Shown: positions 1 to 64,000 of the stretch, in pieces | Layout: every line of letters begins with the position of its first letter | Numbering within the stretch: the first letter of the stretch is position 1 | Position numbers and translations under genes: made by a program | Assembly (NCBI RefSeq): GCF_988243305.1 | Contig: NZ_OZ547136.1 | Reading direction: 5' to 3' (one strand) | DNA length: 64,000 nucleotides | The notes under the pieces: generated by a model | What the model was told of the DNA's origin: nothing | Seen by the model: the letters and a program-made list of their open reading frames with translations, nothing else | Databases searched by the model: none

Positions 1-150
1 GCATCACTGCTGCCGTGCGATAACGTCTTTGCCATCGAAAGCCGCTGGTATCGCGATAACCCTCTGGTGATCCGCGGACCAGGCGCAGGGCGCGATGTCA
101 CCGCCGGGGCGATTCAGTCGGATATCAACCGGCTGGCGCAGTTGTTGTAA
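1..150 (+). CDS. metL: Bifunctional aspartokinase II / homoserine dehydrogenase II, 3' end only (partial; start lies upstream of window)
   Basis: Frame 1 reads through to TAA at 148-150, giving a C-terminus ...RDNPLVIRGPGAGRDVTAGAIQSDINRLAQLL that I recognise as MetL; position immediately upstream of metF fits E. coli synteny. Confidence 0.8.
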   Translation, partial: ASLLPCDNVFAIESRWYRDNPLVIRGPGAGRDVTAGAIQSDINRLAQLL

Positions 151-1244
151 TCCTGAGCCAGAGAAAGCAGTATTTGCATAACGCGCCCTGCGGAAAGCGG
201 GGTGCTGTGAGTAAATACTGCTTGTTTATGTAGCCAGTCGATAAAATGTCTGCTGGTTGCTAAAGAGAGCATTTCAGCTTTGCTGATATTTCCGCCCGTT
301 AATGCACATACCATTTTACGATTTTTTCCCTGAACCCAGAGTTGCCACTGATTTTTCCACCAGCCGTGATAAGTTGTTCCCTGAAAACGCCAGGGCATAT
401 TATCGGTATCGTCAGCTATTTCCTCTTCAATAAACCAAATCTCACCTTGCTGTTGGCGAAACAGATCAGCCCATGCCGTAATAATGGCACCTCTTAAAAA
501 ACACTCGTGTGAAATTACATGTGTTTTTACTGTAGGGAAGAGAATATTCAGTACTCTGAAATGCCCGTGTGCAGTGATAACCGGACGCAGAATAACACCT
601 TTAGCATTGCGTTTGAGCGCTGCGCTGCCATACTGAATTTCATCAAACTGACTGCGGCGTAGAAATTGTGCTTCGCGCATATCAACGCGTTGTACAATAT
701 TACTCTCGTGTAACTCTGGTTCTGCATTCCCTCTGTATCGATAATGCAGACTTTCTCCAGCCTGATGCTGCGTGTAATTAGTAGAAAGATGAAGAATATT
801 ACCGCGAAGAGCATCAAAACTGATTAAAACATACAGTTTCTGCCCGCTGCTGACTCCCTGAAATGGCACGAGAAAAGCAACCGTTTCGATTATTTCAGGA
901 GGCGTTATTTCTTTCTGATATTGTTTGGGTGTCCATACTTTTTTGCAGTTACGGCATTGAATGCGTTGCGAACCCTGTGGATTGTGACCATAACAAATCG
1001 TATCTGTACCATAACATACCGGGCAAAAATGGCCTTTCTCTGTTGCAAAAGTAGATAAGTGAACTGACAACCAGTCACGAAATTGTTGCTCGTCAAACAA
1101 CGGCGGGTAACTGCCACATGCCCGACAGTGCAATGCCGGATAACCCAGTCGATAGTCTGGCCAGCTGTAATCTGTCGAAGTTGGCTGCCCTAAATTACGG
1201 CAACCAAACGACTTGCAGGCATTAATCGTAAACAGAGTCGACAT
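114..1244 (-). CDS. Hypothetical cysteine-rich protein with two predicted N-terminal zinc ribbons (Cx4C...CxxC and CxxC...CxxC), possibly transposase-derived; function unknown
   Basis: 376-aa ORF with ATG start (1242-1244) and a GGTGA Shine-Dalgarno-like motif 5-6 nt upstream. Cys pairs at residues 10/15, 40/43, 74/77 and 97/100; the segment CPVCYG...GSQRIQCRNCKKVW resembles IS1595/ISXO2-type transposase zinc ribbons. No other motif recognised in the C-terminal ~260 aa. Not part of the K-12 gene order as I recall it. Confidence 0.7.
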   Translation of the reverse strand: MSTLFTINACKSFGCRNLGQPTSTDYSWPDYRLGYPALHCRACGSYPPLFDEQQFRDWLSVHLSTFATEKGHFCPVCYGTDTICYGHNPQGSQRIQCRNCKKVWTPKQYQKEITPPEIIETVAFLVPFQGVSSGQKLYVLISFDALRGNILHLSTNYTQHQAGESLHYRYRGNAEPELHESNIVQRVDMREAQFLRRSQFDEIQYGSAALKRNAKGVILRPVITAHGHFRVLNILFPTVKTHVISHECFLRGAIITAWADLFRQQQGEIWFIEEEIADDTDNMPWRFQGTTYHGWWKNQWQLWVQGKNRKMVCALTGGNISKAEMLSLATSRHFIDWLHKQAVFTHSTPLSAGRVMQILLSLAQDYNNCASRLISD

Positions 1245-1301
1245 ATATCACCAACGATTTCACAAGGTCGTTGATTTTGTCCGGCAACGCTCCCTTGTGG
1301 A

Positions 1302-1317
1302 TGTGATTGCTCTCACA
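1302..1317. promoter_or_regulatory. Candidate CRP (cAMP receptor protein) binding site, perfect consensus palindrome TGTGA-N6-TCACA
   Basis: tgtgattgctctcaca read directly in the divergent intergenic region; centre ~67 bp upstream of the 1377 ATG. Confidence 0.45.
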
Positions 1318-1376
1318 TAAATAACTCTTTCAGAACGTAATGTAGCAATCCTTTATCTCACTGGAAGGGATTGTTT

Positions 1377-2930
1377 ATGAAAATTAAAATGCTTGCTGCG
1401 GGTATCGCATTAACACTGTCGTTTTGGGCTTGCGCCAAAGATGTCACCATCATTTATACCAACGACCTCCATGCACATGTAGAGCCTTATAAAGTGCCGT
1501 GGATTGCTGACGGTAAACGAGATATTGGCGGCTGGGCAAATATCACTACGCTTGTTAAACAAGAAAAAGCTAAAAACAAAGCGACCTGGTTTTTTGATGC
1601 GGGTGACTATTTTACCGGGCCGTATATCAGCAGCCTGACTAAAGGCAAGGCGATTATCGATATTATGAATACCATGCCGTTCGATGCGGTCACTATAGGT
1701 AATCATGAATTTGATCACGGCTGGGACAACACATTATTACAGTTGAGTCAGGCAAAATTCCCGATTGTGCAGGGCAATGTTTTTTATCAGAACAGCAGTA
1801 AATCATTCTGGGATAAGCCCTATACCATCATTGAAAAAGACGGCGTGAAAATTGGCGTGATTGGTTTGCACGGTGTATTTGCCTTTAATGATACGGTATC
1901 TGCGGCAACGCGAGTGGGTATTGAGGCGCGTGATGAAATTAAATGGCTACAACGTTATATCGATGAACTCAAAGGCAAGGTTGATTTGACCGTTGCGCTG
2001 ATTCACGAAGGTGTTCCGGCCCGCCAGTCCAGTATGGGGGGCACAGATGTGCGCCGCGCACTGGATAAAGATATTCAGACGGCAAGTCAGGTGAAAGGGC
2101 TGGATATTTTGATCACCGGGCATGCACATGTGGGTACGCCGGAACCGATTAAAGTCGGCAATACGCTCATCCTCTCCACTGACAGCGGCGGGATTGATGT
2201 GGGCAAACTGGTTCTCGACTACAAAGAGAAGCCGCATGATTTTACGGTGAAAAACTTCGAGCTTAAAACCATTTACGCCGACGAGTGGAAGCCCGATCCG
2301 CAAACGAAACAGGTGATCGACGGCTGGAATAAAAAGCTTGATGAAGTGGTGCAACAAACGGTCGCGAAATCGCCGGTTGAATTAAAACGTGCCTATGGTG
2401 AATCGGCTTCCCTCGGGAACCTGGCGGCGGACGCTTTACTGGTAGCGGCGGGTAAAAACACCCAATTGGCGTTAACCAACTCTGGCGGTATTCGCAATGA
2501 GATCCCCGCAGGGGCGATTACGATGGGCGGCGTCATCAGTACCTTCCCGTTCCCCAATGAACTGGTGACGATGGAGCTCACAGGTAAACAATTACGCAGT
2601 TTGATGGAACACGGCGCAAGTTTAAGTAATGGCGTTTTACAGGTATCGAAAGGCCTGGAAATGAAGTACGACAGCAGCAAACCGGTTGGTCAGCGGGTAA
2701 TCACACTGACTCTGAATGGCAAACCCATTGAAGATGCGACGATTTACCACATTGCTACTCAGAGTTTCCTTGCTGATGGTGGAGATGGTTTTACCGCCTT
2801 TACCGAAGGGAAAGCGCGTAACACAACGGGCGGTTATTACGTTTATCACGCCGTGGTTGATTACTTCAAAGCGGGCAATACCATTACGGATGAACAGATC
2901 AACGGTATGCGCGTGAAAGATATCAAGTAA
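1377..2930 (+). CDS. Secreted (periplasmic) bifunctional metallophosphoesterase / 5'-nucleotidase-family protein (UshA/CpdB-like)
   Basis: ORF track 1371..2930 begins at TTG; ATG at 1377 with GGAAGGGA 8 nt upstream is the more likely start (~517 aa). N-terminal signal peptide [20 protein letters not shown]. Calcineurin-like phosphoesterase motifs [23 protein letters not shown]; C-terminal region with GNLAADALL and NSGGIR typical of the 5'-nucleotidase C-terminal domain. Confidence 0.85.
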
Positions 2931-2986
2931 AAGTACGTATTGAGTTGATTCATCTGTTTGTTACCAGTTGATTTTGCAGATCCAGT

Positions 2987-3016
2987 ATTCGGCCTACGCG
3001 AGGGCGCAGGCCGAAT
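2987..3016. repeat. GC-rich stem-loop (9-bp stem attcggcct / aggccgaat, 12-nt loop); REP-like or terminator-like
   Basis: Inverted repeat read directly; no clear T-run on either side. Confidence 0.35.
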
Positions 3017-3238
3017 CAGATGCCTTAGCATCACCATCCGGTGGCAGGACGTTGTTTTTCGAATAAGCCCAGGTGTCGCTGTGTTGTCAGAATATCAGTC
3101 AAAACGTGCGAGGTGGATTGCGCTATAGAGAAATCTTTTATCGCCTCTAATTAAGATGAGTTTTTTTCAACTTCCCTGATTTTTCCTCACCATCATTGGT
3201 CATTTTTCGGTTGACGCCCCTCGGCTTTTCCTTCATCT

Positions 3239-3270
3239 TTACATCTGGACGTCTAAATGGATAGATGTTC
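3239..3270 (+). promoter_or_regulatory. MetJ operator (tandem 8-bp met boxes) upstream of metF
   Basis: ggacgtct aaatggat agatgttc matches AGACGTCT-type met boxes; position 40-70 bp upstream of the metF start. Confidence 0.6.
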
Positions 3271-3308
3271 ACAACACAACATATAACTACAAGCGATTGA
3301 TGAGGTAA

Positions 3309-4202
<894 letters not shown>

Positions 4203-4476
4203 ATAGTGTGGCTTTTGTGAAAATCACACAGTGATCACAAATTTTAAACAGAGCACAAAATGCTGCCTCGAAATGAGGGCGGGAAAATAAGGGTGTCAGC
4301 CTTGTTTTCTCCCTCATTACTTGAAGGATATAAAGCTAAAACCCTTTTTTATAAAGCATTTGTCCGAATTCGGACATAATCAAAAAAGCTTAATTACGAT
4401 CAATTTGATCTACATCTCTTTAACCAACAATATGTAAGATCTCAACTATCGCATCCGTGGATTAATTCAATTATAA

Positions 4477-6711
<2,235 letters not shown>

Positions 6712-6720
6712 TCTGACCTT

Positions 6721-6760
6721 CTTCAGCGGCTGCCTTTCAGGCAGTCGCTGAAGTTTCTTT
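6721..6760 (+). terminator. Rho-independent terminator downstream of katG
   Basis: Hairpin cttcagcggctgcc-tttc-aggcagtcgctgaag followed by tttcttt. Confidence 0.6.
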
Positions 6761-6804
6761 ACCGGCGTATAGTGTCCACAGGAAAACTACACACTGGATC
6801 TCTC

Positions 6805-7710
6805 ATGTCTGCCGCAGGAAAGAGCAACCCACTGGCAATCAGTGGCCTGGTTGTGCTCACACTTATCTGGAGTTATAGCTGGATTTTCATGAAGCAAGTC
6901 ACCAGCTACATCGGTGCCTTCGACTTTACCGCCTTACGCTGCATTTTTGGCGCTCTCGTTTTATTCATCGTCCTTTTATTACGTGGTCGCGGAATGCGCC
7001 CGACGCCATTTAAATACACCTTAGCCATTGCCCTGTTACAAACCTGCGGGATGGTTGGTCTGGCGCAGTGGGCGCTGGTCAGCGGCGGAGCGGGGAAGGT
7101 GGCGATCCTGAGCTATACCATGCCGTTCTGGGTGGTGATTTTCGCCGCGTTGTTTCTCGGTGAACGCCTGCGACGTGGGCAATATTTCGCGATACTGATT
7201 GCCGCTTTCGGCTTATTTTTGGTGTTGCAGCCGTGGCAACTCGATTTCTCTTCGATGAAAAGTGCCATGCTGGCAATCCTCTCCGGTGTTAGTTGGGGGG
7301 CGAGCGCGATTGTTGCTAAACGTCTGTATGCCCGTCATCCGCGCGTGGATTTATTGTCGTTAACATCCTGGCAGATGCTGTATGCGGCGCTGGTGATGAG
7401 TGTGGTCGCTTTACTGGTGCCGCAACGTGAAATTGACTGGCAGCCTACCGTGTTCTGGGCGCTGGCCTACAGTGCGATTCTGGCGACGGCGCTGGCGTGG
7501 AGCTTATGGTTGTTTGTATTGAAAAACTTGCCTGCCAGTATTGCCAGTTTAAGCACACTGGCCGTTCCCGTTTGCGGCGTACTCTTTTCCTGGTGGCTGC
7601 TCGGTGAGAATCCGGGGGCCGTTGAAGGTAGCGGTATTGTGCTGATTGTGCTGGCACTGGCGCTGGTGAGCCGTAAGAAAAAAGAAGCTGTCAGTGTAAA
7701 AAGCATCTGA
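6805..7710 (+). CDS. yijE: EamA/DMT-family inner membrane transporter
   Basis: ORF 6772..7710; ATG at 6805 gives ~301 aa; multiple hydrophobic helices; synteny. Confidence 0.85.
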
Positions 7711-7736
7711 ATTTTTTCTTCATGTGGGGCGATCGC

Positions 7737-8354
7737 TTATTTAACAAAATACCGATAGTGCCCCACCATCCGCCAGCTAAACAGCACGTCTTCTTCCTGC
7801 GCGCCTGCGCCAATGTTATGTATCACCAGCGGCGTACCGTCGCGGGCACAGCCATCTGACACCACCCCAATATGCGCCAGCCCGTTATCTAATCGCCAGG
7901 AGACAATATCGCCCGCTTGATAATCACCGGGGTTCTTGCTGGTGGGGCGTGTTTTATCATGGCGGCTAAACCAGGTTTCCAGATTAGGCACCCGACGGTG
8001 ATCGATGTTGCTGTCCGGGCGCTTTAACTGCCATTTTTGCGGGTACTCAGCAAAATTCTTCGCCATATCTTCGTGAACCAGTTTCTGCAAATCGACCTTC
8101 TGGCTGCGCAAGGCGCGGATCACCACATCGGAACATACGCCGCGTTCTTGCGGGACATCACCGCCAGGATAGGTAAGCTGCACATACGCCGGATCGTAAA
8201 ATAGCGTGCTGCCGATTTGCTGTCTGGCACCGTCTGCGATGGCAAGGTTGGTGTTGGCCTGGATTTGTACCACGGTTGGTGGAACGGCGGGAGATTTTAA
8301 GGAGTGGCTGGTAAATGCCGTTAGCAGGCTGACCAGCGCCAGTGAAGCTTTCAT
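7737..8354 (-). CDS. yijF: DUF1287-family periplasmic protein
   Basis: 205-aa ORF with N-terminal signal peptide MKASLALVSLLTAF; synteny. Confidence 0.85.
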   Translation of the reverse strand: MKASLALVSLLTAFTSHSLKSPAVPPTVVQIQANTNLAIADGARQQIGSTLFYDPAYVQLTYPGGDVPQERGVCSDVVIRALRSQKVDLQKLVHEDMAKNFAEYPQKWQLKRPDSNIDHRRVPNLETWFSRHDKTRPTSKNPGDYQAGDIVSWRLDNGLAHIGVVSDGCARDGTPLVIHNIGAGAQEEDVLFSWRMVGHYRYFVK

Positions 8355-8502
8355 CTGGTTCGTCCGTGAAAATAAGAGTCACAGATTCGACCTTCCGGGC
8401 TAACGATTGTTCTGTAGAGAAAATGTCCAGAAGCGGATAAAAAATTCCTGAACAACGTGTGAGTTTCAGACGGGTGATAACGTATAAAAAGTGCTCGAAC
8501 AG

Positions 8503-8606
8503 TCCCCTCTCCCCTTTGGGGAGAGGGTTAGGGTGAGGGGAACAGGCCAGCTCCGGGGCGAATATTTACCCTCACCCCGACCCTCTCCCTGAAAGGGCGA
8601 GGGGGA
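8503..8606. repeat. GC-rich palindromic intergenic repeat cluster (BIME/boxC-like), containing the unit GGGGAGAGGGTTAGGGTGAGGG and its inverted partner
   Basis: cccctctcccc/ggggagaggg hairpin and ccctcaccccgaccctctccctgaaagggcgaggggg read directly; the same 37-bp module recurs at 24114-24150. Confidence 0.6.
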
Positions 8607-8684
8607 AAAACATGCCCGCAGTGACGAGTGAGCCACTTTGCCTGCACTCTCAAACTCCCGGACAAGCCGGGAGTTTGGAGTAGG

Positions 8685-9788
8685 TTATTCCCACTCTTGC
8701 AGGAAACGCTGACCGTACTGGTCGGCTACCAGCAGAGCGGCGTAAACCTGATCTGGCGTCGCGCCGCCAGGCATGTTGTGGATGGTTTCACCTTCTGCAC
8801 ATGCCGCTTCTGCCACAATTCGCATTTTCGCCGGGACATCTTCTTTAATATCCAGTTGAGCGAGAGTTATTGGCAAACCTACCGCATGGCTAAGTGCAGC
8901 TACGGTTTCGATTTCCTCAACCGGCGCGTTTTCCAGTACCAGCTGCGTCAGCGTACCGAATGCCACTTTTTCACCGTGATAATAGTGATGCGCGTCCGGG
9001 ATAGCGGTCAGGCCGTTATGCACCGCATGAGCCGCCGCCAGTCCGCCGCTTTCAAAACCAACGCCGCTTAAATAGGTGTTCGCTTCAATCACGCGTTCCA
9101 GCGCAGGGGTTACTACATGCTGTTCGGCGGCAAGCATCGCTTTTTCGCCTTCTTCCAGCAGAGTGTTGTAGCACAGTTCTGCCAGTGCCAGCGCCGCCTG
9201 GGTGCACTTGCCGCCCGCCATAGTGGTAGCGCCGCTACGGGAACAGGCGCGTGCTTCAAACCAGGTTGCCAGCGCATCGCCGATACCCGCCGCTAACAGA
9301 CGTGCAGGAGCGCCAGCGACGATTTTGGTGTCGACAATGACCATATTCGGGTTATTTGGCAACAGTAGATAGCGGTCAAACTCACCCTCATCGGTGTAGA
9401 TAACAGACAATGCGCTGCACGGTGCATCGGTAGAGGCGATAGTCGGTGCGATCGCTACCGGAACACCCATGAAATGTGCCAGTGCTTTGGCAGTATCGAG
9501 GGTTTTTCCGCCACCGATACCGAGAATTGCGCCACACTGCGCAGTCTCCGCGATGCCACGCAGACGGTCGATCTCATTTTGCGAACATTCACCGCCAAAC
9601 GGCGCAATTTCTACTACCAGTCCAGCATCTTTAAAGCTTTTCTCGACAGTGGATTGAGCAAAACCTAAAACAAATTTGTCACCCACCACTAACCAGCGTT
9701 CTGCCAGCGGCTTCAGGTATTCGCCCAGACGATTAATCACATCAGCGCCCTGGATGTATTTACCCGGTGATTGAATAATGTGGTCCAT
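8685..9788 (-). CDS. gldA: Glycerol dehydrogenase
   Basis: ORF 8685..9827; ATG at 9786-9788 gives 367 aa ([17 protein letters not shown]...); iron-containing alcohol dehydrogenase family. Confidence 0.93.
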
Positions 9789-9798
9789 AATTGCTCCT

Positions 9799-10461
9799 TT
9801 AGAGATGAGTAGTGCCAAATGCGGCATTCCAGTCGTGTTCGAACTTCTCTATAGCTGACTCTACCGCAGGGGTGTTGAGCATTTGTTGCGCTACATCTAA
9901 GGGCAGGGTGATGGATTCACATCCTGCCAGTAAACAGTCCAGCGCCTGACGCGGCGTTTTAAAGCTGGCCGCCAGCACCATGCTTTCTGGTGCGTGCATT
10001 TCTAACAGCGCTTGCAGCTCCTGAACCGTACGAATGCCGTCCCCGCCCTGGGCATCTACGCGGTTAACATACGGAGCAACGTATTTTGCCCCTGCCAGCG
10101 CGGCCAGTAACCCTTGTGCAGCACTGTACACTGCGGTGCCAAGCGTAGTAATACCCTCTTTTTTCAGCATCTTAATGGCGGCCAGACCTTCGGAAGTCAC
10201 CGGGATTTTCACCACAATGCCCGGAATGGCGTCGCGCAGGCGCTTCGCTTCTTCCACCATACCCTGCGCGTCACGACTCATAGTCTGAGCAAACAGAATG
10301 CCCTCATCACCAATCGCTTTTTGCAGACGCGGCAGAACTTCCCATATGGACTCCTTGCTGGCAGCGATAATGCTCGGGTTAGTTGTCACCCCGGCAATGG
10401 GGAATATGCGTGCCAGACGTTCGACTTCTGCGACGTTAGCGGTGTCCAGATACAGTTCCAT
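9799..10461 (-). CDS. fsaB: Fructose-6-phosphate aldolase 2
   Basis: 220-aa [16 protein letters not shown]...; transaldolase-like fold; synteny. Confidence 0.92.
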
Positions 10462-10472
10462 GATGTTTCCTT

Positions 10473-12974
10473 TTACAGTTCCAGTTCATGTTGCAGCAGG
10501 CTGGCGATAGCGTCGGCAGAGGCGGCGTTAACCAGCGCGTTACGGAATTCTTCGTGCATGATGCGGCGAGCGAGGCGCGAGAAAATGCGCATGTGCTGAT
10601 CGCCCGCAGCGTGTTTGTTCAGGGTTAACATAATGATGAATTGCGCTTCATCATCGCCCCAGCGCACCGGCGCTTGCAGACGCGCCACGCTGATGGTGGA
10701 TTGCTCAATGTGTTCTGATTTGCTGTGTGGAATGGCAAAACTAAAGCCCAGACCGGTAGAGAAAACGGCCTCGCGCGCCCATAAGTCGGCTTCCAGTTTA
10801 CGCGGATAGCGGCAGCGGCCCGCCAGCAGCAGGTTATCGGTCATGCCTTTGAGCACTTCTTCTTTGCTGCGCCAGTCACTTTCCAGCGTGATGCACTCGG
10901 CGGTGACCAGCGGTGCGTCCTGTTGGGTCATGCGGAATTGCGCCAGCAGGTGTTCCACTTCCAGCGAAGTACGGCAGGCCATTGCCTGGTTGAGCAACTT
11001 GCGGCACTCACGGCTATCAAGTTGCGCCATCCGAGCTTTCGCCGCCGGAATTGATGGTGCGCTCATGCTGAGTTCATCCAGCCCTAAGCCGACCAGCAAC
11101 GGCAGCACGGAACCTTTCGCTCCCAGCTCACCGCACAGACCAATCCATTTGCCCTGGCGATGCACCGCTTGCACGGCGTAATCGAGCGCCCGCAAGAATG
11201 CCGGATTCAGGCTGTTGTAGTGACGAGTAACCTTAGCGTTATCGCGATCCACTGCCAGCAGATATTGCGTCAGGTCATTACTACCAATACTAAAGAAATC
11301 AATCTCTTCACAGCATTGATCGATGATGAACATCACCGACGGCACTTCCAGCATGATGCCGAGCTGGATCTTCTCATCAAACGGAATGTGTTCGTTACGC
11401 AGTTGCTGTTTGGCTTCCGCCAGTTTTTCTTTCACCCATAAGATCTCTTCCATTGAAGAGATCATCGGGATCATGATTTTCAGGCTGCCGTGAGCGGAGG
11501 CACGGAGAATCGACCGTAGTTGTGTGGTAAATAACGACGCGTACTCTTCATAAATACGCACGGCGCGATAACCGAGGAACGGGTTTGCCTCTGCGGGAAT
11601 GTTCAGATAATCAACGGGTTTGTCACCGCCAATATCCATAGTGCGCACAATAATGCTGCGTCCGTTGGCGGACTCCAGCGCCTGACAAAAAATGTTGTAC
11701 AGCTCGCTTTCGCCCGGTGCACTGGTGCGATCCATATAGAGCATTTCAGTGCGGAATAAACCAACGCCTTCCGCACCATTGCCGAATGCGGCCTGCGCTT
11801 CCACGGAGTGAGCGATGTTAGCGGCAATTTCAATGCGGATACCGTCAGCGGTACGGGCTTGTTGGGTCAGCCAGACACGCTGTTGCTCACGCAGGGCGTC
11901 CTGTACGCGGGCTTCCTGCTGATAATAACGAGCTACGGCTTCCCCTGGCTCAACCACAATCGCCCCAGCGTTTCCGTCGATATAAATCGTTTGATGCTGC
12001 CACGGAGTGAGGGCATCAATATCCACACCAACCAGCGTCGGAATGTTGAACGAACGGGCAAGGATCACCGTATGTGAGGTGGTGCCGCCGCTTTTGAGCA
12101 ACAATCCTTTGAGGTGATTTTTATCCAGTTCGAGGAACTGGCTGGGGGTCAGTTCATCAGCCATACAAATGGCGGGCTGCGTCAGTTTGCCCGGTGCCGG
12201 GAAGCGTTGCTCACCGTAGATTTGCTGGAGTAACTGGAAGCAGACGTCGCGTACGTCCAGGGCGCGTTCTTGCAGGTAGCTGCTGCTGGAACGGGCGAAC
12301 TCTTCGCAGAAGTGGTGTGCACTGGCGACAATCGCTTCGGCACAGCTTAATCCCTCGCTGACGCCTGCCAGTAAGTGCTGACGTAAAGAAGTATCGCCAG
12401 CCAGGGATCGGTGAGCTTCCAGAATCGCGCTGGTGGCACCGTCGCTATCCAGCAGACGAAATTCAATGTTTTTCATCACCAGCGTCAGACCGTTTTCCAG
12501 TGCGGATTGTTCGGCGTCAACGCTTTTGGCAGCAGGAAGATTACCCAGCGCATTGAGATCTAAAGAAGAGATCGGCGTCAGAATGCCGCCTGCGCTACCG
12601 CTGCACACGGTGCGGGCGCGGATAATTTGCGGATTCAGATTGGTCAGTGAAACCGGCAGTGGTTCCAGTTCGTCAGATTTTACTTCCGCCAGCGGTGCGT
12701 CGCAGTGGGGGAATTCATCGCGCAGCCATTGGCTTAAACGCTGGTACGCTTCCTGTTCGTCTGCCCCGGAAATCAGTAACTGGCAGTTATCGCCCACCAG
12801 CGTATCGGTGCCAATCAGCGCAAGGGCGCTTTTGGCGTTGCCCTTGCGGTCAGTGCGCAGGTTATGCCACTCAATTTGTGATGAAAAAGTATTACACAGC
12901 GTTTCAACGTGGCTTGCCGGACGCGCATGTACGCCGTTAGGTAGCTCACAAATAAATTCCACAATCAGGGCCAT
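10473..12974 (-). CDS. ptsA: Multiphosphoryl transfer protein (PTS enzyme I-like with HPr and EIIA domains)
   Basis: 833-aa ORF; PEP-utilising enzyme motifs; synteny. Confidence 0.92.
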
Positions 12975-13282
12975 TGCCTCTCTCCCGGTACGGTTTTCTG
13001 TTTACAGGATAAGAGCGCACGGCAACGGCCTGCCATGTGACAAATCTGCCAAAAGCTGGACAAATGTAATGTAACCGTCAATTTGCGACGCGTCTCACAA
13101 GACGCCGTTTTGCGGCATGCTTCCGGATTATCGCAAGTTATGAGGCGGATCGCATTTTTGTACTGATATTACAAAAGTCCAGTAAATGGCCTTTTTATCC
13201 ACTGTTTGCTCCGCCTGCGATTGCCTATTGTTTCCTCCATCAAAAATATGGACATGGGCTTTTGCAAGCCCGGGAGCAGCTT

Positions 13283-14362
13283 ATGAATGAGTTGGTGCAG
13301 ATCCTGAAAAATACCCGTCAGCATTTAATGACGGGCGTTTCACACATGATTCCCTTCGTGGTATCGGGCGGTATTTTGCTGGCGGTTTCCGTCATGTTGT
13401 ATGGCAAAGGCGCAGTGCCGGATGCCGTAGCCGATCCGAATCTGAAAAAACTGTTTGATATCGGCGTTGCGGGTTTGACGCTGATGGTGCCTTTCCTCGC
13501 CGCTTACATTGGTTACTCCATTGCAGAGCGTTCTGCGCTGGCTCCGTGCGCTATCGGTGCCTGGGTTGGTAACAGCTTTGGTGCGGGCTTCTTTGGTGCA
13601 CTGATCGCCGGGATTATCGGCGGCATCGTGGTGCATTACCTGAAGAAAATTCCGGTGCATAAAGTTCTGCGCTCGGTGATGCCAATCTTCATCATTCCGA
13701 TCGTCGGCACACTGATTACCGCAGGCATCATGATGTGGGGGCTGGGCGAGCCTGTGGGGGCATTGACCAACAGCCTGACTCAGTGGCTTCAGGGGATGCA
13801 GCAGGGCAGCATTGTTATGCTGGCGGTGATCATGGGCCTGATGCTGGCGTTCGATATGGGTGGTCCGGTTAACAAAGTGGCCTATGCCTTCATGCTGATT
13901 TGCGTTGCTCAGGGTGTATATACCGTGGTGGCCATTGCTGCCGTGGGTATTTGTATCCCGCCGCTGGGGATGGGGCTGGCGACGCTGATTGGTCGTAAAA
14001 ATTTCTCCGCAGAAGAGCGCGAAACCGGCAAAGCGGCGCTGGTGATGGGGTGCGTTGGGGTTACTGAAGGGGCGATTCCTTTCGCCGCAGCCGATCCGCT
14101 GCGTGTCATTCCTTCCATCATGGTCGGTTCAGTTTGTGGTGCAGTAACTGCGGCGCTGGTCGGTGCGCAGTGCTATGCAGGCTGGGGTGGTCTGATTGTG
14201 CTGCCGGTGGTTGAAGGTAAGTTGGGTTATATCGCAGCAGTGGCTGTCGGGGCGGTTGTGACGGCAGTCTGCGTGAACGTGCTGAAAAGTCTGGCGCGTA
14301 AAAATGGGTCTTCGACTGATGAAAAAGAAGACGACCTGGATTTGGATTTTGAAATTAATTAA
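13283..14362 (+). CDS. frwC: Fructose-like PTS EIIC component
   Basis: ORF 13262..14362 begins at TTG; ATG at 13283 gives 359 aa (MNELVQILKNTRQ...); polytopic membrane protein. Confidence 0.9.
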   Translation: MNELVQILKNTRQHLMTGVSHMIPFVVSGGILLAVSVMLYGKGAVPDAVADPNLKKLFDIGVAGLTLMVPFLAAYIGYSIAERSALAPCAIGAWVGNSFGAGFFGALIAGIIGGIVVHYLKKIPVHKVLRSVMPIFIIPIVGTLITAGIMMWGLGEPVGALTNSLTQWLQGMQQGSIVMLAVIMGLMLAFDMGGPVNKVAYAFMLICVAQGVYTVVAIAAVGICIPPLGMGLATLIGRKNFSAEERETGKAALVMGCVGVTEGAIPFAAADPLRVIPSIMVGSVCGAVTAALVGAQCYAGWGGLIVLPVVEGKLGYIAAVAVGAVVTAVCVNVLKSLARKNGSSTDEKEDDLDLDFEIN

Positions 14363-14376
14363 TTGAGGAACGAGCC

Positions 14377-14697
14377 ATGACGAAAATTATTGCAGTAACC
14401 GCGTGTCCATCTGGTGTTGCCCATACCTATATGGCGGCAGAGGCGCTGGAAAGTGCCGCGAAAGCGAAAGGCTGGGAAGTGAAAGTAGAAACCCAGGGCT
14501 CGATTGGTCTGGAAAACGAACTGACTGCGGAAGACGTGGCGAGCGCCGATATGGTGATCCTGACCAAAGATATCGGCATCAAGTTTGAAGAGCGTTTTGC
14601 TGGCAAGACCATCGTGCGCGTCAACATCAGCGACGCGGTAAAACGCGCTGATGCCATTATGAGCAAAATTGAAGCTCACCTGGCACAAACCGCTTAA
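14377..14697 (+). CDS. frwB: Fructose-like PTS EIIB component
   Basis: 106-aa ORF MTKIIAVTACPSGVAHTYMAAEALE... Confidence 0.9.
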   Translation: MTKIIAVTACPSGVAHTYMAAEALESAAKAKGWEVKVETQGSIGLENELTAEDVASADMVILTKDIGIKFEERFAGKTIVRVNISDAVKRADAIMSKIEAHLAQTA

Positions 14698-14747
14698 GTT
14701 CTTATCCCGCCCGTAAGGGCGGGTTCGCTTTCCCACAGGAGTTCCTC

Positions 14748-17045
14748 ATGACGAATCGTATCTCTCGCCTCAAAACTGCACTGTTTGCCAATACCCGTGA
14801 AATCTCGCTGGAGCGGGCGCTGCTTTATACCGCCAGCCATCGGCAAACCGAAGGCGAACCGGTGATATTGCGCCGGGCGAAAGCAACAGCGTATATCCTT
14901 GAACATGTTGAAATTTCGATTCGTGATGAAGAGCTGATTGCCGGTAACCGTACGGTGAAACCGCGCGCCGGAATTATGTCGCCGGAAATGGACCCTTACT
15001 GGCTGCTGAAAGAGCTGGATCAATTCCCGACGCGTCCGCAGGACCGCTTTGCTATCAGCGAAGAAGATAAACGTATCTACCGCGAAGAGTTGTTCCCGTA
15101 CTGGGAAAAACGTTCGATGAAAGATTTCATTAACGGGCAGATGACGGATGAAGTAAAAGCCGCGACCAGCACGCAGATTTTCAGCATCAACCAGACGGAT
15201 AAAGGCCAGGGGCACATTATTATTGATTACCCGCGCCTGCTGAATCACGGGCTGGGTGAGCTGGTAGCGCAAATGCAGCAACATTGTCAGCAACAGCCGG
15301 AGAATCACTTTTATCAGGCAGCGCTGTTACTGCTCGAAGCCTCGCAGAAACACATTTTGCGTTACGCCGAACTGGCGGAAACGATGGCGGCAAGCTGCAC
15401 TGATGCCCAGCGTCGCGAAGAACTGCTGACTATTGCGGAGATCTCTCGCCATAACGCCGAACATAAGCCGCAGACGTTCTGGCAGGCGTGCCAGTTATTC
15501 TGGTACATGAACATCATTCTGCAATACGAATCCAACGCCAGTTCGCTGTCTTTAGGGCGCTTCGACCAGTATATGTTGCCGTTCTATCAGGCATCATTAA
15601 CCCAGGGCGAAGATCCGGCGTTCCTGAAAGAACTGCTCGAATCTTTATGGGTGAAATGCAACGACATCGTGCTGTTGCGCTCCACCAGTAGCGCGCGTTA
15701 TTTCGCCGGTTTCCCGACCGGCTATACCGCACTGCTCGGCGGGTTAACCGAGAACGGACGTAGCGCGGTGAACGTACTTTCGTTCCTCTGTCTCGACGCC
15801 TATCAAAGTGTGCAATTACCGCAACCGAACCTGGGGGTGCGCACTAACGCCTTGATCGACACGCCGTTCCTGATGAAAACCGCCGAAACCATTCGCCTCG
15901 GCACCGGTATTCCGCAAATCTTTAACGATGAAGTGGTGGTGCCAGCGTTCCTCAACCGTGGCGTTTCGCTGGAAGATGCACGCGACTATTCCGTAGTGGG
16001 CTGTGTGGAATTATCTATTCCCGGCAGAACCTACGGCTTGCATGACATCGCGATGTTTAACCTGCTGAAAGTGATGGAAATCTGCCTGCATGAAAATGAA
16101 GGCAACGCTGCGCTGACTTATGAAGGTTTACTGGAACAGATCCGCGCCAAGATCAGCCACTACATCACCCTGATGGTAGAGGGCAGCAATATTTGTGATA
16201 TCGGCCATCGCGACTGGGCACCTGTACCGCTGCTCTCGTCTTTTATCAGCGATTGTCTGGAAAAAGGTCGCGATATTACCGATGGCGGCGCGCGTTATAA
16301 CTTCTCCGGCGTACAGGGGATCGGTATCGCCAACCTGAGCGATTCTCTCCATGCGTTGAAAGGGATGATTTTTGATCAACAGCGTTTAAGTTTTGACGAA
16401 TTGCTGTCGGTATTAAAAGCCAACTTCGCAACGCCAGAAGGCGAAAAAGTCCGTGCTCGCTTAATTAACCGCTTCGAGAAATACGGTAACGATATCGACG
16501 AGGTGGATAACATCAGCGCCGAACTGTTACGCCACTACTGCAAAGAAGTGGAAAAATACCAGAACCCGCGCGGCGGCTACTTCACGCCAGGATCGTATAC
16601 CGTTTCTGCTCACGTCCCGTTGGGATCGGTGGTTGGCGCGACGCCAGACGGTCGTTTTGCCGGGGAACAACTGGCAGACGGCGGCTTGTCACCCATGCTG
16701 GGTCAGGACGCACAAGGGCCAACGGCGGTACTGAAGTCAGTCAGTAAGCTCGATAATACGCTGCTGTCTAACGGTACGTTGCTGAACGTGAAATTCACTC
16801 CGGCGACCCTGGAAGGTGAAGCGGGATTACGCAAACTGGCCGACTTCTTACGGGCGTTTACCCAGCTTAAGTTGCAGCATATTCAGTTTAACGTGGTGAA
16901 CGCCGACACGTTGCGGGAAGCGCAACAGCGCCCACAAGATTATGCCGGGCTGGTGGTGCGCGTTGCCGGATACAGCGCCTTCTTTGTCGAATTGTCGAAG
17001 GAGATCCAGGATGACATCATCCGCCGGACAGCGCATCAGCTGTAA
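14748..17045 (+). CDS. pflD: Glycyl-radical enzyme (pyruvate formate-lyase 2 homologue)
   Basis: 765-aa ORF; C-terminal glycyl-radical motif RVAGYSAFF. Confidence 0.93.
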   Translation: MTNRISRLKTALFANTREISLERALLYTASHRQTEGEPVILRRAKATAYILEHVEISIRDEELIAGNRTVKPRAGIMSPEMDPYWLLKELDQFPTRPQDRFAISEEDKRIYREELFPYWEKRSMKDFINGQMTDEVKAATSTQIFSINQTDKGQGHIIIDYPRLLNHGLGELVAQMQQHCQQQPENHFYQAALLLLEASQKHILRYAELAETMAASCTDAQRREELLTIAEISRHNAEHKPQTFWQACQLFWYMNIILQYESNASSLSLGRFDQYMLPFYQASLTQGEDPAFLKELLESLWVKCNDIVLLRSTSSARYFAGFPTGYTALLGGLTENGRSAVNVLSFLCLDAYQSVQLPQPNLGVRTNALIDTPFLMKTAETIRLGTGIPQIFNDEVVVPAFLNRGVSLEDARDYSVVGCVELSIPGRTYGLHDIAMFNLLKVMEICLHENEGNAALTYEGLLEQIRAKISHYITLMVEGSNICDIGHRDWAPVPLLSSFISDCLEKGRDITDGGARYNFSGVQGIGIANLSDSLHALKGMIFDQQRLSFDELLSVLKANFATPEGEKVRARLINRFEKYGNDIDEVDNISAELLRHYCKEVEKYQNPRGGYFTPGSYTVSAHVPLGSVVGATPDGRFAGEQLADGGLSPMLGQDAQGPTAVLKSVSKLDNTLLSNGTLLNVKFTPATLEGEAGLRKLADFLRAFTQLKLQHIQFNVVNADTLREAQQRPQDYAGLVVRVAGYSAFFVELSKEIQDDIIRRTAHQL

Positions 17046-17889
17046 CATTGTGGAAACGCGCCGCGATGATGTGGCGCGCATTTTCAACATTCAGCGTTAT
17101 TCACTGAATGACGGCGAGGGCATTCGTACGGTGGTCTTTTTTAAAGGCTGTCCGCATCTTTGCCCGTGGTGTGCTAATCCGGAGTCGATCTCCGGCAAAA
17201 TCCAGACGGTGCGCAGAGAGGCGAAATGTCTGCACTGTGCGAAATGTTTGCGTGATGCGGATGAATGCCCCTCCGGTGCGTTTGAACGGATTGGTCGCGA
17301 TATCAGCCTTGACGCGCTGGAACGGGAAGTGATGAAAGATGACATTTTCTTTCGCACGTCCGGCGGCGGCGTCACGCTTTCTGGCGGCGAAGTGTTAATG
17401 CAGGCGGAGTTTGCTACCCGTTTTTTACAGCGACTTCGGCTGTGGGGGGTGTCATGCGCCATTGAAACTGCCGGAGACGCACCAGCCAGCAAGCTATTAC
17501 CACTGGCGAAATTGTGCGATGAAGTGCTGTTCGATTTAAAAATTATGGACGCGACTCAGGCGCGGGATGTGGTGAAGATGAACCTGCCACGCGTGCTGGA
17601 GAACTTGCGTTTGCTGGTGAGTGAGGGCGTCAACGTGATCCCGCGTTTACCGCTGATCCCTGGTTTCACGCTCAGCCGGGAGAATATGCAGCAGGCGCTG
17701 GACGTGCTGATCCCGCTGAATATCAGGCAGATCCATCTGTTACCGTTTCACCAGTACGGCGAACCGAAATACCGCCTGCTGGGGAAAACATGGTCGATGA
17801 AAGAGGTGCCTGCGCCGTCGTCAGTCGATGTGGCAACGATGCGTGAAATGGCAGAGCGGGCCGGATTTCAGGTTACCGTGGGAGGTTAA
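17011..17889 (+). CDS. pflC: Glycyl-radical enzyme activating enzyme (radical SAM)
   Basis: ORF 16942..17889; ATG at 17011 gives 292 aa; radical-SAM cysteine cluster CPHLCPWC; overlaps the pflD 3' end by 35 bp. Confidence 0.9.
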   Translation: MTSSAGQRISCNIVETRRDDVARIFNIQRYSLNDGEGIRTVVFFKGCPHLCPWCANPESISGKIQTVRREAKCLHCAKCLRDADECPSGAFERIGRDISLDALEREVMKDDIFFRTSGGGVTLSGGEVLMQAEFATRFLQRLRLWGVSCAIETAGDAPASKLLPLAKLCDEVLFDLKIMDATQARDVVKMNLPRVLENLRLLVSEGVNVIPRLPLIPGFTLSRENMQQALDVLIPLNIRQIHLLPFHQYGEPKYRLLGKTWSMKEVPAPSSVDVATMREMAERAGFQVTVGG

Positions 17890-17890
17890 A

Positions 17891-18232
17891 ATGGCATACC
17901 TGGTGGCAGTAACCGCCTGCGTAAGCGGCGTGGCGCATACTTATATGGCGGCGGAACGGCTGGAAAAGTTGTGCCTGTTAGAGAAGTGGGGCGTCAGCAT
18001 TGAAACTCAGGGCGCGCTGGGAACGGAGAATCGTTTAGCGGACGAGGATATCCGTCGGGCGGATGTTGCTCTGTTAATTACGGATATCGAGCTTGCCGGT
18101 GCTGAGCGATTTGACCATTGCCGCTATGTGCAATGCAGCATCTACGCATTCCTGCGTGAGCCGCAGCGGGTGATGAGCGCGGTGCGCAAAGTGCTTTCTG
18201 CGCCGCAGCAAACCCATCTCATTCTGGAGTAG
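17891..18232 (+). CDS. frwD: Fructose-like PTS EIIB component 2
   Basis: ORF 17828..18232; ATG at 17891 gives 113 aa (MAYLVAVTACVSGVAHTYMAAE...). Confidence 0.9.
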   Translation: MAYLVAVTACVSGVAHTYMAAERLEKLCLLEKWGVSIETQGALGTENRLADEDIRRADVALLITDIELAGAERFDHCRYVQCSIYAFLREPQRVMSAVRKVLSAPQQTHLILE

Positions 18233-19070
18233 TCGGTTTTTCTGTCAGTTGGCTGTGGTACTGCCGACGATATTCCGACGGTGAGCGTTCGGTATTTTTA
18301 CGAAACAGACGGCAGAAGTAGTTGCTGTCGACAAAGCCGCAGGCGTGCGCCACTTCTTTTACCTTCAGGTCATAGCCTTTCAATAACGTCTTAGCGTGCT
18401 CCAGTCGCGTGTGATTCAGGTATTCGTTAAAACCAATGGCCCCCGTTTTTTGAAACAGGTGCGAGAGGTAATTTGGTGAAATATAAAACGCCTGTGCAAC
18501 AGATTCGCGGGTAAGCGCGGAGGCATAGCGTTCGTCGATATAATCGCGAATAGCTTCAAATAGTGCCTGGCTGCGTGAGGCGGTCTGGATTTGGCTGCCG
18601 AGCAAATCGCGGCAGTGGCTAAGCAGGCTGGCGACGATAAGCCTTGCCGTTTGCTGCTCCTGCGGCTGCATTTGCATTTCATTGAGCGTTTGTAGCAGAA
18701 AAGAACCTATGCGTGGGCCGCGCCGGGCGACGTGTTGCTTCGCCAGATTTTGATATTGTTTGCCATCCCATTGCACGACGCTGAAGCCGAGTTGCTGTTT
18801 GCCAAACAGCACGCTAAAGGTAGTGGCGGGGGCTTGCCATTGTGGAAAATTCCAGCCACCAGCAGGAACGTACAGCACATCGCCGGGAACTAACGTTGCT
18901 CCAGCACCGGTATCAACAAACTCACCTTCCAGCACAATTTCCAGCCGTGGAAAATCGACCTGATACGCAAGATCGGGCACCGGGCCGTTACTGCTGGCAA
19001 AGTAAATCTGGCGCAGGGACAGCGGGCCGTTGATCAGGCGGGAGAGCAGATAGCTGACGTCGTGATACAT
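18219..19070 (-). CDS. yijO: AraC-family transcriptional regulator
   Basis: 283-aa ORF with C-terminal AraC-type helix-turn-helix region; synteny; 14-bp convergent overlap with frwD. Confidence 0.88.
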   Translation of the reverse strand: MYHDVSYLLSRLINGPLSLRQIYFASSNGPVPDLAYQVDFPRLEIVLEGEFVDTGAGATLVPGDVLYVPAGGWNFPQWQAPATTFSVLFGKQQLGFSVVQWDGKQYQNLAKQHVARRGPRIGSFLLQTLNEMQMQPQEQQTARLIVASLLSHCRDLLGSQIQTASRSQALFEAIRDYIDERYASALTRESVAQAFYISPNYLSHLFQKTGAIGFNEYLNHTRLEHAKTLLKGYDLKVKEVAHACGFVDSNYFCRLFRKNTERSPSEYRRQYHSQLTEKPTTPE

Positions 19071-19218
19071 GTTATTCCCTTAGGTATGTAGACGGGAAAA
19101 CAGTAACTGGCATTATTAAAAAAGGCCACCTGAAAAGTGTGGCCTGAGGGGAGTTCGATGTAAACATTGCGGCAGTATCGCATCCGGCAAATAGCGCCAG
19201 ACGCGATACAAAGGTCAT

Positions 19219-20952
19219 TTACTGATTACCTACCTGGTCGCCATATGGCAGCGTGTCGTAATCGATCAGCGCGTTTTTCTTGTACGGGTTACCAATCCAG
19301 CGGGTAGTTTCTTTGAACTGCGGATTCACCACTGAACGGGTTGGATCGTAACCGTCGTAAGATAAGCCCGCCAAATCTGACCAGGTGTGGATCAGTTCCG
19401 CAAGGCTGTATTTACGATCAACATCCTGTGAGAAATCACGCGGATGAGCCGCTTGCCATTTTTCCGACGTCCACAGCAGGAACGGAATGGTGTACATATG
19501 ACGCGTCGGGTTGTCTTCGTTACGCCCCTGAGTTTTGTGCGGCGGCGTGTCGTAAACCTCTTCACCGTGGTCAGAGAAGTAAACCAGGAAACCGTTCGGG
19601 TCTGCTGCTTTAAAGTCTTTAATCAGGCTGGCAACCACATGATCGTTATACAGGTTAGCGTTGTCATAATCGTTATATGACTCCAGCTCTTCCGCGTTTA
19701 ATCCCGGCGGAACATGATCGGTATTGCCATCAAACTTGCCCTGATTTTCCGGGTAGCGGTATTTGTATTTGATATGCGTACCCAGCAGATGAACGATGAT
19801 CAGTTTCTTCGGCGCAGGGTCATTCAGCACTTCCTGGAACGGCTTCAGCACGTTGGTGTCGTATTCACGCGCACTCTGCGTACGTTGCTGGTTCATGTAG
19901 TACTGCTTGTCGGTCTGGCGCGAAAATACCGTCAGCATGGTATTGCGGGCGGTCATCGTCTGCTGGTTGGTGATCCAGAAGGTTTTATAACCCGCCTGTT
20001 TCATCATGTTCATCAGCGACGGCTGTGTCAGGTACAGGTCCGGGTTCTTTTCATTGGCAAAGGTCAGCGCCTGTTGCAGGATTTCAATGGTGTACGGACG
20101 AGACGTCACCACGTTATTAAACACGGTCAGATTCGGATCGGTTTTATGCAGTGCATCCAGCTCCGGCGTGGTTTCACGCGGATAACCGTACAGACTCATG
20201 CGTCCACGCTGGGTCGACTCGCCAATCACCAGCACTAAGGTGCGCGGTTCGTTACCTGATTCGTCTTTGAAATTAGCCAGTGGCGGCAATGCATTATTTT
20301 CATTCAGTAGCTTTGTTAGCGAGTTTAGTTGCTGACGATACTGATAATAGCCGGTCAGGAATTGCCACGGTGCGGCAGGCTCCATACGCGATGCCAGGTT
20401 ATCCAACGTTTTCTCAAATGGCTTGTTTTTGATAAACGTATTCATGGCGATCGGATGCAGAATCAAGCCATAAAGTAGGGCAAAAGAGACAACATAACGC
20501 CACGGCTTTGGAATATAGACCGGGCGCAGGCGTGTCCACAGCAGAACTGCCACTGCCGTATAGGCCAGCGCGATAAGCACAATTTTCAGGCTGAAATACT
20601 GGCTTAAATACTCGCTGGCTTCGTTGGTGTTGGTTTCGAACATCACAAACAGAACGCTCTGCGAGAACTCCTGACCGTAGATGACGTAGTAGCACAGCGC
20701 CGCCAGAGAGGCCGCCCATAGCACCACGCCGATTACTGCGGCAATAATTTTAATCCGCTTCGGAAAGAGGAATACCGGGATCAACCACAGCGAACTGAAT
20801 AACAGCGAGTCGCGAATGCCGTTAGTGCCACTATAACCACTGATGTAAATAATGGCCTGTAGCAGAGTAGAGAAAAACCAAAAGTAGAGCAGTGCCCAAC
20901 CCAGGGCTTTCCAGCTAAAAAGAGGTTTAGCCTGGACTTCTGTGGAATGCAT
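19219..20952 (-). CDS. eptC: Phosphoethanolamine transferase (LPS core modification)
   Basis: ORF 19219..20997; ATG at 20950-20952 gives 577 aa; N-terminal membrane helices plus sulfatase-like domain. Confidence 0.9.
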   Translation of the reverse strand: MHSTEVQAKPLFSWKALGWALLYFWFFSTLLQAIIYISGYSGTNGIRDSLLFSSLWLIPVFLFPKRIKIIAAVIGVVLWAASLAALCYYVIYGQEFSQSVLFVMFETNTNEASEYLSQYFSLKIVLIALAYTAVAVLLWTRLRPVYIPKPWRYVVSFALLYGLILHPIAMNTFIKNKPFEKTLDNLASRMEPAAPWQFLTGYYQYRQQLNSLTKLLNENNALPPLANFKDESGNEPRTLVLVIGESTQRGRMSLYGYPRETTPELDALHKTDPNLTVFNNVVTSRPYTIEILQQALTFANEKNPDLYLTQPSLMNMMKQAGYKTFWITNQQTMTARNTMLTVFSRQTDKQYYMNQQRTQSAREYDTNVLKPFQEVLNDPAPKKLIIVHLLGTHIKYKYRYPENQGKFDGNTDHVPPGLNAEELESYNDYDNANLYNDHVVASLIKDFKAADPNGFLVYFSDHGEEVYDTPPHKTQGRNEDNPTRHMYTIPFLLWTSEKWQAAHPRDFSQDVDRKYSLAELIHTWSDLAGLSYDGYDPTRSVVNPQFKETTRWIGNPYKKNALIDYDTLPYGDQVGNQ

Positions 20953-21092
20953 AGTAAGAACCTGTCTTGAAAAAAATATCGCCGAATGTACCGACAATTC
21001 CTTAAGGATATCTGAAGGGATATCCAGAATTTGAATAAAATGCAGACAGAAATATATTGAAAACGAGGGTGTTAGAACAGAAGTATTTCAGA

Positions 21093-21120
21093 AAACCCTC
21101 GCGCAAAAGCACGAGGGTTT
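21093..21120 (-). terminator. Candidate terminator hairpin downstream of ppc
   Basis: aaaccctcg...cgagggttt inverted repeat directly after the ppc stop; weak U tract. Confidence 0.4.
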
Positions 21121-21134
21121 GCAGGAGAGGAAGA

Positions 21135-23786
21135 TTAGCCGGTATTACGCATACCTGCCGCAATCCCGGCAATAGTGACCATTAACGCCTGCTCGACGCG
21201 AGGATCCGGTTCCTGGCCTTCTTTTTCTGCCTGGCGGGAGCGGTGCAGCAACTCGGCCTGCAATACGTTCAGCGGGTCGGTGTAAATATTCCGTAGCTGA
21301 ATAGACTCTGCAATCCACGGCAGATCGGCCATCAGATGGGAATCGTTGGCAATCGCCAGCACCACTTTGATGTCTTCTTCTTGCAGGTTGCGTAACTCTT
21401 TACCTAACGGCCACAGTGCTTTGTCTACCAGGCGTTGGTCATAGTATTCCGCCAGCCACAGGTCTGCTTTGGCGAAGACCATCTCCAGCATGCCGAGACG
21501 CGTCGAGAAGAATGGCCAGTCGCGGCACATGGCTTCCAGCTCGCTCTGTTTGCCATCTTCGACCACTTTTTGCAGCGCTGTACCTGCACCCAGCCAGGCG
21601 GGGAGCATCAGGCGGTTTTGCGTCCAGGCGAAGATCCACGGAATGGCGCGCAGCGACTCGACGCCGCCAGTCGGGCGACGTTTCGCCGGACGTGAACCCA
21701 ACGGCAGTTTGCCCAGTTCCTGTTCCGGCGTAGCGGAGCGGAAGTAAGGCACAAAATCTTTGTTTTCACGCACGTAGCCACGGTAGAGATCGCAGGAGAT
21801 GACTGACAGTTCATCCATAATGCGACGCCAGCTCTCTTTCGGCTCAGGTGGTGGCAGCAGGTTAGCTTCCAGAATCGCCCCGGTGTACAGCGACAGGCTG
21901 CTGACGGTGATTTCTGGCAGACCATATTTAAAGCGGATCATCTCGCCCTGTTCAGTCACGCGCAGGCCACCTTTCAGGCTTCCTGGCGGTTGTGACAGCA
22001 GCGCCGCATGAGCAGGTGCGCCGCCGCGACCAATGGAACCGCCGCGACCGTGGAACAGAGTCAGTTCAATACCCGCTTTTTCGCAGGTTTTGATTAATGC
22101 ATCCTGTGCCTGATATTGCGCCCAGGAAGCCGCCATCACGCCCGCATCTTTTGCTGAGTCGGAATAGCCAATCATCACCATCTGTTTGCCCTGAATCAGG
22201 CCGCGATACCAGTCGATATTCAGCAGCTGGGTCATGACATCGTTGGCGTTGTTCAGGTCATCGAGAGTTTCAAACAGCGGAGCAACCGGCATCGCAAACC
22301 CGATACCCGCTTCTTTCAGCAGCAGGTGGACAGCCAGCACGTCGGACGGCGTTTTCGCCATCGAGATCACGTAGGCGGCAATGGAGCCTTGCGGCGCTTC
22401 GGCAATCACCTGGCAGGTATCGAGCACTTCGCGCGTTTCGGCGCTTGGTTGCCAGTTGCGCGGCAGAAGCGGACGTTTGGAATTCAGTTCGCGGATCAGG
22501 AACGCCTGTTTGTCGGCCTCTGACCAGCTTTCGTAGTCGCCGATACCGAGGTAGCGGGTCAGCTCGCCCAATGCTTCGGTATGGCGGGTGCTCTCCTGAC
22601 GGATATCAATACGGACCAGCGGTACGCCGAAACATTTCACGCGGCGCAGGGTGTCGAGCAGATCGCCGTTGGCGATAATACCCATGCCACATGCCTGAAG
22701 GGACTGGTAGCAAGCGTAGAGCGGTTCCCACAGTTCTTCGTTTTGTGTCAGCAGGCCTTCTGGTTTTGGCAGTTCTTCGCCTTTCAGGCGCGCTTCCAGC
22801 CATGCCTGTGTCGCCATCAGGCGAGAACGCAGGTTTTTCATCAGATAGCGATACGGCTCTGCGGCACCTTCTTCGCCAACCAGCGCCAGCAGTTCAGGGG
22901 TCGCTTCAACCATCGACAGTTCAGAAACCAGCACCTGAATATCTTTCAGGAACAGATCGGTGGCTTTCCAGCGGCTGAGCAGCAGGACGTGGCGGGTGAT
23001 ATCGGCAGTGACGTTCGGGTTGCCGTCGCGGTCACCGCCCATCCACGAGGTAAAACGGACCGGAACAAATTCAACGGGCAGTTTGTAGCCGAGATTCTCT
23101 TCCAGTTGTTCGTTCAGTTCGCGCAGGTAATTCGGTACGCCTTGCCACAGGCTGTTTTCTACTACGGCAAAGCCCCATTTGGCTTCATCTACCGGGCTTG
23201 GACGCAGCTTACGGATTTCATCGGTATGCCATGACTGGGCGATCAACTGGCGCAGGCGGCGCATCAGCTGGTTGTGTTCGTAGTCAGCGATATCTTTGTT
23301 ATCGAGCTGTTTTAAGCAGGCGTTCACTTCCACCATTTTGTGGATCAGTGTACGACGGGTAATTTCGGTTGGGTGAGCCGTGAGGACCAGTTCCAGCGAC
23401 AGCGATTCCACTGCTTTTTTGATGGTGTCTTCGCTCAGTTCCGGCTGGTTTTTCAGTTTACGCAGGGTGCGGGCGATCACTTCCGGGTTGCTGGCAGCTT
23501 CGCCTTTCGGCGAAATGCTGTGGTATTGCTCGGCGGTGTTGGCCAGGTTCAGGAACTGACTAAACGCACGCGCAACGGGCAGCAGCTCGTCGTTCGACAA
23601 ATTTTGTAAGGTGGTGAGCAACTCCTGGCGGTTAGCATCATTGCCAGCGCGTGAAGATTTCGACAACTTACGGATAGTTTCTACGCGTTCAAGAATGTGT
23701 TCTCCTAACGCATCCTTGATGGTTTCTCCCAGCACTTTGCCGAGCATACTGACATTACTACGCAATGCGGAATATTGTTCGTTCAT
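21135..23786 (-). CDS. ppc: Phosphoenolpyruvate carboxylase
   Basis: 883-aa [27 protein letters not shown]...; C-terminus ...MRNTG. Confidence 0.96.
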
Positions 23787-24113
23787 ATTACCCCAGACAC
23801 CCCATCTTATCGTTTGATAGCCCTGTATCCTTCACGTCGCATTGGCGCGAATATGCTCGGGCTTTGCTTTTCGTCGTCTTTTATAAAGCCACGTAAAAGC
23901 GGTGACGTCAAATGCTGCGAAATCGCTTCAGCAAACGAATAAATAGCAGGAATTTACGCCATTAAATTCACGACGCTTTAAATAAGCGTAACTTATGGGA
24001 ATGTTAAAAAATCGCCTCAATTAACACCAAAGAGTTATGAGTTGTAGTTACCATTTGGGCATCATTTGAGATTGCTGACAAACTCGCTTACGGGTCAGTA
24101 TGGGCACGGTTTT

Positions 24114-24150
24114 CCCCTCACCCTAACCCTCTCCCCGAAGGGGCGAGGGG
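24114..24150. repeat. Second copy of the 37-bp GC-rich module CCCTCACCC(TA)ACCCTCTCCCC-GAA-GGGGCGAGGGG
   Basis: Near-identical to 8570-8606 in the same orientation; lies in the ppc-argE intergenic region. Confidence 0.6.
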
Positions 24151-24197
24151 ACTGTCCGTGCGCTTGCATGGCTTTGTCATCAGCCTGATTTGCTTTT

Positions 24198-25349
24198 TTA
24201 ATGCCAGCAAAAATGGTGAATTACCTGGGTTATCAGTTCGCGGGTGGGCTTGATAAACCGTGTTTCCAGATATTCATCAGGTTGATGAGCCTGATTAATT
24301 GAGCCAGGGCCCAGAACCAGCGTCGGGCATAACGTTTGAATAAACGGCGCTTCGGTACAGTAATTCACCACTTCGGTCTTTGCTCCGAGCAATTTCTCAA
24401 CCACTTCAACCAGTTGATGATTCGGTGGGCATTCATAGCCAGGGATCGGCGGATGCAGCTCGTCGACCGTCAGACGACCCGGCCAGCGTTCGCTCACCGG
24501 AGCCAGCGCATCGTTGAGTAGGCCATTAAGTTCATTGAGTGTCATGCCCGGCAGCGGACGAATATCCATATGCAACTCACAGCAAGCACAAATACGGTTA
24601 GAAGCGTCGCCACCGTGAATATGCCCGAGGTTGAGCGTGGGGTATGGCACGGTAAACGCTTCGTAGTGATAACGTTCTTTCAGGTTATCGCGCAATTGCA
24701 AAATATGCCCGATGGCGTCGTGCATTAGTTCGATAGCGTTAACTCCGCGTGCTGGATCGCTGGAGTGCCCCGACTGGCCCTGAATACGGATGGCGTTAGA
24801 GATATGACCTTTATGTGCGCGTACCGGTTGTAGTGACGTCGGTTCGCCAATGATGGCGCAATCCGGGCGCAGGGCAGTAGTTTCGGCAAAATAACGCGCT
24901 CCGGCCATACTGGTTTCTTCATCGGCAGTCGCCAGAATGTAGAGCGGTTTTTTCAGTTTCGTGACGTCGACATCGCGTAGCGCATCAAGGATAAACGCAA
25001 AAAAGCCTTTCATGTCGGCGGTGCCTAAGCCGTAAAGCTTGCCGTCATGCTCCGTCAGTGTAAACGGATCGCGCGTCCAGCGTCCGTCATCAAATGGCAC
25101 CGTATCGGTATGCCCCGCCAGCAACAAGCCGCCAGCCCCCTGTCCGGTACTGGCCAGCATATTAAATTTGTTGCGAGTTCCTGGCACAGGCTGCACTTCC
25201 ACATTGAAGCCTAAATTTTTAAACCAGTCCGCCAGCAGAGTGATTAAATCTGCATTGCTTTGATCGAGTGCCTCTTCCGTGGCGCTTATTGAAGGTGTGG
25301 CAATCAGAGCACGGTAAATCTCGATAAATGGCGGTAATTTATTTTTCAT
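24198..25349 (-). CDS. argE: Acetylornithine deacetylase
   Basis: ORF 24198..25388; ATG at 25347-25349 gives 383 aa ([23 protein letters not shown]...); M20 peptidase family. Confidence 0.94.
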
Positions 25350-25376
25350 TGTTGACACACCTCTGGTCATGATAGT

Positions 25377-25414
25377 ATCAATATTCATGCAGTATTTGTG
25401 AATAAAAATACACT
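25377..25414. promoter_or_regulatory. ArgR operator (tandem ARG boxes) in the divergent argE / argCBH control region
   Basis: tgtgaataaaaatacact fits the ARG-box consensus TNTGAATWWWWATTCANW; the adjacent half-palindrome aatattcat...gcagtat is weaker. Confidence 0.5.
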
Positions 25415-25502
25415 AACGTTGAGCGTAATAAAACCCACCAGCCGTAAGGTGAATGTTTTACGTTTAACCTGGCAACCAGACATAAGAAGGTGAATAGCCC
25501 CG

Positions 25503-26507
25503 ATGTTGAATACGCTGATTGTGGGTGCCAGCGGCTACGCTGGCGCAGAGCTAGTGACCTATGTAAATCGCCATCCGCATATGAACATAACCGCTTTGAC
25601 TGTTTCAGCGCAAAGCAATGATGCGGGAAAGTTAATCTCCGATTTGCATCCGCAGCTAAAAGGCATCGTTGATCTGCCGTTGCAGCCGATGTCGGATATC
25701 AGCGAGTTTAGCCCAGGGGTGGACGTGGTGTTTCTCGCCACCGCCCATGAAGTTAGCCACGATTTAGCGCCGCAATTTCTTGAAGCCGGCTGCGTGGTGT
25801 TCGACCTTTCCGGCGCGTTTCGTGTTAACGACGCCACCTTCTATGAAAAATATTACGGCTTTACCCATCAGTATCCGGAACTGCTGGAACAGGCAGCCTA
25901 CGGTCTGGCGGAGTGGTGCGGTAATAAATTAAAAGAAGCGAACTTGATTGCCGTGCCAGGCTGTTATCCGACGGCGGCACAGCTGGCGCTGAAACCGTTG
26001 ATTGATGCCGATCTTCTTGACCTCAATCAGTGGCCGGTAATCAACGCCACCAGCGGCGTGAGCGGTGCAGGACGTAAGGCAGCGATTTCAAATAGTTTTT
26101 GTGAAGTGAGCCTGCAACCGTATGGCGTCTTTACTCATCGCCATCAACCAGAGATCGCCACACACCTCGGTGCTGACGTTATCTTCACCCCGCATCTGGG
26201 CAATTTCCCGCGCGGCATTCTCGAAACCATTACCTGCCGCCTGAAATCGGGTGTGACCCAGGCGCAAGTCGCGCAAGCGTTACAGCAGGCGTATGCCCAT
26301 AAACCGCTGGTGCGGCTGTATGACAAAGGCGTTCCGGCGCTGAAAAATGTCGTTGGGCTGCCATTTTGCGATATCGGGTTTGCCGTTCAGGGCGAGCATT
26401 TGATCATTGTGGCGACCGAAGACAACTTACTGAAAGGCGCGGCGGCACAAGCGGTACAGTGCGCCAATATTCGTTTCGGCTATGCGGAAACGCAGTCTCT
26501 TATTTAA
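25503..26507 (+). CDS. argC: N-acetyl-gamma-glutamyl-phosphate reductase
   Basis: 334-aa [21 protein letters not shown]... Confidence 0.95.
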
Positions 26508-26514
26508 GGGTGCA

Positions 26515-27291
26515 ATGATGAATCCATTAATTATCAAACTGGGCGGCGTACTGCTGGATAGTGAAGAGGCGCTGGAACGTCTGTTTAGCGCACTGGTGAA
26601 TTATCGTGAGTCACATCAGCGTCCGCTGGTGATTGTGCACGGCGGCGGTTGCGTGGTGGATGAGCTGATGAAAGGGCTGAATCTGCCGGTGAAAAAGAAA
26701 AACGGCCTGCGGGTGACGCCTGCTGATCAGATTGACATTATCACCGGAGCACTGGCGGGAACGGCAAATAAAACCCTGCTGGCATGGGCGAAGAAACATC
26801 AGATTGCGTCCGTAGGTTTGTTTCTCGGTGACGGCGACAGCGTCAAAGTGATCCAGCTTGATGAAGAGTTAGGCCATGTTGGACTGGCGCAGCCAGGTTC
26901 GCCTAAGCTTATCAATACATTGCTGGAAAACGGTTATCTGCCGGTGGTCAGCTCGATTGGCGTAACAGACGAAGGGCAACTGATGAACGTCAATGCCGAC
27001 CAGGCGGCGACGGCGCTGGCGGCAACGCTGGGCGCGGATCTGATTTTGCTCTCCGACGTCAGTGGCATTCTCGACGGCAAAGGGCAACGCATTGCCGAAA
27101 TGACCGCCGCGAAAGCAGAACAACTGATTGAGCAGGGCATTATTACTGACGGCATGATAGTGAAAGTGAACGCGGCGCTGGATGCTGCGCGCACGCTGGG
27201 CCGTCCGGTAGATATCGCCTCCTGGCGTCATGCGGAACAACTTCCGGCACTGTTTAACGGTATGCCGATGGGTACGCGGATTTTAGCTTAA
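26515..27291 (+). CDS. argB: Acetylglutamate kinase
   Basis: ORF 26482..27291; ATG at 26515 gives 258 aa ([15 protein letters not shown]...). Confidence 0.94.
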
Positions 27292-27351
27292 GTTTTGTTA
27301 GCCGGAGGCGCAGCTTTCCGGCATTGAATTTCAAAATAAGGAAACAGAGTT

Positions 27352-28725
27352 ATGGCACTTTGGGGCGGGCGTTTTACCCAGGCAGCAGATCAACGGTTCA
27401 AACAATTCAACGACTCACTGCGTTTTGATTACCGTCTGGCGGAGCAGGATATTGTTGGCTCTGTGGCCTGGTCCAAAGCCCTGGTAACGGTCGGCGTGTT
27501 AACCGCAGAAGAGCAGGCGCAACTGGAAGAGGCACTGAACGTGCTGCTGGAAGATGTTCGCGCCAGGCCACAACAAATCCTTGAAAGCGACGCCGAAGAT
27601 ATCCATAGCTGGGTGGAAGGCAAACTGATCGACAAAGTGGGTCAGTTAGGCAAAAAACTGCACACCGGGCGTAGCCGTAATGATCAGGTAGCGACTGACC
27701 TGAAACTGTGGTGCAAAGATACCGTTAGCGAGTTGCTGACGGCTAACCGGCAGCTGCAATCGGCGCTGGTGGAAACCGCACAAAACAATCAGGACGCGGT
27801 GATGCCAGGTTACACTCACCTGCAACGCGCCCAGCCGGTGACGTTCGCGCACTGGTGCCTGGCCTATGTTGAGATGTTGGCGCGTGATGAAAGCCGCTTG
27901 CAGGATGCACTTAAGCGTCTGGATGTCAGCCCGCTAGGCTGTGGCGCGCTGGCGGGAACGGCCTATGAAATCGACCGTGAACAATTAGCAGGCTGGCTGG
28001 GATTTGCCTCAGCGACCCGTAACAGTCTCGACAGCGTTTCTGACCGTGACCACGTGCTGGAACTGCTGTCTGCTGCCGCTATCGGCATGGTGCATCTGTC
28101 GCGTTTTGCTGAAGATCTGATTTTCTTTAACACCGGCGAAGCGGGGTTTGTCGAGCTTTCTGACCGCGTGACTTCCGGTTCATCATTGATGCCGCAGAAG
28201 AAAAACCCGGATGCGCTGGAGCTGATTCGCGGTAAATGCGGTCGTGTGCAGGGCGCGTTAACCGGCATGATGATGACGCTGAAAGGTTTGCCGCTGGCTT
28301 ACAACAAAGATATGCAGGAAGACAAAGAAGGTCTGTTCGACGCGCTCGATACCTGGCTGGACTGCCTGCATATGGCGGCGCTGGTGCTGGACGGCATTCA
28401 GGTGAAACGTCCGCGTTGCCAGGAAGCGGCTCAGCAGGGGTACGCCAACGCCACTGAACTGGCGGATTACCTGGTGGCGAAAGGCGTACCGTTCCGCGAG
28501 GCGCACCATATTGTTGGTGAAGCGGTGGTGGAAGCCATTCGTCAGGGCAAACCGCTGGAAGAACTACCGCTCAGTGAGTTGCAGAAATTCAGTCAGGTGA
28601 TTGGCGAAGATGTCTATCCGATTTTGTCGCTACAATCGTGCCTCGACAAGCGTGCGGCAAAAGGCGGCGTCTCACCGCAGCAGGTGGCGCAGGCGATTGC
28701 TTTTGCGCAGGCTCGGTTGGGGTAA
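27352..28725 (+). CDS. argH: Argininosuccinate lyase
   Basis: 457-aa [29 protein letters not shown]... Confidence 0.96.
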
Positions 28726-28780
28726 GAACATTTATATGTACAAATTTGAGCCTGGCTTATCGCCGGGCTTTTTTATGGCA

Positions 28781-28896
28781 AAAAAAAGCGGATCCTGGAG
28801 ATCCGCAAAAGTTCACGTTGGCTTTAGTTATTCGAGTTGAGAAACTCTCGAAACGGGCAGTGACTTCAAGGGTTAAAAGAGGTGCCGCTCCGTTTC
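28781..28896 (-). ncRNA. oxyS: OxyS small regulatory RNA
   Basis: Minus strand reads GAAACGGAGCGGCACCUCUUUUAACCCUUGAAGUCACUGCCCGUUUCGAGAGUUUCUCAACUCGAAUAACUAAAGCCAACGUGAACUUUUGCGGAUCUCCAGGAUCCGC plus a U tract, matching OxyS as recalled; divergent from oxyR. Confidence 0.85.
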
Positions 28897-28991
28897 TGTG
28901 AGCAATTATCAGTCAGAATGCTTGATAGGGATAATCGTTCGTTGCTATGCTACCTATCGCCGCGAACTATCGTGGCAATGGAGGATGGATA

Positions 28992-29909
28992 ATGAATATT
29001 CGTGATCTTGAGTACCTGGTGGCATTGGCCGAACACCGCCATTTTCGGCGTGCGGCAGATTCCTGCCACGTTAGCCAGCCGACGCTTAGCGGGCAAATTC
29101 GTAAGCTGGAAGATGAGTTGGGCGTGATGTTGCTGGAGCGGACCAGCCGTAAAGTGTTGTTCACCCAGGCGGGAATGCTGCTGGTGGATCAGGCGCGTAC
29201 CGTGCTGCGTGAGGTGAAAGTCCTTAAAGAGATGGCAAGCCAGCAGGGCGAGACGATGTCCGGACCGCTGCATATTGGTTTGATTCCCACGGTTGGACCG
29301 TACCTGCTACCGCATATTATCCCGATGCTGCACCAGACCTTTCCAAAGCTGGAAATGTATCTGCATGAAGCACAGACCCACCAGTTACTGGCGCAACTGG
29401 ACAGCGGCAAGCTCGATTGCGTGATCCTCGCGCTGGTGAAAGAGAGCGAAGCATTCATTGAAGTGCCGTTGTTTGATGAGCCAATGTTGCTGGCTATCTA
29501 TGAAGATCACCCGTGGGCGAACCGCGAATGCGTACCGATGGCCGATCTGGCAGGGGAAAAACTGCTGATGCTGGAAGACGGTCACTGTTTGCGCGATCAG
29601 GCAATGGGTTTCTGCTTTGAAGCCGGGGCGGATGAAGATACACACTTCCGCGCGACCAGCCTGGAGACGCTGCGCAACATGGTGGCGGCAGGTAGCGGGA
29701 TCACTTTACTGCCTGCACTGGCTGTGCCGCCGGAGCGCAAACGCGATGGGGTTGTTTATTTGCCGTGTATTAAGCCGGAACCTCGCCGCACTATTGGCCT
29801 GGTTTATCGTCCTGGCTCACCGCTGCGCAGCCGCTATGAGCAGCTGGCAGAGGCCATCCGCGCAAGAATGGATGGCCATTTCGATAAAGTGTTAAAACAG
29901 GCGGTTTAA
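28992..29909 (+). CDS. oxyR: LysR-family oxidative-stress regulator
   Basis: ORF 28947..29909; ATG at 28992 gives 305 aa ([33 protein letters not shown]...). Confidence 0.95.
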
Positions 29910-31292
29910 GCCATTTAGCGCAGCTACCCGATAGGCTTCCGCCATCGTCGGGTAGTTAAAGGTGGTGTTGACGAAGTACTCAATAGTGTTGCCGCCACCT
30001 TTCTGTTCCATAATCGCCTGACCGATATGAATAATTTCGGCAGCGCGCTCGCCAAAGCAGTGAATGCCCAGAATCTCTTTCGTTTCCCGATGGAACAAAA
30101 TTTTCAGCGTGCCCACGTTCATGCCGACGATTTGTGCGCGTGCCAGATGTTTGAACTGGGCGCGGCCCACTTCATATGGCACTTTCATCGCGGTCAGCTG
30201 CTGTTCGGTTTTGCCCACAGAGCTGATTTCCGGGATGGTGTAAATGCCGGTAGGGATATCTTCAATCAGATGTGCGTTGGCTTCACCTTTCACCAGCGCC
30301 TGCGCGGCAATGCGCCCCTGGTCATAGGCTGCCGACGCCAGACTCGGATAACCAATCACGTCGCCCACCGCGTAAACGTGCGGCTGCGCGGTCTGATACA
30401 TGCTGTTGACCTTCAGCTGTCCACGACTGTCAGTTTCCAGCCCAATGTTCTGTAACGCCAGCGAATCGGTATTACCCGTGCGACCGTTGGCATAGAGCAG
30501 ACAGTCAGCTTTCAGTTTTTTGCCCGACTTCAGATGCATGATCACACCGTCGTCACAGCCTTCGATCTTCTCGTACTCTTCGTTGTGACGAATCACTACG
30601 CCACTGTTCCAGAAGTGATAGGAGAGAGAATCTGACATCTCTTGATCGAGAAATGCCAGCAGGCGATCGCGGGTATTGATCAGATCCACTTTTACATCCA
30701 TACCGCGGAAGATCGACGCATATTCACAGCCGATCACTCCAGCACCATAGATAAGTACATGGCGCGGTTCGTGGTGCATGCTAAGAATTGAGTCGCTGTC
30801 GTAAATGCGTGGATGGGTGAAATCAACATCTGTTGGATGATATGGACGAGAGCCGCAAGCAATAACAAATTTTTCAGCGGTTAGTGTCTCGACGCTGCCG
30901 TCCGGGCAATCCAGCGCCAGCGTGTGCTCGTCAACAAAGCGAGCGTTCCCCTGCAATATTTCACAGTGATTACGTTCGTAAAATCCCTGACGCATGCGCG
31001 TTTGTTGATTAATCACGTTATCGGCATGGTTAAGGATATCGGCAAAAGAAGAGCGGAGCAGTCGCGAATGGTCGCTGTATAGTGGGTTTTGATTAAATTC
31101 TATAATGCGGCTGACGGCGTGACGGAGAGCTTTCGACGGGATGGTACCCCAGTGGGTGCAACCGCCGCCAACATTTTGATAACGCTCGATAACTGCGACG
31201 CGCGCACCTTGCTTAACCAGGCCCATTGCAGCGCCTTCGCCGCCGGGGCCGGAACCTATTACTATGGCATCGTAATCGTAGGAATGTGGCAT
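29892..31292 (-). CDS. sthA: Soluble pyridine nucleotide transhydrogenase
   Basis: 466-aa [26 protein letters not shown]...; FAD/NAD-binding motifs; 18-bp convergent overlap with oxyR. Confidence 0.95.
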
Positions 31293-31569
31293 GGTAGGGC
31301 TTACCTGTTCTTATACATAAAAGCAACAGAATGGTAACATTTTATCGCGGGTAAGCCAATTGATCCCCGTCATTTATCTGGCTATATCGTGAGCGGCCTT
31401 TGCTTTGTCTGTTTCTTACTTTTGACCTGAACGTTTTATTGGATTTTTATCGACGATACTCTCCGTTTAAGCGGCAGGTTTCCGTTGTACGTAAAAGAAC
31501 CGGCCAAAGAATTGCAGTAAATATGTTTTATTGCGTTACCGTTCATTCACAACACTGGAGCAATCCAGT

Positions 31570-32274
31570 ATGTTCATTCTCTGGTATAGTGCCAGCAGTA
31601 CTTTTGGCAAGGATTCAGACATCGTGATGGGCGTAAGAGCGCAACAAAAAGAAAAAACCCGCCGTTCGCTGGTGGAAGCCGCATTTAGCCAATTAAGTGC
31701 TGAACGCAGCTTCGCCAGCCTGAGTTTGCGTGAAGTGGCGCGTGAAGCGGGCATTGCTCCCACCTCTTTTTATCGGCATTTCCGCGACGTAGACGAACTG
31801 GGTCTGACCATGGTTGATGAGAGCGGTTTAATGCTACGCCAACTCATGCGCCAGGCGCGTCAGCGTATCGCCAAAGGCGGGAGTGTGATCCGTACCTCGG
31901 TCTCCACATTTATGGAGTTCATCGGTAATAATCCTAACGCCTTCCGGTTATTATTGCGGGAACGCTCCGGCACCTCCGCTGCGTTTCGTGCCGCCGTTGC
32001 GCGTGAAATTCAGCACTTCATTGCGGAACTTGCGGACTATCTGGAACTCGAAAACCATATGCCGCGTGCGTTTACTGAAGCGCAAGCCGAAGCCATGGTG
32101 ACGATTGTCTTCAGTGCGGGGGCCGAGGCGTTGGACGTCGGCGTCGAACAACGTCGGCAATTAGAAGAGCGACTGGTACTGCAACTGCGAATGATTTCGA
32201 AAGGGGCTTATTACTGGTATCGCCGTGAACAAGAGAAAACCGCAATTATTCCGGGAAATGTGAAGGACGAGTAA
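31570..32274 (+). CDS. fabR: TetR-family repressor of unsaturated fatty-acid biosynthesis
   Basis: ORF 31531..32274 begins at TTG; ATG at 31570 gives 234 aa; a further in-frame ATG (MGVRAQQ...) would give 215 aa, so the start is ambiguous. Confidence 0.85.
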
Positions 32275-32633
32275 TGAAACAAGCAAATCAAGATAGAGGT
32301 ACGCTGCTGCTGGCGCTGGTGGCTGGCTTATCGATTAATGGTACTTTCGCAGCGCTGTTTAGCTCCATTGTGCCATTTTCTGTATTCCCGATTATTTCCC
32401 TGGTGCTGACGGTTTATTGCCTGCATCAACGTTATCTTAATCGCACCATGCCGGTAGGCTTGCCGGGTCTGGCTGCTGCCTGTTTTATTCTCGGCGTACT
32501 GCTGTACAGCACGGTAGTTCGTGCGGAGTATCCGGATATCGGCTCTAACTTCTTCCCGGCAGTACTCTCCGTCATTATGGTGTTCTGGATTGGCGCGAAG
32601 ATGCGTAACCGTAAGCAGGAAGTTGCTGAGTAA
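32274..32633 (+). CDS. yijD: DUF1422 inner membrane protein
   Basis: 119-aa hydrophobic ORF; start overlaps the fabR stop; synteny. Confidence 0.85.
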
Positions 32634-32672
32634 TCGGAATCATGCCGGATGCTGATGCATCCGGCATGGGTT

Positions 32673-33773
32673 TTACTTCGCGGTCAGTAATACGCCGCAC
32701 TCCATATGGTGCGTGTAGGGGAACTGATCAAACAGAGCCAGACGTTCAACCTTGTGCGTCTGGCTTAATGTTTCCAGATTCTTGCATAACGTTTCCGGAT
32801 TGCAGGAGATATACAGAATACGTGGATACGCCTGCACCATTTTCTCGGTTTCACCGTCCAGACCGCTGCGTGGTGGGTCGACAAAAATGGTTTCGCACTG
32901 ATAACTCTTTAAATCGATCCCTTGCAGGCGGTTAAACTCGCGTACGCCATTCATCGCCTGAGTAAATTCTTCTGCCGCCATACGAATAATTTGTACGTTA
33001 TCAATATGGTTAGCGGCAATGTTGTATTGCGCGGCAGCGACCGACGGCTTAGCGATTTCGGTGGCTAATACCCGATCAAAATTGCGCGCCAGTGCTAATG
33101 AAAAGTTACCGTTGCCGCAGTACAGCTCCAGTAAATCGCCTTTTGAGCCTTTGGTTACGTCCAGCGCCCATTCCAGCATCTGAATATTCATCGCCGCGTT
33201 CGGCTGGGTAAAGCTGTTTTCTACCTGACGGTAGATCATCTCTTTCCCTGCGACCGGCAGACGTTCATCGATGTAATCTTGATCCAGCTCGATTTTGGTT
33301 TTCGTTGCCCGACCAATCAGATGCACATTCAGATTCTGCGCTCGCAGTGCATCGCGCAGGGCTTCCGCTTCCTGACGCCACTCATCATCCAGCTTCTTAT
33401 GGTACAGCAGGGAAACCACCGCCTGATTACTCAGCGTGGTGAGGTAATCAATCTGGAACAACTTGTGGCGCAGAACGGGATTATTACGCACACCCGCAAT
33501 CATCGCCGTCATCAACTGGTTGATAAGTTCACTGGCGGCGGGGAAGCTATCCACGCGGATGCGGCTTTTGGTTTGTTGATCGAAAATGATGTGATACAGG
33601 TCATCGCCATCGTGCCAGATGCGGAACTCCGCACGCATCCGGTAATGACTGACCGGCGAGCGAAACACTTCCGGAACCAGGTCAGAAAACGGTGCCATCA
33701 TACTTTGCAAACGTACCACTTTTTCGGCTAACTGCGCTTCATACTGTTCTGTTGGAAGGTGTTCGGGGGTCAT
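32673..33773 (-). CDS. trmA: tRNA (uracil54-C5)-methyltransferase
   Basis: 366-aa [32 protein letters not shown]... Confidence 0.94.
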
Positions 33774-33901
33774 GATGTATCCTGAAAAATTAAAGTACGC
33801 GGCGATTGTAGGGATTGCTCATCAGATGTCCAGATCTTGATGAATTCCTATTTGTGAGCTACGTCTGGACAGTAACTTGTTACAACCTGTAGCATCCACT
33901 T

Positions 33902-34141
33902 GCCGGTCCTGTGAGTTAATAGGGAATCCAGTGCGAATCTGGAGCTGACGCGCAGCGGTAAGGAAAGGTGCGATGATTGCGTTATGCGGACACTGCCATC
34001 TGGTGGGAAGTCATCATCTCTTAGTATCTTAGATACCCCTCCAAGCCCGAAGACCTGCCGGCTAACGTCGCATCTGGTTCTCATCATCGCGTAATATTGA
34101 TGAAACCTGCGGCATCCTTCTTCTATTGTGGATGCTTTACA
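33902..34141 (+). promoter_or_regulatory. btuB leader containing the adenosylcobalamin (B12) riboswitch
   Basis: Sequence GCCGGUCCUGUGAGUUAAUAGGGAAUCCAGUGCGAAUCUGGAGCUGACGCGCAGCGGUAAGGAAAGGUGCGAUGAUUGCG... matches the btuB leader as recalled and lies directly upstream of the btuB start. Confidence 0.8.
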
Positions 34142-35980
34142 ATGATTAAAAAAGCTTCGCTGCTGACGGCGTGTTCTGTCACAGCCTTTTCTGCTTGGGC
34201 ACAGGATACCAGCCCGGATACTCTCGTCGTTACTGCTAACCGTTTTCAACAGCCTATCAATACTGTTCTGGCTCCGACGGATATTGTCACGCGTGAGGAT
34301 ATCGAACGCTGGCAATCCAGAACCGTTCTGGATGTGATGCGCCGCTTACCTGGTGTTGATGTCGCACAGTATGGCGGTATGGGACAGAGTTCTTCTCTTT
34401 TTATCCGGGGAACCGAATCGAAACACGTTCTGGTGTTAGTTGATGGAATTCCAGTAGCACGCCCTGGTATATCGAATAGCTCAGACATTGACCAGATCCC
34501 AGTCTCGCTGGTCCAGCGTATTGAATATATTCGTGGTCCACGCTCGGCTGTTTATGGCTCTGGTGCGATTGGTGGTGTTGTCAACATCATCACTATGACG
34601 AATGAAGAGCGTTCGCAAATTAACTCCAGTATCGGTTCGAAAGGCTACCAACAGTACGATGGCACATACCGCCAGCGTTTTGGAGATACGGTGGTGACTG
34701 CTGCAGGGGCTTATCAGACGACCAAAGGTTTCAATGTTCAGCCACATTCAAGTTATAGCGGAGATGGCGATCGCGATGGTTATCGTAACAAGCTGTTCTG
34801 GGGGGGAATTGAGCACAAATTTAACGATCAATTTGATGGTTACTTCCGTGGCTACGGTTATGCCAGTAATGCCGATTACGACCAAGGGAACTGGGGATAT
34901 GATGGCGGCAATGATGAGCATCAAAATTACACACAGTCGTGGGATACTGGATTGCGTTTTAATTCGGGAGTCTACTCTTCGCAACTGGTGGTAAATTATC
35001 AGCGCATTAAGGACTACAACTACAGCAGTCTGACTGGGCGTTACGCATCAGGTTATACACTTGATGATATGGAGCAACGTTACATCCAGTGGGGTAACAA
35101 TGTCATTGTTGGGCATGGTGCTATCAGCGCAGGAGCAGACTGGAAACAGGAAAAACTGATGTCTTTTGGCGCTAATGGCACGGATAACTACAAGCGTAAT
35201 AACACTGGGCTTTATCTGACCGGGCAGCAGCAAATTGATAACATCACACTAGAAGCCTCTGGTCGTGAGGATCACGATGGCCAGCTAGGTTGGCATGGCA
35301 CTTGGCAAACGGCAGCAGGGTGGCAGTTTGTTGATGGTTACAAAGTAACGCTTTCCTATGGAACTGGTTTCCTTGCTCCTTCGCTTGGTCAACAATTTGG
35401 CGCAGAGCGGTTTGGTATTGCTTCTAACCCTAACTTGAAACCAGAAGAATCTAAGCAATGGGAGGCAGGATTAGAAGGCTTGACAGGTCCTGTTGACTGG
35501 CGATTGTCGACCTATCGCTACAAAATCCAGAACCTGATCGACTACAACAACAATACCTATTTTAACGTTAAATCCGCGACCATTAAGGGCCTGGAATGGA
35601 CGGGTAATTTCACAACTGGTCCTATCGATCATCGTTTAACGTTGCAGTATGTAGACCCCCGTGATGATGAAACTGATCAACAACTCTATCGCCGTGCAAA
35701 ACAGCAGGTAAAATATGAGTTGAGCGGTGAGGTTTACGAGTTGGGGTGGGATGTCACGTATCAGTACATTGGTGAACGATACGATTACGACTATGACAGT
35801 ACCCGTAAGGTGAAAATGGGAGGACTGAGCGTGTGGGATATCGGACTTTCATATCCGGTCACCTCTCATCTGACAGTTCGTGGTAAAATAGCCAACCTGT
35901 TCGACAAAGATTATGAGACAGTCTATGGCTACCAAACTGCAGGACGGGAATACACCTTGTCTGGCAGCTACACCTTCTGA
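34142..35980 (+). CDS. btuB: TonB-dependent outer membrane vitamin B12 / colicin receptor
   Basis: ORF 34097..35980; ATG at 34142 (MIKKASLLTACSVTAFSAWAQDTSPDTLVVTANRF...); signal peptide, TonB box DTLVVTA, C-terminal terminal Phe. Confidence 0.95.
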   Translation: MIKKASLLTACSVTAFSAWAQDTSPDTLVVTANRFQQPINTVLAPTDIVTREDIERWQSRTVLDVMRRLPGVDVAQYGGMGQSSSLFIRGTESKHVLVLVDGIPVARPGISNSSDIDQIPVSLVQRIEYIRGPRSAVYGSGAIGGVVNIITMTNEERSQINSSIGSKGYQQYDGTYRQRFGDTVVTAAGAYQTTKGFNVQPHSSYSGDGDRDGYRNKLFWGGIEHKFNDQFDGYFRGYGYASNADYDQGNWGYDGGNDEHQNYTQSWDTGLRFNSGVYSSQLVVNYQRIKDYNYSSLTGRYASGYTLDDMEQRYIQWGNNVIVGHGAISAGADWKQEKLMSFGANGTDNYKRNNTGLYLTGQQQIDNITLEASGREDHDGQLGWHGTWQTAAGWQFVDGYKVTLSYGTGFLAPSLGQQFGAERFGIASNPNLKPEESKQWEAGLEGLTGPVDWRLSTYRYKIQNLIDYNNNTYFNVKSATIKGLEWTGNFTTGPIDHRLTLQYVDPRDDETDQQLYRRAKQQVKYELSGEVYELGWDVTYQYIGERYDYDYDSTRKVKMGGLSVWDIGLSYPVTSHLTVRGKIANLFDKDYETVYGYQTAGREYTLSGSYTF

Positions 35981-36782
35981 ACCACGTCCCACCGTGCTGG
36001 TGTTTGACTCCGGCGTCGGTGGGTTGTCGGTCTATGACGAGATCCGGCATCTCTTACCGGATCTCCATTACATTTATGCTTTCGATAACGTCGCTTTCCC
36101 GTATGGCGAAAAAAGCGAAGCGTTTATTGTTGAGCGAGTGGTGGCAATTGTCACCGCAGTGCAAAAACGTTATCCCCTTGCGCTGGCTGTGGTTGCTTGC
36201 AACACTGCCAGTACCGTTTCACTTCCTGCCTTACGCGAAAAGTTCGACTTCCCGGTTGTTGGTGTCGTGCCGGCGATTAAACCTGCTGCACGTCTGACGG
36301 CAAATGGCATTGTCGGATTACTGGCAACCCGCGGAACAGTTAAACGTTCTTATACTCATGAGCTGATCGCGCGTTTCGCTAATGAATGCCAGATAGAAAT
36401 GCTGGGCTCGGCAGAGATGGTTGAGTTGGCTGAAGCGAAGCTGCATGGCGAAGATGTTTCTCTGGATGCGCTAAAACGTATCTTGCGTCCGTGGTTAAGA
36501 ATGAAAGAGCCGCCAGATACCGTTGTACTGGGGTGTACCCATTTCCCTCTACTACAAGAAGAACTGTTACAGGTGCTGCCAGAGGGAACCCGGCTGGTGG
36601 ATTCTGGCGCAGCGATTGCTCGCCGAACGGCCTGGCTGTTAGAACATGAAGCCCCGGATGCAAAATCTGCCGATGCGAATATTGCCTTTTGTATGGCAAT
36701 GACGCCAGAAGCTGAACAATTATTGCCCGTTTTACAGCGTTACGGCTTCGAAACGCTCGAAAAACTGGCAGTTTTAGGCTGA
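35925..36782 (+). CDS. murI: Glutamate racemase
   Basis: ORF 35913..36782; ATG at 35925 gives 285 aa (MATKLQDGNTPCLAATPSEPRP...); start lies inside the btuB 3' end (56-bp overlap). Confidence 0.93.
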   Translation: MATKLQDGNTPCLAATPSEPRPTVLVFDSGVGGLSVYDEIRHLLPDLHYIYAFDNVAFPYGEKSEAFIVERVVAIVTAVQKRYPLALAVVACNTASTVSLPALREKFDFPVVGVVPAIKPAARLTANGIVGLLATRGTVKRSYTHELIARFANECQIEMLGSAEMVELAEAKLHGEDVSLDALKRILRPWLRMKEPPDTVVLGCTHFPLLQEELLQVLPEGTRLVDSGAAIARRTAWLLEHEAPDAKSADANIAFCMAMTPEAEQLLPVLQRYGFETLEKLAVLG

Positions 36783-36827
36783 TTTGGTTGAATGTTGTGC
36801 GGTCAGAAAATTATTTTAAATTTCCTC

Positions 36828-36855
36828 TTGTCAGGCCGGAATAACTCCCTATAAT
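36828..36855 (+). promoter_or_regulatory. rRNA operon promoter P1 (-35 TTGTCA, 16-bp spacer, -10 TATAAT) with AT-rich UP element upstream
   Basis: ttgtcaggccggaataactccctataat read directly. Confidence 0.8.
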
Positions 36856-36944
36856 GCGCCACCACTGACACGGAACAACGGCAAACACGCCGCCGGGTGA
36901 GCGGGGTTCTCCTGAGAATCTCAACAGAGAAAAGCAAAAAAATG

Positions 36945-36973
36945 CTTGACTCTGTAGCGGGAAAGCGTATTAT
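36945..36973 (+). promoter_or_regulatory. rRNA operon promoter P2 (-35 TTGACT, 17-bp spacer, -10 TATTAT)
   Basis: ttgactctgtagcgggaaagcgtattat read directly. Confidence 0.75.
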
Positions 36974-37153
36974 GCACACCCCGCGCCGCTGAGAAAAAGC
37001 GAAGCGGCACTGCTCTTTAACAATTTATCAGACAATCTGTGTGGGCACTCGAAGATACGGATTCTTAACGTCGCAAGACGAAAATGAATACCAAGTCTCA
37101 AGAGTGAACACGTAATTCATTACGAAGTTTAATTCTTTGAGCATCAAACTTTT

Positions 37154-38695
<1,542 letters not shown>

Positions 38696-38780
38696 CCTTA
38701 AAGAAGCGTTCTTTGAAGTGCTCACACAGATTGTCTGATAGAAAGTGAAAAGCAAGGCGTCTTGCGAAGCAGACTGACAC

Positions 38781-38856
38781 GTCCCCTTCGTCTAGAGGCC
38801 CAGGACACCGCCCTTTCACGGCGGTAACAGGGGTTCGAATCCCCTAGGGGACGCCA
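38781..38856 (+). tRNA. gltT: tRNA-Glu (UUC) in the 16S-23S spacer
   Basis: GTCCCCTTCGTCTAGAGGCCCAGGACACCGCCCTTTCACGGCGGTAACAGGGGTTCGAATCCCCTAGGGGACGCCA; 76 nt. Confidence 0.95.
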
Positions 38857-39049
38857 CTTGCTGGTTTGTGAGTGAAAGTCACCTGCCTTGATATCTCAAA
38901 ACTCATCTTCGGGTGATGTTTGAGATATTTGCTCTTTAAAAATCTGGATCAAGCTGAAAATTGAAACACTGAACAACGAAAGTTGTTCGTGAGTCTCTCA
39001 AATTTTCGCAACACGATGATGAGTCGAAAGAAACATCTTCGGGTTGTGA

Positions 39050-41953
<2,904 letters not shown>

Positions 41954-42045
41954 ACAACGCCGAAGCTGTTTTGGCGGATGAGAGAAGATTTTCAGCCTGA
42001 TACAGATTAAATCAGAACGCAGAAGCGGTCTGATGAAACAGAATT

Positions 42046-42165
42046 TGCCTGGCGGCCTTAGCGCGGTGGTCCCACCTGACCCCATGCCGAACTCAGAAGT
42101 GAAACGCCGTAGCGCCGATGGTAGTGTGGGGTCTCCCCATGCGAGAGTAGGGAACTGCCAGGCAT
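42046..42165 (+). rRNA. rrfB: 5S ribosomal RNA
   Basis: TGCCTGGCGGCC...GGGAACTGCCAGGCAT; 120 nt. Confidence 0.97.
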
Positions 42166-42177
42166 CAAATTAAGCAG

Positions 42178-42207
42178 AAGGCCCAGTCGGAAGACTGGGC
42201 CTTTTTG
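42178..42207 (+). terminator. rRNA operon Rho-independent terminator
   Basis: aaggcccagtc-ggaa-gactgggcctt hairpin followed by ttttt, 13 nt after the 5S end. Confidence 0.75.
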
Positions 42208-42299
42208 CGTTTCTACAAACTTTCCCTGTCGTCATAACTACAAGCCATCCCCCCACAGATACGGTAAACTAGCCTCGTTTTTGCATCAGGAAAGCAGCT

Positions 42300-43328
42300 A
42301 TGAACCACTCCTTAAAACCCTGGAACACATTTGGCATTGATCATAATGCTCAGCACATTGTATGTGCCGAAGACGAACAACAACTACTCAATGCCTGGCA
42401 GCATGCAACCGCAAAAGGACAATCCGTTCTTATTCTGGGTGAAGGAAGTAATATACTTTTTCTGGAAGACTATCGCGGTACGGTGATCATCAACCGGATC
42501 AAAGGTATCGAAATTCATGATGAACCTGATGCGTGGTATTTACATGTAGGAGCCGGAGAAAACTGGCATCGCCTGGTAAAATACACTTTGCAGGAAGGTA
42601 TGCCTGGTCTGGAAAATCTGGCATTAATTCCTGGTTGTGTCGGCTCATCACCTATCCAGAATATTGGTGCTTATGGCGTAGAATTACAGCGAGTTTGCGC
42701 TTATGTTGATTGTGTTGAACTGGCGACAGGCAAGCAAGTGCGCTTAACTGCCAAAGAGTGCCGTTTTGGCTATCGCGACAGTATTTTTAAACATGAATAC
42801 CAGGATCGCTTCGCCATTGTAGCCGTAGGTCTGCGTCTGCCAAAAGAGTGGCAACCTGTACTAACGTATGGTGACTTAACTCGTCTGGATCCTACAACAA
42901 TAACGCCACAGCAAGTATTTGATGCGGTGTGTCATATGCGCACCACCAAACTTCCTGACCCAAAAGTGAATGGCAATGCCGGTAGTTTCTTCAAAAACCC
43001 TGTTGTATCTGCCGAAACGGCTAAAGCATTACTGGCACAATTTCCAACAGCACCAAATTATCCCCAGGCGGATGGTTCAGTAAAACTGGCAGCAGGTTGG
43101 CTTATCGATCAGTGCCAGCTAAAAGGGATGCAAATGGGTGGGGCTGCGGTGCACCGTCAACAGGCGTTAGTTCTCATTAATGAAGACAATGCAAAAAGCG
43201 AAGATGTGGTGCAACTGGCACACCATGTAAGACAAAAAGTGGGTGAAAAATTTAATGTCTGGCTTGAGCCTGAAGTCCGCTTTATTGGTGCATCAGGTGA
43301 AGTGAGCGCAGTGGAGACGATTTCATGA
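42300..43328 (+). CDS. murB: UDP-N-acetylenolpyruvoylglucosamine reductase
   Basis: 342-aa [33 protein letters not shown]... Confidence 0.95.
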
Positions 43329-44287
43329 AGGATAACACCGTGCCACTGAAATTGATCGCCCTATTAGCGAACGGTGAATTTCACTCTGGCGAGCAGTTGG
43401 GTGAAACGCTGGGAATGAGCCGGGCGGCTATTAATAAACACATTCAGACACTGCGTGACTGGGGCGTTGATGTCTTTACCGTTCCGGGTAAAGGATACAG
43501 CCTGCCTGAGCCTATCCAGTTACTTAATGCTGAACAGATATTGGGTCAGCTGGATGGCGGTAGTGTAACTGTGCTGCCCGTTATTGACTCCACGAATCAG
43601 TACCTTCTTGATCGTATCGGAGAGCTTAAATCGGGCGATGCCTGTGTTGCAGAATACCAGCAGGCTGGCCGTGGTCGCCGGGGTCGGAAATGGTTTTCGC
43701 CTTTTGGCGCAAACTTATATTTGTCGATGTTCTGGCGTCTGGAACAAGGCCCGGCGGCGGCGATTGGTTTAAGTCTGGTTATCGGTATCGTGATGGCGGA
43801 AGTATTACGCAAGCTGGGTGCAGATAAAGTTCGTGTTAAATGGCCTAATGACCTCTATCTGCAGGATCGCAAGCTGGCAGGCATTCTTGTGGAGCTGACT
43901 GGCAAAACCGGCGATGCGGCGCAAATAGTCATTGGAGCCGGGATCAACATGGCAATGCGTCGTGTTGAAGAGAGTGTCGTTAATCAAGGGTGGATCACGC
44001 TGCAGGAAGCCGGGATCAATCTCGATCGTAATACGTTGGCGGCCATGCTGATACGTGAATTACGCGCGGCGCTGGAACTCTTCGAGCAAGAAGGATTGGC
44101 ACCTTATCTTTCGCGCTGGGAAAAGTTGGATAATTTTATTAATCGCCCAGTGAAACTTATCATTGGTGATAAAGAAATATTTGGCATTTCACGCGGAATA
44201 GACAAACAGGGCGCTTTATTGCTTGAGCAGGATGGAATAATAAAACCCTGGATGGGCGGTGAAATATCCCTGCGTAGTGCGGAATAA
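43325..44287 (+). CDS. birA: Biotin--[acetyl-CoA-carboxylase] ligase and bio operon repressor
   Basis: 320-aa [50 protein letters not shown]...; 4-bp overlap with murB. Confidence 0.95.
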
Positions 44288-44318
44288 TAAGATAGGGGAG
44301 CATTAGCTCCCCTGAAAA

Positions 44319-45269
44319 TTATTTGCGTAGCCTGACCTCTTCTACCGCATGATTAGCACTTTTCGTCAGGATTAAACTGGCGCGCTCGCGAGTAGGTAGA
44401 ATATTTTGCTTTAAGTTCAGCCAGTTGATCTCTTTCCACAACGTCATGGCAGTATTAATCGCTTCTTCTTTAGTTAATTTCGCGTAGTTATGAAAATAGG
44501 AATCCGGGTCTGTAAAAGCCCCTTCGCGGAATTTCAGGAAACGGTTGATATACCACGTCTGAAGTAAGTCTTCCGGTGCATCAACATATATCGAAAAATC
44601 GACAAAATCAGAAACAAATACATGATGTGGATCGTGTGGATAATCCATCCCGCTCTGTAAGACATTTAACCCTTCAAGAATTAAAATATCAGGCTGAACA
44701 ACCGTTTTATCTCCATCCGGGATCACATCATAAATAAGATGCGAGTAAACAGGTGCTGTAACGTTTGGCACGCCGGATTTGAGATCGGAAACAAACTTCA
44801 CCAGGCGATGCATATCATACGATTCCGGAAAGCCTTTCTTCTTCATCAGACCACGTTCTTTCAGTACCTGATTAGGGTGAAGGAAGCCATCAGTCGTGAT
44901 CAGTTCAACACGACGATGTTCCGGCCAACGGCTTAATAGCGCCTGCAATACACGGGCGGTTGTACTTTTCCCCACAGCGACACTACCAGCAATACTGATA
45001 ATGTAAGGAATGCGTTGCCCGTTGGTACCAAGAAACTGTTCCAGAACTGCCTGACGGCGCAGATTCGAGCTTATATAGAAGTTCAGCAAACGTGACAGAG
45101 GTAAATAGATCTCGGCAACTTCTTCTAACGAGAGATCTTCATTAATACCTTTGAGACGGGCGATCTCATCTTCCGATAACGTCATAGGTACGGAATCACG
45201 CAGAGCTGCCCACTGGTTGCGGTCAAACTGTAGGTAAGGCGTCATTAACGTTTGCTCTTTTATACTCAT
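44319..45269 (-). CDS. coaA: Pantothenate kinase
   Basis: ORF 44319..45425; ATG at 45267-45269 gives 316 aa ([24 protein letters not shown]...); P-loop GSVAVGKST. Confidence 0.93.
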
Positions 45270-45587
45270 AAGCATGTTTCTGGCGGTCATAGCTCTATCG
45301 GCAAAGCGATATTTGCCATGGCGCGTCACAGTTCTGTTGAATGGGTTAATGGGCAGGAGGGTAACACCAGATGGGGAGGAATAATAAGAAAAAATCTCTC
45401 CCAGGAAGCTATCGTTGAAAAGCAATGTGACAGATATTCCATCTGATAAAAAGAATTATGGTTTAGCAGGAGCGCATTGTTGAGCACAATGATGTTGAAA
45501 AAGTGTGCTAATCTGCCCTCCGTTCGGCTGTTTCTTCATCGCGTCGCATAAAATGTGACCAATAAAACAAATTATGCAATTTTTTAG

Positions 45588-45616
45588 TTGCATGAACTCG
45601 CATGTCTCCATAGAAT
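45588..45616 (+). promoter_or_regulatory. Promoter of the thrU-tyrU-glyT-thrT-tufB operon (-35 TTGCAT, 17-bp spacer, -10 TAGAAT) with AT-rich upstream region
   Basis: ttgcatgaactcgcatgtctccatagaat, 15 bp upstream of thrU. Confidence 0.7.
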
Positions 45617-45630
45617 GCGCGCTACTTGAT

Positions 45631-45706
<76 letters not shown>

Positions 45707-45714
45707 TCAAGTCC

Positions 45715-45799
<85 letters not shown>

Positions 45800-45915
45800 A
45801 TTTCGGCCACGCGATGGCGTAGCCCGAGACGATAAGTTCGCTTACCGGCTCGAATAAAGAGAGCTTCTCTCGATATTCAGTGCAGAATGAAAATCAGGTA
45901 GCCGAGTTCCAGGAT

Positions 45916-45990
<75 letters not shown>

Positions 45991-45996
45991 AGATGT

Positions 45997-46072
45997 GCTG
46001 ATATAGCTCAGTTGGTAGAGCGCACCCTTGGTAAGGGTGAGGTCGGCAGTTCGAATCTGCCTATCAGCACCA
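45997..46072 (+). tRNA. thrT: tRNA-Thr
   Basis: GCTGATATAGCTCAGTTGGTAGAGCGCACCCTTGGTAAGGGTGAGGTCGGCAGTTCGAATCTGCCTATCAGCACCA. Confidence 0.95.
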
Positions 46073-46150
46073 CTTCTTTTCTCCTCCCTGTTTTTTCCTT
46101 CTGTTTATTGCATTCAACAAGTCGGGCATGTTGCCTGGTTGATGTGGTGA

Positions 46151-47371
<1,221 letters not shown>

Positions 47372-47600
47372 TTGCCGATAACATTTGACGCAATGCGCAC
47401 TAAAAGGGCATCATTTGATGCCCTTTTTGCACGCTTTCGTACCAGAACCTGGCTCATCAGTGATTTTCTTTGTCATAATCATTGCTGAGACAGGCTCTGT
47501 TGAGGGCGTATAATCCGAAAAGCTAATACGCGTTTCGATTTGGTTTGCCTCGCGATCGCGGGGTGAAAATGTTTGTAGAATACTTCTGACAGGTTGGTTT

Positions 47601-47984
47601 ATGAGTGCGAATACCGAAGCTCAAGGAAGCGGGCGCGGCCTGGAAGCGATGAAGTGGGTCGTTGTGGTGGCATTGCTCCTGGTAGCGATTGTCGGCAACT
47701 ACCTTTATCGCGACATTATGCTGCCGCTGCGTGCGCTGGCCGTAGTAATTCTGATTGCTGCAGCGGGTGGTGTCGCGCTGTTAACGACAAAAGGTAAAGC
47801 TACCGTTGCTTTTGCCCGTGAAGCGCGTACCGAAGTCCGTAAGGTCATTTGGCCGACTCGCCAGGAAACATTGCACACCACGCTGATTGTGGCTGCGGTT
47901 ACCGCAGTAATGTCACTGATCCTGTGGGGACTGGATGGTATTCTGGTTCGCCTGGTATCCTTTATCACTGGCCTGAGGTTCTGA
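47601..47984 (+). CDS. secE: Preprotein translocase subunit SecE
   Basis: 127-aa ORF with three hydrophobic segments; synteny. Confidence 0.95.
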
Positions 47985-47985
47985 G

Positions 47986-48531
47986 ATGTCTGAAGCTCCT
48001 AAAAAGCGCTGGTACGTCGTTCAGGCGTTTTCCGGTTTTGAAGGCCGCGTAGCAACGTCGCTGCGTGAGCATATCAAATTACACAACATGGAAGATTTGT
48101 TTGGTGAAGTCATGGTACCAACCGAAGAAGTGGTTGAAATCCGTGGCGGTCAGCGTCGCAAAAGCGAACGTAAATTCTTCCCTGGCTACGTCCTCGTTCA
48201 GATGGTGATGAACGACGCGAGCTGGCACCTGGTGCGCAGCGTACCGCGTGTGATGGGCTTCATCGGCGGTACTTCCGATCGTCCTGCACCAATCAGCGAT
48301 AAAGAAGTCGATGCGATTATGAACCGCCTGCAGCAGGTTGGTGATAAGCCGCGTCCGAAAACGCTGTTTGAACCGGGTGAAATGGTCCGTGTTAATGATG
48401 GTCCGTTCGCTGACTTCAACGGTGTTGTTGAAGAAGTGGATTACGAGAAATCTCGTCTGAAAGTGTCTGTTTCTATCTTCGGTCGTGCGACCCCGGTAGA
48501 GCTGGACTTCAGCCAGGTTGAAAAAGCCTAA
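47986..48531 (+). CDS. nusG: Transcription termination/antitermination factor NusG
   Basis: 181-aa [26 protein letters not shown]... Confidence 0.96.
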
Positions 48532-48626
48532 CCCAGCGATCAAAAAAGCGGCGATTTAATCGTTGCACAAGGCGCGAGATTGGAATACAATTTCGCGCCT
48601 TTTGTTTTTATGGGCCTTGCCCGTAA

Positions 48627-49826
<1,200 letters not shown>

Positions 49827-50238
49827 TGCCTTTACGTGGGCGGTGATTTTGTCTACAATCTTACCCCCACGTATAATGCTTAATGCAGACGTATGTCCGA
49901 GATATTCGGGTTGTGGCAAGGCGGCAACTGAGTGAGTCGCCAGGAGCATAGCTAACTATGTGACTGGTGCGAACGAAGGAAGCCAACGCCGCCACAAGCT
50001 GAATAGCGACGGATAGAAAAGATTTGTTCGTTGGAGCCTGGCCTATCCAGGCCTCCGTCGAAGACCGCAGGAGTTTCGCAAGAAACTTAATCCCCTGCGT
50101 AGACGGTGACAGAACGCTAAGATTATTCTTTTATATTCTGGCTTGTTTCTGCTCACCGTAATTAAGACGCTCTCTCCGTTTGGAGGAGTGAAGTGAGTTC
50201 CAGAGATTTTCTCTGGCAAACATCCAGGAGCAAAGCTA

Positions 50239-50736
50239 ATGGCTTTAAATCTTCAAGACAAACAAGCGATTGTTGCTGAAGTCAGCGAAGTAGCCAAAGG
50301 CGCGCTGTCTGCAGTAGTTGCGGATTCCCGTGGCGTAACTGTAGATAAAATGACTGAACTGCGTAAAGCAGGTCGCGAAGCTGGCGTATACATGCGTGTT
50401 GTTCGTAACACCCTGCTGCGCCGTGCTGTTGAAGGTACTCCGTTCGAGTGCCTGAAAGACGCGTTTGTTGGTCCGACCCTGATTGCATACTCTATGGAAC
50501 ACCCGGGCGCTGCTGCTCGTCTGTTCAAAGAGTTCGCGAAAGCGAATGCAAAATTTGAGGTCAAAGCCGCTGCCTTTGAAGGTGAGCTGATCCCGGCGTC
50601 TCAGATCGACCGCCTGGCAACTCTGCCGACCTACGAAGAAGCAATTGCACGCCTGATGGCAACCATGAAAGAAGCTTCGGCTGGCAAACTGGTTCGTACT
50701 CTGGCTGCTGTACGCGATGCGAAAGAAGCTGCTTAA
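50239..50736 (+). CDS. rplJ: 50S ribosomal protein L10
   Basis: 165-aa [26 protein letters not shown]...; preceded by a ~400-nt leader (49827-50238). Confidence 0.97.
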
Positions 50737-50802
50737 TCGCAGTTATCTTTTTAACGCATTCGCTTACGTATAAACTTATTCTGATATTCAGGAACAATTT
50801 AA

Positions 50803-51168
<366 letters not shown>

Positions 51169-51186
51169 GCCAACCCTTCCGGTTGC

Positions 51187-51240
51187 AGCCTGAGAAATCA
51201 GGCTGATGGCTGGTGACTTTTTAGTCACCAGCCTTTTTGC
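51187..51240 (+). terminator. rplL-rpoB intercistronic attenuator (two stem-loops; the second followed by a T tract)
   Basis: cagcctga-gaaa-tcaggctg and ggctggtgac-ttttta-gtcaccagcc-ttttt read directly. Confidence 0.7.
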
Positions 51241-51487
51241 GCTGTAAGGCGCCAGTAGCGTTTCACACTGTTTGACTACTGCTGTGCCTTTCAATGCTTG
51301 TTTCTATCGACGACTTAATATACTGCGACAGGACGTCCGTTCTGTGTAAATCGCAATGAAATGGTTTAAGCGTGATAGCAACAGGCATTGCGGAAAGTGT
51401 TCCATTTTCCGGTCAACAAAATAGTGTTGCACAAACTGTCCGCTCAATGGACAGATGGGTCGACTTGTCAGCGAGCTGAGGAACCCT

Positions 51488-54400
51488 ATGGTTTACTCCT
51501 ATACCGAGAAAAAACGTATTCGTAAGGATTTTGGTAAACGTCCACAAGTTCTGGATGTACCTTATCTCCTTTCTATCCAGCTTGACTCGTTTCAGAAATT
51601 TATCGAGCAAGATCCTGAAGGGCAGTATGGTCTGGAAGCTGCTTTCCGTTCCGTATTCCCGATTCAGAGCTACAGCGGTAATTCCGAGCTGCAATACGTC
51701 AGCTACCGCCTTGGCGAACCGGTGTTTGACGTCCAGGAATGTCAAATCCGTGGCGTGACCTATTCCGCACCGCTGCGCGTTAAACTGCGTCTGGTGATCT
51801 ATGAGCGCGAAGCGCCGGAAGGCACCGTAAAAGACATTAAAGAACAAGAAGTCTACATGGGCGAAATTCCGCTCATGACAGATAACGGTACCTTTGTTAT
51901 CAACGGTACTGAGCGTGTTATCGTTTCCCAGCTGCACCGTAGTCCGGGCGTCTTCTTTGACTCCGACAAAGGTAAAACCCACTCTTCGGGTAAAGTACTG
52001 TATAACGCGCGAATCATCCCTTACCGTGGTTCCTGGCTGGACTTCGAATTCGATCCGAAGGACAACCTGTTCGTACGTATCGACCGTCGCCGTAAACTGC
52101 CTGCGACCATCATTCTGCGCGCCCTGAACTACACCACAGAGCAGATCCTCGACCTGTTCTTTGAAAAAGTTATCTTTGAAATCCGTGATAACAAGCTGCA
52201 GATGGAACTGGTGCCGGAACGCCTGCGTGGTGAAACCGCATCTTTTGACATCGAAGCTAACGGTAAAGTGTACGTAGAAAAAGGCCGCCGTATCACTGCG
52301 CGCCACATTCGCCAGCTGGAAAAAGACGACGTCAAACTGATCGAAGTCCCGGTTGAGTACATCGCAGGTAAAGTGGTTGCTAAAGACTATATTGATGAGT
52401 CTACCGGCGAGCTGATCTGTGCTGCGAACATGGAGCTGAGCCTGGATCTGCTGGCTAAGCTGAGCCAGTCTGGTCACAAGCGTATCGAAACGCTGTTCAC
52501 CAACGATCTGGATCACGGCCCATATATCTCTGAAACCTTACGTGTCGACCCAACTAACGACCGTCTGAGCGCACTGGTAGAAATCTACCGCATGATGCGC
52601 CCTGGCGAGCCGCCGACTCGTGAAGCAGCTGAAAGCCTGTTCGAGAACCTGTTCTTCTCCGAAGACCGTTATGACTTGTCTGCGGTTGGTCGTATGAAGT
52701 TCAACCGTTCTCTGCTGCGCGAAGAAATCGAAGGTTCCGGTATCCTGAGCAAAGACGACATCATTGATGTTATGAAAAAGCTCATTGATATCCGTAACGG
52801 TAAAGGCGAAGTCGATGATATCGACCACCTCGGCAACCGTCGTATCCGTTCCGTTGGCGAAATGGCGGAAAACCAGTTCCGCGTTGGCCTGGTACGTGTA
52901 GAGCGTGCGGTGAAAGAGCGTCTGTCTCTGGGCGATCTGGATACCCTGATGCCTCAGGATATGATCAACGCCAAGCCGATTTCCGCAGCAGTGAAAGAGT
53001 TCTTCGGTTCCAGCCAGCTGTCTCAGTTTATGGACCAGAACAACCCGCTGTCTGAGATTACGCACAAACGTCGTATCTCCGCACTCGGCCCAGGTGGTCT
53101 GACCCGTGAACGTGCAGGCTTCGAAGTTCGAGACGTACACCCGACTCACTACGGTCGCGTATGTCCAATCGAAACCCCTGAAGGTCCGAACATCGGTCTG
53201 ATCAACTCTCTGTCTGTGTACGCACAGACTAACGAATACGGCTTCCTTGAGACTCCGTATCGTAAAGTGACCGACGGTGTTGTAACTGACGAAATTCACT
53301 ACCTGTCTGCTATCGAAGAAGGCAACTACGTTATCGCCCAGGCGAACTCCAACCTGGATGAAGAAGGCCACTTCGTAGAAGACCTGGTAACTTGCCGTAG
53401 CAAAGGCGAATCCAGCTTGTTCAGCCGCGACCAGGTTGACTACATGGACGTATCCACCCAGCAGGTGGTATCTGTCGGTGCGTCCCTGATCCCGTTCCTG
53501 GAACACGATGACGCCAACCGTGCATTGATGGGTGCGAACATGCAACGTCAGGCCGTTCCGACTCTGCGTGCTGATAAGCCGCTGGTTGGTACTGGTATGG
53601 AACGTGCTGTTGCCGTTGACTCCGGTGTAACTGCGGTTGCTAAACGTGGTGGTGTCGTTCAGTACGTGGATGCTTCCCGTATCGTTATCAAAGTTAACGA
53701 AGACGAGATGTATCCGGGTGAAGCAGGTATCGACATCTATAACCTGACCAAATACACCCGTTCTAACCAGAACACCTGTATCAACCAGATGCCGTGTGTG
53801 TCTCTGGGTGAACCGGTAGAACGTGGCGACGTGCTGGCAGATGGTCCGTCTACCGACCTCGGTGAACTGGCGCTGGGTCAGAACATGCGCGTAGCGTTCA
53901 TGCCGTGGAATGGTTACAACTTCGAAGACTCCATCCTCGTATCCGAGCGTGTTGTTCAGGAAGACCGTTTCACCACCATCCACATTCAGGAACTGGCGTG
54001 TGTGTCCCGTGACACCAAGCTGGGGCCGGAAGAGATCACCGCTGACATCCCGAACGTGGGTGAAGCTGCGCTCTCCAAACTGGATGAATCCGGTATCGTT
54101 TACATTGGTGCGGAAGTAACCGGTGGCGACATTCTGGTTGGTAAGGTAACGCCGAAAGGTGAAACTCAGCTGACCCCAGAAGAAAAACTGCTGCGTGCGA
54201 TCTTCGGTGAGAAAGCGTCTGACGTTAAAGACTCTTCTCTGCGCGTACCAAACGGTGTATCCGGTACGGTTATCGACGTTCAGGTCTTTACTCGCGATGG
54301 CGTAGAAAAAGACAAACGTGCGCTGGAAATCGAAGAAATGCAGCTCAAACAGGCGAAGAAAGACCTGTCTGAAGAACTGCAGATCCTCGAAGCGGGTCTG

Positions 54401-55516
54401 TTCAGCCGTATCCGTGCTGTGCTGGTAGCCGGTGGCGTTGAAGCTGAGAAGCTCGACAAACTGCCGCGCGATCGCTGGCTGGAGCTGGGCCTGACCGACG
54501 AAGAGAAACAAAATCAGCTGGAACAGCTGGCTGAGCAGTATGACGAACTGAAACACGAGTTCGAGAAGAAACTCGAAGCGAAACGCCGCAAAATCACCCA
54601 GGGCGACGATCTGGCACCGGGCGTGCTGAAGATTGTTAAGGTATATCTGGCGGTTAAACGCCGTATCCAGCCTGGTGACAAGATGGCAGGTCGTCACGGT
54701 AACAAGGGTGTAATTTCTAAGATCAACCCGATCGAAGATATGCCTTACGATGAAAACGGTACGCCGGTAGACATCGTACTGAACCCGCTGGGCGTACCGT
54801 CTCGTATGAACATCGGTCAGATCCTCGAAACCCACCTGGGTATGGCTGCGAAAGGTATCGGCGACAAGATCAACGCCATGCTGAAACAGCAGCAAGAAGT
54901 CGCGAAACTGCGCGAATTCATCCAGCGTGCGTACGATCTGGGCGCTGACGTTCGTCAGAAAGTTGATCTGAGTACCTTCAGCGATGAAGAAGTTATGCGT
55001 CTGGCTGAAAACCTGCGCAAAGGTATGCCAATCGCAACGCCAGTGTTCGACGGTGCGAAAGAAGCAGAAATTAAAGAGCTGCTGAAACTTGGCGACCTGC
55101 CGACTTCTGGTCAGATCCGCCTGTACGACGGCCGCACTGGTGAACAGTTCGAGCGTCCGGTAACCGTTGGTTACATGTACATGCTGAAACTGAACCACCT
55201 GGTCGACGACAAGATGCACGCGCGTTCCACCGGTTCTTACAGCCTGGTTACTCAGCAGCCGCTGGGTGGTAAGGCACAGTTCGGTGGTCAGCGTTTCGGG
55301 GAGATGGAAGTGTGGGCGCTGGAAGCATACGGCGCAGCATACACCCTGCAGGAAATGCTCACCGTTAAGTCTGATGACGTGAACGGTCGTACTAAGATGT
55401 ATAAAAACATCGTGGACGGCAACCATCAGATGGAGCCGGGCATGCCAGAATCCTTCAACGTATTGTTGAAAGAGATTCGTTCGCTGGGTATCAACATCGA
55501 ACTGGAAGACGAGTAA
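51488..55516 (+). CDS. rpoB: DNA-directed RNA polymerase beta subunit
   Basis: ORF 51455..55516; ATG at 51488 gives 1342 aa ([35 protein letters not shown]...). Confidence 0.98.
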
Positions 55517-55592
55517 TTCTCGCTCAAACAGGTCACTGCTGTCGGGGTAAAACCCGGCAGCGGATTGTGCTAACTCCGACGGGAGCAAATCC

Positions 55593-58500
55593 GTGAAAGA
55601 TTTATTAAAGTTTCTGAAAGCGCAGACTAAAACCGAAGAGTTTGATGCGATCAAAATTGCTCTGGCTTCGCCAGACATGATCCGTTCATGGTCTTTCGGT
55701 GAAGTTAAAAAGCCGGAAACCATCAACTACCGTACGTTCAAACCAGAACGTGACGGCCTTTTCTGCGCCCGTATCTTTGGGCCGGTAAAAGATTACGAGT
55801 GCCTGTGCGGTAAGTACAAGCGCCTGAAACACCGTGGTGTCATCTGTGAGAAGTGCGGCGTTGAAGTGACCCAGACTAAAGTACGCCGTGAGCGTATGGG
55901 CCACATCGAACTGGCTTCCCCGACTGCGCACATCTGGTTCCTGAAATCGCTGCCGTCCCGTATCGGCCTGCTGCTCGATATGCCGCTGCGCGATATCGAA
56001 CGCGTACTGTACTTCGAATCCTATGTGGTTATTGAAGGCGGTATGACCAACCTGGAGCGTCAGCAGATCCTGACTGAAGAGCAGTATCTGGACGCGCTGG
56101 AAGAGTTCGGTGACGAATTCGACGCGAAGATGGGTGCGGAAGCAATCCAGGCTCTGCTGAAGAGCATGGATCTGGAGCAAGAGTGCGAACAGCTGCGTGA
56201 AGAGCTGAACGAAACCAACTCCGAAACTAAGCGTAAAAAGCTGACCAAGCGTATCAAACTGCTGGAAGCGTTCGTTCAGTCTGGTAACAAACCAGAGTGG
56301 ATGATCCTGACCGTTCTGCCGGTACTGCCGCCAGATCTGCGTCCGCTGGTTCCGCTGGATGGTGGTCGTTTCGCGACTTCTGACCTGAACGATCTGTATC
56401 GTCGCGTCATTAACCGTAACAACCGTCTGAAACGTCTGCTGGATCTGGCTGCGCCGGACATCATCGTACGTAACGAAAAACGTATGCTGCAGGAAGCGGT
56501 AGACGCCCTGCTGGATAACGGTCGTCGCGGTCGTGCGATCACCGGTTCTAACAAGCGTCCTCTGAAATCTTTGGCCGACATGATCAAAGGTAAACAGGGT
56601 CGTTTCCGTCAGAACCTGCTCGGTAAGCGTGTTGACTATTCCGGTCGTTCTGTAATCACCGTAGGTCCATACCTGCGTCTGCATCAGTGCGGTCTGCCGA
56701 AGAAAATGGCGCTGGAGCTGTTCAAACCGTTCATCTACGGCAAGCTGGAACTGCGTGGTCTTGCTACCACCATTAAAGCTGCGAAGAAAATGGTTGAGCG
56801 CGAAGAAGCTGTCGTTTGGGATATCCTGGACGAAGTTATCCGCGAACACCCGGTACTGCTGAACCGTGCACCGACTCTGCACCGTCTGGGTATCCAGGCA
56901 TTTGAACCGGTACTGATCGAAGGTAAAGCTATCCAGCTGCACCCGCTGGTTTGTGCGGCATATAACGCCGACTTCGATGGTGACCAGATGGCAGTTCACG
57001 TACCGCTGACGCTGGAAGCCCAGCTGGAAGCGCGTGCGCTGATGATGTCTACCAACAACATCCTGTCCCCGGCGAACGGCGAACCAATCATCGTTCCGTC
57101 TCAGGACGTTGTACTGGGTCTGTACTACATGACCCGTGACTGTGTTAACGCCAAAGGCGAAGGCATGGTGCTGACTGGCCCGAAAGAAGCAGAACGTCTG
57201 TATCGCTCTGGTCTGGCTTCTCTGCATGCGCGCGTTAAAGTGCGTATCACCGAGTATGAAAAAGATGCTAACGGTGAATTAGTAGCGAAAACCAGCCTGA
57301 AAGATACGACTGTTGGCCGTGCCATTCTGTGGATGATTGTACCGAAAGGTCTGCCTTACTCCATCGTCAACCAGGCGCTGGGTAAAAAAGCAATCTCCAA
57401 AATGCTGAACACCTGCTACCGCATTCTCGGTCTGAAACCGACCGTTATTTTTGCGGACCAGATCATGTATACCGGCTTTGCATATGCAGCGCGTTCTGGT
57501 GCATCTGTTGGTATCGATGACATGGTCATCCCGGAGAAGAAACACGAAATCATCTCCGAGGCAGAAGCAGAAGTTGCTGAAATTCAGGAGCAGTTCCAGT
57601 CTGGTCTGGTAACTGCGGGCGAACGCTATAACAAAGTTATCGATATCTGGGCTGCGGCGAACGATCGTGTATCCAAAGCGATGATGGATAACCTGCAAAC
57701 TGAAACCGTTATTAACCGTGACGGTCAGGAAGAGAAGCAGGTTTCCTTCAACAGCATCTACATGATGGCCGACTCCGGTGCGCGTGGTTCTGCGGCACAG
57801 ATTCGTCAGCTTGCTGGTATGCGTGGTCTGATGGCGAAGCCGGATGGCTCCATCATCGAAACGCCAATCACCGCGAACTTCCGTGAAGGTCTGAACGTAC
57901 TCCAGTACTTCATCTCCACCCACGGTGCTCGTAAAGGTCTGGCGGACACCGCACTGAAAACTGCGAACTCCGGTTACCTGACTCGTCGTCTGGTTGACGT
58001 GGCGCAGGACCTGGTGGTTACCGAAGACGATTGTGGTACTCATGAAGGTATCATGATGACTCCGGTTATCGAAGGTGGTGACGTTAAAGAGCCGCTGCGC
58101 GATCGCGTACTGGGTCGTGTAACTGCTGAAGACGTTCTGAAGCCGGGTACTGCTGATATCCTCGTTCCGCGCAACACGCTGCTGCACGAACAGTGGTGTG
58201 ACCTGCTGGAAGAGAACTCTGTCGACGCGGTTAAAGTACGTTCTGTTGTATCTTGTGACACCGACTTTGGTGTATGTGCGCACTGCTACGGTCGTGACCT
58301 GGCGCGTGGCCACATCATCAATAAAGGTGAAGCAATCGGTGTTATCGCGGCACAGTCCATCGGTGAACCGGGTACACAGCTGACCATGCGTACGTTCCAC
58401 ATCGGTGGTGCGGCATCACGTGCGGCTGCTGAATCCAGCATCCAGGTGAAAAACAAAGGTAGCATCAAGCTCAGCAACGTGAAGTCGGTTGTGAACTCCA

Positions 58501-59816
58501 GCGGTAAACTGGTTATCACTTCCCGTAACACCGAACTGAAACTGATCGACGAATTCGGTCGTACCAAAGAAAGCTACAAAGTACCTTACGGTGCGGTACT
58601 GGCGAAAGGCGATGGCGAACAGGTTGCTGGCGGCGAAACCGTTGCAAACTGGGACCCGCACACCATGCCGGTTATCACCGAAGTAAGCGGTTTTGTACGC
58701 TTTACTGACATGATCGACGGTCAGACCATTACGCGTCAGACCGACGAATTGACCGGTCTGTCTTCGCTGGTGGTTCTGGATTCCGCAGAACGTACCGCAG
58801 GTGGTAAAGATCTGCGTCCGGCACTGAAAATCGTTGATGCTCAGGGTAACGACGTTCTGATCCCGGGTACCGATATGCCAGCGCAGTACTTCCTGCCGGG
58901 TAAAGCGATTGTTCAGCTGGAAGATGGCGTACAGATCAGCTCTGGTGACACCCTGGCGCGTATTCCGCAGGAATCCGGCGGTACCAAGGACATCACCGGT
59001 GGTCTGCCGCGCGTTGCGGACCTGTTCGAAGCACGTCGTCCGAAAGAGCCGGCAATCCTGGCTGAAATCAGCGGTATCGTTTCCTTCGGTAAAGAAACCA
59101 AAGGTAAACGTCGTCTGGTTATCACCCCGGTAGACGGTAGCGATCCGTACGAAGAGATGATTCCGAAATGGCGTCAGCTCAACGTGTTCGAAGGTGAACG
59201 TGTAGAACGTGGTGACGTAATTTCCGACGGTCCGGAAGCGCCGCACGACATTCTGCGTCTGCGTGGTGTTCATGCTGTTACTCGTTACATCGTTAACGAA
59301 GTACAGGACGTATACCGTCTGCAGGGCGTTAAGATTAACGATAAACACATCGAAGTTATCGTTCGTCAGATGCTGCGTAAAGCTACCATCGTTAACGCGG
59401 GCAGCTCCGACTTCCTGGAAGGCGAACAGGTTGAATACTCTCGCGTCAAGATCGCAAACCGCGAACTGGAAGCGAACGGCAAAGTGGGTGCAACTTACTC
59501 CCGCGATCTGCTGGGTATCACCAAAGCGTCTCTGGCAACCGAGTCCTTCATCTCCGCGGCATCGTTCCAGGAGACCACTCGCGTGCTGACCGAAGCAGCC
59601 GTTGCGGGCAAACGCGACGAACTGCGCGGCCTGAAAGAGAACGTTATCGTGGGTCGTCTGATCCCGGCAGGTACTGGTTACGCGTACCACCAGGATCGTA
59701 TGCGTCGCCGTGCTGCGGGTGAAGCTCCGGCTGCACCGCAGGTGACTGCAGAAGACGCATCTGCCAGCCTGGCAGAACTGCTGAACGCAGGTCTGGGCGG
59801 TTCTGATAACGAGTAA
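55593..59816 (+). CDS. rpoC: DNA-directed RNA polymerase beta' subunit
   Basis: 1407-aa ORF starting at GTG (gtgaaagatttattaaag; [33 protein letters not shown]...); zinc-binding [20 protein letters not shown] and the NADFDGD active-site motif present. Confidence 0.98.
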
Positions 59817-59837
59817 TCGTTAATCCGCAAATAACGT

Positions 59838-59863
59838 AAAAACCCGCTTCGGCGGGTTTTTTT
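59838..59863 (+). terminator. Rho-independent terminator downstream of rpoC
   Basis: aaaaacccgc-ttcg-gcgggttttttt. Confidence 0.8.
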
Positions 59864-60028
59864 ATGGGGGTAGTTTAGGGAAAGAGCATTTGTCAGAATA
59901 TTTAATGAATTTCTGGATACTCATAATCAATGTAGAGATGACTAATATCCTGAAACTGACTGAACTAATTGAGTCAAGCTCGGCAAGAATTCGATACTAT
60001 TCCTGTGTGACTTTCTTAAGGAACGATA

Positions 60029-60568
60029 ATGAAACAGGAAGTGGAGAAGTGGCGACCTTTTGGACATCCGGATGGTGATATTCGTGATTTATCATTTCTT
60101 GATGCTCATCAGGCTGTCTACGTTCAGCATCATGAGGGCAAAGAGCCTTTAGAGTATCGCTTCTGGGTTACCTACTCTCTTCACTGCTTCACAAAAGATT
60201 ATGAACATCAGACTAACGAAGAAAAACAATCGTTAATGTACCACGCGCCTAAAGAATCTCGTCCCTTCTGCCAGCACCGTTATAACTTAGCGCGCATACA
60301 CTTAAAAAGAACCATTTTGGCGCTGCCAGAAAGCAACGTTATTCATGCTGGGTATGGTAGCTATGCCGTGATTGAAGTGGATTTAAACGGAGGAGACAAG
60401 GCATTTTACTTTGTTGCGTTCAGGGCTTTCAGGGAAAAGAAAAAACTTCGTTTGCATGTAACTAGCGCTTATCCCATTTCTGAAAAACAGAAAGGTAAAT
60501 CAGTGAAATTTTTCACCATTGCCTACAACTTATTGAGAAATAAGCAGCTTCCTCAGCCCTCAAAATAA
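60029..60568 (+). CDS. yjaZ: Heat-shock-associated protein YjaZ (HtrC), DUF2268 family
   Basis: 179-aa ORF MKQEVEKWRPFGHPDGDIRDLSFLDAHQAVYVQHHEGKEPLEYRFW...; synteny between rpoC and thiH. Confidence 0.85.
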   Translation: MKQEVEKWRPFGHPDGDIRDLSFLDAHQAVYVQHHEGKEPLEYRFWVTYSLHCFTKDYEHQTNEEKQSLMYHAPKESRPFCQHRYNLARIHLKRTILALPESNVIHAGYGSYAVIEVDLNGGDKAFYFVAFRAFREKKKLRLHVTSAYPISEKQKGKSVKFFTIAYNLLRNKQLPQPSK

Positions 60569-60730
60569 CAAAACCCACCTTAAGGTGGGTTTCGCCAGAG
60601 AATTATCTCTGGTATTCAGAACGCCATTACCGGACTTTGCCTTGACCTTGCGATAATCGCAGGTTGCGGGATGTCTGAATTTCTTCAGTCTGCTGCATCC
60701 TGGAAGATGAGAACATGTGTTCTTATTTTC
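60566..60730 (-). ncRNA. sroH: Candidate small RNA (consistent with SroH) bounded by a sigma70-like promoter and an intrinsic terminator
   Basis: On the minus strand: -35 TTGTAA (plus 60760-60765), 17-bp spacer, -10 TATGAT (plus 60737-60742); about 165 nt downstream is the hairpin aaacccacc-ttaa-ggtgggttt followed by UUGUUAUUUU, overlapping the yjaZ stop. I recall SroH as ~161 nt and adjacent to yjaZ (htrC). Confidence 0.5.
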
Positions 60731-60977
60731 GTCTCTATCATAGTTGAGTATTTACTCTCTTACAATCAGATCTCTTTCATTGCTCAACAGGCGATGGCTT
60801 CAGACTTTGCATTACGGAATTTTTAAGAAAGGCAGGGCGAAACGAGGAAGAAGCTTTTCGCCCTGGACAACATTCCTGCTGACGGCACTACCATAAAAAA
60901 ACACAACGCTTTCAACAACCTTGCGTTTTTCATCTTCCGTAGCGGCTCGGAATAAATTTACGTTCTTACATTCTGTC

Positions 60978-62111
60978 TCATGGCCTTTGCGAGGCGCGTC
61001 CCAGATAGCTGTCCCAGTCTTTCCATACCGGCTGCAAACCCTGAGCAGTTAACGCGGCAGCAACCGCTTCCGGTCTGCGACCGTCGTGCGGTGAGAACTG
61101 TTCCAGCTCGGGGTGATTGTCGGCATAGCCACCTGGCTGCGTTTTCGAAAAAGCGCTGACGTTATTAATTGCCAGCGGAATCACGCGATCGCGAAACCAC
61201 GGTGATTCCCGCGTGGAGAGTGACAGTTCAATCTCCGGTGCAAGCAGCCGGAAGGCGCAGATGGTTTGCACTAACTGGCGTTCATCCATAATCGACGCAG
61301 GCTCAATGCCGCCAGTACATGGACGCAGGCGTGGGAAGGAGACAGAGTAGCGGCTTTGCCAGTAATGCTGTTGCAGCCATAGCAAATGTTCTGCAACCAT
61401 ATAGCAGTCAACGCGCCAGCTGTCGGAAAGGCCAATTAGCGCGCCGAGGCCTATCTTATCAATCCCCGCACGGCCCAGCCGATCCGGCGTTTCCAGCCGC
61501 CAGAAGAAGTCCTGTTTTTTGCCTTTCAGATGGTGGCGGGCATAAGTCGCCTCGTGATATGTCTCCTGATAAACCATCACGCCATCCAGACCAAGTTGCT
61601 TTAACTCGGCGTATTCCGTCTCCGCCAGCGGCTGTACTTCCATCTGTAGTGAAGAGAACTGTTCACGCAGGGCAGGGAGATGACGACGAAAGTAATTCAT
61701 CCCCACTTTCGCCTGATGTTCACCAGTGACTAAAAGCAGATGTTCAAAGCCCATCTCCCGTATAGCGGCGCTTTCCCTGGCAATATCCGCTTCATCCAGC
61801 GTTTTGCGCTTGATGCGGTTGCTCATAGAGAATCCGCAGTACGTACAGTCGTTAGCGCAAAGATTGGAAAGATAAAGCGGGACGTAGAAGCTGACGACGT
61901 TGCCAAATCGCTGACGGGTCAGACGCTGCGCCCGTTGGGCCAGTGGTTCCAGATAGCCACTGGCGGCTGGCGATAACAGCGCCATCATATCGTCGCGGGT
62001 GAGTTGCGAGACATTTAGCGCCCGCTCTACGTCAGCAGCCGTTTTGCCGTTGATACGCAGGCGGATGTCGTCCCAGTCCAGTTGTCGCCAGCGATCGCTG
62101 AAGGTTTTCAT
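60978..62111 (-). CDS. thiH: 2-iminoacetate synthase (tyrosine lyase; radical SAM) for thiazole biosynthesis
   Basis: 377-aa ORF with CANDCTYC radical-SAM motif; last gene of the thi operon. Confidence 0.94.
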
Positions 62112-62878
62112 GCCGATGCCTCCAGAAATCCGGTCAGCGGGCTGGTGGCATGAGCAAAATGACTGCGGCTGCCCGGTCCGGACTGCCGTGCCAGCAGGCC
62201 TGCTTCTACTGCCAGACGAAATGCCTTCGCCATGTTGACGGGATCGTCCGCGACGGCAATCGCCGTATTCACTAACACCGCGTCGGCCCCCATTTCCAGC
62301 GCCTGCGCGGCATGGCTGGGAACGCCGATGCCAGCATCGACAACCACCGGAACCGTGGCCTGCTGGATAATAATCTCCAGCATGGCGCGGGTTTCCAGTC
62401 CCTGATTCGAGCCAATCGGCGCGCCGAGCGGCATCACCGCTGCACAGCCGACTTCTTCCAGACGTTTACACAATACCGGATCGGCCCCGCAGTAAGGCAG
62501 CACGACAAATCCCTGTTGTACCAGCGTTTCGGCGGCTTTCAGGGTTTCGATGGGATCGGGCAACAGCCAGCGGGCGTCAGGGTGAATCTCTAATTTTAGC
62601 CAGTTTGTGCCTAATGCTTCACGTGCCAGATGGGCGGCGAAAATGGCTTCTTCCGCTGTTTTCGCCCCGGAAGTATTCGGCAGCAGGGTCACACCCGCCG
62701 CGATAAGCGGTTCGAGGATAGCGTCGTTGTGCTGGCGCAAGTCGACACGTTTCATCGCCAGCGTCACCAGCTGGCTGCCGGAAGCGCGGATCGCCTCCAC
62801 CATCAGTTGTGAAGAAGCGAATTTCCCGGTGCCGGTAAACAGATGTGAATCAAACGTTTTGTCCGCAATACGTAACAT
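62108..62878 (-). CDS. thiG: Thiazole synthase
   Basis: ORF 62108..63136 is extended in frame; start taken at ATG 62876-62878 ([20 protein letters not shown]..., 256 aa); 4-bp overlap with thiH. Confidence 0.92.
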
Positions 62879-62879
62879 C

Positions 62880-63080
62880 TCAACCCCCTGCAATAACCTG
62901 AAAAAGCAGGATCTGGTCGCCATCCTGCACGATATGTTGCGCCCATTGATCACGCGGGACGATTTGCTGATTAATCGCCAGAGCCGCGCCCGCTTGTCGT
63001 TGGTCGAGTTGCTCCAGTAGTTCGTGAACAGTTTGCCCGGCGGCGCACTGCATCGGTTGATCGTTAAACAGGATCTGCAT
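62880..63080 (-). CDS. thiS: Sulfur-carrier protein ThiS
   Basis: ORF 62880..63107; start taken at ATG 63078-63080 ([18 protein letters not shown]...; 66 aa ending in GG). Confidence 0.9.
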
Positions 63081-63819
63081 TGCTTCCTCCGCATACCGGG
63101 CAACCACTGGCGCGGCGCAACGCCAGGCTGCGCCACTGGCTAGACTTACCGTCGAACAGTCGGAGTTCTCCCGCAGGCGTCTCTATACCGCTTAATAACT
63201 TAATGGCTTCCAGTGCCTGCAAAGTGCCCATAACCCCGACCACCGGGCCAACCACGCCCGCCGTGCGGCAGTTGCGTTCTGGCTCCTGGTTATCTGGCCA
63301 CAGGCAGCGGTAACACCCCTGCTCCCAGGGCGGCGTCAGTACCATCAACTGACCGCCAAATCCGACCGCGCTGGCGGTGATAAGCGGTGTGTTGAGTGCC
63401 ACGCAGGCGGCATTAATCTCCTGGCGAGTCGCCATATTGTCGGTACAGTCGAGCACCACATCGGCTTGTGCAACCGCATCTTTTAACGCCTCACCCGTTA
63501 ACCGTTGTTGTAATGCTGTCAGTTGAATATCGGGATTCAACTGTGTCAGTCGCTGATGGCTGACCTGCGATTTCGGGCGATCGATATCTTCAGTGGTAAA
63601 GAGGATTTGTCGTTGCAGATTGCTTAAATGCACATCGTCGTCATCTGCCAGTACCAGCGTCCCGACGCCAGCGCCCGCCAGGTATAGCGCAGCAGGTGTA
63701 CCCAGCCCGCCAAGACCGATAATCAGCACCTGGCTGTCGAGCAGTTTTTGCTGCCCGTCAAGAGCGATATCGTCGAGCAGGATTTGGCGGCTATAACGCA
63801 TAAAGTCACGGTCATTCAT
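63064..63819 (-). CDS. thiF: ThiS adenylyltransferase (E1-like)
   Basis: ORF 63064..63912; start taken at ATG 63817-63819 ([27 protein letters not shown]..., 251 aa); GLGGLG nucleotide-binding motif and CxxC pairs. Confidence 0.92.
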
Positions 63820-64000
63820 CGCCAACTCCTGCAATTTCCAGCAACTGTGCCGTTGCCAAACGCCAGTCTGCGGCTTGAGTAATGGCGCTGACAACGGCGA
63901 TACTGCCGACACCCGTCGCCATTACCGCTGGCGCGCGCGGCAGACTGATACCGCCAATCGCCACGGTGGGATAATCCGCCAGGCGCTCAACATGCCGTGC
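63811..64000 (-). CDS. thiE: Thiamine-phosphate synthase, 3' portion (partial; start lies beyond window end)
   Basis: Minus-strand frame reading ...[10 protein letters not shown] then TGA at 63811-63813, overlapping the thiF start; synteny. Confidence 0.75.

What the first reader, a model, noticed from the sequence alone, without database searches (positions are those of the whole stretch)
8503..8606. Compound GC-rich palindromic element in the yijF-gldA spacer
A cccctctcccc/ggggagaggg hairpin is followed by GGGTGAGGGG and then, in inverted orientation, CCCTCACCCCGACCCTCTCCC-TGAAA-GGGCGAGGGGG. The result is a ~100-bp imperfect palindrome able to form long stem-loops on either strand. This looks like a BIME/boxC-type dispersed element rather than a simple terminator. 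The yijF-gldA spacer appears ~50 bp longer than I recall for K-12.
Basis: seen in the sequence. Interest (0 to 1): 0.3.

Follow-up and report, generated by a model that had tools for sequence, protein, structure and literature searches.

The report
Known BoxC triplex-motif repeat pair
The GC-rich palindrome between yijF and gldA is an inverted pair of the already described E. coli BoxC (PIT/TMECO) repeat; in this strain it sits where K-12 carries a REP/BIME element, so it is an ordinary dispersed repeat at a strain-variable site.

Summary
Window 8503-8606 is an imperfect ~100-nt palindrome that folds far better than shuffled sequence.

It is not new. It is an inverted pair of BoxC / PIT / TMECO "intrastrand triplex" motifs (Holder et al. 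2015, PMC4666352). Both halves match the published pattern exactly: a type A motif at 8505-8539(+) and a type B-like motif at 8569-8603(-). A third, single motif lies at 24115-24149(-). The family is dispersed, with a median of 16 places per E. coli genome and 23 motifs in K-12, five of them in such A+B pairs.

The spacer is 330 bp against 274 bp in K-12. The cause is replacement, not insertion: 177 bp here stand where K-12, 4592 of 5426 E. coli genomes and four other Escherichia species have a 121-bp BIME-1 (REP pair). 630 genomes carry the BoxC allele.

My additions are less certain. The pair is the core of a 185-bp unit (8467-8651). Its ~16-24-nt terminal arms also flank BIME-1 elements and resemble Yersinia YPAL ends. 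Both alleles lie between two copies of the gldA terminator hairpin, which looks like a mobile-element target duplication.

The element is already known, so interest is low.

The parts
8442..8466 (.). Decayed direct copy of the gldA terminator hairpin (AAATTCCTGAACAACGTGTGAGTTT). It is the left half of a target-duplication-like pair that brackets the element.
   Evidence: family D1: 72% identical to 8652-8676. In other Escherichia species the left copy is still a good hairpin (AAAACTCCCG..CGGGAGTTT). It is present in both the BoxC and the BIME alleles.
8467..8651 (.). The whole 185-bp repeat unit: left arm, TMECO A, 27-nt centre, TMECO B, right arm.
   Evidence: 85% identical over 8464-8654 to the gcvP-ygfF unit of K-12 (H69). 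Aligned with the sstT-alx, fepB-entC and ppc-argE units. Segment 8471-8647 is what differs from K-12.
8467..8484 (+). Left terminal arm (CAGACGGGTGATAACGTA), a diverged copy of the motif CAGACTGATGACAAAG.
   Evidence: 17 of 21 matches to the consensus of the other units. The motif with <=2 mismatches gives 17 hits in 148 kb of Escherichia DNA held, against 0.34 expected per 64 kb, and nearly all flank a TMECO or a REP.
8505..8540 (+). TMECO/BoxC motif, type A (second loop TTA), no stem mismatch: CCCTCTCCC-CTTTG-GGGAGAGGG-TTA-GGGTGAGGG-G.
   Evidence: Exact regex match to the published pattern (pattern from PMC4666352).
8541..8567 (.). 27-nt central spacer between the two inverted motifs (AACAGGCCAGCTCCGGGGCGAATATTT).
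   Evidence: It is conserved in the other paired units (AACAGGCC.GCA..GG.GCGAA.ATT).
8568..8603 (-). TMECO/BoxC motif, type B-like (second loop TCG), one stem mismatch: CCCTCGCCC-TTTCA-GGGAGAGGG-TCG-GGGTGAGGG-T.
   Evidence: Exact regex match. K-12 motifs 12 and 20 carry the same TCG loop and are classed as type B.
8633..8651 (+). Right terminal arm (CCACTTTGCCTGCACTCTC), inverted counterpart of the left arm.
   Evidence: 18 of 22 matches (including the following AAA) to the consensus CCAGTTTGTCAGCAATCTCAAA.
8651..8677 (-). gldA terminator-type hairpin (CAAACTCCCGG-CTTGT-CCGGGAGTTTG), just after the gldA stop codon (8685). It is not part of the repeat and is the right half of the duplication.
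   Evidence: I3: 11-nt arms, 100% complementary. It is conserved in K-12 and in other Escherichia species.
24066..24188 (-). Second family member in the window: a short (~123-bp) unit in the ppc-argE spacer with a single type A motif (24115-24149) and both terminal arms.
   Evidence: It equals the long form minus 64 bp between the direct repeats AGGGTGAGGGG and AGGGCGAGGGG (D5). Other E. coli carry 1, 2, 4 or 6 REPs here instead.

Best explanation
The feature is an inverted pair of BoxC (also called PIT or TMECO) motifs. This is a known family of dispersed, intergenic, G/C-rich repeats of E. coli and relatives.

Structure. Each motif is a C-rich arm, a complementary G-rich arm, and a second G-rich arm. 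Published work shows that a single strand of it folds into a very stable purine-motif intrastrand triplex in vitro. Two inverted motifs together can form a ~100-nt hairpin or cruciform.

How it most likely works.
- It has no dedicated role in gldA or yijF expression. This is inferred from published negative tests and from free allelic replacement.
- It is a selfish, non-autonomous repeat: the core of a 185-bp unit with terminal inverted arms. Shown: the arms, the dispersal and the strain polymorphism.
- In this lineage the unit took the place of an older BIME-1 (REP pair) element with the same kind of arms, inside the same duplication of the gldA terminator hairpin. Shown: BIME-1 is ancestral, and the breakpoints lie at the unit ends. 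Inferred: whether the swap occurred by excision and re-insertion or by template switching.
- Once present, its ability to fold when single-stranded during replication makes the site unstable. Deletions between its internal direct repeats produce the short and mini forms seen elsewhere. Shown: the deletion forms. The replication-slippage mechanism is the published proposal.
For: Identity.
- Both halves and the ppc-argE copy match CCCTCNCCC-N3-6-GGGNGAGGG-N3-GGGNGAGGG[GTC-] exactly.
- Holder et al. 2015 equate this motif with BoxC and PIT. They list 23 in MG1655, including five inverted A+B pairs, always intergenic.

Dispersal.
- The 200-bp unit has 1-28 places per E. coli genome, median 16.

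Not chance.
- Shuffle tests.

Replacement.
- The alignment with K-12 shows a y REP, an IHF-type linker and a z1 REP where the window has the unit.
- 630 genomes have the BoxC allele and 4592 the BIME allele.
- E. sp. E1V33, E. whittamii, E. albertii and one further Escherichia species carry BIME-1 at this place.

Arms.
-.
- The 30-nt BIME-1 arm alone has a median of 15 places per genome.

Mobile behaviour of an element with the same arms.
- E. whittamii has an armed BIME-1 in katG-yijE between two copies of a ~29-bp hairpin. Five other Escherichia sequences (the window, K-12 and three other species) have one hairpin and no element.

Deletion derivatives.
- A 64-bp collapse gives the short form.
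- A 76-bp collapse is seen at sstT-alx.

Published data.
- Triplex Tm 70-82 C by CD and NMR; no promoter or terminator activity; TM loci are more rearranged than control loci.
Against: - Holder et al. found no association of the motif with mobile elements.
- Five of the ten E. coli loci I aligned (window, K-12, YPE12 and ET625) lack the arms. All five are K-12 loci: hrpB-mrcB, lldD-trmL, tauD-hemB, frlR-yhfS and xynR-argF. The arms are therefore not a universal part of the family.
- No transposase or other mobilising enzyme was identified.
- No empty site exists for this locus.
- The hairpin duplication is shared with the BIME allele, so it cannot be credited to the BoxC unit.
- The nearest other copy in E. 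coli is only 85% identical, so no recent donor is visible.
- Triplex formation was not detected in vivo by DMS footprinting.
Confidence: 0.9

Rival explanations
1. It is a transcription terminator or an mRNA-stabilising 3' structure for gldA, or an attenuator or insulator in front of yijF.
For: The element lies 3' of gldA and 5' of yijF on the transcribed strand. It folds very stably as RNA. REP elements at the same place in K-12 are commonly credited with such roles (background knowledge).
Against: - gldA has its own conserved hairpin directly after the stop codon (8651-8677), and it is kept in every allele and species.
- The terminator scan finds no stem plus T-run at the palindrome, only a weak 5-pair site at 8628-8615.
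- PIT elements showed no promoter or terminator activity when tested, as cited in PMC4666352.
- The element is absent from 88% of E. coli genomes at this site.
Confidence: 0.07
2. It is a local duplication or a strain-specific oddity with no relation to catalogued repeats.
For: Only two loci in the 64-kb window carry the 22-nt unit.
Against: The unit has a median of 16 places per genome across 5424 E. coli genomes. It matches a published family pattern. Near-full-length copies at 82-85% identity sit at unrelated loci such as gcvP-ygfF.
Confidence: 0.01
3. It is a REP/BIME element, mobilised or processed by the REP-associated tyrosine transposase.
For: It occupies the exact place of a BIME-1 and carries the same kind of outer arms.
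Against: There is no palindromic unit of the GCCGGATG or GCCTGATG type and no GTAG/CTAC tag in 8467-8651. The core is the BoxC/TMECO motif instead.
Confidence: 0.02

Closest known systems
BoxC / PIT element / TMECO intrastrand triplex motif of E. coli (Bachellier et al. 1990s; Hoyne et al. 2000; Holder et al. 2015, PMC4666352)
   Same: It matches the pattern exactly. It is intergenic. It shows the inverted A+B pair configuration seen at five K-12 loci. It is dispersed, its copy number varies between strains, and the locus is rearranged between strains.
   Different: Nothing essential. This locus is not among the 23 K-12 motifs. The type A half has a perfect stem, whereas most K-12 type A motifs carry one mismatch.
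BIME-1 / RIP (REP pair with an IHF-type linker) of E. coli
   Same: It occupies the same chromosomal position and lies inside the same flanking hairpin duplication. It has similar ~16-24-nt terminal arms and an overall palindromic build of 120-185 bp.
   Different: The core is entirely different: TMECO motifs instead of y and z1 REPs. There is no IHF-type linker and no GTAG/CTAC tags.
Yersinia YPAL / RU-2 miniature insertion sequences (De Gregorio et al. 2006; Delihas 2007, PMC2759123)
   Same: It is a ~170-185-bp palindromic, non-AT-rich unit. The ends resemble each other: YPAL ttcagactgctgacaaacc ... cactttgtcaataacctca against CAGACTGATGACAAAG ... CAGTTTGTCAGCAATCTCA. YPAL is reported to make target duplications of 3-26 bp at or next to dyad symmetries. 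That is the architecture seen here.
   Different: The internal sequence is unrelated. The comparison rests on one published YPAL sequence, and the primary YPAL paper could not be read.

Membership tests
BoxC / PIT / TMECO | Sequence pattern 5'-CCCTCNCCC N3-6 GGGNGAGGG N3 GGGNGAGGG[GTC-]-3' | tested here: met
   Regex on the window gives 8505-8539(+), 8569-8603(-) and 24115-24149(-), and no other match in 64 kb. The pattern is from PMC4666352.
BoxC / PIT / TMECO | Intergenic location | tested here: met
   It lies between yijF (7737-8354, -) and gldA (8685-9827, -).
BoxC / PIT / TMECO | Dispersed, multi-copy, with copy number varying between E. coli strains | tested here: met
   1-28 places per genome, median 16, in 5424 genomes. 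The paper reports 1-29 per strain.
BoxC / PIT / TMECO | Palindromic sites combine a type A (TTA loop) motif with a type B motif on the opposite strand | tested here: met
   Type A on the + strand and a TCG-loop motif on the - strand. TCG loops are classed as type B in K-12 motifs 12 and 20.
BoxC / PIT / TMECO | The single strand folds into a stable purine-motif triplex (CD and NMR) | not testable with these tools
   Shown for near-identical oligonucleotides in PMC4666352. The folding tools here model Watson-Crick pairs only.
REP / BIME | Palindromic units of the y, z1 or z2 type (GCCGGATG.. or GCCTGATG..) with a GTAG/CTAC tag | tested here: not met
   None in 8467-8651. The K-12 allele at this place does have y and z1 units.
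Intrinsic terminator | G+C-rich stem-loop followed directly by a T/U run on the transcribed strand | tested here: not met
   The scan finds no such site at the palindrome. The separate gldA hairpin at 8651-8677 is outside the element.
MITE (YPAL-like) | Terminal inverted repeats | tested here: met
   The arms 8467-8484 and 8633-8651 are inverted copies of a motif enriched about 20-fold over chance and found next to TMECOs and REPs. They are diverged in this copy.
MITE (YPAL-like) | Target-site duplication and an empty site elsewhere | tested here: inconclusive
   A 25-bp hairpin duplication brackets the unit (D1). It is shared with the older BIME allele, and no empty allele was found at this locus. 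A clean filled/empty pair exists only for an armed BIME-1 at katG-yijE in E. whittamii.
MITE (YPAL-like) | A cognate transposase or a parent insertion sequence with the same ends | not tested
Rfam RNA families | Score at or above a family's gathering threshold | tested here: not met
   Nothing at gathering level. The only sub-threshold hits are to microRNA hairpin models, which is expected for any long hairpin.

The most novel reading that the evidence does not exclude
BoxC/TMECO pair units, BIME-1/RIP units and Yersinia YPAL elements may be cargo variants of one miniature mobile-element superfamily. It would be defined by shared ~16-24-nt terminal arms (roughly SAGRYTGMTGACAAA). It would insert at terminator-type hairpins and duplicate the whole hairpin. 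Under this reading, the yijF-gldA site records a cargo swap (BIME-1 to TMECO pair) within one target duplication, and ppc-argE records a second replacement of a REP array (there a BIME-2 array) by a TMECO unit. This would give BoxC, which has had no mechanism of spread, a transposition-like one. It would also link it to the REP world.
Probability: 0.35. Interest if true: 0.5.

Novelty: already known. Interest (0 to 1): 0.2.

Why it matters
As found, it matters little. The element is a catalogued E. coli repeat with no demonstrated function. Its presence here in place of a BIME fits the published statement that these loci are unusually variable.

It is useful for annotation. The 56-aa ORF at 8466-8636(-) is an artefact of the repeat, and the spacer difference from K-12 is not an assembly error.

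The side observations could matter more if confirmed genome-wide. These are the shared arms with BIME-1 and YPAL, the hairpin-length target duplications, and BoxC and REP elements as alternative occupants of the same sites. Together they would offer a testable route by which BoxC motifs spread, something the published work left open.

Tried and rejected
- Rfam gave no family, only sub-threshold microRNA hairpin hits.
- The promoter and terminator scan found nothing at the palindrome.
- Delihas's 'RU-3' turned out to be a BIME, not this element.
- The YPAL primary paper (PMC1636318) is not held. A search for the Bachellier BoxC review found nothing. A search for the arm sequences in papers returned only unrelated primers.
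- gcvP-ygfF did not work as an empty-site test. Genomes without the unit also lack ygfF, so the comparison is not clean.
- I first applied a wrong coordinate offset to the paper's K-12 table. Four region fetches landed inside genes and were wasted. The table is in NC_000913.3 coordinates.
- G-quadruplex reading: the G-rich strand is G3N3G3N3G3N3G3. However, the published NMR shows 18 imino signals, fitting a triplex and not a quadruplex.
- I did not establish the phylogroup of the 630 carrier genomes or whether the 284 ppc-argE carriers are a subset of them.
- I did not make a full single-genome census of units with and without arms, because whole genomes cannot be fetched.

Full report
**1. 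The observation**

Both flanking genes are on the minus strand: yijF at 7737-8354 and gldA at 8685-9827. The 330-bp spacer (8355-8684) is therefore downstream of gldA and upstream of yijF.

The repeat finder reports two features:
- a perfect 10-nt hairpin, 8505-8514 against 8518-8527;
- a 39-nt inverted repeat, 8504-8542 against 8566-8604, 82% complementary.

Folded as RNA, 8495-8615 gives -72.3 kcal/mol (+ strand) and -70.6 kcal/mol (- strand). The z-scores are -6.1 and -5.5, and no shuffle out of 200 did as well. With DNA parameters the whole 185-nt unit folds at about -39.5 kcal/mol on either strand, z -3.4 and -3.7.

- 8518-8539(+);
- 8569-8590(-), with 3 mismatches;
- 24115-24136(-), an exact match in the ppc-argE spacer.

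**2. What it is**

A full-text search for the core sequence led to Holder et al. [quoted passage not shown] That paper studies the motif 5'-CCCTCNCCC N3-6 GGGNGAGGG N3 GGGNGAGGG[GTC-]-3'. The authors call it TMECO and state that it is the element earlier described as BoxC and as the PIT element.

A regular expression for this pattern finds exactly three matches in the 64-kb window:
- 8505-8539(+), with a TTA second loop (type A) and a perfect stem;
- 8569-8603(-), with a TCG second loop and one stem mismatch;
- 24115-24149(-), type A with one mismatch.

K-12 MG1655 has 23 such motifs, all intergenic. Ten of them form five inverted pairs, each combining a type A and a type B motif. Motifs with a TCG loop (numbers 12 and 20) are classed as type B. 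The finding is therefore a 'palindromic TMECO site' of the kind already described.

The family is dispersed. A 200-bp query spanning the unit has 1 to 28 places per genome, median 16, in 5424 of 5426 complete E. coli genomes, almost all chromosomal. Rfam has no family for it.

An older survey lists BoxC as a 56-bp E. coli repeat with 32 copies (PMC2267715).

**3. What is published about function**

From PMC4666352:
- Single-stranded oligonucleotides form a very stable purine-motif triplex. The Tm is 70-82 C, and 18 imino signals in NMR argue against a G-quadruplex.
- With the complementary strand present, a duplex forms.
- DMS footprinting did not detect the triplex in vivo.
- Earlier tests found no promoter or terminator activity.
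- There is no relation to the function of neighbouring genes.
- Copy number ranges from 1 to 29 among E. coli strains. The motif is reported absent from Salmonella and reaches 143 copies in one Enterobacter asburiae genome.
- TMECO loci are more rearranged between strains than control intergenic sites. At palindromic sites, partial deletions that leave a hairpin are common.
- The authors saw no link to mobile elements and proposed replication stalling and slippage as the source of the instability.

**4. The locus compared with K-12 and other genomes**

The K-12 spacer is 274 bp. The alignment shows identical flanks and a different middle. Window 8471-8647 (177 bp) stands where K-12 has 121 bp. 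Those 121 bp consist of:
- a y-type REP;
- a linker with an IHF-type site (AATTCAATATATTG);
- a z1-type REP.

This is a BIME-1 as defined in PMC3333891.

Among the 5426 genomes:
- 630 have the window-type spacer;
- 4592 have the K-12 type;
- most of the rest appear to be derivatives of the BIME allele, for example with IS621 or IS1397 inserted.

Four other Escherichia species all carry the BIME-1 at this place. They are E. sp. E1V33, E. whittamii, E. albertii, and a genome labelled E. coli that represents a separate species in the collection. The BIME allele is therefore ancestral and the BoxC allele derived.

The carrier alleles are nearly uniform: 625 records are at least 99% identical. The window strain differs from K-12 by 3.2% in the flanking genes. 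This fits a single event in one lineage. I did not determine which lineage.

**5. The element is larger than the finding**

Homology to other copies runs over 8464-8654. The gcvP-ygfF unit of K-12 is 85% identical over 191 bp. Similar long units lie at sstT-alx and fepB-entC.

The ppc-argE copy in the window is a short form. It equals the long form minus 64 bp between the direct repeats AGGGTGAGGGG and AGGGCGAGGGG (D5). At sstT-alx some genomes have a 76-bp collapse between two GGGGAGAGGG repeats, which leaves a single hairpin. These are the 'palindrome effect' deletions of the paper.

**6. Terminal arms and the hairpin duplication (my additions, less certain)**

The long and short units at four loci end in inverted copies of a motif close to CAGACTGATGACAAAG. 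These loci are yijF-gldA, gcvP-ygfF, ppc-argE and, on the left side only, sstT-alx.

Mononucleotide shuffles expect 0.34 per 64 kb. All hits but one lie directly beside a TMECO or a REP.

The same arms flank BIME-1 elements:
- the K-12-type allele keeps TTTCAGATTACTGGCACAG on the left;
- E. whittamii and one other species keep GTTTGTCTTCGGTCTCAAA or TTGTCATCAGTCTCAAA on the right;
- a 30-nt BIME-1 arm without any REP sequence has a median of 15 places per E. coli genome.

The one published YPAL/RU-2 sequence from Yersinia has similar ends (PMC2759123; alignment).

Both alleles at yijF-gldA lie between two direct copies of the gldA terminator hairpin AAACTCCCGG-N5-CCGGGAGTTT. The left copy (8442-8466) has decayed to 72% identity in this strain but is a good hairpin in the other species (D1).

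A clean filled/empty comparison exists for an element with these arms. In E. whittamii the katG-yijE spacer holds a 154-bp armed BIME-1 between two copies of the hairpin CTTCAGCGACTGCC-N4-5-GGCAGTCGCT. The window (6712-6771), K-12 and three other species have one hairpin and nothing else. That is a target duplication of about 29 bp spanning a hairpin. YPAL elements are reported to make duplications of 3-26 bp at or next to dyad symmetries.

Caveats:
- Five of the ten loci I aligned lack the arms, all five of them in K-12.
- The duplication at yijF-gldA predates the BoxC allele.
- No mobilising enzyme is known.
- The nearest other E. coli copy is only 85% identical.

**7. A second replacement in the same window**

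At ppc-argE the short BoxC unit (284 genomes) stands where other E. coli have arrays of 1, 2, 4 or 6 REPs. A fragment resembling the BIME linker (GGGCATCATTTGAG) remains next to the unit. Both BoxC copies in this window therefore occupy sites that hold REP elements in K-12.

**8. Mechanism and rivals**

I commit to the following reading.
- It is a known BoxC/TMECO pair, the core of a non-autonomous repeat unit, with no dedicated role in gldA or yijF expression.
- Its effect is structural. When single-stranded it folds as a hairpin, cruciform or triplex, and this promotes local rearrangement.
- It reached this site by replacing a BIME-1 that has the same type of ends.

The terminator reading is unlikely for four reasons:
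- gldA keeps its own conserved hairpin;
- no T-run follows the palindrome;
- published tests were negative;
- 88% of genomes do without the element at this site.

Local duplication is excluded. REP/BIME membership fails on the defining palindromic unit.

**9. Verdict**

The element is already known and ordinary, so interest is low. The shared arms, the hairpin duplications and the BoxC/REP allelism are worth a genome-wide follow-up, but they rest here on a handful of loci.

Noticed in passing
window 24066-24188 (ppc-argE spacer): A short BoxC/TMECO unit (284 of 5426 genomes) stands where other E. coli have REP arrays of 1 (B2-type), 2 (O157), 4 or 6 (K-12-like) REPs. A fragment resembling the BIME linker remains beside it.
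   Followed up: partly
L149:5634-5787 (E. whittamii katG-yijE); empty site at window 6712-6771: A 154-bp BIME-1 with terminal arms is inserted with a ~29-bp duplication of the katG terminator hairpin. The window, K-12 and three other Escherichia species have the single hairpin only. This is a clean filled/empty pair for a REP-containing unit.
   Followed up: partly
L137 and L138 (yijF-gldA spacer of strains 08_3323 and EC36): In some genomes the BIME allele of this spacer carries an IS621 (IS110 family) or an IS1397 (IS3 family) insertion. Both are known REP-targeting insertion sequences.
   Followed up: no
L135 and L136 (sstT-alx spacer of strains HS and O145:NM FWSEC0002): Where most E. coli have a long BoxC unit, these strains have an unrelated G+C-rich insert. 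It makes the region 157-217 bp longer and has its own internal 60-bp length difference. I did not identify it.
   Followed up: no
L128 and L129 (gcvP-bglA in strains uk_P46212 and O55:H7 DEC5E): Genomes that lack the gcvP-ygfF BoxC unit also lack the ygfF gene, so gcvP is followed directly by bglA. The unit lies at the edge of a gene-sized indel.
   Followed up: partly
window 7737-8354 (yijF); loci L148-L217: Close YijF homologues (92-97% identity) were found only in Escherichia species. The next best matches (about 45-60%) are in Acidobacteria, Chryseobacterium, Acinetobacter and Verrucomicrobia. This suggests the gene was acquired horizontally by the genus.
   Followed up: no
L004-L123 (IMG/VR contigs): The module CCCTCTCCC-loop-GGGAGAGGG-NNN-GGGTGAGGG occurs in viral and metagenome contigs with G+C from 32% to 73%. 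The C-rich arm was not in my search pattern but is present in nearly all hits. Inverted pairs occur in several high-G+C contigs (for example L038, L041, L099 and L117). The motif family is much wider than Enterobacteria, as the ITxF survey also says.
   Followed up: partly
window 8466-8636 (-): A 56-aa GTG-initiated ORF runs through the repeat unit. It is most likely an artefact of the palindrome and a candidate for spurious 'hypothetical protein' calls.
   Followed up: no
L147 (K-12 frlR-yhfS spacer): A single type A TMECO lies about 35 bp from a REP in the same spacer. This is another case of the two repeat families sharing an intergenic region.
   Followed up: no

What the first reader, a model, noticed from the sequence alone, without database searches (positions are those of the whole stretch)
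24114..24150. Same 37-bp GC-rich module recurs in the ppc-argE intergenic region
ccctcaccctaaccctctccccgaaggggcgagggg at 24114-24150 matches 8570-8606 (ccctcaccccgaccctctccctgaaagggcgaggggg) at ~33 of 37 positions in the same orientation, about 15.5 kb away. Both copies lie downstream of convergent or terminating genes. Recurrence confirms a dispersed repeat family, which could support recombination or act as a transcript-stabilising element.
Basis: seen in the sequence. Interest (0 to 1): 0.3.

Follow-up and report, generated by a model that had tools for sequence, protein, structure and literature searches.

The report
BoxC repeat in ppc–argE spacer
The 37-base GC-rich module is a copy of BoxC (also called PIT or TMECO), a dispersed E. 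coli repeat known since 1992 that can fold into a hairpin or triple helix, so the finding itself is ordinary; following it up suggested that such repeats are the end-pieces of a small nuclease (DUF559/YcjD) gene cassette.

Summary
All three fit exactly the published pattern of BoxC / PIT / TMECO elements (Holder et al. 2015, PMC4666352). The ppc-argE copy is a type A unit. The 8504/8569 pair is the canonical inverted type A + type B doublet.

The family occurs in 5408 of 5426 complete E. coli genomes, with a median of 18 detectable copies. Both BoxC sites in the window are strain-variable: only 284 (ppc-argE) and 640 (yijF-gldA) genomes carry these alleles. K-12, O157 and the other sampled genomes have REP/BIME repeats in the same slots.

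The ppc-argE copy is a "solo": a doublet that lost its B unit and spacer but kept both outer flanks (about 24065-24188). Published tests found no promoter or terminator activity. A role in stabilising transcripts is untested.

New lead: genes of the DUF559 (YcjD) nuclease family are flanked by, or end inside, BoxC-like units in enterobacteria, Burkholderiales, Caulobacter, Salinisphaera and Methylomirabilota. E. coli genomes with ycjD carry about five times more BoxC copies than those without.

The parts
24114..24150 (-). BoxC / TMECO core, type A with one mismatched triplet. Read on the minus strand it is CCCCTCGCCCC-TTC-GGGGAGAGGG-TTA-GGGTGAGGGG. This is the finding itself.
   Evidence: Exact match to the published pattern CCCTCNCCC N3-6 GGGNGAGGG N3 GGGNGAGGG. 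It differs by one loop base from K-12 TMECO no. 23 in Table 1 of PMC4666352. Block pairing is shown.
24065..24188 (-). Extended 'solo' BoxC element: the A-side outer flank (24151-24188, ...GTCATCAGCCTGA), the core, and a B-side outer flank (24065-24113, TTTGAGATTGCTGACAAAC...GGGCACGGTTTT).
   Evidence: The flanks align with those of the yihS-yihR copy and of K-12 doublets. Pairwise alignment to the ygfF-gcvP doublet shows the solo equals a doublet with about 67 nt deleted (B core plus spacer) between GAGGGG(G)AA repeats.
24033..24197 (.). Strain-variable segment between the conserved ppc upstream region and the argE stop codon. The sampled other genomes have 1-3 REP units (BIME) here. Positions 24049-24069 resemble the linker between REP units in the K-12 BIME.
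   Evidence: Only 284 of 5426 genomes cover at least 80% of a 601-nt query. Alignment of six alleles of 301-597 bp.
8504..8540 (+). BoxC core, type A with perfect triplets (CCCCTCTCCCC-TTT-GGGGAGAGGG-TTA-GGGTGAGGGG). It is the left unit of the inverted doublet.
8541..8568 (.). Doublet spacer (AACAGGCCAGCTCCGGGGCGAATATTTA), conserved among E. coli doublets.
   Evidence: Alignment of four doublets.
8569..8606 (-). BoxC core, type B with one mismatch. On the minus strand it reads CCCTCGCCC-TTTCA-GGGAGAGGG-TCG-GGGTGAGGG. On the plus strand, CCC TCA CCC CGA CCC TCT CCC TGA is the same sequence that encodes the PSPRPSP-stop tail of YcjD-family proteins in other genera.
   Evidence: (compare K-12 nos. 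10, 12).
8467..8654 (+). Extended A+B doublet with conserved outer flanks; a long imperfect palindrome. Positions 8471-8649 are the strain-variable segment, which replaces a REP pair (BIME) in K-12, O157 and a third sampled strain.
   Evidence: 640 of 5426 genomes carry this allele. Allele alignment, doublet alignment. Predicted fold -70.6 / -72.3 kcal/mol, z -5.5 / -6.1.
24198..25349 (-). argE. Its transcript would read into the G-rich strand of the BoxC, which starts 47 nt after the stop codon.
   Evidence: ORF list. Annotation of identical DNA in NZ_CP151026.1.
21135..23786 (-). ppc. The region upstream of it (23787-24032) is conserved in all six alleles compared.

Best explanation
The module is a BoxC repeat (synonyms: PIT element, TMECO). 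It is a 34-37 nt non-coding unit made of one C-rich block and two G-rich blocks.

The copy at 24114-24150 is a solo type A unit. It sits inside a ~124-bp element that keeps both outer flanks of the canonical A+B inverted doublet, such as the one at 8504-8606. It is therefore a decayed doublet, not an independent 37-bp insertion (shown by alignment).

It occupies a permissive intergenic slot, 3' of argE and upstream of the conserved ppc upstream region. In most E. coli genomes this allele is absent, and every other allele sampled holds REP/BIME repeats instead. No sampled genome was empty at the junction tested.

The most likely reading is selfish or neutral repeat DNA with no locus-specific function.

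Known or inferred properties:
- As single-stranded DNA it folds into a very stable hairpin or intrastrand triplex (published in vitro work; not testable here).
- This folding can stall polymerases and promote slippage and deletion. That would fit both the doublet-to-solo deletion between GAGGGG(G)AA repeats and the high variability of these loci (inferred).
- On argE mRNA it provides a strong 3' stem-loop that may incidentally slow 3' exonucleases, as REP does (inferred, untested).
For: Identity:
- All three copies match the published pattern exactly. They carry the A (TTA) and B (TCG) loop types and include an inverted A+B pair.

Family size:
- 5408 of 5426 genomes, median 18 copies.

Decayed doublet:
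- Flank homology and a clean internal deletion relative to K-12 doublets.

Dispensable and variable:
- The window alleles are present in 284 and 640 of 5426 genomes.
- REP/BIME repeats occupy the same slot in the other genomes sampled.
- 0 genomes have the tested empty junction.
- Published excess variability at TMECO loci.

No signal function:
- No terminator-like site on the transcribed strand, no promoter-like site in the element and no Rfam family.
- Published negative promoter and terminator tests.

Structure:
- The block pattern is compatible with C-G*G triplets with one mismatch.
- In vitro triplex with Tm 70-82 C.
- The 98-nt argE 3' region folds at -44.6 kcal/mol, z -4.3.
Against: - Triplex formation in vivo was not detected by DMS footprinting (PMC4666352) and cannot be computed here.
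- The isolated 37-mer hairpin is not significantly more stable than composition-matched shuffles (z -1.3 to -1.9).
- Because no empty site was found, insertion cannot be told apart from allele replacement by recombination.
- 'No function' is an argument from dispensability. The slot always holds some structured repeat (BoxC or REP), which could mean a structured 3' element is selected there.
Confidence: 0.85

Rival explanations
1. BoxC units are the terminal inverted repeats of a small DUF559 (YcjD-family, Vsr-like PD-(D/E)XK) nuclease cassette. E. coli A+B doublets are gene-less, MITE/REPIN-like derivatives, and solos such as the ppc-argE copy are further decay products. The nuclease recognises the folded repeat and spreads or maintains the copies. 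This extends the best explanation rather than contradicting it.
For: Non-enterobacterial loci:
- 9 of 9 DUF559 loci examined have BoxC-like units within 35 nt of a gene end. Seven are flanked as unit-gene-inverted unit. They come from Burkholderiales, a Methylomirabilota MAG, Caulobacter, Salinisphaera and others.
- In the fetched Mitsuaria DNA, all 3 DUF559 ORFs abut such units.

Enterobacteria:
- The gene's last codons and stop (PSPRPSP-TGA) are a type B BoxC, followed by a type A unit. This holds in three different genomic neighbourhoods.
- 67 of 120 YcjD homologues carry the PSPxPSP tail.

Loop types:
- They match the model: TTA or CTA at the 5' unit of L149, L151 and L153; CGG at the 3' unit of L149 and L153, but TTG in L151.

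Copy number within E. coli:
- ycjD-positive genomes have a median of 21 matching places, against 4 in ycjD-negative genomes (n = 37 and 22, p = 1e-9, not corrected for phylogeny).

Other support:
- Salmonella, reported to lack TMECO, is absent from the 120 best YcjD homologues.
- DUF559 is grouped with Vsr and a homing endonuclease. YcjD matches PDB 3HRL at E = 1e-27.
- An independent study found DUF559 enriched among genes carrying inverted repeats.
Against: - There is no biochemical evidence.
- The enterobacterial genes lack an upstream unit.
- The copy-number correlation follows phylogroups: ycjD is found in A/B1/C, per PMC12817139.
- The window's own lineage lacks ycjD at the fabI-sapF locus (the closest genome has eefRABCD there), and no DUF559 ORF was found in the 64-kb window or in the 125 kb of that genome examined. 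Yet it has BoxC at loci that K-12 lacks.
- O157 genomes lack ycjD and still have about 12 copies.
- No target-site duplication or empty site was found.
- The repeats could instead be insertion hot spots or regulatory structures for the gene.
Confidence: 0.5
2. The element is a functional 3' RNA element: a transcript stabiliser or terminator for argE (and gldA), equivalent to the REP stabilisers it replaces.
For: - It lies 47 nt after the argE stop on the transcribed strand.
- A strong predicted stem-loop forms together with the flanks.
- The same slot holds REP hairpins in the other strains sampled and was never empty at the tested junction.
Against: - No U-tract and no terminator-like hit on the minus strand.
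- The yijF-gldA doublet lies downstream of a separate hairpin that follows the gldA stop codon, seen by eye, so it may be little transcribed.
- Published tests found no terminator or promoter activity and no effect on RNA polymerase.
- The family shows no strand or position bias relative to genes.
Confidence: 0.15
3. The similarity is chance, arising from low-complexity G/C runs.
For: The sequence is strongly biased in composition, with C and G runs.
Against: - Zero hits in shuffled sequence.
- 32-35 identical positions in register, including the loops.
- Tens of thousands of copies with conserved flanks.
Confidence: 0.01
4. It is a member of the REP/BIME family.
For: It is intergenic and palindromic, and it occupies the slots that BIMEs occupy in K-12. 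REPs lie next to several K-12 BoxC copies.
Against: The sequence is unrelated to the REP units seen in the alternative alleles (GCCGGATGCGGCG...CGCCTTATCCGGCCTAC). It also has a three-block rather than a two-arm architecture.
Confidence: 0.01
5. It acts as a G-quadruplex-forming regulatory element.
For: The G-rich strand GGGGAGAGGGTTAGGGTGAGGGG is a canonical four-tract G4 motif. The three BoxC copies are the only such motifs in the window.
Against: Published NMR showed a triplex, not a G4, for the full unit, because the C-rich block competes for pairing. No regulatory effect is known.
Confidence: 0.03

Closest known systems
BoxC (Bergler et al. 1992) = PIT elements (Hoyne et al. 2000; Hoyne & Maher 2002) = TMECO (Holder et al. 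2015, PMC4666352)
   Same: Exact sequence pattern, length, type A and B loops, inverted A+B doublets, intergenic location, multi-copy dispersal in E. coli, and association with variable loci.
   Different: Nothing essential differs. These two loci (ppc-argE, yijF-gldA) are not among the 23 K-12 copies in Table 1. The published descriptions deal with the 34-37 nt core. Here the conserved unit extends to about 124 bp (solo) and about 190 bp (doublet).
REP/BIME elements and REPINs with their RAYT (TnpA_REP) transposases
   Same: Short GC-rich palindromic intergenic repeats, often in inverted doublets, highly polymorphic between strains, and found in the same intergenic slots. A single protein gene flanked by the repeats exists for both: RAYT for REP, and on the present evidence DUF559 for BoxC-like repeats.
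   Different: The sequence is unrelated and the architecture has three blocks (able to form a triplex). The candidate partner protein has a PD-(D/E)XK (Vsr-like) fold, not an HUH Y1 transposase fold. Mobility has not been demonstrated.
MITEs (for example ERIC/IRU, RUP, Correia elements)
   Same: Non-coding, under 200 bp, a long imperfect palindrome with inverted ends, multi-copy, and presence/absence polymorphism.
   Different: No target-site duplication or empty site was found. No transposase is known.
Vsr-like homing endonucleases (I-Bth0305I, PDB 3R3P) and DUF559 protein 3HRL
   Same: YcjD shares the DUF559/Vsr-like nuclease domain. A selfish-element lifestyle has precedent for this fold.
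   Different: The DUF559 cassettes are free-standing and flanked by repeats, not encoded in an intron. No cleavage activity or target is known.

Membership tests
BoxC / PIT / TMECO | Sequence pattern 5'-CCCTCNCCC N3-6 GGGNGAGGG N3 GGGNGAGGG-3' (34-37 nt) | tested here: met
   Exact regular-expression matches at 24115-24149 (-), 8505-8539 (+) and 8569-8603 (-), and nowhere else in the window. Pattern taken from PMC4666352.
BoxC / PIT / TMECO | Second loop TTA (type A) or CCG/TCG (type B); near-identity to K-12 copies | tested here: met
   24114 and 8504 are type A (TTA) and 8569 is type B (TCG). Each is 0-2 differences from units in K-12 Table 1.
BoxC / PIT / TMECO | Frequent inverted pairs that always combine a type A with a type B unit | tested here: met
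   8504-8540 (A) and 8569-8606 (B) are inverted and 28 nt apart. The spacer and flanks are homologous to three K-12 doublets. The 24114 copy is a solo, like 13 of the 23 K-12 copies.
BoxC / PIT / TMECO | Always intergenic; many dispersed copies per E. coli genome, with strain-variable number | tested here: met
   Both sites are intergenic. 85,241 places in 5408 of 5426 genomes, median 18, range 1-31.
BoxC / PIT / TMECO | The single strand folds into a purine-motif intrastrand triplex | not testable with these tools
   Only Watson-Crick folding can be computed. The block composition allows C-G*G triplets with one mismatch. In vitro CD/NMR evidence is published.
REP / BIME | REP consensus palindrome (GCCGGATGCGGCG...CGCCTTATCCGGCCTAC type) | tested here: not met
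   The REP units in the alternative alleles at both loci do not align with the BoxC segments.
Intrinsic (Rho-independent) terminator | GC-rich hairpin followed directly by a U/T run on the transcribed strand | tested here: not met
   No terminator-like site on the minus strand in 23700-24300. The BoxC is followed by GAAAACCG.
MITE | Terminal inverted repeats, target-site duplication, and filled versus empty sites | tested here: inconclusive
   The doublet is a long imperfect palindrome whose outer ends match at 12 of 17 positions (my own count from the consensus). No empty site was found in 5426 genomes, so no target-site duplication can be defined.
Repeat family with a cognate flanked gene (REPIN/RAYT-like logic), here DUF559/YcjD | A protein gene flanked by inverted copies of the same repeat that is dispersed gene-less in the genome | tested here: met
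   7 of 9 non-enterobacterial DUF559 loci, plus 2 Mitsuaria paralogues, are flanked on both sides. Enterobacterial ycjD genes end inside a type B unit that is followed by a type A unit.
Repeat family with a cognate flanked gene (REPIN/RAYT-like logic), here DUF559/YcjD | The protein binds, cleaves or mobilises the repeat | not testable with these tools
   Only the fold assignment is available (Pfam DUF559 at E = 1e-38 to 1e-49; PDB 3HRL at E = 1e-27).

The most novel reading that the evidence does not exclude
BoxC/TMECO units are the 5' (type A) and 3' (type B) terminal inverted repeats of a compact DUF559 (YcjD-family, Vsr-like) nuclease cassette found across several bacterial phyla. The dispersed E. 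coli A+B doublets are gene-less derivatives of that cassette, and solos like the ppc-argE copy are decayed doublets. The nuclease acts on the folded repeat to spread or maintain the copies. This would give BoxC, whose origin and function have been open since 1992, the same kind of explanation that RAYT transposases gave REP.

My sub-estimates:
- The gene-repeat association is real and general: about 0.85.
- E. coli doublets derive from the cassette: about 0.55.
- Present-day mobilisation in trans by YcjD: about 0.3.
Probability: 0.5. Interest if true: 0.7.

Novelty: already known. Interest (0 to 1): 0.35.

Why it matters
As found, it matters little. It is one more copy of a repeat family catalogued in E. 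coli for three decades, at a locus where strains differ.

Two things add some value:
- Both BoxC sites in this window are exact alternatives to REP/BIME arrays in other strains. No tested genome is empty there, so certain intergenic slots seem always to be filled by one structured repeat or another.
- The family has had no known origin, partner protein or function. The consistent physical link between BoxC-like units and DUF559 nuclease genes turns that open question into experiments: nuclease assays on folded BoxC DNA, mobilisation assays with and without ycjD, and phylogeny-aware gain/loss analysis. It would also give a function to a large family of proteins of unknown function.

Tried and rejected
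- Rfam scan of the whole window at gathering thresholds: nothing at either locus.
- Promoter and terminator scans: nothing on the relevant strand.
- Search of the Holder et al. supplements for argE, ppc, gldA or yijF, to see whether these loci are among their 63: no gene names held.
- Searches for an empty site with synthetic junction queries at both loci: 0 of 5426 genomes. Only exact junctions of the assumed form would have been found.
- Taxonomic census with the published pattern in 100,044 species genomes: the scan hit its 120-locus limit after about five genomes. It gave examples (Mitsuaria, Methylomirabilota, Contendobacter) but no census.
- First idea for a partner gene, a RAYT/Y1 transposase flanked by the repeats: no such gene turned up. 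The ORFs between inverted copies proved to be DUF559.
- Literature searches for any link between DUF559/ycjD/COG2852 and BoxC or triplex repeats: none found in the searchable library. That library lacks most subscription journals.
- I recall that Bachellier et al. (Genetics 1997) reported boxC insertions at BIME loci, but I could not retrieve the paper. That point rests on memory only.

Full report
**Observation.** The window is E. coli chromosome, running from yijE/yijF/gldA through ppc, argE, argCBH, oxyS and btuB to rrnB.
- The module is present at 24114-24150 (cccctcaccctaaccctctccccgaaggggcgagggg) and at 8569-8606, in the same orientation and 15.5 kb apart. The two share 32 identical positions in ungapped register.
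- A third copy lies inverted at 8504-8540. It is the closest match to the 24114 copy, at 35 of 37 positions.
- Searches with the module gave 2-3 hits in the window and none in 100 dinucleotide-preserving shuffles.

**Identity.** The literature search led to Holder et al. 2015 (PMC4666352).
- That paper treats the 'BoxC' repeat (Bergler 1992), later renamed PIT element (Hoyne and Maher) and TMECO. It gives the pattern CCCTCNCCC N3-6 GGGNGAGGG N3 GGGNGAGGG and lists 23 copies in K-12.
- All three window copies match that pattern exactly, and nothing else in the window does.
- The 24114 copy is type A (second loop TTA) with one mismatched triplet. It is one loop base away from K-12 copy no. 23.
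- 8504 is a perfect type A and 8569 is type B (loop TCG). Together they form the inverted A+B pair that the paper describes as the only kind of pair found.
- A 49-nt query finds the family in 5408 of 5426 complete E. coli genomes. There are 85,241 places in all, with a median of 18 and a range of 1-31 per genome, almost all on chromosomes.
- No Rfam family covers either site.

**Anatomy beyond the 37 nt.**
- The yihS-yihR copy shares flanks with the ppc-argE copy. I therefore fetched 11 K-12 BoxC loci using the Table 1 coordinates and aligned them.
- Four doublets (three from K-12 plus the window's) are homologous over about 190 bp. The layout is an A-side outer flank (...CTGATGACAAAG...GACAGTC), the A core, a conserved 28-29 nt spacer, the B core, and a B-side outer flank (...GGCAC...TTTGTYAGCAATCTCAAA).
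- The ppc-argE element has the A-side flank, the A core and the B-side flank, but no spacer or B core. Aligned to the ygfF-gcvP doublet it shows a single internal gap of about 67 nt, bounded by GAGGGG(G)AA on both sides.
- The 'solo' is therefore a deleted doublet of about 124 bp (24065-24188), not a 37-bp unit.
- Several K-12 solos share the same GAAAAC/GCG junction.

**Polymorphism.**
- Only 284 of 5426 genomes carry the window's ppc-argE allele. The other alleles sampled span 301-597 bp and contain one to three REP units (a BIME) between the same conserved borders.
- At yijF-gldA, 640 genomes have the BoxC doublet. K-12, O157 and a third sampled strain (14EC020) have a REP pair in exactly the same place.
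- Synthetic empty-site junctions matched no genome.
- The window allele retains a stretch (TTGGGCATCATTTGAG) like the linker between REPs in K-12, which suggests a history inside a BIME.
- Three of ten K-12 solos examined abut REPs.
- This agrees with the published excess variability at TMECO loci.

**Function at this locus.**
- All four neighbouring genes are on the minus strand. The BoxC begins 47 nt after the argE stop, and its G-rich strand would be transcribed.
- There is no U-tract, no terminator-like hit on that strand, and no promoter-like hit in the element.
- The 98-nt argE 3' region folds at -44.6 kcal/mol (z -4.3), helped by a flanking GCACGG/CCGUGC pairing. The doublet folds at about -71 kcal/mol (z about -6). 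The isolated 37-mer is no more stable than shuffles of the same composition.
- My best reading is selfish or neutral repeat DNA whose folding causes local instability, with at most an incidental REP-like effect on the argE mRNA 3' end.

**A lead on origin.**
- A scan of species genomes with the published pattern saturated after a few genomes. It showed the same three-block unit, often in inverted pairs, in Mitsuaria (145 copies in 0.9 Mb fetched), a Methylomirabilota MAG and others.
- Looking for genes between inverted copies, I found two paralogous 125-aa ORFs in Mitsuaria, each flanked at identical spacing. They are DUF559 proteins (Pfam E = 1e-38), and all three DUF559 ORFs in the fetched DNA abut such units.
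- E. coli has one DUF559 gene, ycjD. It lies next to the original BoxC of the fabI (envM) locus. Its stop codon sits in loop 1 of a degenerate type B unit. A duplicated remnant of the gene's 3' end follows, and then intact BoxC no. 9.
- YcjD homologues from Enterobacter, Klebsiella, Kluyvera, Phytobacter, Franconibacter and others (59-67% identity) end in PSPRPSP-stop. The DNA for this, CCC TCA CCC CGA CCC TCT CCC TGA, is the type B unit, identical to window 8569-8592. 67 of 120 homologues carry this tail.
- In Enterobacter asburiae and Klebsiella oxytoca the gene lies in different neighbourhoods from E. coli, but it is again followed by a B unit and then an A unit.
- Nine further DUF559 loci from distant taxa all have BoxC-like units within 35 nt of a gene end. 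Four of these loci were chosen because their proteins showed no read-through signature. Seven of the nine are flanked as unit-gene-inverted unit. In three loci the upstream unit carries a TTA or CTA loop; the downstream unit carries CGG in two of them and TTG in the third.
- The Methylomirabilota locus comes from the same MAG that had the dispersed repeats.

**Within E. coli.**
- ycjD is present in phylogroups A, B1 and C. Elsewhere it is replaced by eefRABCD (PMC12817139).
- In an evenly spaced sample, ycjD-positive genomes have a median of 21 BoxC-matching places (range 13-29, n = 37). ycjD-negative genomes have a median of 4 (range 1-20, n = 22). Mann-Whitney p = 1e-9, not corrected for phylogeny.
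- Against a present-day requirement for the nuclease: the genome identical to the window at ppc-argE has eefRABCD at the fabI-sapF locus, with neither ycjD nor a BoxC there. O157 genomes lack ycjD and still have about 12 copies.
- YcjD matches the structure 3HRL (endonuclease-like protein, E = 1e-27). DUF559 is classified with Vsr and with a homing endonuclease.
- An independent survey found DUF559 genes enriched among genes overlapped by inverted repeats.
- I found no paper linking DUF559 to BoxC.

**Verdict.** The finding is a correct observation of a known repeat family, so its novelty is 'already known'. The added value is threefold: the extended anatomy (a solo is a decayed doublet), the BoxC/BIME allelism at both loci, and the DUF559 cassette hypothesis. 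I rate that hypothesis at about 0.5 and consider it experimentally testable.

Noticed in passing
L057 5881-6350, L058 1113-1582, L145 3001-3420, L148 3001-3502, L149-L155, L159-L162; K-12 L137 1700-2270: DUF559 (YcjD-family) nuclease genes are flanked by, or end inside, BoxC-like units in many taxa. Enterobacterial YcjD proteins end in PSPRPSP-stop, which is encoded by a type B BoxC.
   Followed up: yes
window 8471-8649 and 24033-24197 compared with L001, L003-L009: Both BoxC sites in the window are exact allelic alternatives to REP/BIME arrays in K-12, O157 and the other strains sampled. No genome of 5426 had the tested empty junction.
   Followed up: yes
L014-L021, L150 (Methylomirabilota MAG JACPAT01); L022-L128 (Mitsuaria chitosanitabida): The TMECO pattern, reported in proteobacteria, also occurs in a Methylomirabilota (NC10) MAG, as inverted pairs about 30 nt apart as in E. 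coli. In Mitsuaria it reaches at least 145 copies in 0.9 Mb of fetched DNA, with its own conserved 3' flank TCTTCGGGCT.
   Followed up: partly
L160 497-2693: One DUF559 gene in a 3.5-Mb genome sits inside an array of about 22 BoxC-like units in 3.4 kb, arranged as regularly spaced inverted pairs.
   Followed up: no
L010 1115-1621 (strain P377, yijF-gldA region): In one strain an IS621 (IS110-family) transposase gene is annotated just beyond yijF, where similarity to the window ends. IS621 is known to me to target REP sequences.
   Followed up: no
L158 8141-16110 (strain 19KM1831, identical to the window at ppc-argE): This lineage carries the eefRABCD efflux operon between fabI and sapF in place of ycjD and its BoxC units, as described in PMC12817139.
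   Followed up: partly
window 24049-24069 compared with L001 about 3390-3420: TTGGGCATCATTTGAG, beside the BoxC element, resembles the linker between REP units of the K-12 ppc-argE BIME. This hints that the BoxC element entered or recombined within a BIME.
   Followed up: partly
window 28787-28896, 33887-34076, 37154-42163, 60570-60730: Ordinary Rfam features at the expected places: OxyS, the btuB cobalamin riboswitch, the rrnB operon with tRNAs, and sroH.
   Followed up: no

Follow-up and report, generated by a model that had tools for sequence, protein, structure and literature searches.

A single-hairpin terminator allele at the end of the Escherichia coli rrnB operon, very probably shuffled by gene conversion among rrn operon ends

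Introduction

The closest described counterpart of the locus considered here is the end of the rrnB operon of Escherichia coli K-12, where two terminators, T1 and T2, lie between the 5S rRNA gene and murB (Brosius 1981; Stenum et al. 2021, PMC8144298). Dual terminators of this kind are found in K-12 only at rrnA, rrnB and rrnD, where they enclose the small RNA genes rrA, rrB and rrF (PMC8144298). Transcripts that read through T1 give rise to the RNAs RrA, RrB and RrF. In vitro these bind Hfq and CsrA; their deletion or overexpression has no more than modest effects on CsrA-regulated phenotypes (PMC8144298). According to the figures which that paper quotes from Orosz 1991, T1 stops 87% and T2 100% of transcripts. 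The second relevant system is the concerted evolution of bacterial rRNA operons, the non-reciprocal copying of sequence between the rrn operons of one genome. Its rate has been put at about 3.6e-4 per genome per generation, and the published rates cover 16S, 23S and the 23S-5S spacer (PMC8022953). No paper on strain-level variation of rrn tails or of rrA, rrB and rrF was found in our literature search, the reach of which ended short of the older subscription literature.

In this work we have analysed the end of an rRNA operon in a stretch of 64,000 nucleotides from contig NZ_OZ547136.1, referred to as the window, where one hairpin takes the place of the T1-T2 tandem.

Results

In the window, murB starts at 42300 downstream of the 5S gene, as given by the list of open reading frames and by the RefSeq annotation of matching genomes. 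Since it follows the rRNA operon directly, the operon is rrnB of Escherichia coli (Table 1). The closest complete genome is that of strain NY1601, at 99.9% over 7.8 kb. After the 3' end of 5S the window reads CAAATTAAGCAGAAGGCCCAGTCGGAAGACTGGGCCTTTTTGCGTTTCTACAAAC; the sequence quoted in the first-pass annotation, which had described a single terminator directly after 5S, corresponds to 42166-42220, and both this sequence and the alignment with K-12 bear the description out. One hairpin, GGCCCAGTC-GGAA-GACTGGGCC, with its T-run comes straight after 5S, 98 nt before murB, and no tandem hairpins were seen, this one being the only hairpin between the two genes. It lies in flanks of the type CAAATT..AAGG on the left and CCTTTTTGC on the right, so that the whole has the form of a single-terminator tail.

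Table 1. Positions of the rrnB operon, its tail and other features. Positions are those of the window, except in the last two rows, which refer to extracts from other genomes.
Feature	Position	Strand	Remark
OxyS	28787-28896		
btuB cobalamin riboswitch	33887-34076		
16S rRNA	37154-38695		rRNA operon of the window
tRNA-Glu	38781-38856		between 16S and 23S
StyR-44	38934-39042		match in the 16S-23S spacer
23S rRNA	39050-41953		rRNA operon of the window
5S rRNA gene (rrfB)	42046-42165	+	120-nt extent after K-12 b3971; Rfam match 42048-42163
5S 3' end plus trailer, AACTGCCAGGCATCAAAT	42153-42170	+	one copy in the window (regular expression); two in K-12-type long tails
Terminator hairpin, 9-bp stem GGCCCAGTC/GACTGGGCC, loop GGAA	42180-42201	+	RNAfold; pairing across 9 homologues
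Terminator U-tract, TTTTTGCGTTT	42202-42212	+	same as the K-12 T2 tract
rrnB-specific spacer up to murB	42213-42299	+	contains block ACGGTAAACTA
Block ACGGTAAACTA	42255-42265		about 45 nt upstream of the murB start
murB	42300-43328	+	first gene past the terminator; ORF list, RefSeq annotation of matching genomes
birA	43325-44287		after murB; ORF list, RefSeq annotation of matching genomes
Four tRNAs	45631-46069		precede tufB
P26	51173-51234		
sroH	60570-60730		
Tail of the O157:H7 86-24 derivative	443-490		position in the extract of the derivative locus
rrnE tail of O157:H7 Vac_07.1, compared with it	1200-1245		position in the extract of rrnE

The rest of the window is ordinary and K-12-like, and includes OxyS, the btuB cobalamin riboswitch, StyR-44, four tRNAs, P26 and sroH. 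Within the spacer ahead of murB, the block ACGGTAAACTA is kept from Escherichia to Kluyvera, Salmonella and Phytobacter, and it is probably the promoter region of murB. A consensus promoter scan of 41900-42500 found nothing, including at this block.

With its flanks the hairpin folds at -26.8 kcal/mol (z = -5.2) in RNAfold, and it is not a chance structure, since none of 200 shuffled sequences was as stable. For comparison, K-12 T2 in the same flanks reaches -22.7 kcal/mol and K-12 T1 -32.1 kcal/mol. Seven of the nine pairs of the stem are G-C, TTTTTGCGTTT lies directly 3' of it, and the stem can be extended by pairing of 42174-42179 with the T-run. In a small set of nine homologues (the window, O157, IHE3034, E. 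albertii, E. whittamii, Phytobacter massiliensis and the K-12 T1 copies) pairing was kept in 81 of 81 cells, with compensatory changes in three of the nine pairs; 5 of 500 shuffles did as well in compensatory pairs, and controls slid along the alignment were at most 54% paired. As all stem positions stay paired and three pairs have changed in a compensatory way, the structure is under selection. The consensus terminator scan of 41900-42500 gave no sites and thus did not flag the hairpin at 42180-42201, the likely cause being that pairing between the A-rich left flank and the T-run leaves fewer than five T in the tail window of the scan. In Rfam, searched at a permissive E-value with the window tail and the K-12 T1-T2 segment, there were only sub-threshold chance matches, among them a weak RtT-like match in the rrB core (17 bits against a gathering score of 45). 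The hairpin is the only barrier between rrnB and murB-birA, and with the U-tract of T2 and a stem stronger than that of T2 it would be expected to terminate efficiently.

Alignment with K-12 MG1655 showed the T1 stem GGCTCAGTCGAAAGACTGGGCC, a segment ending in a second AACTGCCAGGCATCAAAT, and then the T2 stem GGCCATCCTGACGGATGGCC in the context CAAATTAAGCAGAAGG...TTTTTGCGTTTCTACAAAC. The first-pass annotation had given this layout (T1, partial 5S repeat, T2) accurately, and its reservation that K-12 might itself carry the identical single terminator does not apply to MG1655. It had also described a T1-like stem within T2 flanks and some 170 bp as absent; the tail of the window is indeed 166 nt shorter than that of K-12 and holds a single T1-like stem in flanks of the T2 type. 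The segment that the window does not have is the published small RNA gene rrB (PMC8144298). When the K-12 T1-to-T2 segment was used as a BLAST query, the hairpin region of the window aligned with its T2 end (87% over 63 nt) and with its T1 start (85% over 39 nt), and the 106-nt rrB core gave no significant match anywhere in the 64-kb window. Nor is there a second copy of AACTGCCAGGCATCAAAT, such as precedes the distal hairpin in K-12, the sole occurrence in the window being that at 42153.

The two forms occupy the same place between 5S and murB, and share the spacer down to murB and the left and right flanks, which in the window are those of K-12 T2. The stem of the window differs by 1 nt from T1 of K-12 rrnA and rrnD and by 2 nt from T1 of rrnB. 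Unlike K-12 rrnB, the window has one hairpin, and neither the rrB core, nor the partial 5S repeat, nor the extended A/T stem of the T1 type. The architecture of the window, 5S followed directly by one hairpin, recurs at K-12 rrnG (5S-CAAATTATGCGAAAGGCCATCCTGACGGATGGCCTTTTTGC), which has the same flank type and U-tract; however, it is a different operon, with a T2-type stem and an operon-specific downstream flank. In the 5S gene itself, nucleotides 12-15 (42057-42060 in the window) read CTTA, as against AGTA in K-12 rrfB and CGTA in ATCC 8739.

How common are the two architectures? The first-pass annotation had proposed a survey, and both were found among 5426 complete E. coli genomes. The long K-12 tail joined to the murB spacer was present in 2516 (46%), and 2887 had just one hairpin from the 5S body to the murB flank, the two forms together making up 5403. 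At least 2132 genomes, O157:H7 and the B2 strain IHE3034 among them, carry the T1-like stem of the window with its murB-side flank, which leaves about 755 or fewer single-hairpin genomes with another stem, mostly of the T2 type. Examples of the T2-stem single form at rrnB are ATCC 8739, E. coli B-LamR and YJ1, in which the murB-side flank is as in K-12. A 55-nt query for such alleles was unusable, since copies from other operons reach exactly the 80% coverage cut-off; junction queries were used instead, one of which undercounts owing to its strict E-value. Long rrnB alleles hardly differ from one another, with 2475 records at or above 99% identity, while the identity bands of window-type alleles are diverse. 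The form seen in the window is therefore an ordinary natural allele, of the single-hairpin kind carried by about half of the sequenced E. coli, and not a deletion or an assembly error.

The same tails are found at other operons. K-12 has the long T1-to-T2 tail at rrnA, rrnB and rrnD and a single T2-stem hairpin at rrnG, and its rrnE, rrnC and rrnH end differently. Strains DG342-2 and WR3-3 have the long tail at rrnE, and the exact single tail of the window ends rrnE of NT1W25 and rrnA of A31. At rrnE of NY1601 a T2 stem sits in precisely the flanks that hold the T1-like stem at its rrnB. Among the Escherichia rrn ends examined that finish in a terminal hairpin of this kind, the common frame runs from 5S...CAAATTAAGCAGAAGG on the left to CCTTTTTGCG on the right, with either CCCAGTC-GGAA-GACTGGG or CCATCC-TGAC-GGATGG as the stem, and the tail of the window looks hybrid because the flanks are shared and either of the two stems sits between them. 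Linkage between the 5S allele at nucleotides 12-15 and the type of tail was not found across operons and strains; the alleles assort independently. We therefore dropped the idea of a fixed cassette of 5S plus tail; conversion tracts must start at various points.

The end of rrnE is itself variable. K-12 rrnE (extract 41760-42300) has a different terminator, CCCCGGTCCATAAGGCCGGGG, followed by yjaA, and in the other strains looked at, DG342-2, WR3-3 and O157:H7 Vac_07.1 among them, 5S plus tail abut yjaB directly. From the sequences, yjaA plus its terminator look like an insertion polymorphism.

One transfer of a tail could be resolved. In a derivative of O157:H7 86-24 (NZ_CP017249.1) the hairpin and left flank of rrnB are replaced by CAAATAAAGCGAAAGGCCATCCTGACGGATGGCCTTTTTGCGTT, while the end of 23S, the spacer, 5S and the murB-side flank are those of other O157:H7, all O157-specific SNPs on both sides included. 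The sequence CAAATAAAGCGAAAGGCCATCCTGACGGATGGCCTTTTTGCGTT is the rrnE tail of O157:H7, with identity up to GGCCTTTTTGCGTT, and rrnB and rrnE diverge right after GCGTT. This is an intragenomic gene conversion from rrnE to rrnB, the tract having its left side within identical rRNA genes and its right end within about 14 (12-14) shared nucleotides. Conversion between the ends of rrn operons therefore occurs, and one stem can be exchanged for the other in this way. The sequence GGCCTTTTTGCG, which is common to the terminal hairpin of most Escherichia rrn tails examined, probably marks where conversion tracts end on the right.

Outside E. coli, a murB-anchored scan of species-representative genomes recovered 20 loci, many of them cut at the rRNA repeat and none from E. 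fergusonii. A single hairpin at murB was found in E. whittamii, Escherichia sp. E1V33 and the divergent strain E69, and also in Superficieibacter, Phytobacter ursingii, Kosakonia, Kluyvera cryocrescens and a Citrobacter. The stem of E. whittamii is T1-like with a compensatory change, and that of E. albertii is likewise T1-like, on a contig cut 9 nt upstream of the hairpin. The long form was found at murB in Salmonella enterica diarizonae, Kluyvera genomosp. 3 and Phytobacter diazotrophicus. On contig QFQM01000754.1 (1.2 kb), which bears the label 'MAG: Flavobacterium psychrophilum', there is also a 5S-terminator-murB junction, of enterobacterial, Phytobacter-like sequence; the contig has likely been misbinned or is a contaminant.

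Discussion

We consider it very probable that the feature in the window is the native Rho-independent terminator of rrnB, in the form of a single-terminator allele that is shuffled by gene conversion among the ends of rrn operons. Once transcription has passed 5S, the 9-bp GC-rich hairpin with its GGAA loop would form 15 nt downstream of the 3' end of that gene, with UUUUUGCGUUU behind it, and the transcript would be expected to stop about 90-100 nt before murB, on an allele that does without the T1, the rrB small RNA gene and the partial 5S repeat of K-12. Conversion among the seven rrn operons of a genome would move stems and also whole tails, whether single or T1-rrB-T2, with the left side of the tract anchored within the rRNA genes, which are identical, and its right end falling within the 12-14 nt that the tails have in common directly past the hairpin. 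The copying is of the same non-reciprocal kind as that described for rrn operons in PMC8022953, and goes beyond that study in that it reaches past 5S into the terminator and ends within those few shared nucleotides. That conversion extends into the terminator and can end within some 14 shared nucleotides explains the mosaic look of rrn 3' ends. No single event that we saw accounts for the first origin of a T1-like stem within flanks of the T2 type.

Which of the two forms at rrnB is older? Within Escherichia the single hairpin is more likely the older state, and the more parsimonious one, because it is present in 2887 of the 5426 E. coli genomes and in E. whittamii, E1V33 and E69. The near-uniformity of the long alleles, set against the diversity of the window type, also fits a younger long allele. 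Probably the long tail at rrnB is a copy of that of rrnA or rrnD, both of which have the module in K-12. Across the family the tail state at murB appears to have flipped repeatedly.

Could the tail of the window instead have come from a K-12-like T1-rrB-T2 ancestor, through unequal recombination or slippage between the 18-nt repeats and a second event that changed the stem? The first-pass annotation had proposed recombination between the 5S-derived repeats, and one part of this idea holds: the two copies of AACTGCCAGGCATCAAAT in K-12 bound exactly the 166 nt absent from the window, so that recombination between them can remove the segment. The predicted simple product even exists, at rrnB of ATCC 8739, E. 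coli B-LamR and YJ1, with K-12-type flanks. The other part does not hold, because such a deletion leaves the T2 stem and the stem of the window is not T2. A two-step path is possible, as the O157:H7 derivative demonstrates that a stem can be replaced by conversion. However, the window-type allele occurs in its 2132 or more genomes with diverse flanks while the long alleles hardly vary, the sister taxa examined have single hairpins, and the murB-side flank of the window differs from that of K-12. Taken together, we regard descent by deletion as improbable.

It may also be asked whether homologous recombination brought the allele in from a different E. coli lineage along with the murB region, so that it did not arise within the genome. 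K-12 with its long tail shares one murB-side flank with ATCC 8739 and E. coli B, which have the single T2 stem, the type of tail follows no simple lineage rule, and in its flank alleles the window agrees with NY1601 and is similar to O157:H7. Transfer of this kind would explain the spread of the allele but not its origin, and is compatible with conversion among rrn ends; moreover, the sole event that could be resolved, that in the O157:H7 derivative, was intragenomic. As an account in its own right we think it very unlikely; in the spread of the allele both intragenomic conversion and recombination between strains may have taken part. That the 166 bp were collapsed during assembly is a thought that rRNA operons, as classic sites of collapse, and the flanking 18-nt repeat naturally invite, but its probability is negligible, because 2887 independent complete genomes and other Escherichia species show a single hairpin at rrnB, and because T2, and not a T1-like stem, is what would remain after a collapse across the repeats. 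Moreover, the stem of the window, at least one base off the K-12 T1 copies and in different flanks, cannot be built from K-12-type pieces.

The sRNA core of rrA, rrB and rrF was found in 3945 of the 5426 complete genomes, at one to nine places in each (median 2), some of them on plasmids, and was not detected in 1481 (about 27%) at the sensitivity of megablast. Tentatively, and with rather less than even confidence, we suggest that T1-rrB-T2 is an optional cassette which is added to or removed from individual operons by conversion, is present in zero to several copies and is absent from about 27% of the genomes. If this is true, strains in nature can do without the sRNA, and the 'rrnB T1T2' terminator that is standard in vectors mirrors the K-12 lineage and not the species. 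That strains with the allele of the window have no rrB gene, and 27% of genomes none of the sRNA family, bears on the still unclear function of RrA, RrB and RrF.

The findings carry little weight for biology at large; in practice, the allele should not be flagged as a deletion or a misassembly. K-12 is unrepresentative at the much-used end of rrnB, with T1-T2 in only 46% of complete E. coli genomes. Mildly new are the population frequencies, the clean case of conversion in O157:H7 and the suggestion that the rrB-type module is optional.

Perhaps both of the terminal stems have been retained owing to a difference in how much transcription they let through to the genes downstream. The T2-type hairpin, for its part, occurs with the loop TGAC or GTCA, as seen on comparing rrnE of DG342-2 (about 1630-1650 of the extract) with rrnE of WR3-3, and also in Superficieibacter electus. 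With GTCA the entire palindrome is reverse-complemented, and this points to hairpin inversion or template switching.

What the first reader, a model, noticed from the sequence alone, without database searches (positions are those of the whole stretch)
60566..60977. yjaZ-thiH spacer carries a self-contained minus-strand transcription unit of ~165 nt (SroH-like)
A near-consensus sigma70 promoter reads on the minus strand (TTGTAA, 17-bp spacer, TATGAT, plus coordinates 60737-60765). About 165 nt downstream, the hairpin aaacccacc-ttaa-ggtgggttt followed by UUGUUAUUUU forms an intrinsic terminator that overlaps the yjaZ stop codon. There is no convincing ORF inside. This fits a small RNA, and I recall sroH (~161 nt) mapping immediately adjacent to yjaZ (htrC). 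A second stem-loop at 60833-60867 (cagggcgaaa...tttcgccctg), ~110 bp after the thiH stop, may be the thi operon terminator.
Basis: partly seen in the sequence, partly recalled or inferred. Interest (0 to 1): 0.35.

Follow-up and report, generated by a model that had tools for sequence, protein, structure and literature searches.

The report
SroH RNA, obligate partner of YjaZ
The transcription unit is the already-annotated E. coli small RNA SroH, but comparison with other genomes shows it is a highly structured, pseudoknotted RNA that travels with the uncharacterised protein YjaZ as a mobile two-gene module from enterobacteria to cyanobacteria, probably as an RNA that controls a harmful protein.

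Summary
Window 60570-60730 (-) is sroH (Rfam RF00372, 201 bits; annotated b4691 at the same position in K-12), with its promoter at 60765-60737 and a terminator abutting the yjaZ stop. As a gene it is already known, and its function is unknown in the literature.

Three things appear to be unreported:
1. SroH has a conserved fold of seven helices plus a pseudoknot: 97.7% of cells paired over 81 distinct sequences, and 33 of 39 pairs with compensatory changes. Rfam annotates only the terminator.
2. Homologues lie immediately 3' of, and antisense to, every evaluable YjaZ-family gene (58/58 genome loci, 4/4 plasmid loci), at protein identities down to 26%. Hosts include Pseudomonas, Vibrio, Marinomonas, cyanobacteria and hundreds of plasmids.
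3. The RNA sometimes survives without the protein (12 of 86 loci, several with YjaZ remnants). The intact protein gene was never found without the RNA.

No third gene is conserved. The pair is absent from about 31% of E. coli genomes.

Best reading (about 0.45): a toxin-antitoxin-like module in which the RNA binds and restrains YjaZ. This is inferred, not shown.

The parts
60737..60765 (-). sroH promoter, TTGTAA (-35), 17-nt spacer, TATGAT (-10)
   Evidence: 9/12 matches. The -10 box ends 7 nt before the Rfam and annotated 5' end. Comparable promoters lie upstream of the RNA in 51 of 61 homologous loci.
60570..60730 (-). sroH small RNA as annotated (161 nt). The U-rich tail continues to 60562.
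   Evidence: Rfam RF00372, 201.1 bits, E = 3e-50, model positions 1-161. Same position as b4691 in NC_000913.3.
60703..60730 (-). 5' leader with a small hairpin (GAACACAUGUUC), specific to the Escherichia copies
   Evidence: It lies outside the conserved core. In 24 other loci the -10 box ends 6-7 nt before the core.
60562..60702 (-). Conserved structured core of the SroH family (141 nt here)
   Evidence: Covariance models R1 and R2 score it at 131 and 128 bits. See alignments A3 and A5.
60669..60700 (-). P1 (GGAUG 60700-60696 with CAUCC 60673-60669), enclosing the invariant loop GCAGCAGAC and hairpin P2 (60688-60675)
   Evidence: P1 is 100% paired, with 3 of 5 pairs showing compensatory changes. 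P2 has 5 of 5 pairs with compensatory changes.
60617..60692 (-). Pseudoknot: CAGA (60692-60689) pairs with UCUG (60620-60617)
   Evidence: Over 81 distinct sequences all four pairs are always canonical. One pair switches A-U to G-C in 18 sequences. Another switches A-U to G-C or C-G in 3. There are no single-sided changes. This helix was not part of the model used to build the alignment.
60622..60668 (-). P3 (CGC 60668-60666 with GCG 60624-60622), closing a junction that holds P4 (60664-60645), P5 (60641-60632) and the invariant GGUC.AGG and CCGGUAA strands
   Evidence: P3 has 3 of 3 pairs with compensatory changes and is 100% paired. P4 and P5 are 96-98% paired.
60595..60612 (-). P6 hairpin (CCAGAGA / UCUCUGG)
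   Evidence: 7 of 7 pairs show compensatory changes. It is also present in the single-sequence fold.
60562..60594 (-). P7 intrinsic terminator (60594-60569) and tail UUGUUAUUUU, which overlaps the yjaZ stop codon
   Evidence: The RNA's 3' end overlaps the partner's stop codon in 36 of 61 convergent loci, and the gap is at most 30 nt in the rest.
60029..60568 (+). yjaZ (179 aa), an uncharacterised basic protein and the genetic partner of SroH
   Evidence: NCBIfam NF007263 at 427 bits. pI 9.4. AlphaFold model with pLDDT 87.5. Every evaluable homologue has the RNA next to it.
59869..60815 (.). yjaZ-sroH presence/absence block between the rpoC terminator and the thi-side hairpin. It has low G+C. 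The right-hand boundary is fuzzy (60778-60815).
   Evidence: The ST131 strain lacks it. Only 3728 of 5420 E. coli genomes carry it. G+C is 0.37-0.45 against 0.52-0.63 in the flanks.
60833..60867 (-). Hairpin downstream of thiH, a candidate thi operon terminator that is not part of the sroH unit
   Evidence: 10-bp stem. It is retained with thiH in strains that lack the cassette.
60627..60716 (-). 29-aa ORF inside sroH, judged non-coding
   Evidence: It is not conserved in the homologues.

Best explanation
Identity (essentially certain): this is the sroH gene, an independently transcribed, intrinsically terminated RNA of about 161 nt.

What it is (shown here): SroH is the E. coli member of a widespread family of structured RNAs. 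The core of about 135 nt has seven helices and a pseudoknot, with invariant single-stranded segments. The RNA gene and the gene for the basic 180-aa protein YjaZ form a self-contained two-gene module. The module moves between chromosomes, genomic islands and plasmids.

How it most likely works (inferred): the folded RNA binds YjaZ directly and restrains an activity that is harmful to the cell, possibly RNA cleavage. It would act as a toxin-antitoxin-like pair in which the antitoxin is a single-copy structured RNA. The convergent layout with a shared terminator keeps the two genes inseparable. It may add a second layer of control through read-through antisense transcription.
For: Identity.

Structure: 97.7% of cells are paired, against 77.7% in shuffles and at most 47.5% with slid partners. 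33 of 39 pairs have compensatory changes, and 0 of 500 shuffles reach the observed values. One search gave the same picture on an unfitted MAFFT alignment. The pseudoknot covaries without a single mismatch. There are 72 G-U pairs on the SroH strand against 4 on the opposite strand.

Linkage: the RNA lies immediately 3' of and antisense to the YjaZ-family gene in all 58 evaluable genome loci and all 4 plasmid loci, at protein identities down to 26%. The three other loci are cut by a contig end (L033, L063) or by an IS insertion (L053).

Two RNA subfamilies track two protein subfamilies.

The pairing survives rearrangement. In a Vibrio plasmid and in a Thiomargarita contig the order is RNA, terminator, then gene on the same strand, with no second RNA copy.

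Asymmetry: 12 of 86 RNA-anchored loci have an intact RNA and no YjaZ, several with remnants of the YjaZ C-terminus. In E. coli S51 yjaZ is frameshifted next to an intact sroH. No intact yjaZ was found without the RNA.

No third gene is conserved.

Mobility: 560 plasmids carry a YjaZ relative, 288 of them conjugative. htrC is listed as ColE1 plasmid cargo (PMC5864857). Some loci sit next to tRNA or tmRNA genes. The block is a presence/absence polymorphism in E. coli (PMC3318445).

Against: No binding, toxicity or neutralisation was tested here or found in the literature.

An sroH deletion in K-12 is viable and reported only as sensitive to envelope stress (cited in PMC5389530). That is mild for loss of an antitoxin, although chromosomal toxins are often poorly expressed.

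The asymmetry argument is also compatible with a protein that simply needs the RNA as a cofactor.

The reverse-linkage scan used a pattern from the main RNA subfamily only.

The 'Streptococcus' and 'Rubrobacter' hosts are short contigs from metagenome-assembled genomes and may be mis-binned.
Confidence: 0.45

Rival explanations
1. Functional ribonucleoprotein rather than toxin-antitoxin. SroH would be a required cofactor, scaffold or substrate of YjaZ, for example an RNA that the protein modifies or uses. The complex would carry out a beneficial activity for the mobile element or the host.
For: It rests on the same strict linkage, structural conservation, invariant loops and basic protein. The protein is never found without the RNA, which fits a cofactor equally well. 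YjaZ has no significant match to any known toxin.
Against: Intact, high-scoring orphan RNAs persist after the protein gene is lost. One orphan arrangement recurs in four diverged contigs. That is unexpected if the RNA is useless alone. The sporadic distribution, plasmid enrichment and frequent loss or truncation of yjaZ look more like an addictive or selfish module.
Confidence: 0.2
2. Cis-antisense control, similar to type I toxin-antitoxin systems. yjaZ transcripts that read through the shared hairpin would be complementary to SroH. Pairing, RNase III cleavage or transcriptional interference would then set the level of yjaZ expression. The RNA would not need to touch the protein.
For: The layout is convergent with overlapping 3' ends in about 97% of loci. 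The hairpin is a perfect palindrome. Its downstream sequence on the yjaZ strand (UUCGCC) makes a poor terminator tail, so read-through is plausible. Some known type I systems share bidirectional terminators (my own knowledge: the par locus of pAD1, TxpA/RatA).
Against: Simple antisense action does not explain a pseudoknotted fold with invariant unpaired nucleotides kept from E. coli to cyanobacteria. Two loci have the RNA upstream on the same strand with no second copy. There is no above-chance complementarity to the yjaZ initiation region (mean z = -0.34). YjaZ is a 179-aa soluble basic protein, not a small hydrophobic peptide.
Confidence: 0.15
3. Conventional trans-acting base-pairing sRNA that regulates host mRNAs, such as envelope functions or kbl. 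Its position next to yjaZ would be a matter of shared descent only.
For: An in vitro gel shift with kbl mRNA (PMC6172242). Envelope-stress sensitivity of the deletion (cited in PMC5389530). Enrichment in an Hfq PAR-CLIP data set (bioRxiv 10.1101/2020.06.29.178624). Induction in stationary phase.
Against: The same invariant loops are kept in hosts as different as Planktothrix, Marinomonas, Pseudomonas and Klebsiella plasmids, which do not share target genes. The RNA moves with yjaZ into unrelated contexts, and no other neighbour is conserved. It is not an established Hfq target. Overexpression gave no biofilm or motility phenotype (PMC4606813).
Confidence: 0.1
4. Ligand-sensing RNA or ribozyme. 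The conserved core would be an aptamer or a catalytic fold whose state decides termination, and so decides antisense transcription into yjaZ.
For: The complexity of the fold, the pseudoknot and the invariant unpaired nucleotides are typical of aptamers and ribozymes. An intrinsic terminator follows the core directly.
Against: No Rfam riboswitch or ribozyme family matches. I saw no alternative anti-terminator pairing. The terminator stem stacks directly on P6 and is itself conserved and covarying. The terminated RNA is the abundant species in E. coli.
Confidence: 0.05

Closest known systems
Rfam RF00372 sroH / E. coli K-12 ncRNA b4691
   Same: It is this gene. The match is full length at 201 bits, with the same strand and neighbours.
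   Different: Rfam's consensus structure contains only the terminator hairpin. Its gathering score of 80 excludes the copies in Pseudomonas, Aeromonas, Marinomonas, Psychrobacter, Lonepinella and cyanobacteria, which score 45-80 bits. The family as curated shows neither the fold nor the spread.
Type III toxin-antitoxin systems (ToxIN, CptIN, TenpIN)
   Same: A two-gene mobile module made of a protein and a structured, pseudoknot-forming RNA with its own terminator. It is found on plasmids. Two loci (L066, L027) even have the ToxIN-like order of RNA, terminator, then gene.
   Different: The RNA is a single copy with no tandem repeats. It has its own promoter and is normally convergent with the protein gene. 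YjaZ matches no PADLOC model and shows no similarity to ToxN/AbiQ-type proteins in the fold searches. Inhibition by binding has not been tested.
Type I toxin-antitoxin loci with convergent, 3'-overlapping genes (par/Fst RNAI-RNAII, TxpA/RatA, BsrG/SR4; my own knowledge)
   Same: Convergent transcription with a shared, bidirectional-looking terminator and an RNA partner that has its own promoter.
   Different: The protein is 179 aa, basic and soluble rather than a small membrane peptide. The overlap is only the terminator tail. There is no conserved complementarity to the initiation region. The RNA has a complex conserved tertiary fold.
RelE/ParE-superfamily toxins (type II)
   Same: They give the best, though weak, structural matches to the YjaZ model, over 65-82 residues. 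YjaZ has conserved basic, His and Tyr residues in the C-terminal sheet.
Protein-binding regulatory RNAs (6S RNA, CsrB/C, GlmY; my own knowledge)
   Same: An abundant, stable, stationary-phase RNA whose conserved structure, rather than a seed sequence, would be the functional element.
   Different: Those RNAs act on core host proteins and are vertically inherited. SroH is tied to one accessory protein gene and moves with it.

Membership tests
Rfam RF00372 (sroH) | Covariance-model score at or above the gathering score of 80 bits | tested here: met
   201.1 bits, E = 3e-50, model positions 1-161.
Rfam RF00372 (sroH) | Location between yjaZ and thiH, on the strand opposite to yjaZ | tested here: met
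Rfam RF00372 (sroH) | Expressed as a discrete transcript of about 160 nt | not testable with these tools
   Literature only: Northern blot and primary transcript with poly(A) tails.
Type III toxin-antitoxin (ToxIN-like) | The antitoxin is an array of tandem direct repeats that the toxin processes | tested here: not met
   No tandem repeats anywhere in the cassette.
Type III toxin-antitoxin (ToxIN-like) | RNA gene upstream of the toxin gene on the same strand, separated by a terminator | tested here: not met
   The window and about 97% of loci are convergent. Only L066 and L027 are tandem.
Type III toxin-antitoxin (ToxIN-like) | Toxin of the ToxN/AbiQ/CptN/TenpN endoribonuclease families | tested here: not met
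Type III toxin-antitoxin (ToxIN-like) | The RNA binds the protein and neutralises it | not testable with these tools
   Inferred only from the linkage and the asymmetry.
Type I toxin-antitoxin | Small hydrophobic toxic peptide | tested here: not met
   YjaZ is 179 aa with pI 9.4 and is modelled as a soluble alpha/beta fold.
Type I toxin-antitoxin | Antisense RNA with extended complementarity to the toxin mRNA | tested here: inconclusive
   Only the terminator tail overlaps the ORF. Complementarity to the initiation region is at chance level. Read-through of yjaZ into the sroH antisense strand was not testable.
RelE/ParE toxin superfamily (for YjaZ) | Significant structural or profile similarity to RelE/ParE-fold proteins | tested here: inconclusive
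Hfq-dependent base-pairing sRNA | Hfq binding and a conserved single-stranded seed that matches target mRNAs | not testable with these tools
   Literature only: enriched in one PAR-CLIP data set but described there as not an established Hfq target. One in vitro target, kbl.
Riboswitch | A conserved aptamer in the 5' leader of the gene it controls, with an alternative-pairing expression platform | tested here: not met
   It is a stand-alone unit with its own promoter and terminator. In nearly all loci no gene follows on the same strand. No Rfam riboswitch family matches.

The most novel reading that the evidence does not exclude
SroH-YjaZ is the founding example of an undescribed class of RNA-protein toxin-antitoxin (or addiction or defence) modules. 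A single-copy, pseudoknotted RNA of about 135 nt with its own promoter would directly bind and neutralise a basic protein of about 180 aa with an essentially new fold, possibly a distant RelE-like ribonuclease. The pair spreads on plasmids and genomic islands from enterobacteria to cyanobacteria. One copy has been sitting next to rpoC in E. coli K-12, annotated as an orphan sRNA, since 2003.
Probability: 0.4. Interest if true: 0.8.

Novelty: new variant of a known kind. Interest (0 to 1): 0.65.

Why it matters
SroH has been an orphan since 2003: a validated E. coli K-12 sRNA with no mechanism. YjaZ is a y-ome protein whose only functional label (htrC) has been retracted. Each now gives the other a concrete, testable context.

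The pair can be studied in the best-developed bacterial model with simple experiments: toxicity and rescue, pull-down, and compensatory pseudoknot mutants. If the RNA neutralises the protein, RNA-antitoxin systems would extend beyond the repeat-array ToxIN type. It would also explain a gene that occurs on hundreds of Klebsiella, Enterobacter, Serratia, Pseudomonas and Vibrio plasmids.

Whatever the mechanism, the fold and the distribution correct the current Rfam picture of sroH as an unstructured, enterobacteria-only family.

Tried and rejected
- **Small-protein reading rejected.** The 29-aa ORF (or 23 aa from the internal ATG) is not conserved. Most homologues lack the leader, and cyanobacterial copies stop after 4 codons.
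- **Opposite-strand RNA (a yjaZ 3' UTR structure) rejected.** There are 72 G-U pairs on the SroH strand against 4 on the other.
- **ToxI-like repeat array rejected.** No repeats were found.
- **A third conserved gene rejected**.
- **SroH pairing with the yjaZ ribosome-binding region.** Not above shuffled controls. Start codons were predicted, so this is approximate.
- **Protein annotation searches that gave nothing.** Local Pfam, PADLOC, PDB sequence profile, Foldseek against PDB, BFVD and hhalign against RelE. The afdb50 library was not available.
- **Phage genomes.** No YjaZ relative in 50,697 records. Four IMG/VR contigs do carry the RNA.
- **Terminator scan.** It missed both the sroH terminator and the plus-strand rpoC terminator, so I relied on folding and covariation instead.
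- **Literature.** The first search was swamped by 'self-rated oral health', and a six-term search was uninformative. The primary papers I looked up by PMC id (Vogel et al. 2003, Hobbs et al. 2010; ids from memory) are not held. The Grad-seq and SEC-seq main texts mention neither SroH nor YjaZ. 'PF27200' and 'stationary phase growth adaptation' returned no papers.
- **Weak Rfam hits discounted.** The rsmX, Trp_leader, rnk leader and hammerhead II hits are only the rpoC and sroH terminator hairpins.
Full report
**1.

The window is E. coli; region 60500-61000 is 100% identical to strain 7/2. On the minus strand there is a promoter-like site, TTGTAA-17-TATGAT, at 60765..60737. The hairpin AAACCCACC-UUAA-GGUGGGUUU lies at 60592-60571 and is followed by UUGUUAUUUU. 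That tail is the complement of the last bases of yjaZ, including its stop codon TAA at 60566-60568.

Rfam's sroH model (RF00372) matches 60570-60730 (-) over its full length, at 201.1 bits (gathering score 80) and E = 3e-50. In MG1655 the ncRNA sroH (b4691) is annotated one base after the yjaZ stop, on the opposite strand, between yjaZ and thiH. This is the same geometry as in the window. The -10 box ends 7 nt before 60730.

The simple terminator scan did not report the hairpin. It does form in the single-sequence fold (-58.5 kcal/mol, z = -5.6).

**2. What the literature says**

In the papers I could read, SroH has no established function:
- It accumulates on entry to stationary phase.
- It rises 2- to 6-fold in an rsd mutant and 2.6-fold after AZT.
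- It carries poly(A) at the 3' end of the primary transcript and accumulates in a pcnB mutant.
- Its deletion is cited as sensitive to envelope stress.
- It shifted kbl mRNA in vitro.
- Overexpression gave no biofilm or motility phenotype.
- It was enriched in an Hfq PAR-CLIP but called 'not an established Hfq target'.
- It was noted as lost in phylogroups B2+D and some other lineages.

YjaZ is uncharacterised, and its htrC designation has been retracted. I found no paper that links the two genes or describes a conserved fold.

**3. A presence/absence block**

Only 3728 of 5420 E. coli genomes cover at least 80% of 60500-61000. The others match only the thiH side. An ST131 strain runs from the rpoC terminator straight to about 60778-60815. 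So yjaZ, sroH and the sroH promoter form a block of about 0.9 kb. The block has low G+C, 0.37-0.45 against 0.52-0.63 in the flanks.

The hairpin at 60867-60833 stays with thiH in such strains. It has a 10-bp stem, a 13-nt loop and a weak U-tract. That fits a thi operon terminator but does not prove it.

**4. YjaZ is a sporadic, mobile family**

YjaZ matches NCBIfam NF007263. It has no hit in the local Pfam or PADLOC libraries. Homologues occur in Enterobacterales, Aeromonas, Oceanimonas, Thiolinea and cyanobacteria. There are 695 clusters at 50% identity, nearly all stand-alone proteins of 170-190 aa.

A scan of one genome per species returned 61 loci. tblastn found relatives on 560 plasmids, 288 of them conjugative and 371 from Klebsiella. 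No phage genome had a relative. htrC is also listed among ColE1 plasmid cargo genes.

**5. The key result: the RNA travels with the protein**

A plain nhmmer search with sroH hit about 38 of those loci. Every hit but one lay immediately 3' of the yjaZ homologue on the opposite strand; in L027 it lay upstream on the same strand (section 8). The hits included cyanobacteria, Marinomonas, Aeromonas, Psychrobacter and Pseudomonas lundensis, where the protein is only about 50% identical.

A covariance model built from 37 copies (R1) scored 41 loci at 80-136 bits. It also gave weak hits at the same relative position next to proteins of 26-35% identity. The alignments of those weak hits show the same architecture and define a second RNA subfamily.

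A second model that included them (R2) then found the RNA at the same place in all Pseudomonas-type loci and in Klebsiella and P. aeruginosa plasmids, at 48-66 bits (26.6 bits in L054). The cassette-free control gave only terminator-level noise.

Of the 61 genome loci, 58 can be evaluated, and all 58 have the RNA. Two of the others end at the contig edge. In the third (L053), yjaZ is cut by an IS insertion. All 4 plasmid loci examined also have the RNA.

Rfam's own model scores the distant copies at 45-80 bits, below its threshold, and no other Rfam family matches them.

**6. The fold**

An unfitted MAFFT alignment of 37 copies (A3) gave an RNAalifold consensus of 35 pairs, 23 of them with compensatory changes. 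On that alignment 97.8% of cells are paired, against 34-47% when partners are slid.

On 100 copies (81 distinct) from both subfamilies and from metagenomes (A5), 97.7% of cells are paired, against 77.7% in shuffles. 33 of 39 pairs show changes on both sides. The covariation score is 0.538 against 0.163, and 0 of 500 shuffles reach the observed values.

The helices in window coordinates are:
- P1: 60700-60696 with 60673-60669
- P2: 60688-60675
- P3: 60668-60666 with 60624-60622
- P4: 60664-60645
- P5: 60641-60632
- P6: 60612-60595
- P7 (terminator): 60594-60569

A pseudoknot joins CAGA (60692-60689) to UCUG (60620-60617). It was not in the model used for alignment. It is canonical in every sequence. 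One pair switches A-U to G-C in 18 sequences, and another switches in 3.

Long single-stranded stretches are nearly invariant: GCAGCAGAC, GGUCGAGG, CCGGUAAAG and UUCUGAAUACC. The G-U count (72 against 4) identifies the SroH strand as the functional one. Rfam annotates only the terminator.

**7. An independent gene, not a peptide**

A promoter with at least 9/12 matches lies upstream in 51 of 61 loci. In 24 of these the -10 box ends 6-7 nt before the core. E. coli has an extra 28-nt leader. The E. coli ORF is not conserved.

**8. Geometry**

In 36 of 61 convergent loci the RNA's tail overlaps the partner's stop codon. In the rest the gap is at most 30 nt.

Two loci break the pattern. In a Vibrio parahaemolyticus plasmid the order is promoter, RNA, terminator, 25 nt, Shine-Dalgarno sequence, then the ATG of the YjaZ-like gene, all on one strand. 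A Thiomargarita contig is similar. A full-sensitivity search found no second RNA copy in either. The pairing therefore does not depend on antisense overlap.

**9. Reverse linkage and asymmetry**

A pattern from the RNA core found 4 viral or proviral contigs and 103 metagenomic stretches. Of the 86 with at least 700 nt beyond the RNA's 3' end, 74 have a convergent YjaZ gene.

The other 12 have a full-length RNA (82-129 bits) and no intact YjaZ:
- Three keep a 22-codon YjaZ C-terminal remnant, and others keep a few codons such as LPKP-stop.
- Four lie next to a RelE/StbE-type ORF.
- One lies next to a DUF5615/PIN-like ORF (my reading of the translations).

In E. coli S51, yjaZ carries a 1-nt deletion in an A-run while the sroH core is unchanged. 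So the RNA can outlive the protein, but I never saw the intact protein gene without the RNA.

**10. No other partner**

Among 35 diverse loci, no neighbouring ORF family within 2.5 kb recurs in more than 3. Contexts include IS elements, integrases, and tRNA or tmRNA genes.

**11. The protein**

The family is basic, with a median pI of 9.25. It has invariant His, Lys, Arg and Tyr residues. I treat 'RNase-like toxin' as a lead only.

**12. Interpretation**

Shown here:
- The identity of the locus.
- The fold of the RNA.
- Its distribution across phyla.
- The obligate genetic linkage with YjaZ.
- The two-gene autonomy of the module.
- Its mobility.
- The asymmetry between RNA and protein.

Inferred: the RNA binds YjaZ and restrains a harmful activity. 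I put about 0.45 on this toxin-antitoxin-like reading. The alternatives are a beneficial ribonucleoprotein (0.2), read-through antisense control (0.15), a conventional trans-acting sRNA (0.1) and a sensor or ribozyme (0.05).

The complementarity test against the yjaZ initiation region was negative (mean z = -0.34). There are no tandem repeats. So this is not a member of the type I or type III families as they are defined, although it may work like a type III system.

**13. Novelty**

The gene is already known. The conserved pseudoknotted fold, the cross-phylum spread and the SroH-YjaZ partnership are absent from Rfam 15 and from the literature I could search. Papers outside the held library cannot be excluded.

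Noticed in passing
window 59838-59868: The rpoC terminator (AAAAACCCGCTTCGGCGGGTTTTTTT) is the left boundary of the yjaZ-sroH block. It accounts for the weak Rfam rsmX and Trp_leader hits and for the ~18-bit noise hits of my RNA models. The terminator scan listed it only on the minus strand.
   Followed up: partly
L175 (E. coli S51), equivalent to window ~60440: A 1-nt deletion in the A-run GAAAAGAAAAAAC (codons for the conserved E-K-K-K) truncates yjaZ to 143 aa. One search also lists many truncated E. coli YjaZ clusters (105-163 aa). This may be a slippage-prone inactivation site, or homopolymer sequencing error.
   Followed up: partly
L073, L083, L113, L124 (metagenome contigs): Four related contigs have an orphan SroH-family RNA whose convergent neighbour, ending about 64 nt away, is a 95-aa RelE/StbE-type toxin ORF instead of YjaZ. 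This could be coincidental clustering of toxin-antitoxin genes, or a replacement of the partner.
   Followed up: no
L035 2211-2568 and L010 2535-2616: In Oceanobacter a tmRNA gene lies directly upstream of the YjaZ-like gene, and in Aeromonas a tRNA gene does. These are typical integration sites for genomic islands.
   Followed up: no
L082 3673-3807 and 10887-10959: One metagenomic contig carries two copies of the RNA about 7 kb apart. The second is cut by the contig end.
   Followed up: no
L028 3530-3720; L062 1358-1593; L066 3758-3937: Some copies carry large insertions of 40-100 nt in variable hairpins of the RNA (P2, or the P6/terminator region) while keeping the core.
   Followed up: no
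L066 3920-3945: In the tandem Vibrio arrangement the RNA tail still reads UUUGUUAUUUCUGGGG, the complement of a ...P-Q-K-stop ending. This looks like a footprint of an earlier convergent arrangement carried along in a rearrangement.
   Followed up: partly
window 60569-60594: The terminator is a perfect DNA palindrome whose loop (UUAA, or UGAA) is conserved across phyla. That is unusual for a mere terminator. Both transcripts could carry the same hairpin.
   Followed up: no
L038 ('Streptococcus' MAG) and L047 ('Rubrobacter' MAG): The only apparent non-proteobacterial, non-cyanobacterial hosts are short contigs from metagenome-assembled genomes. Their taxonomic assignment may be a binning error.
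   Followed up: no
window 60633-60643 and 60803-60813: An 11-nt direct repeat (GACTTTGCCTT / GACTTTGCATT) has one copy inside sroH and one near the right-hand boundary of the indel. It is probably a chance match.
   Followed up: no
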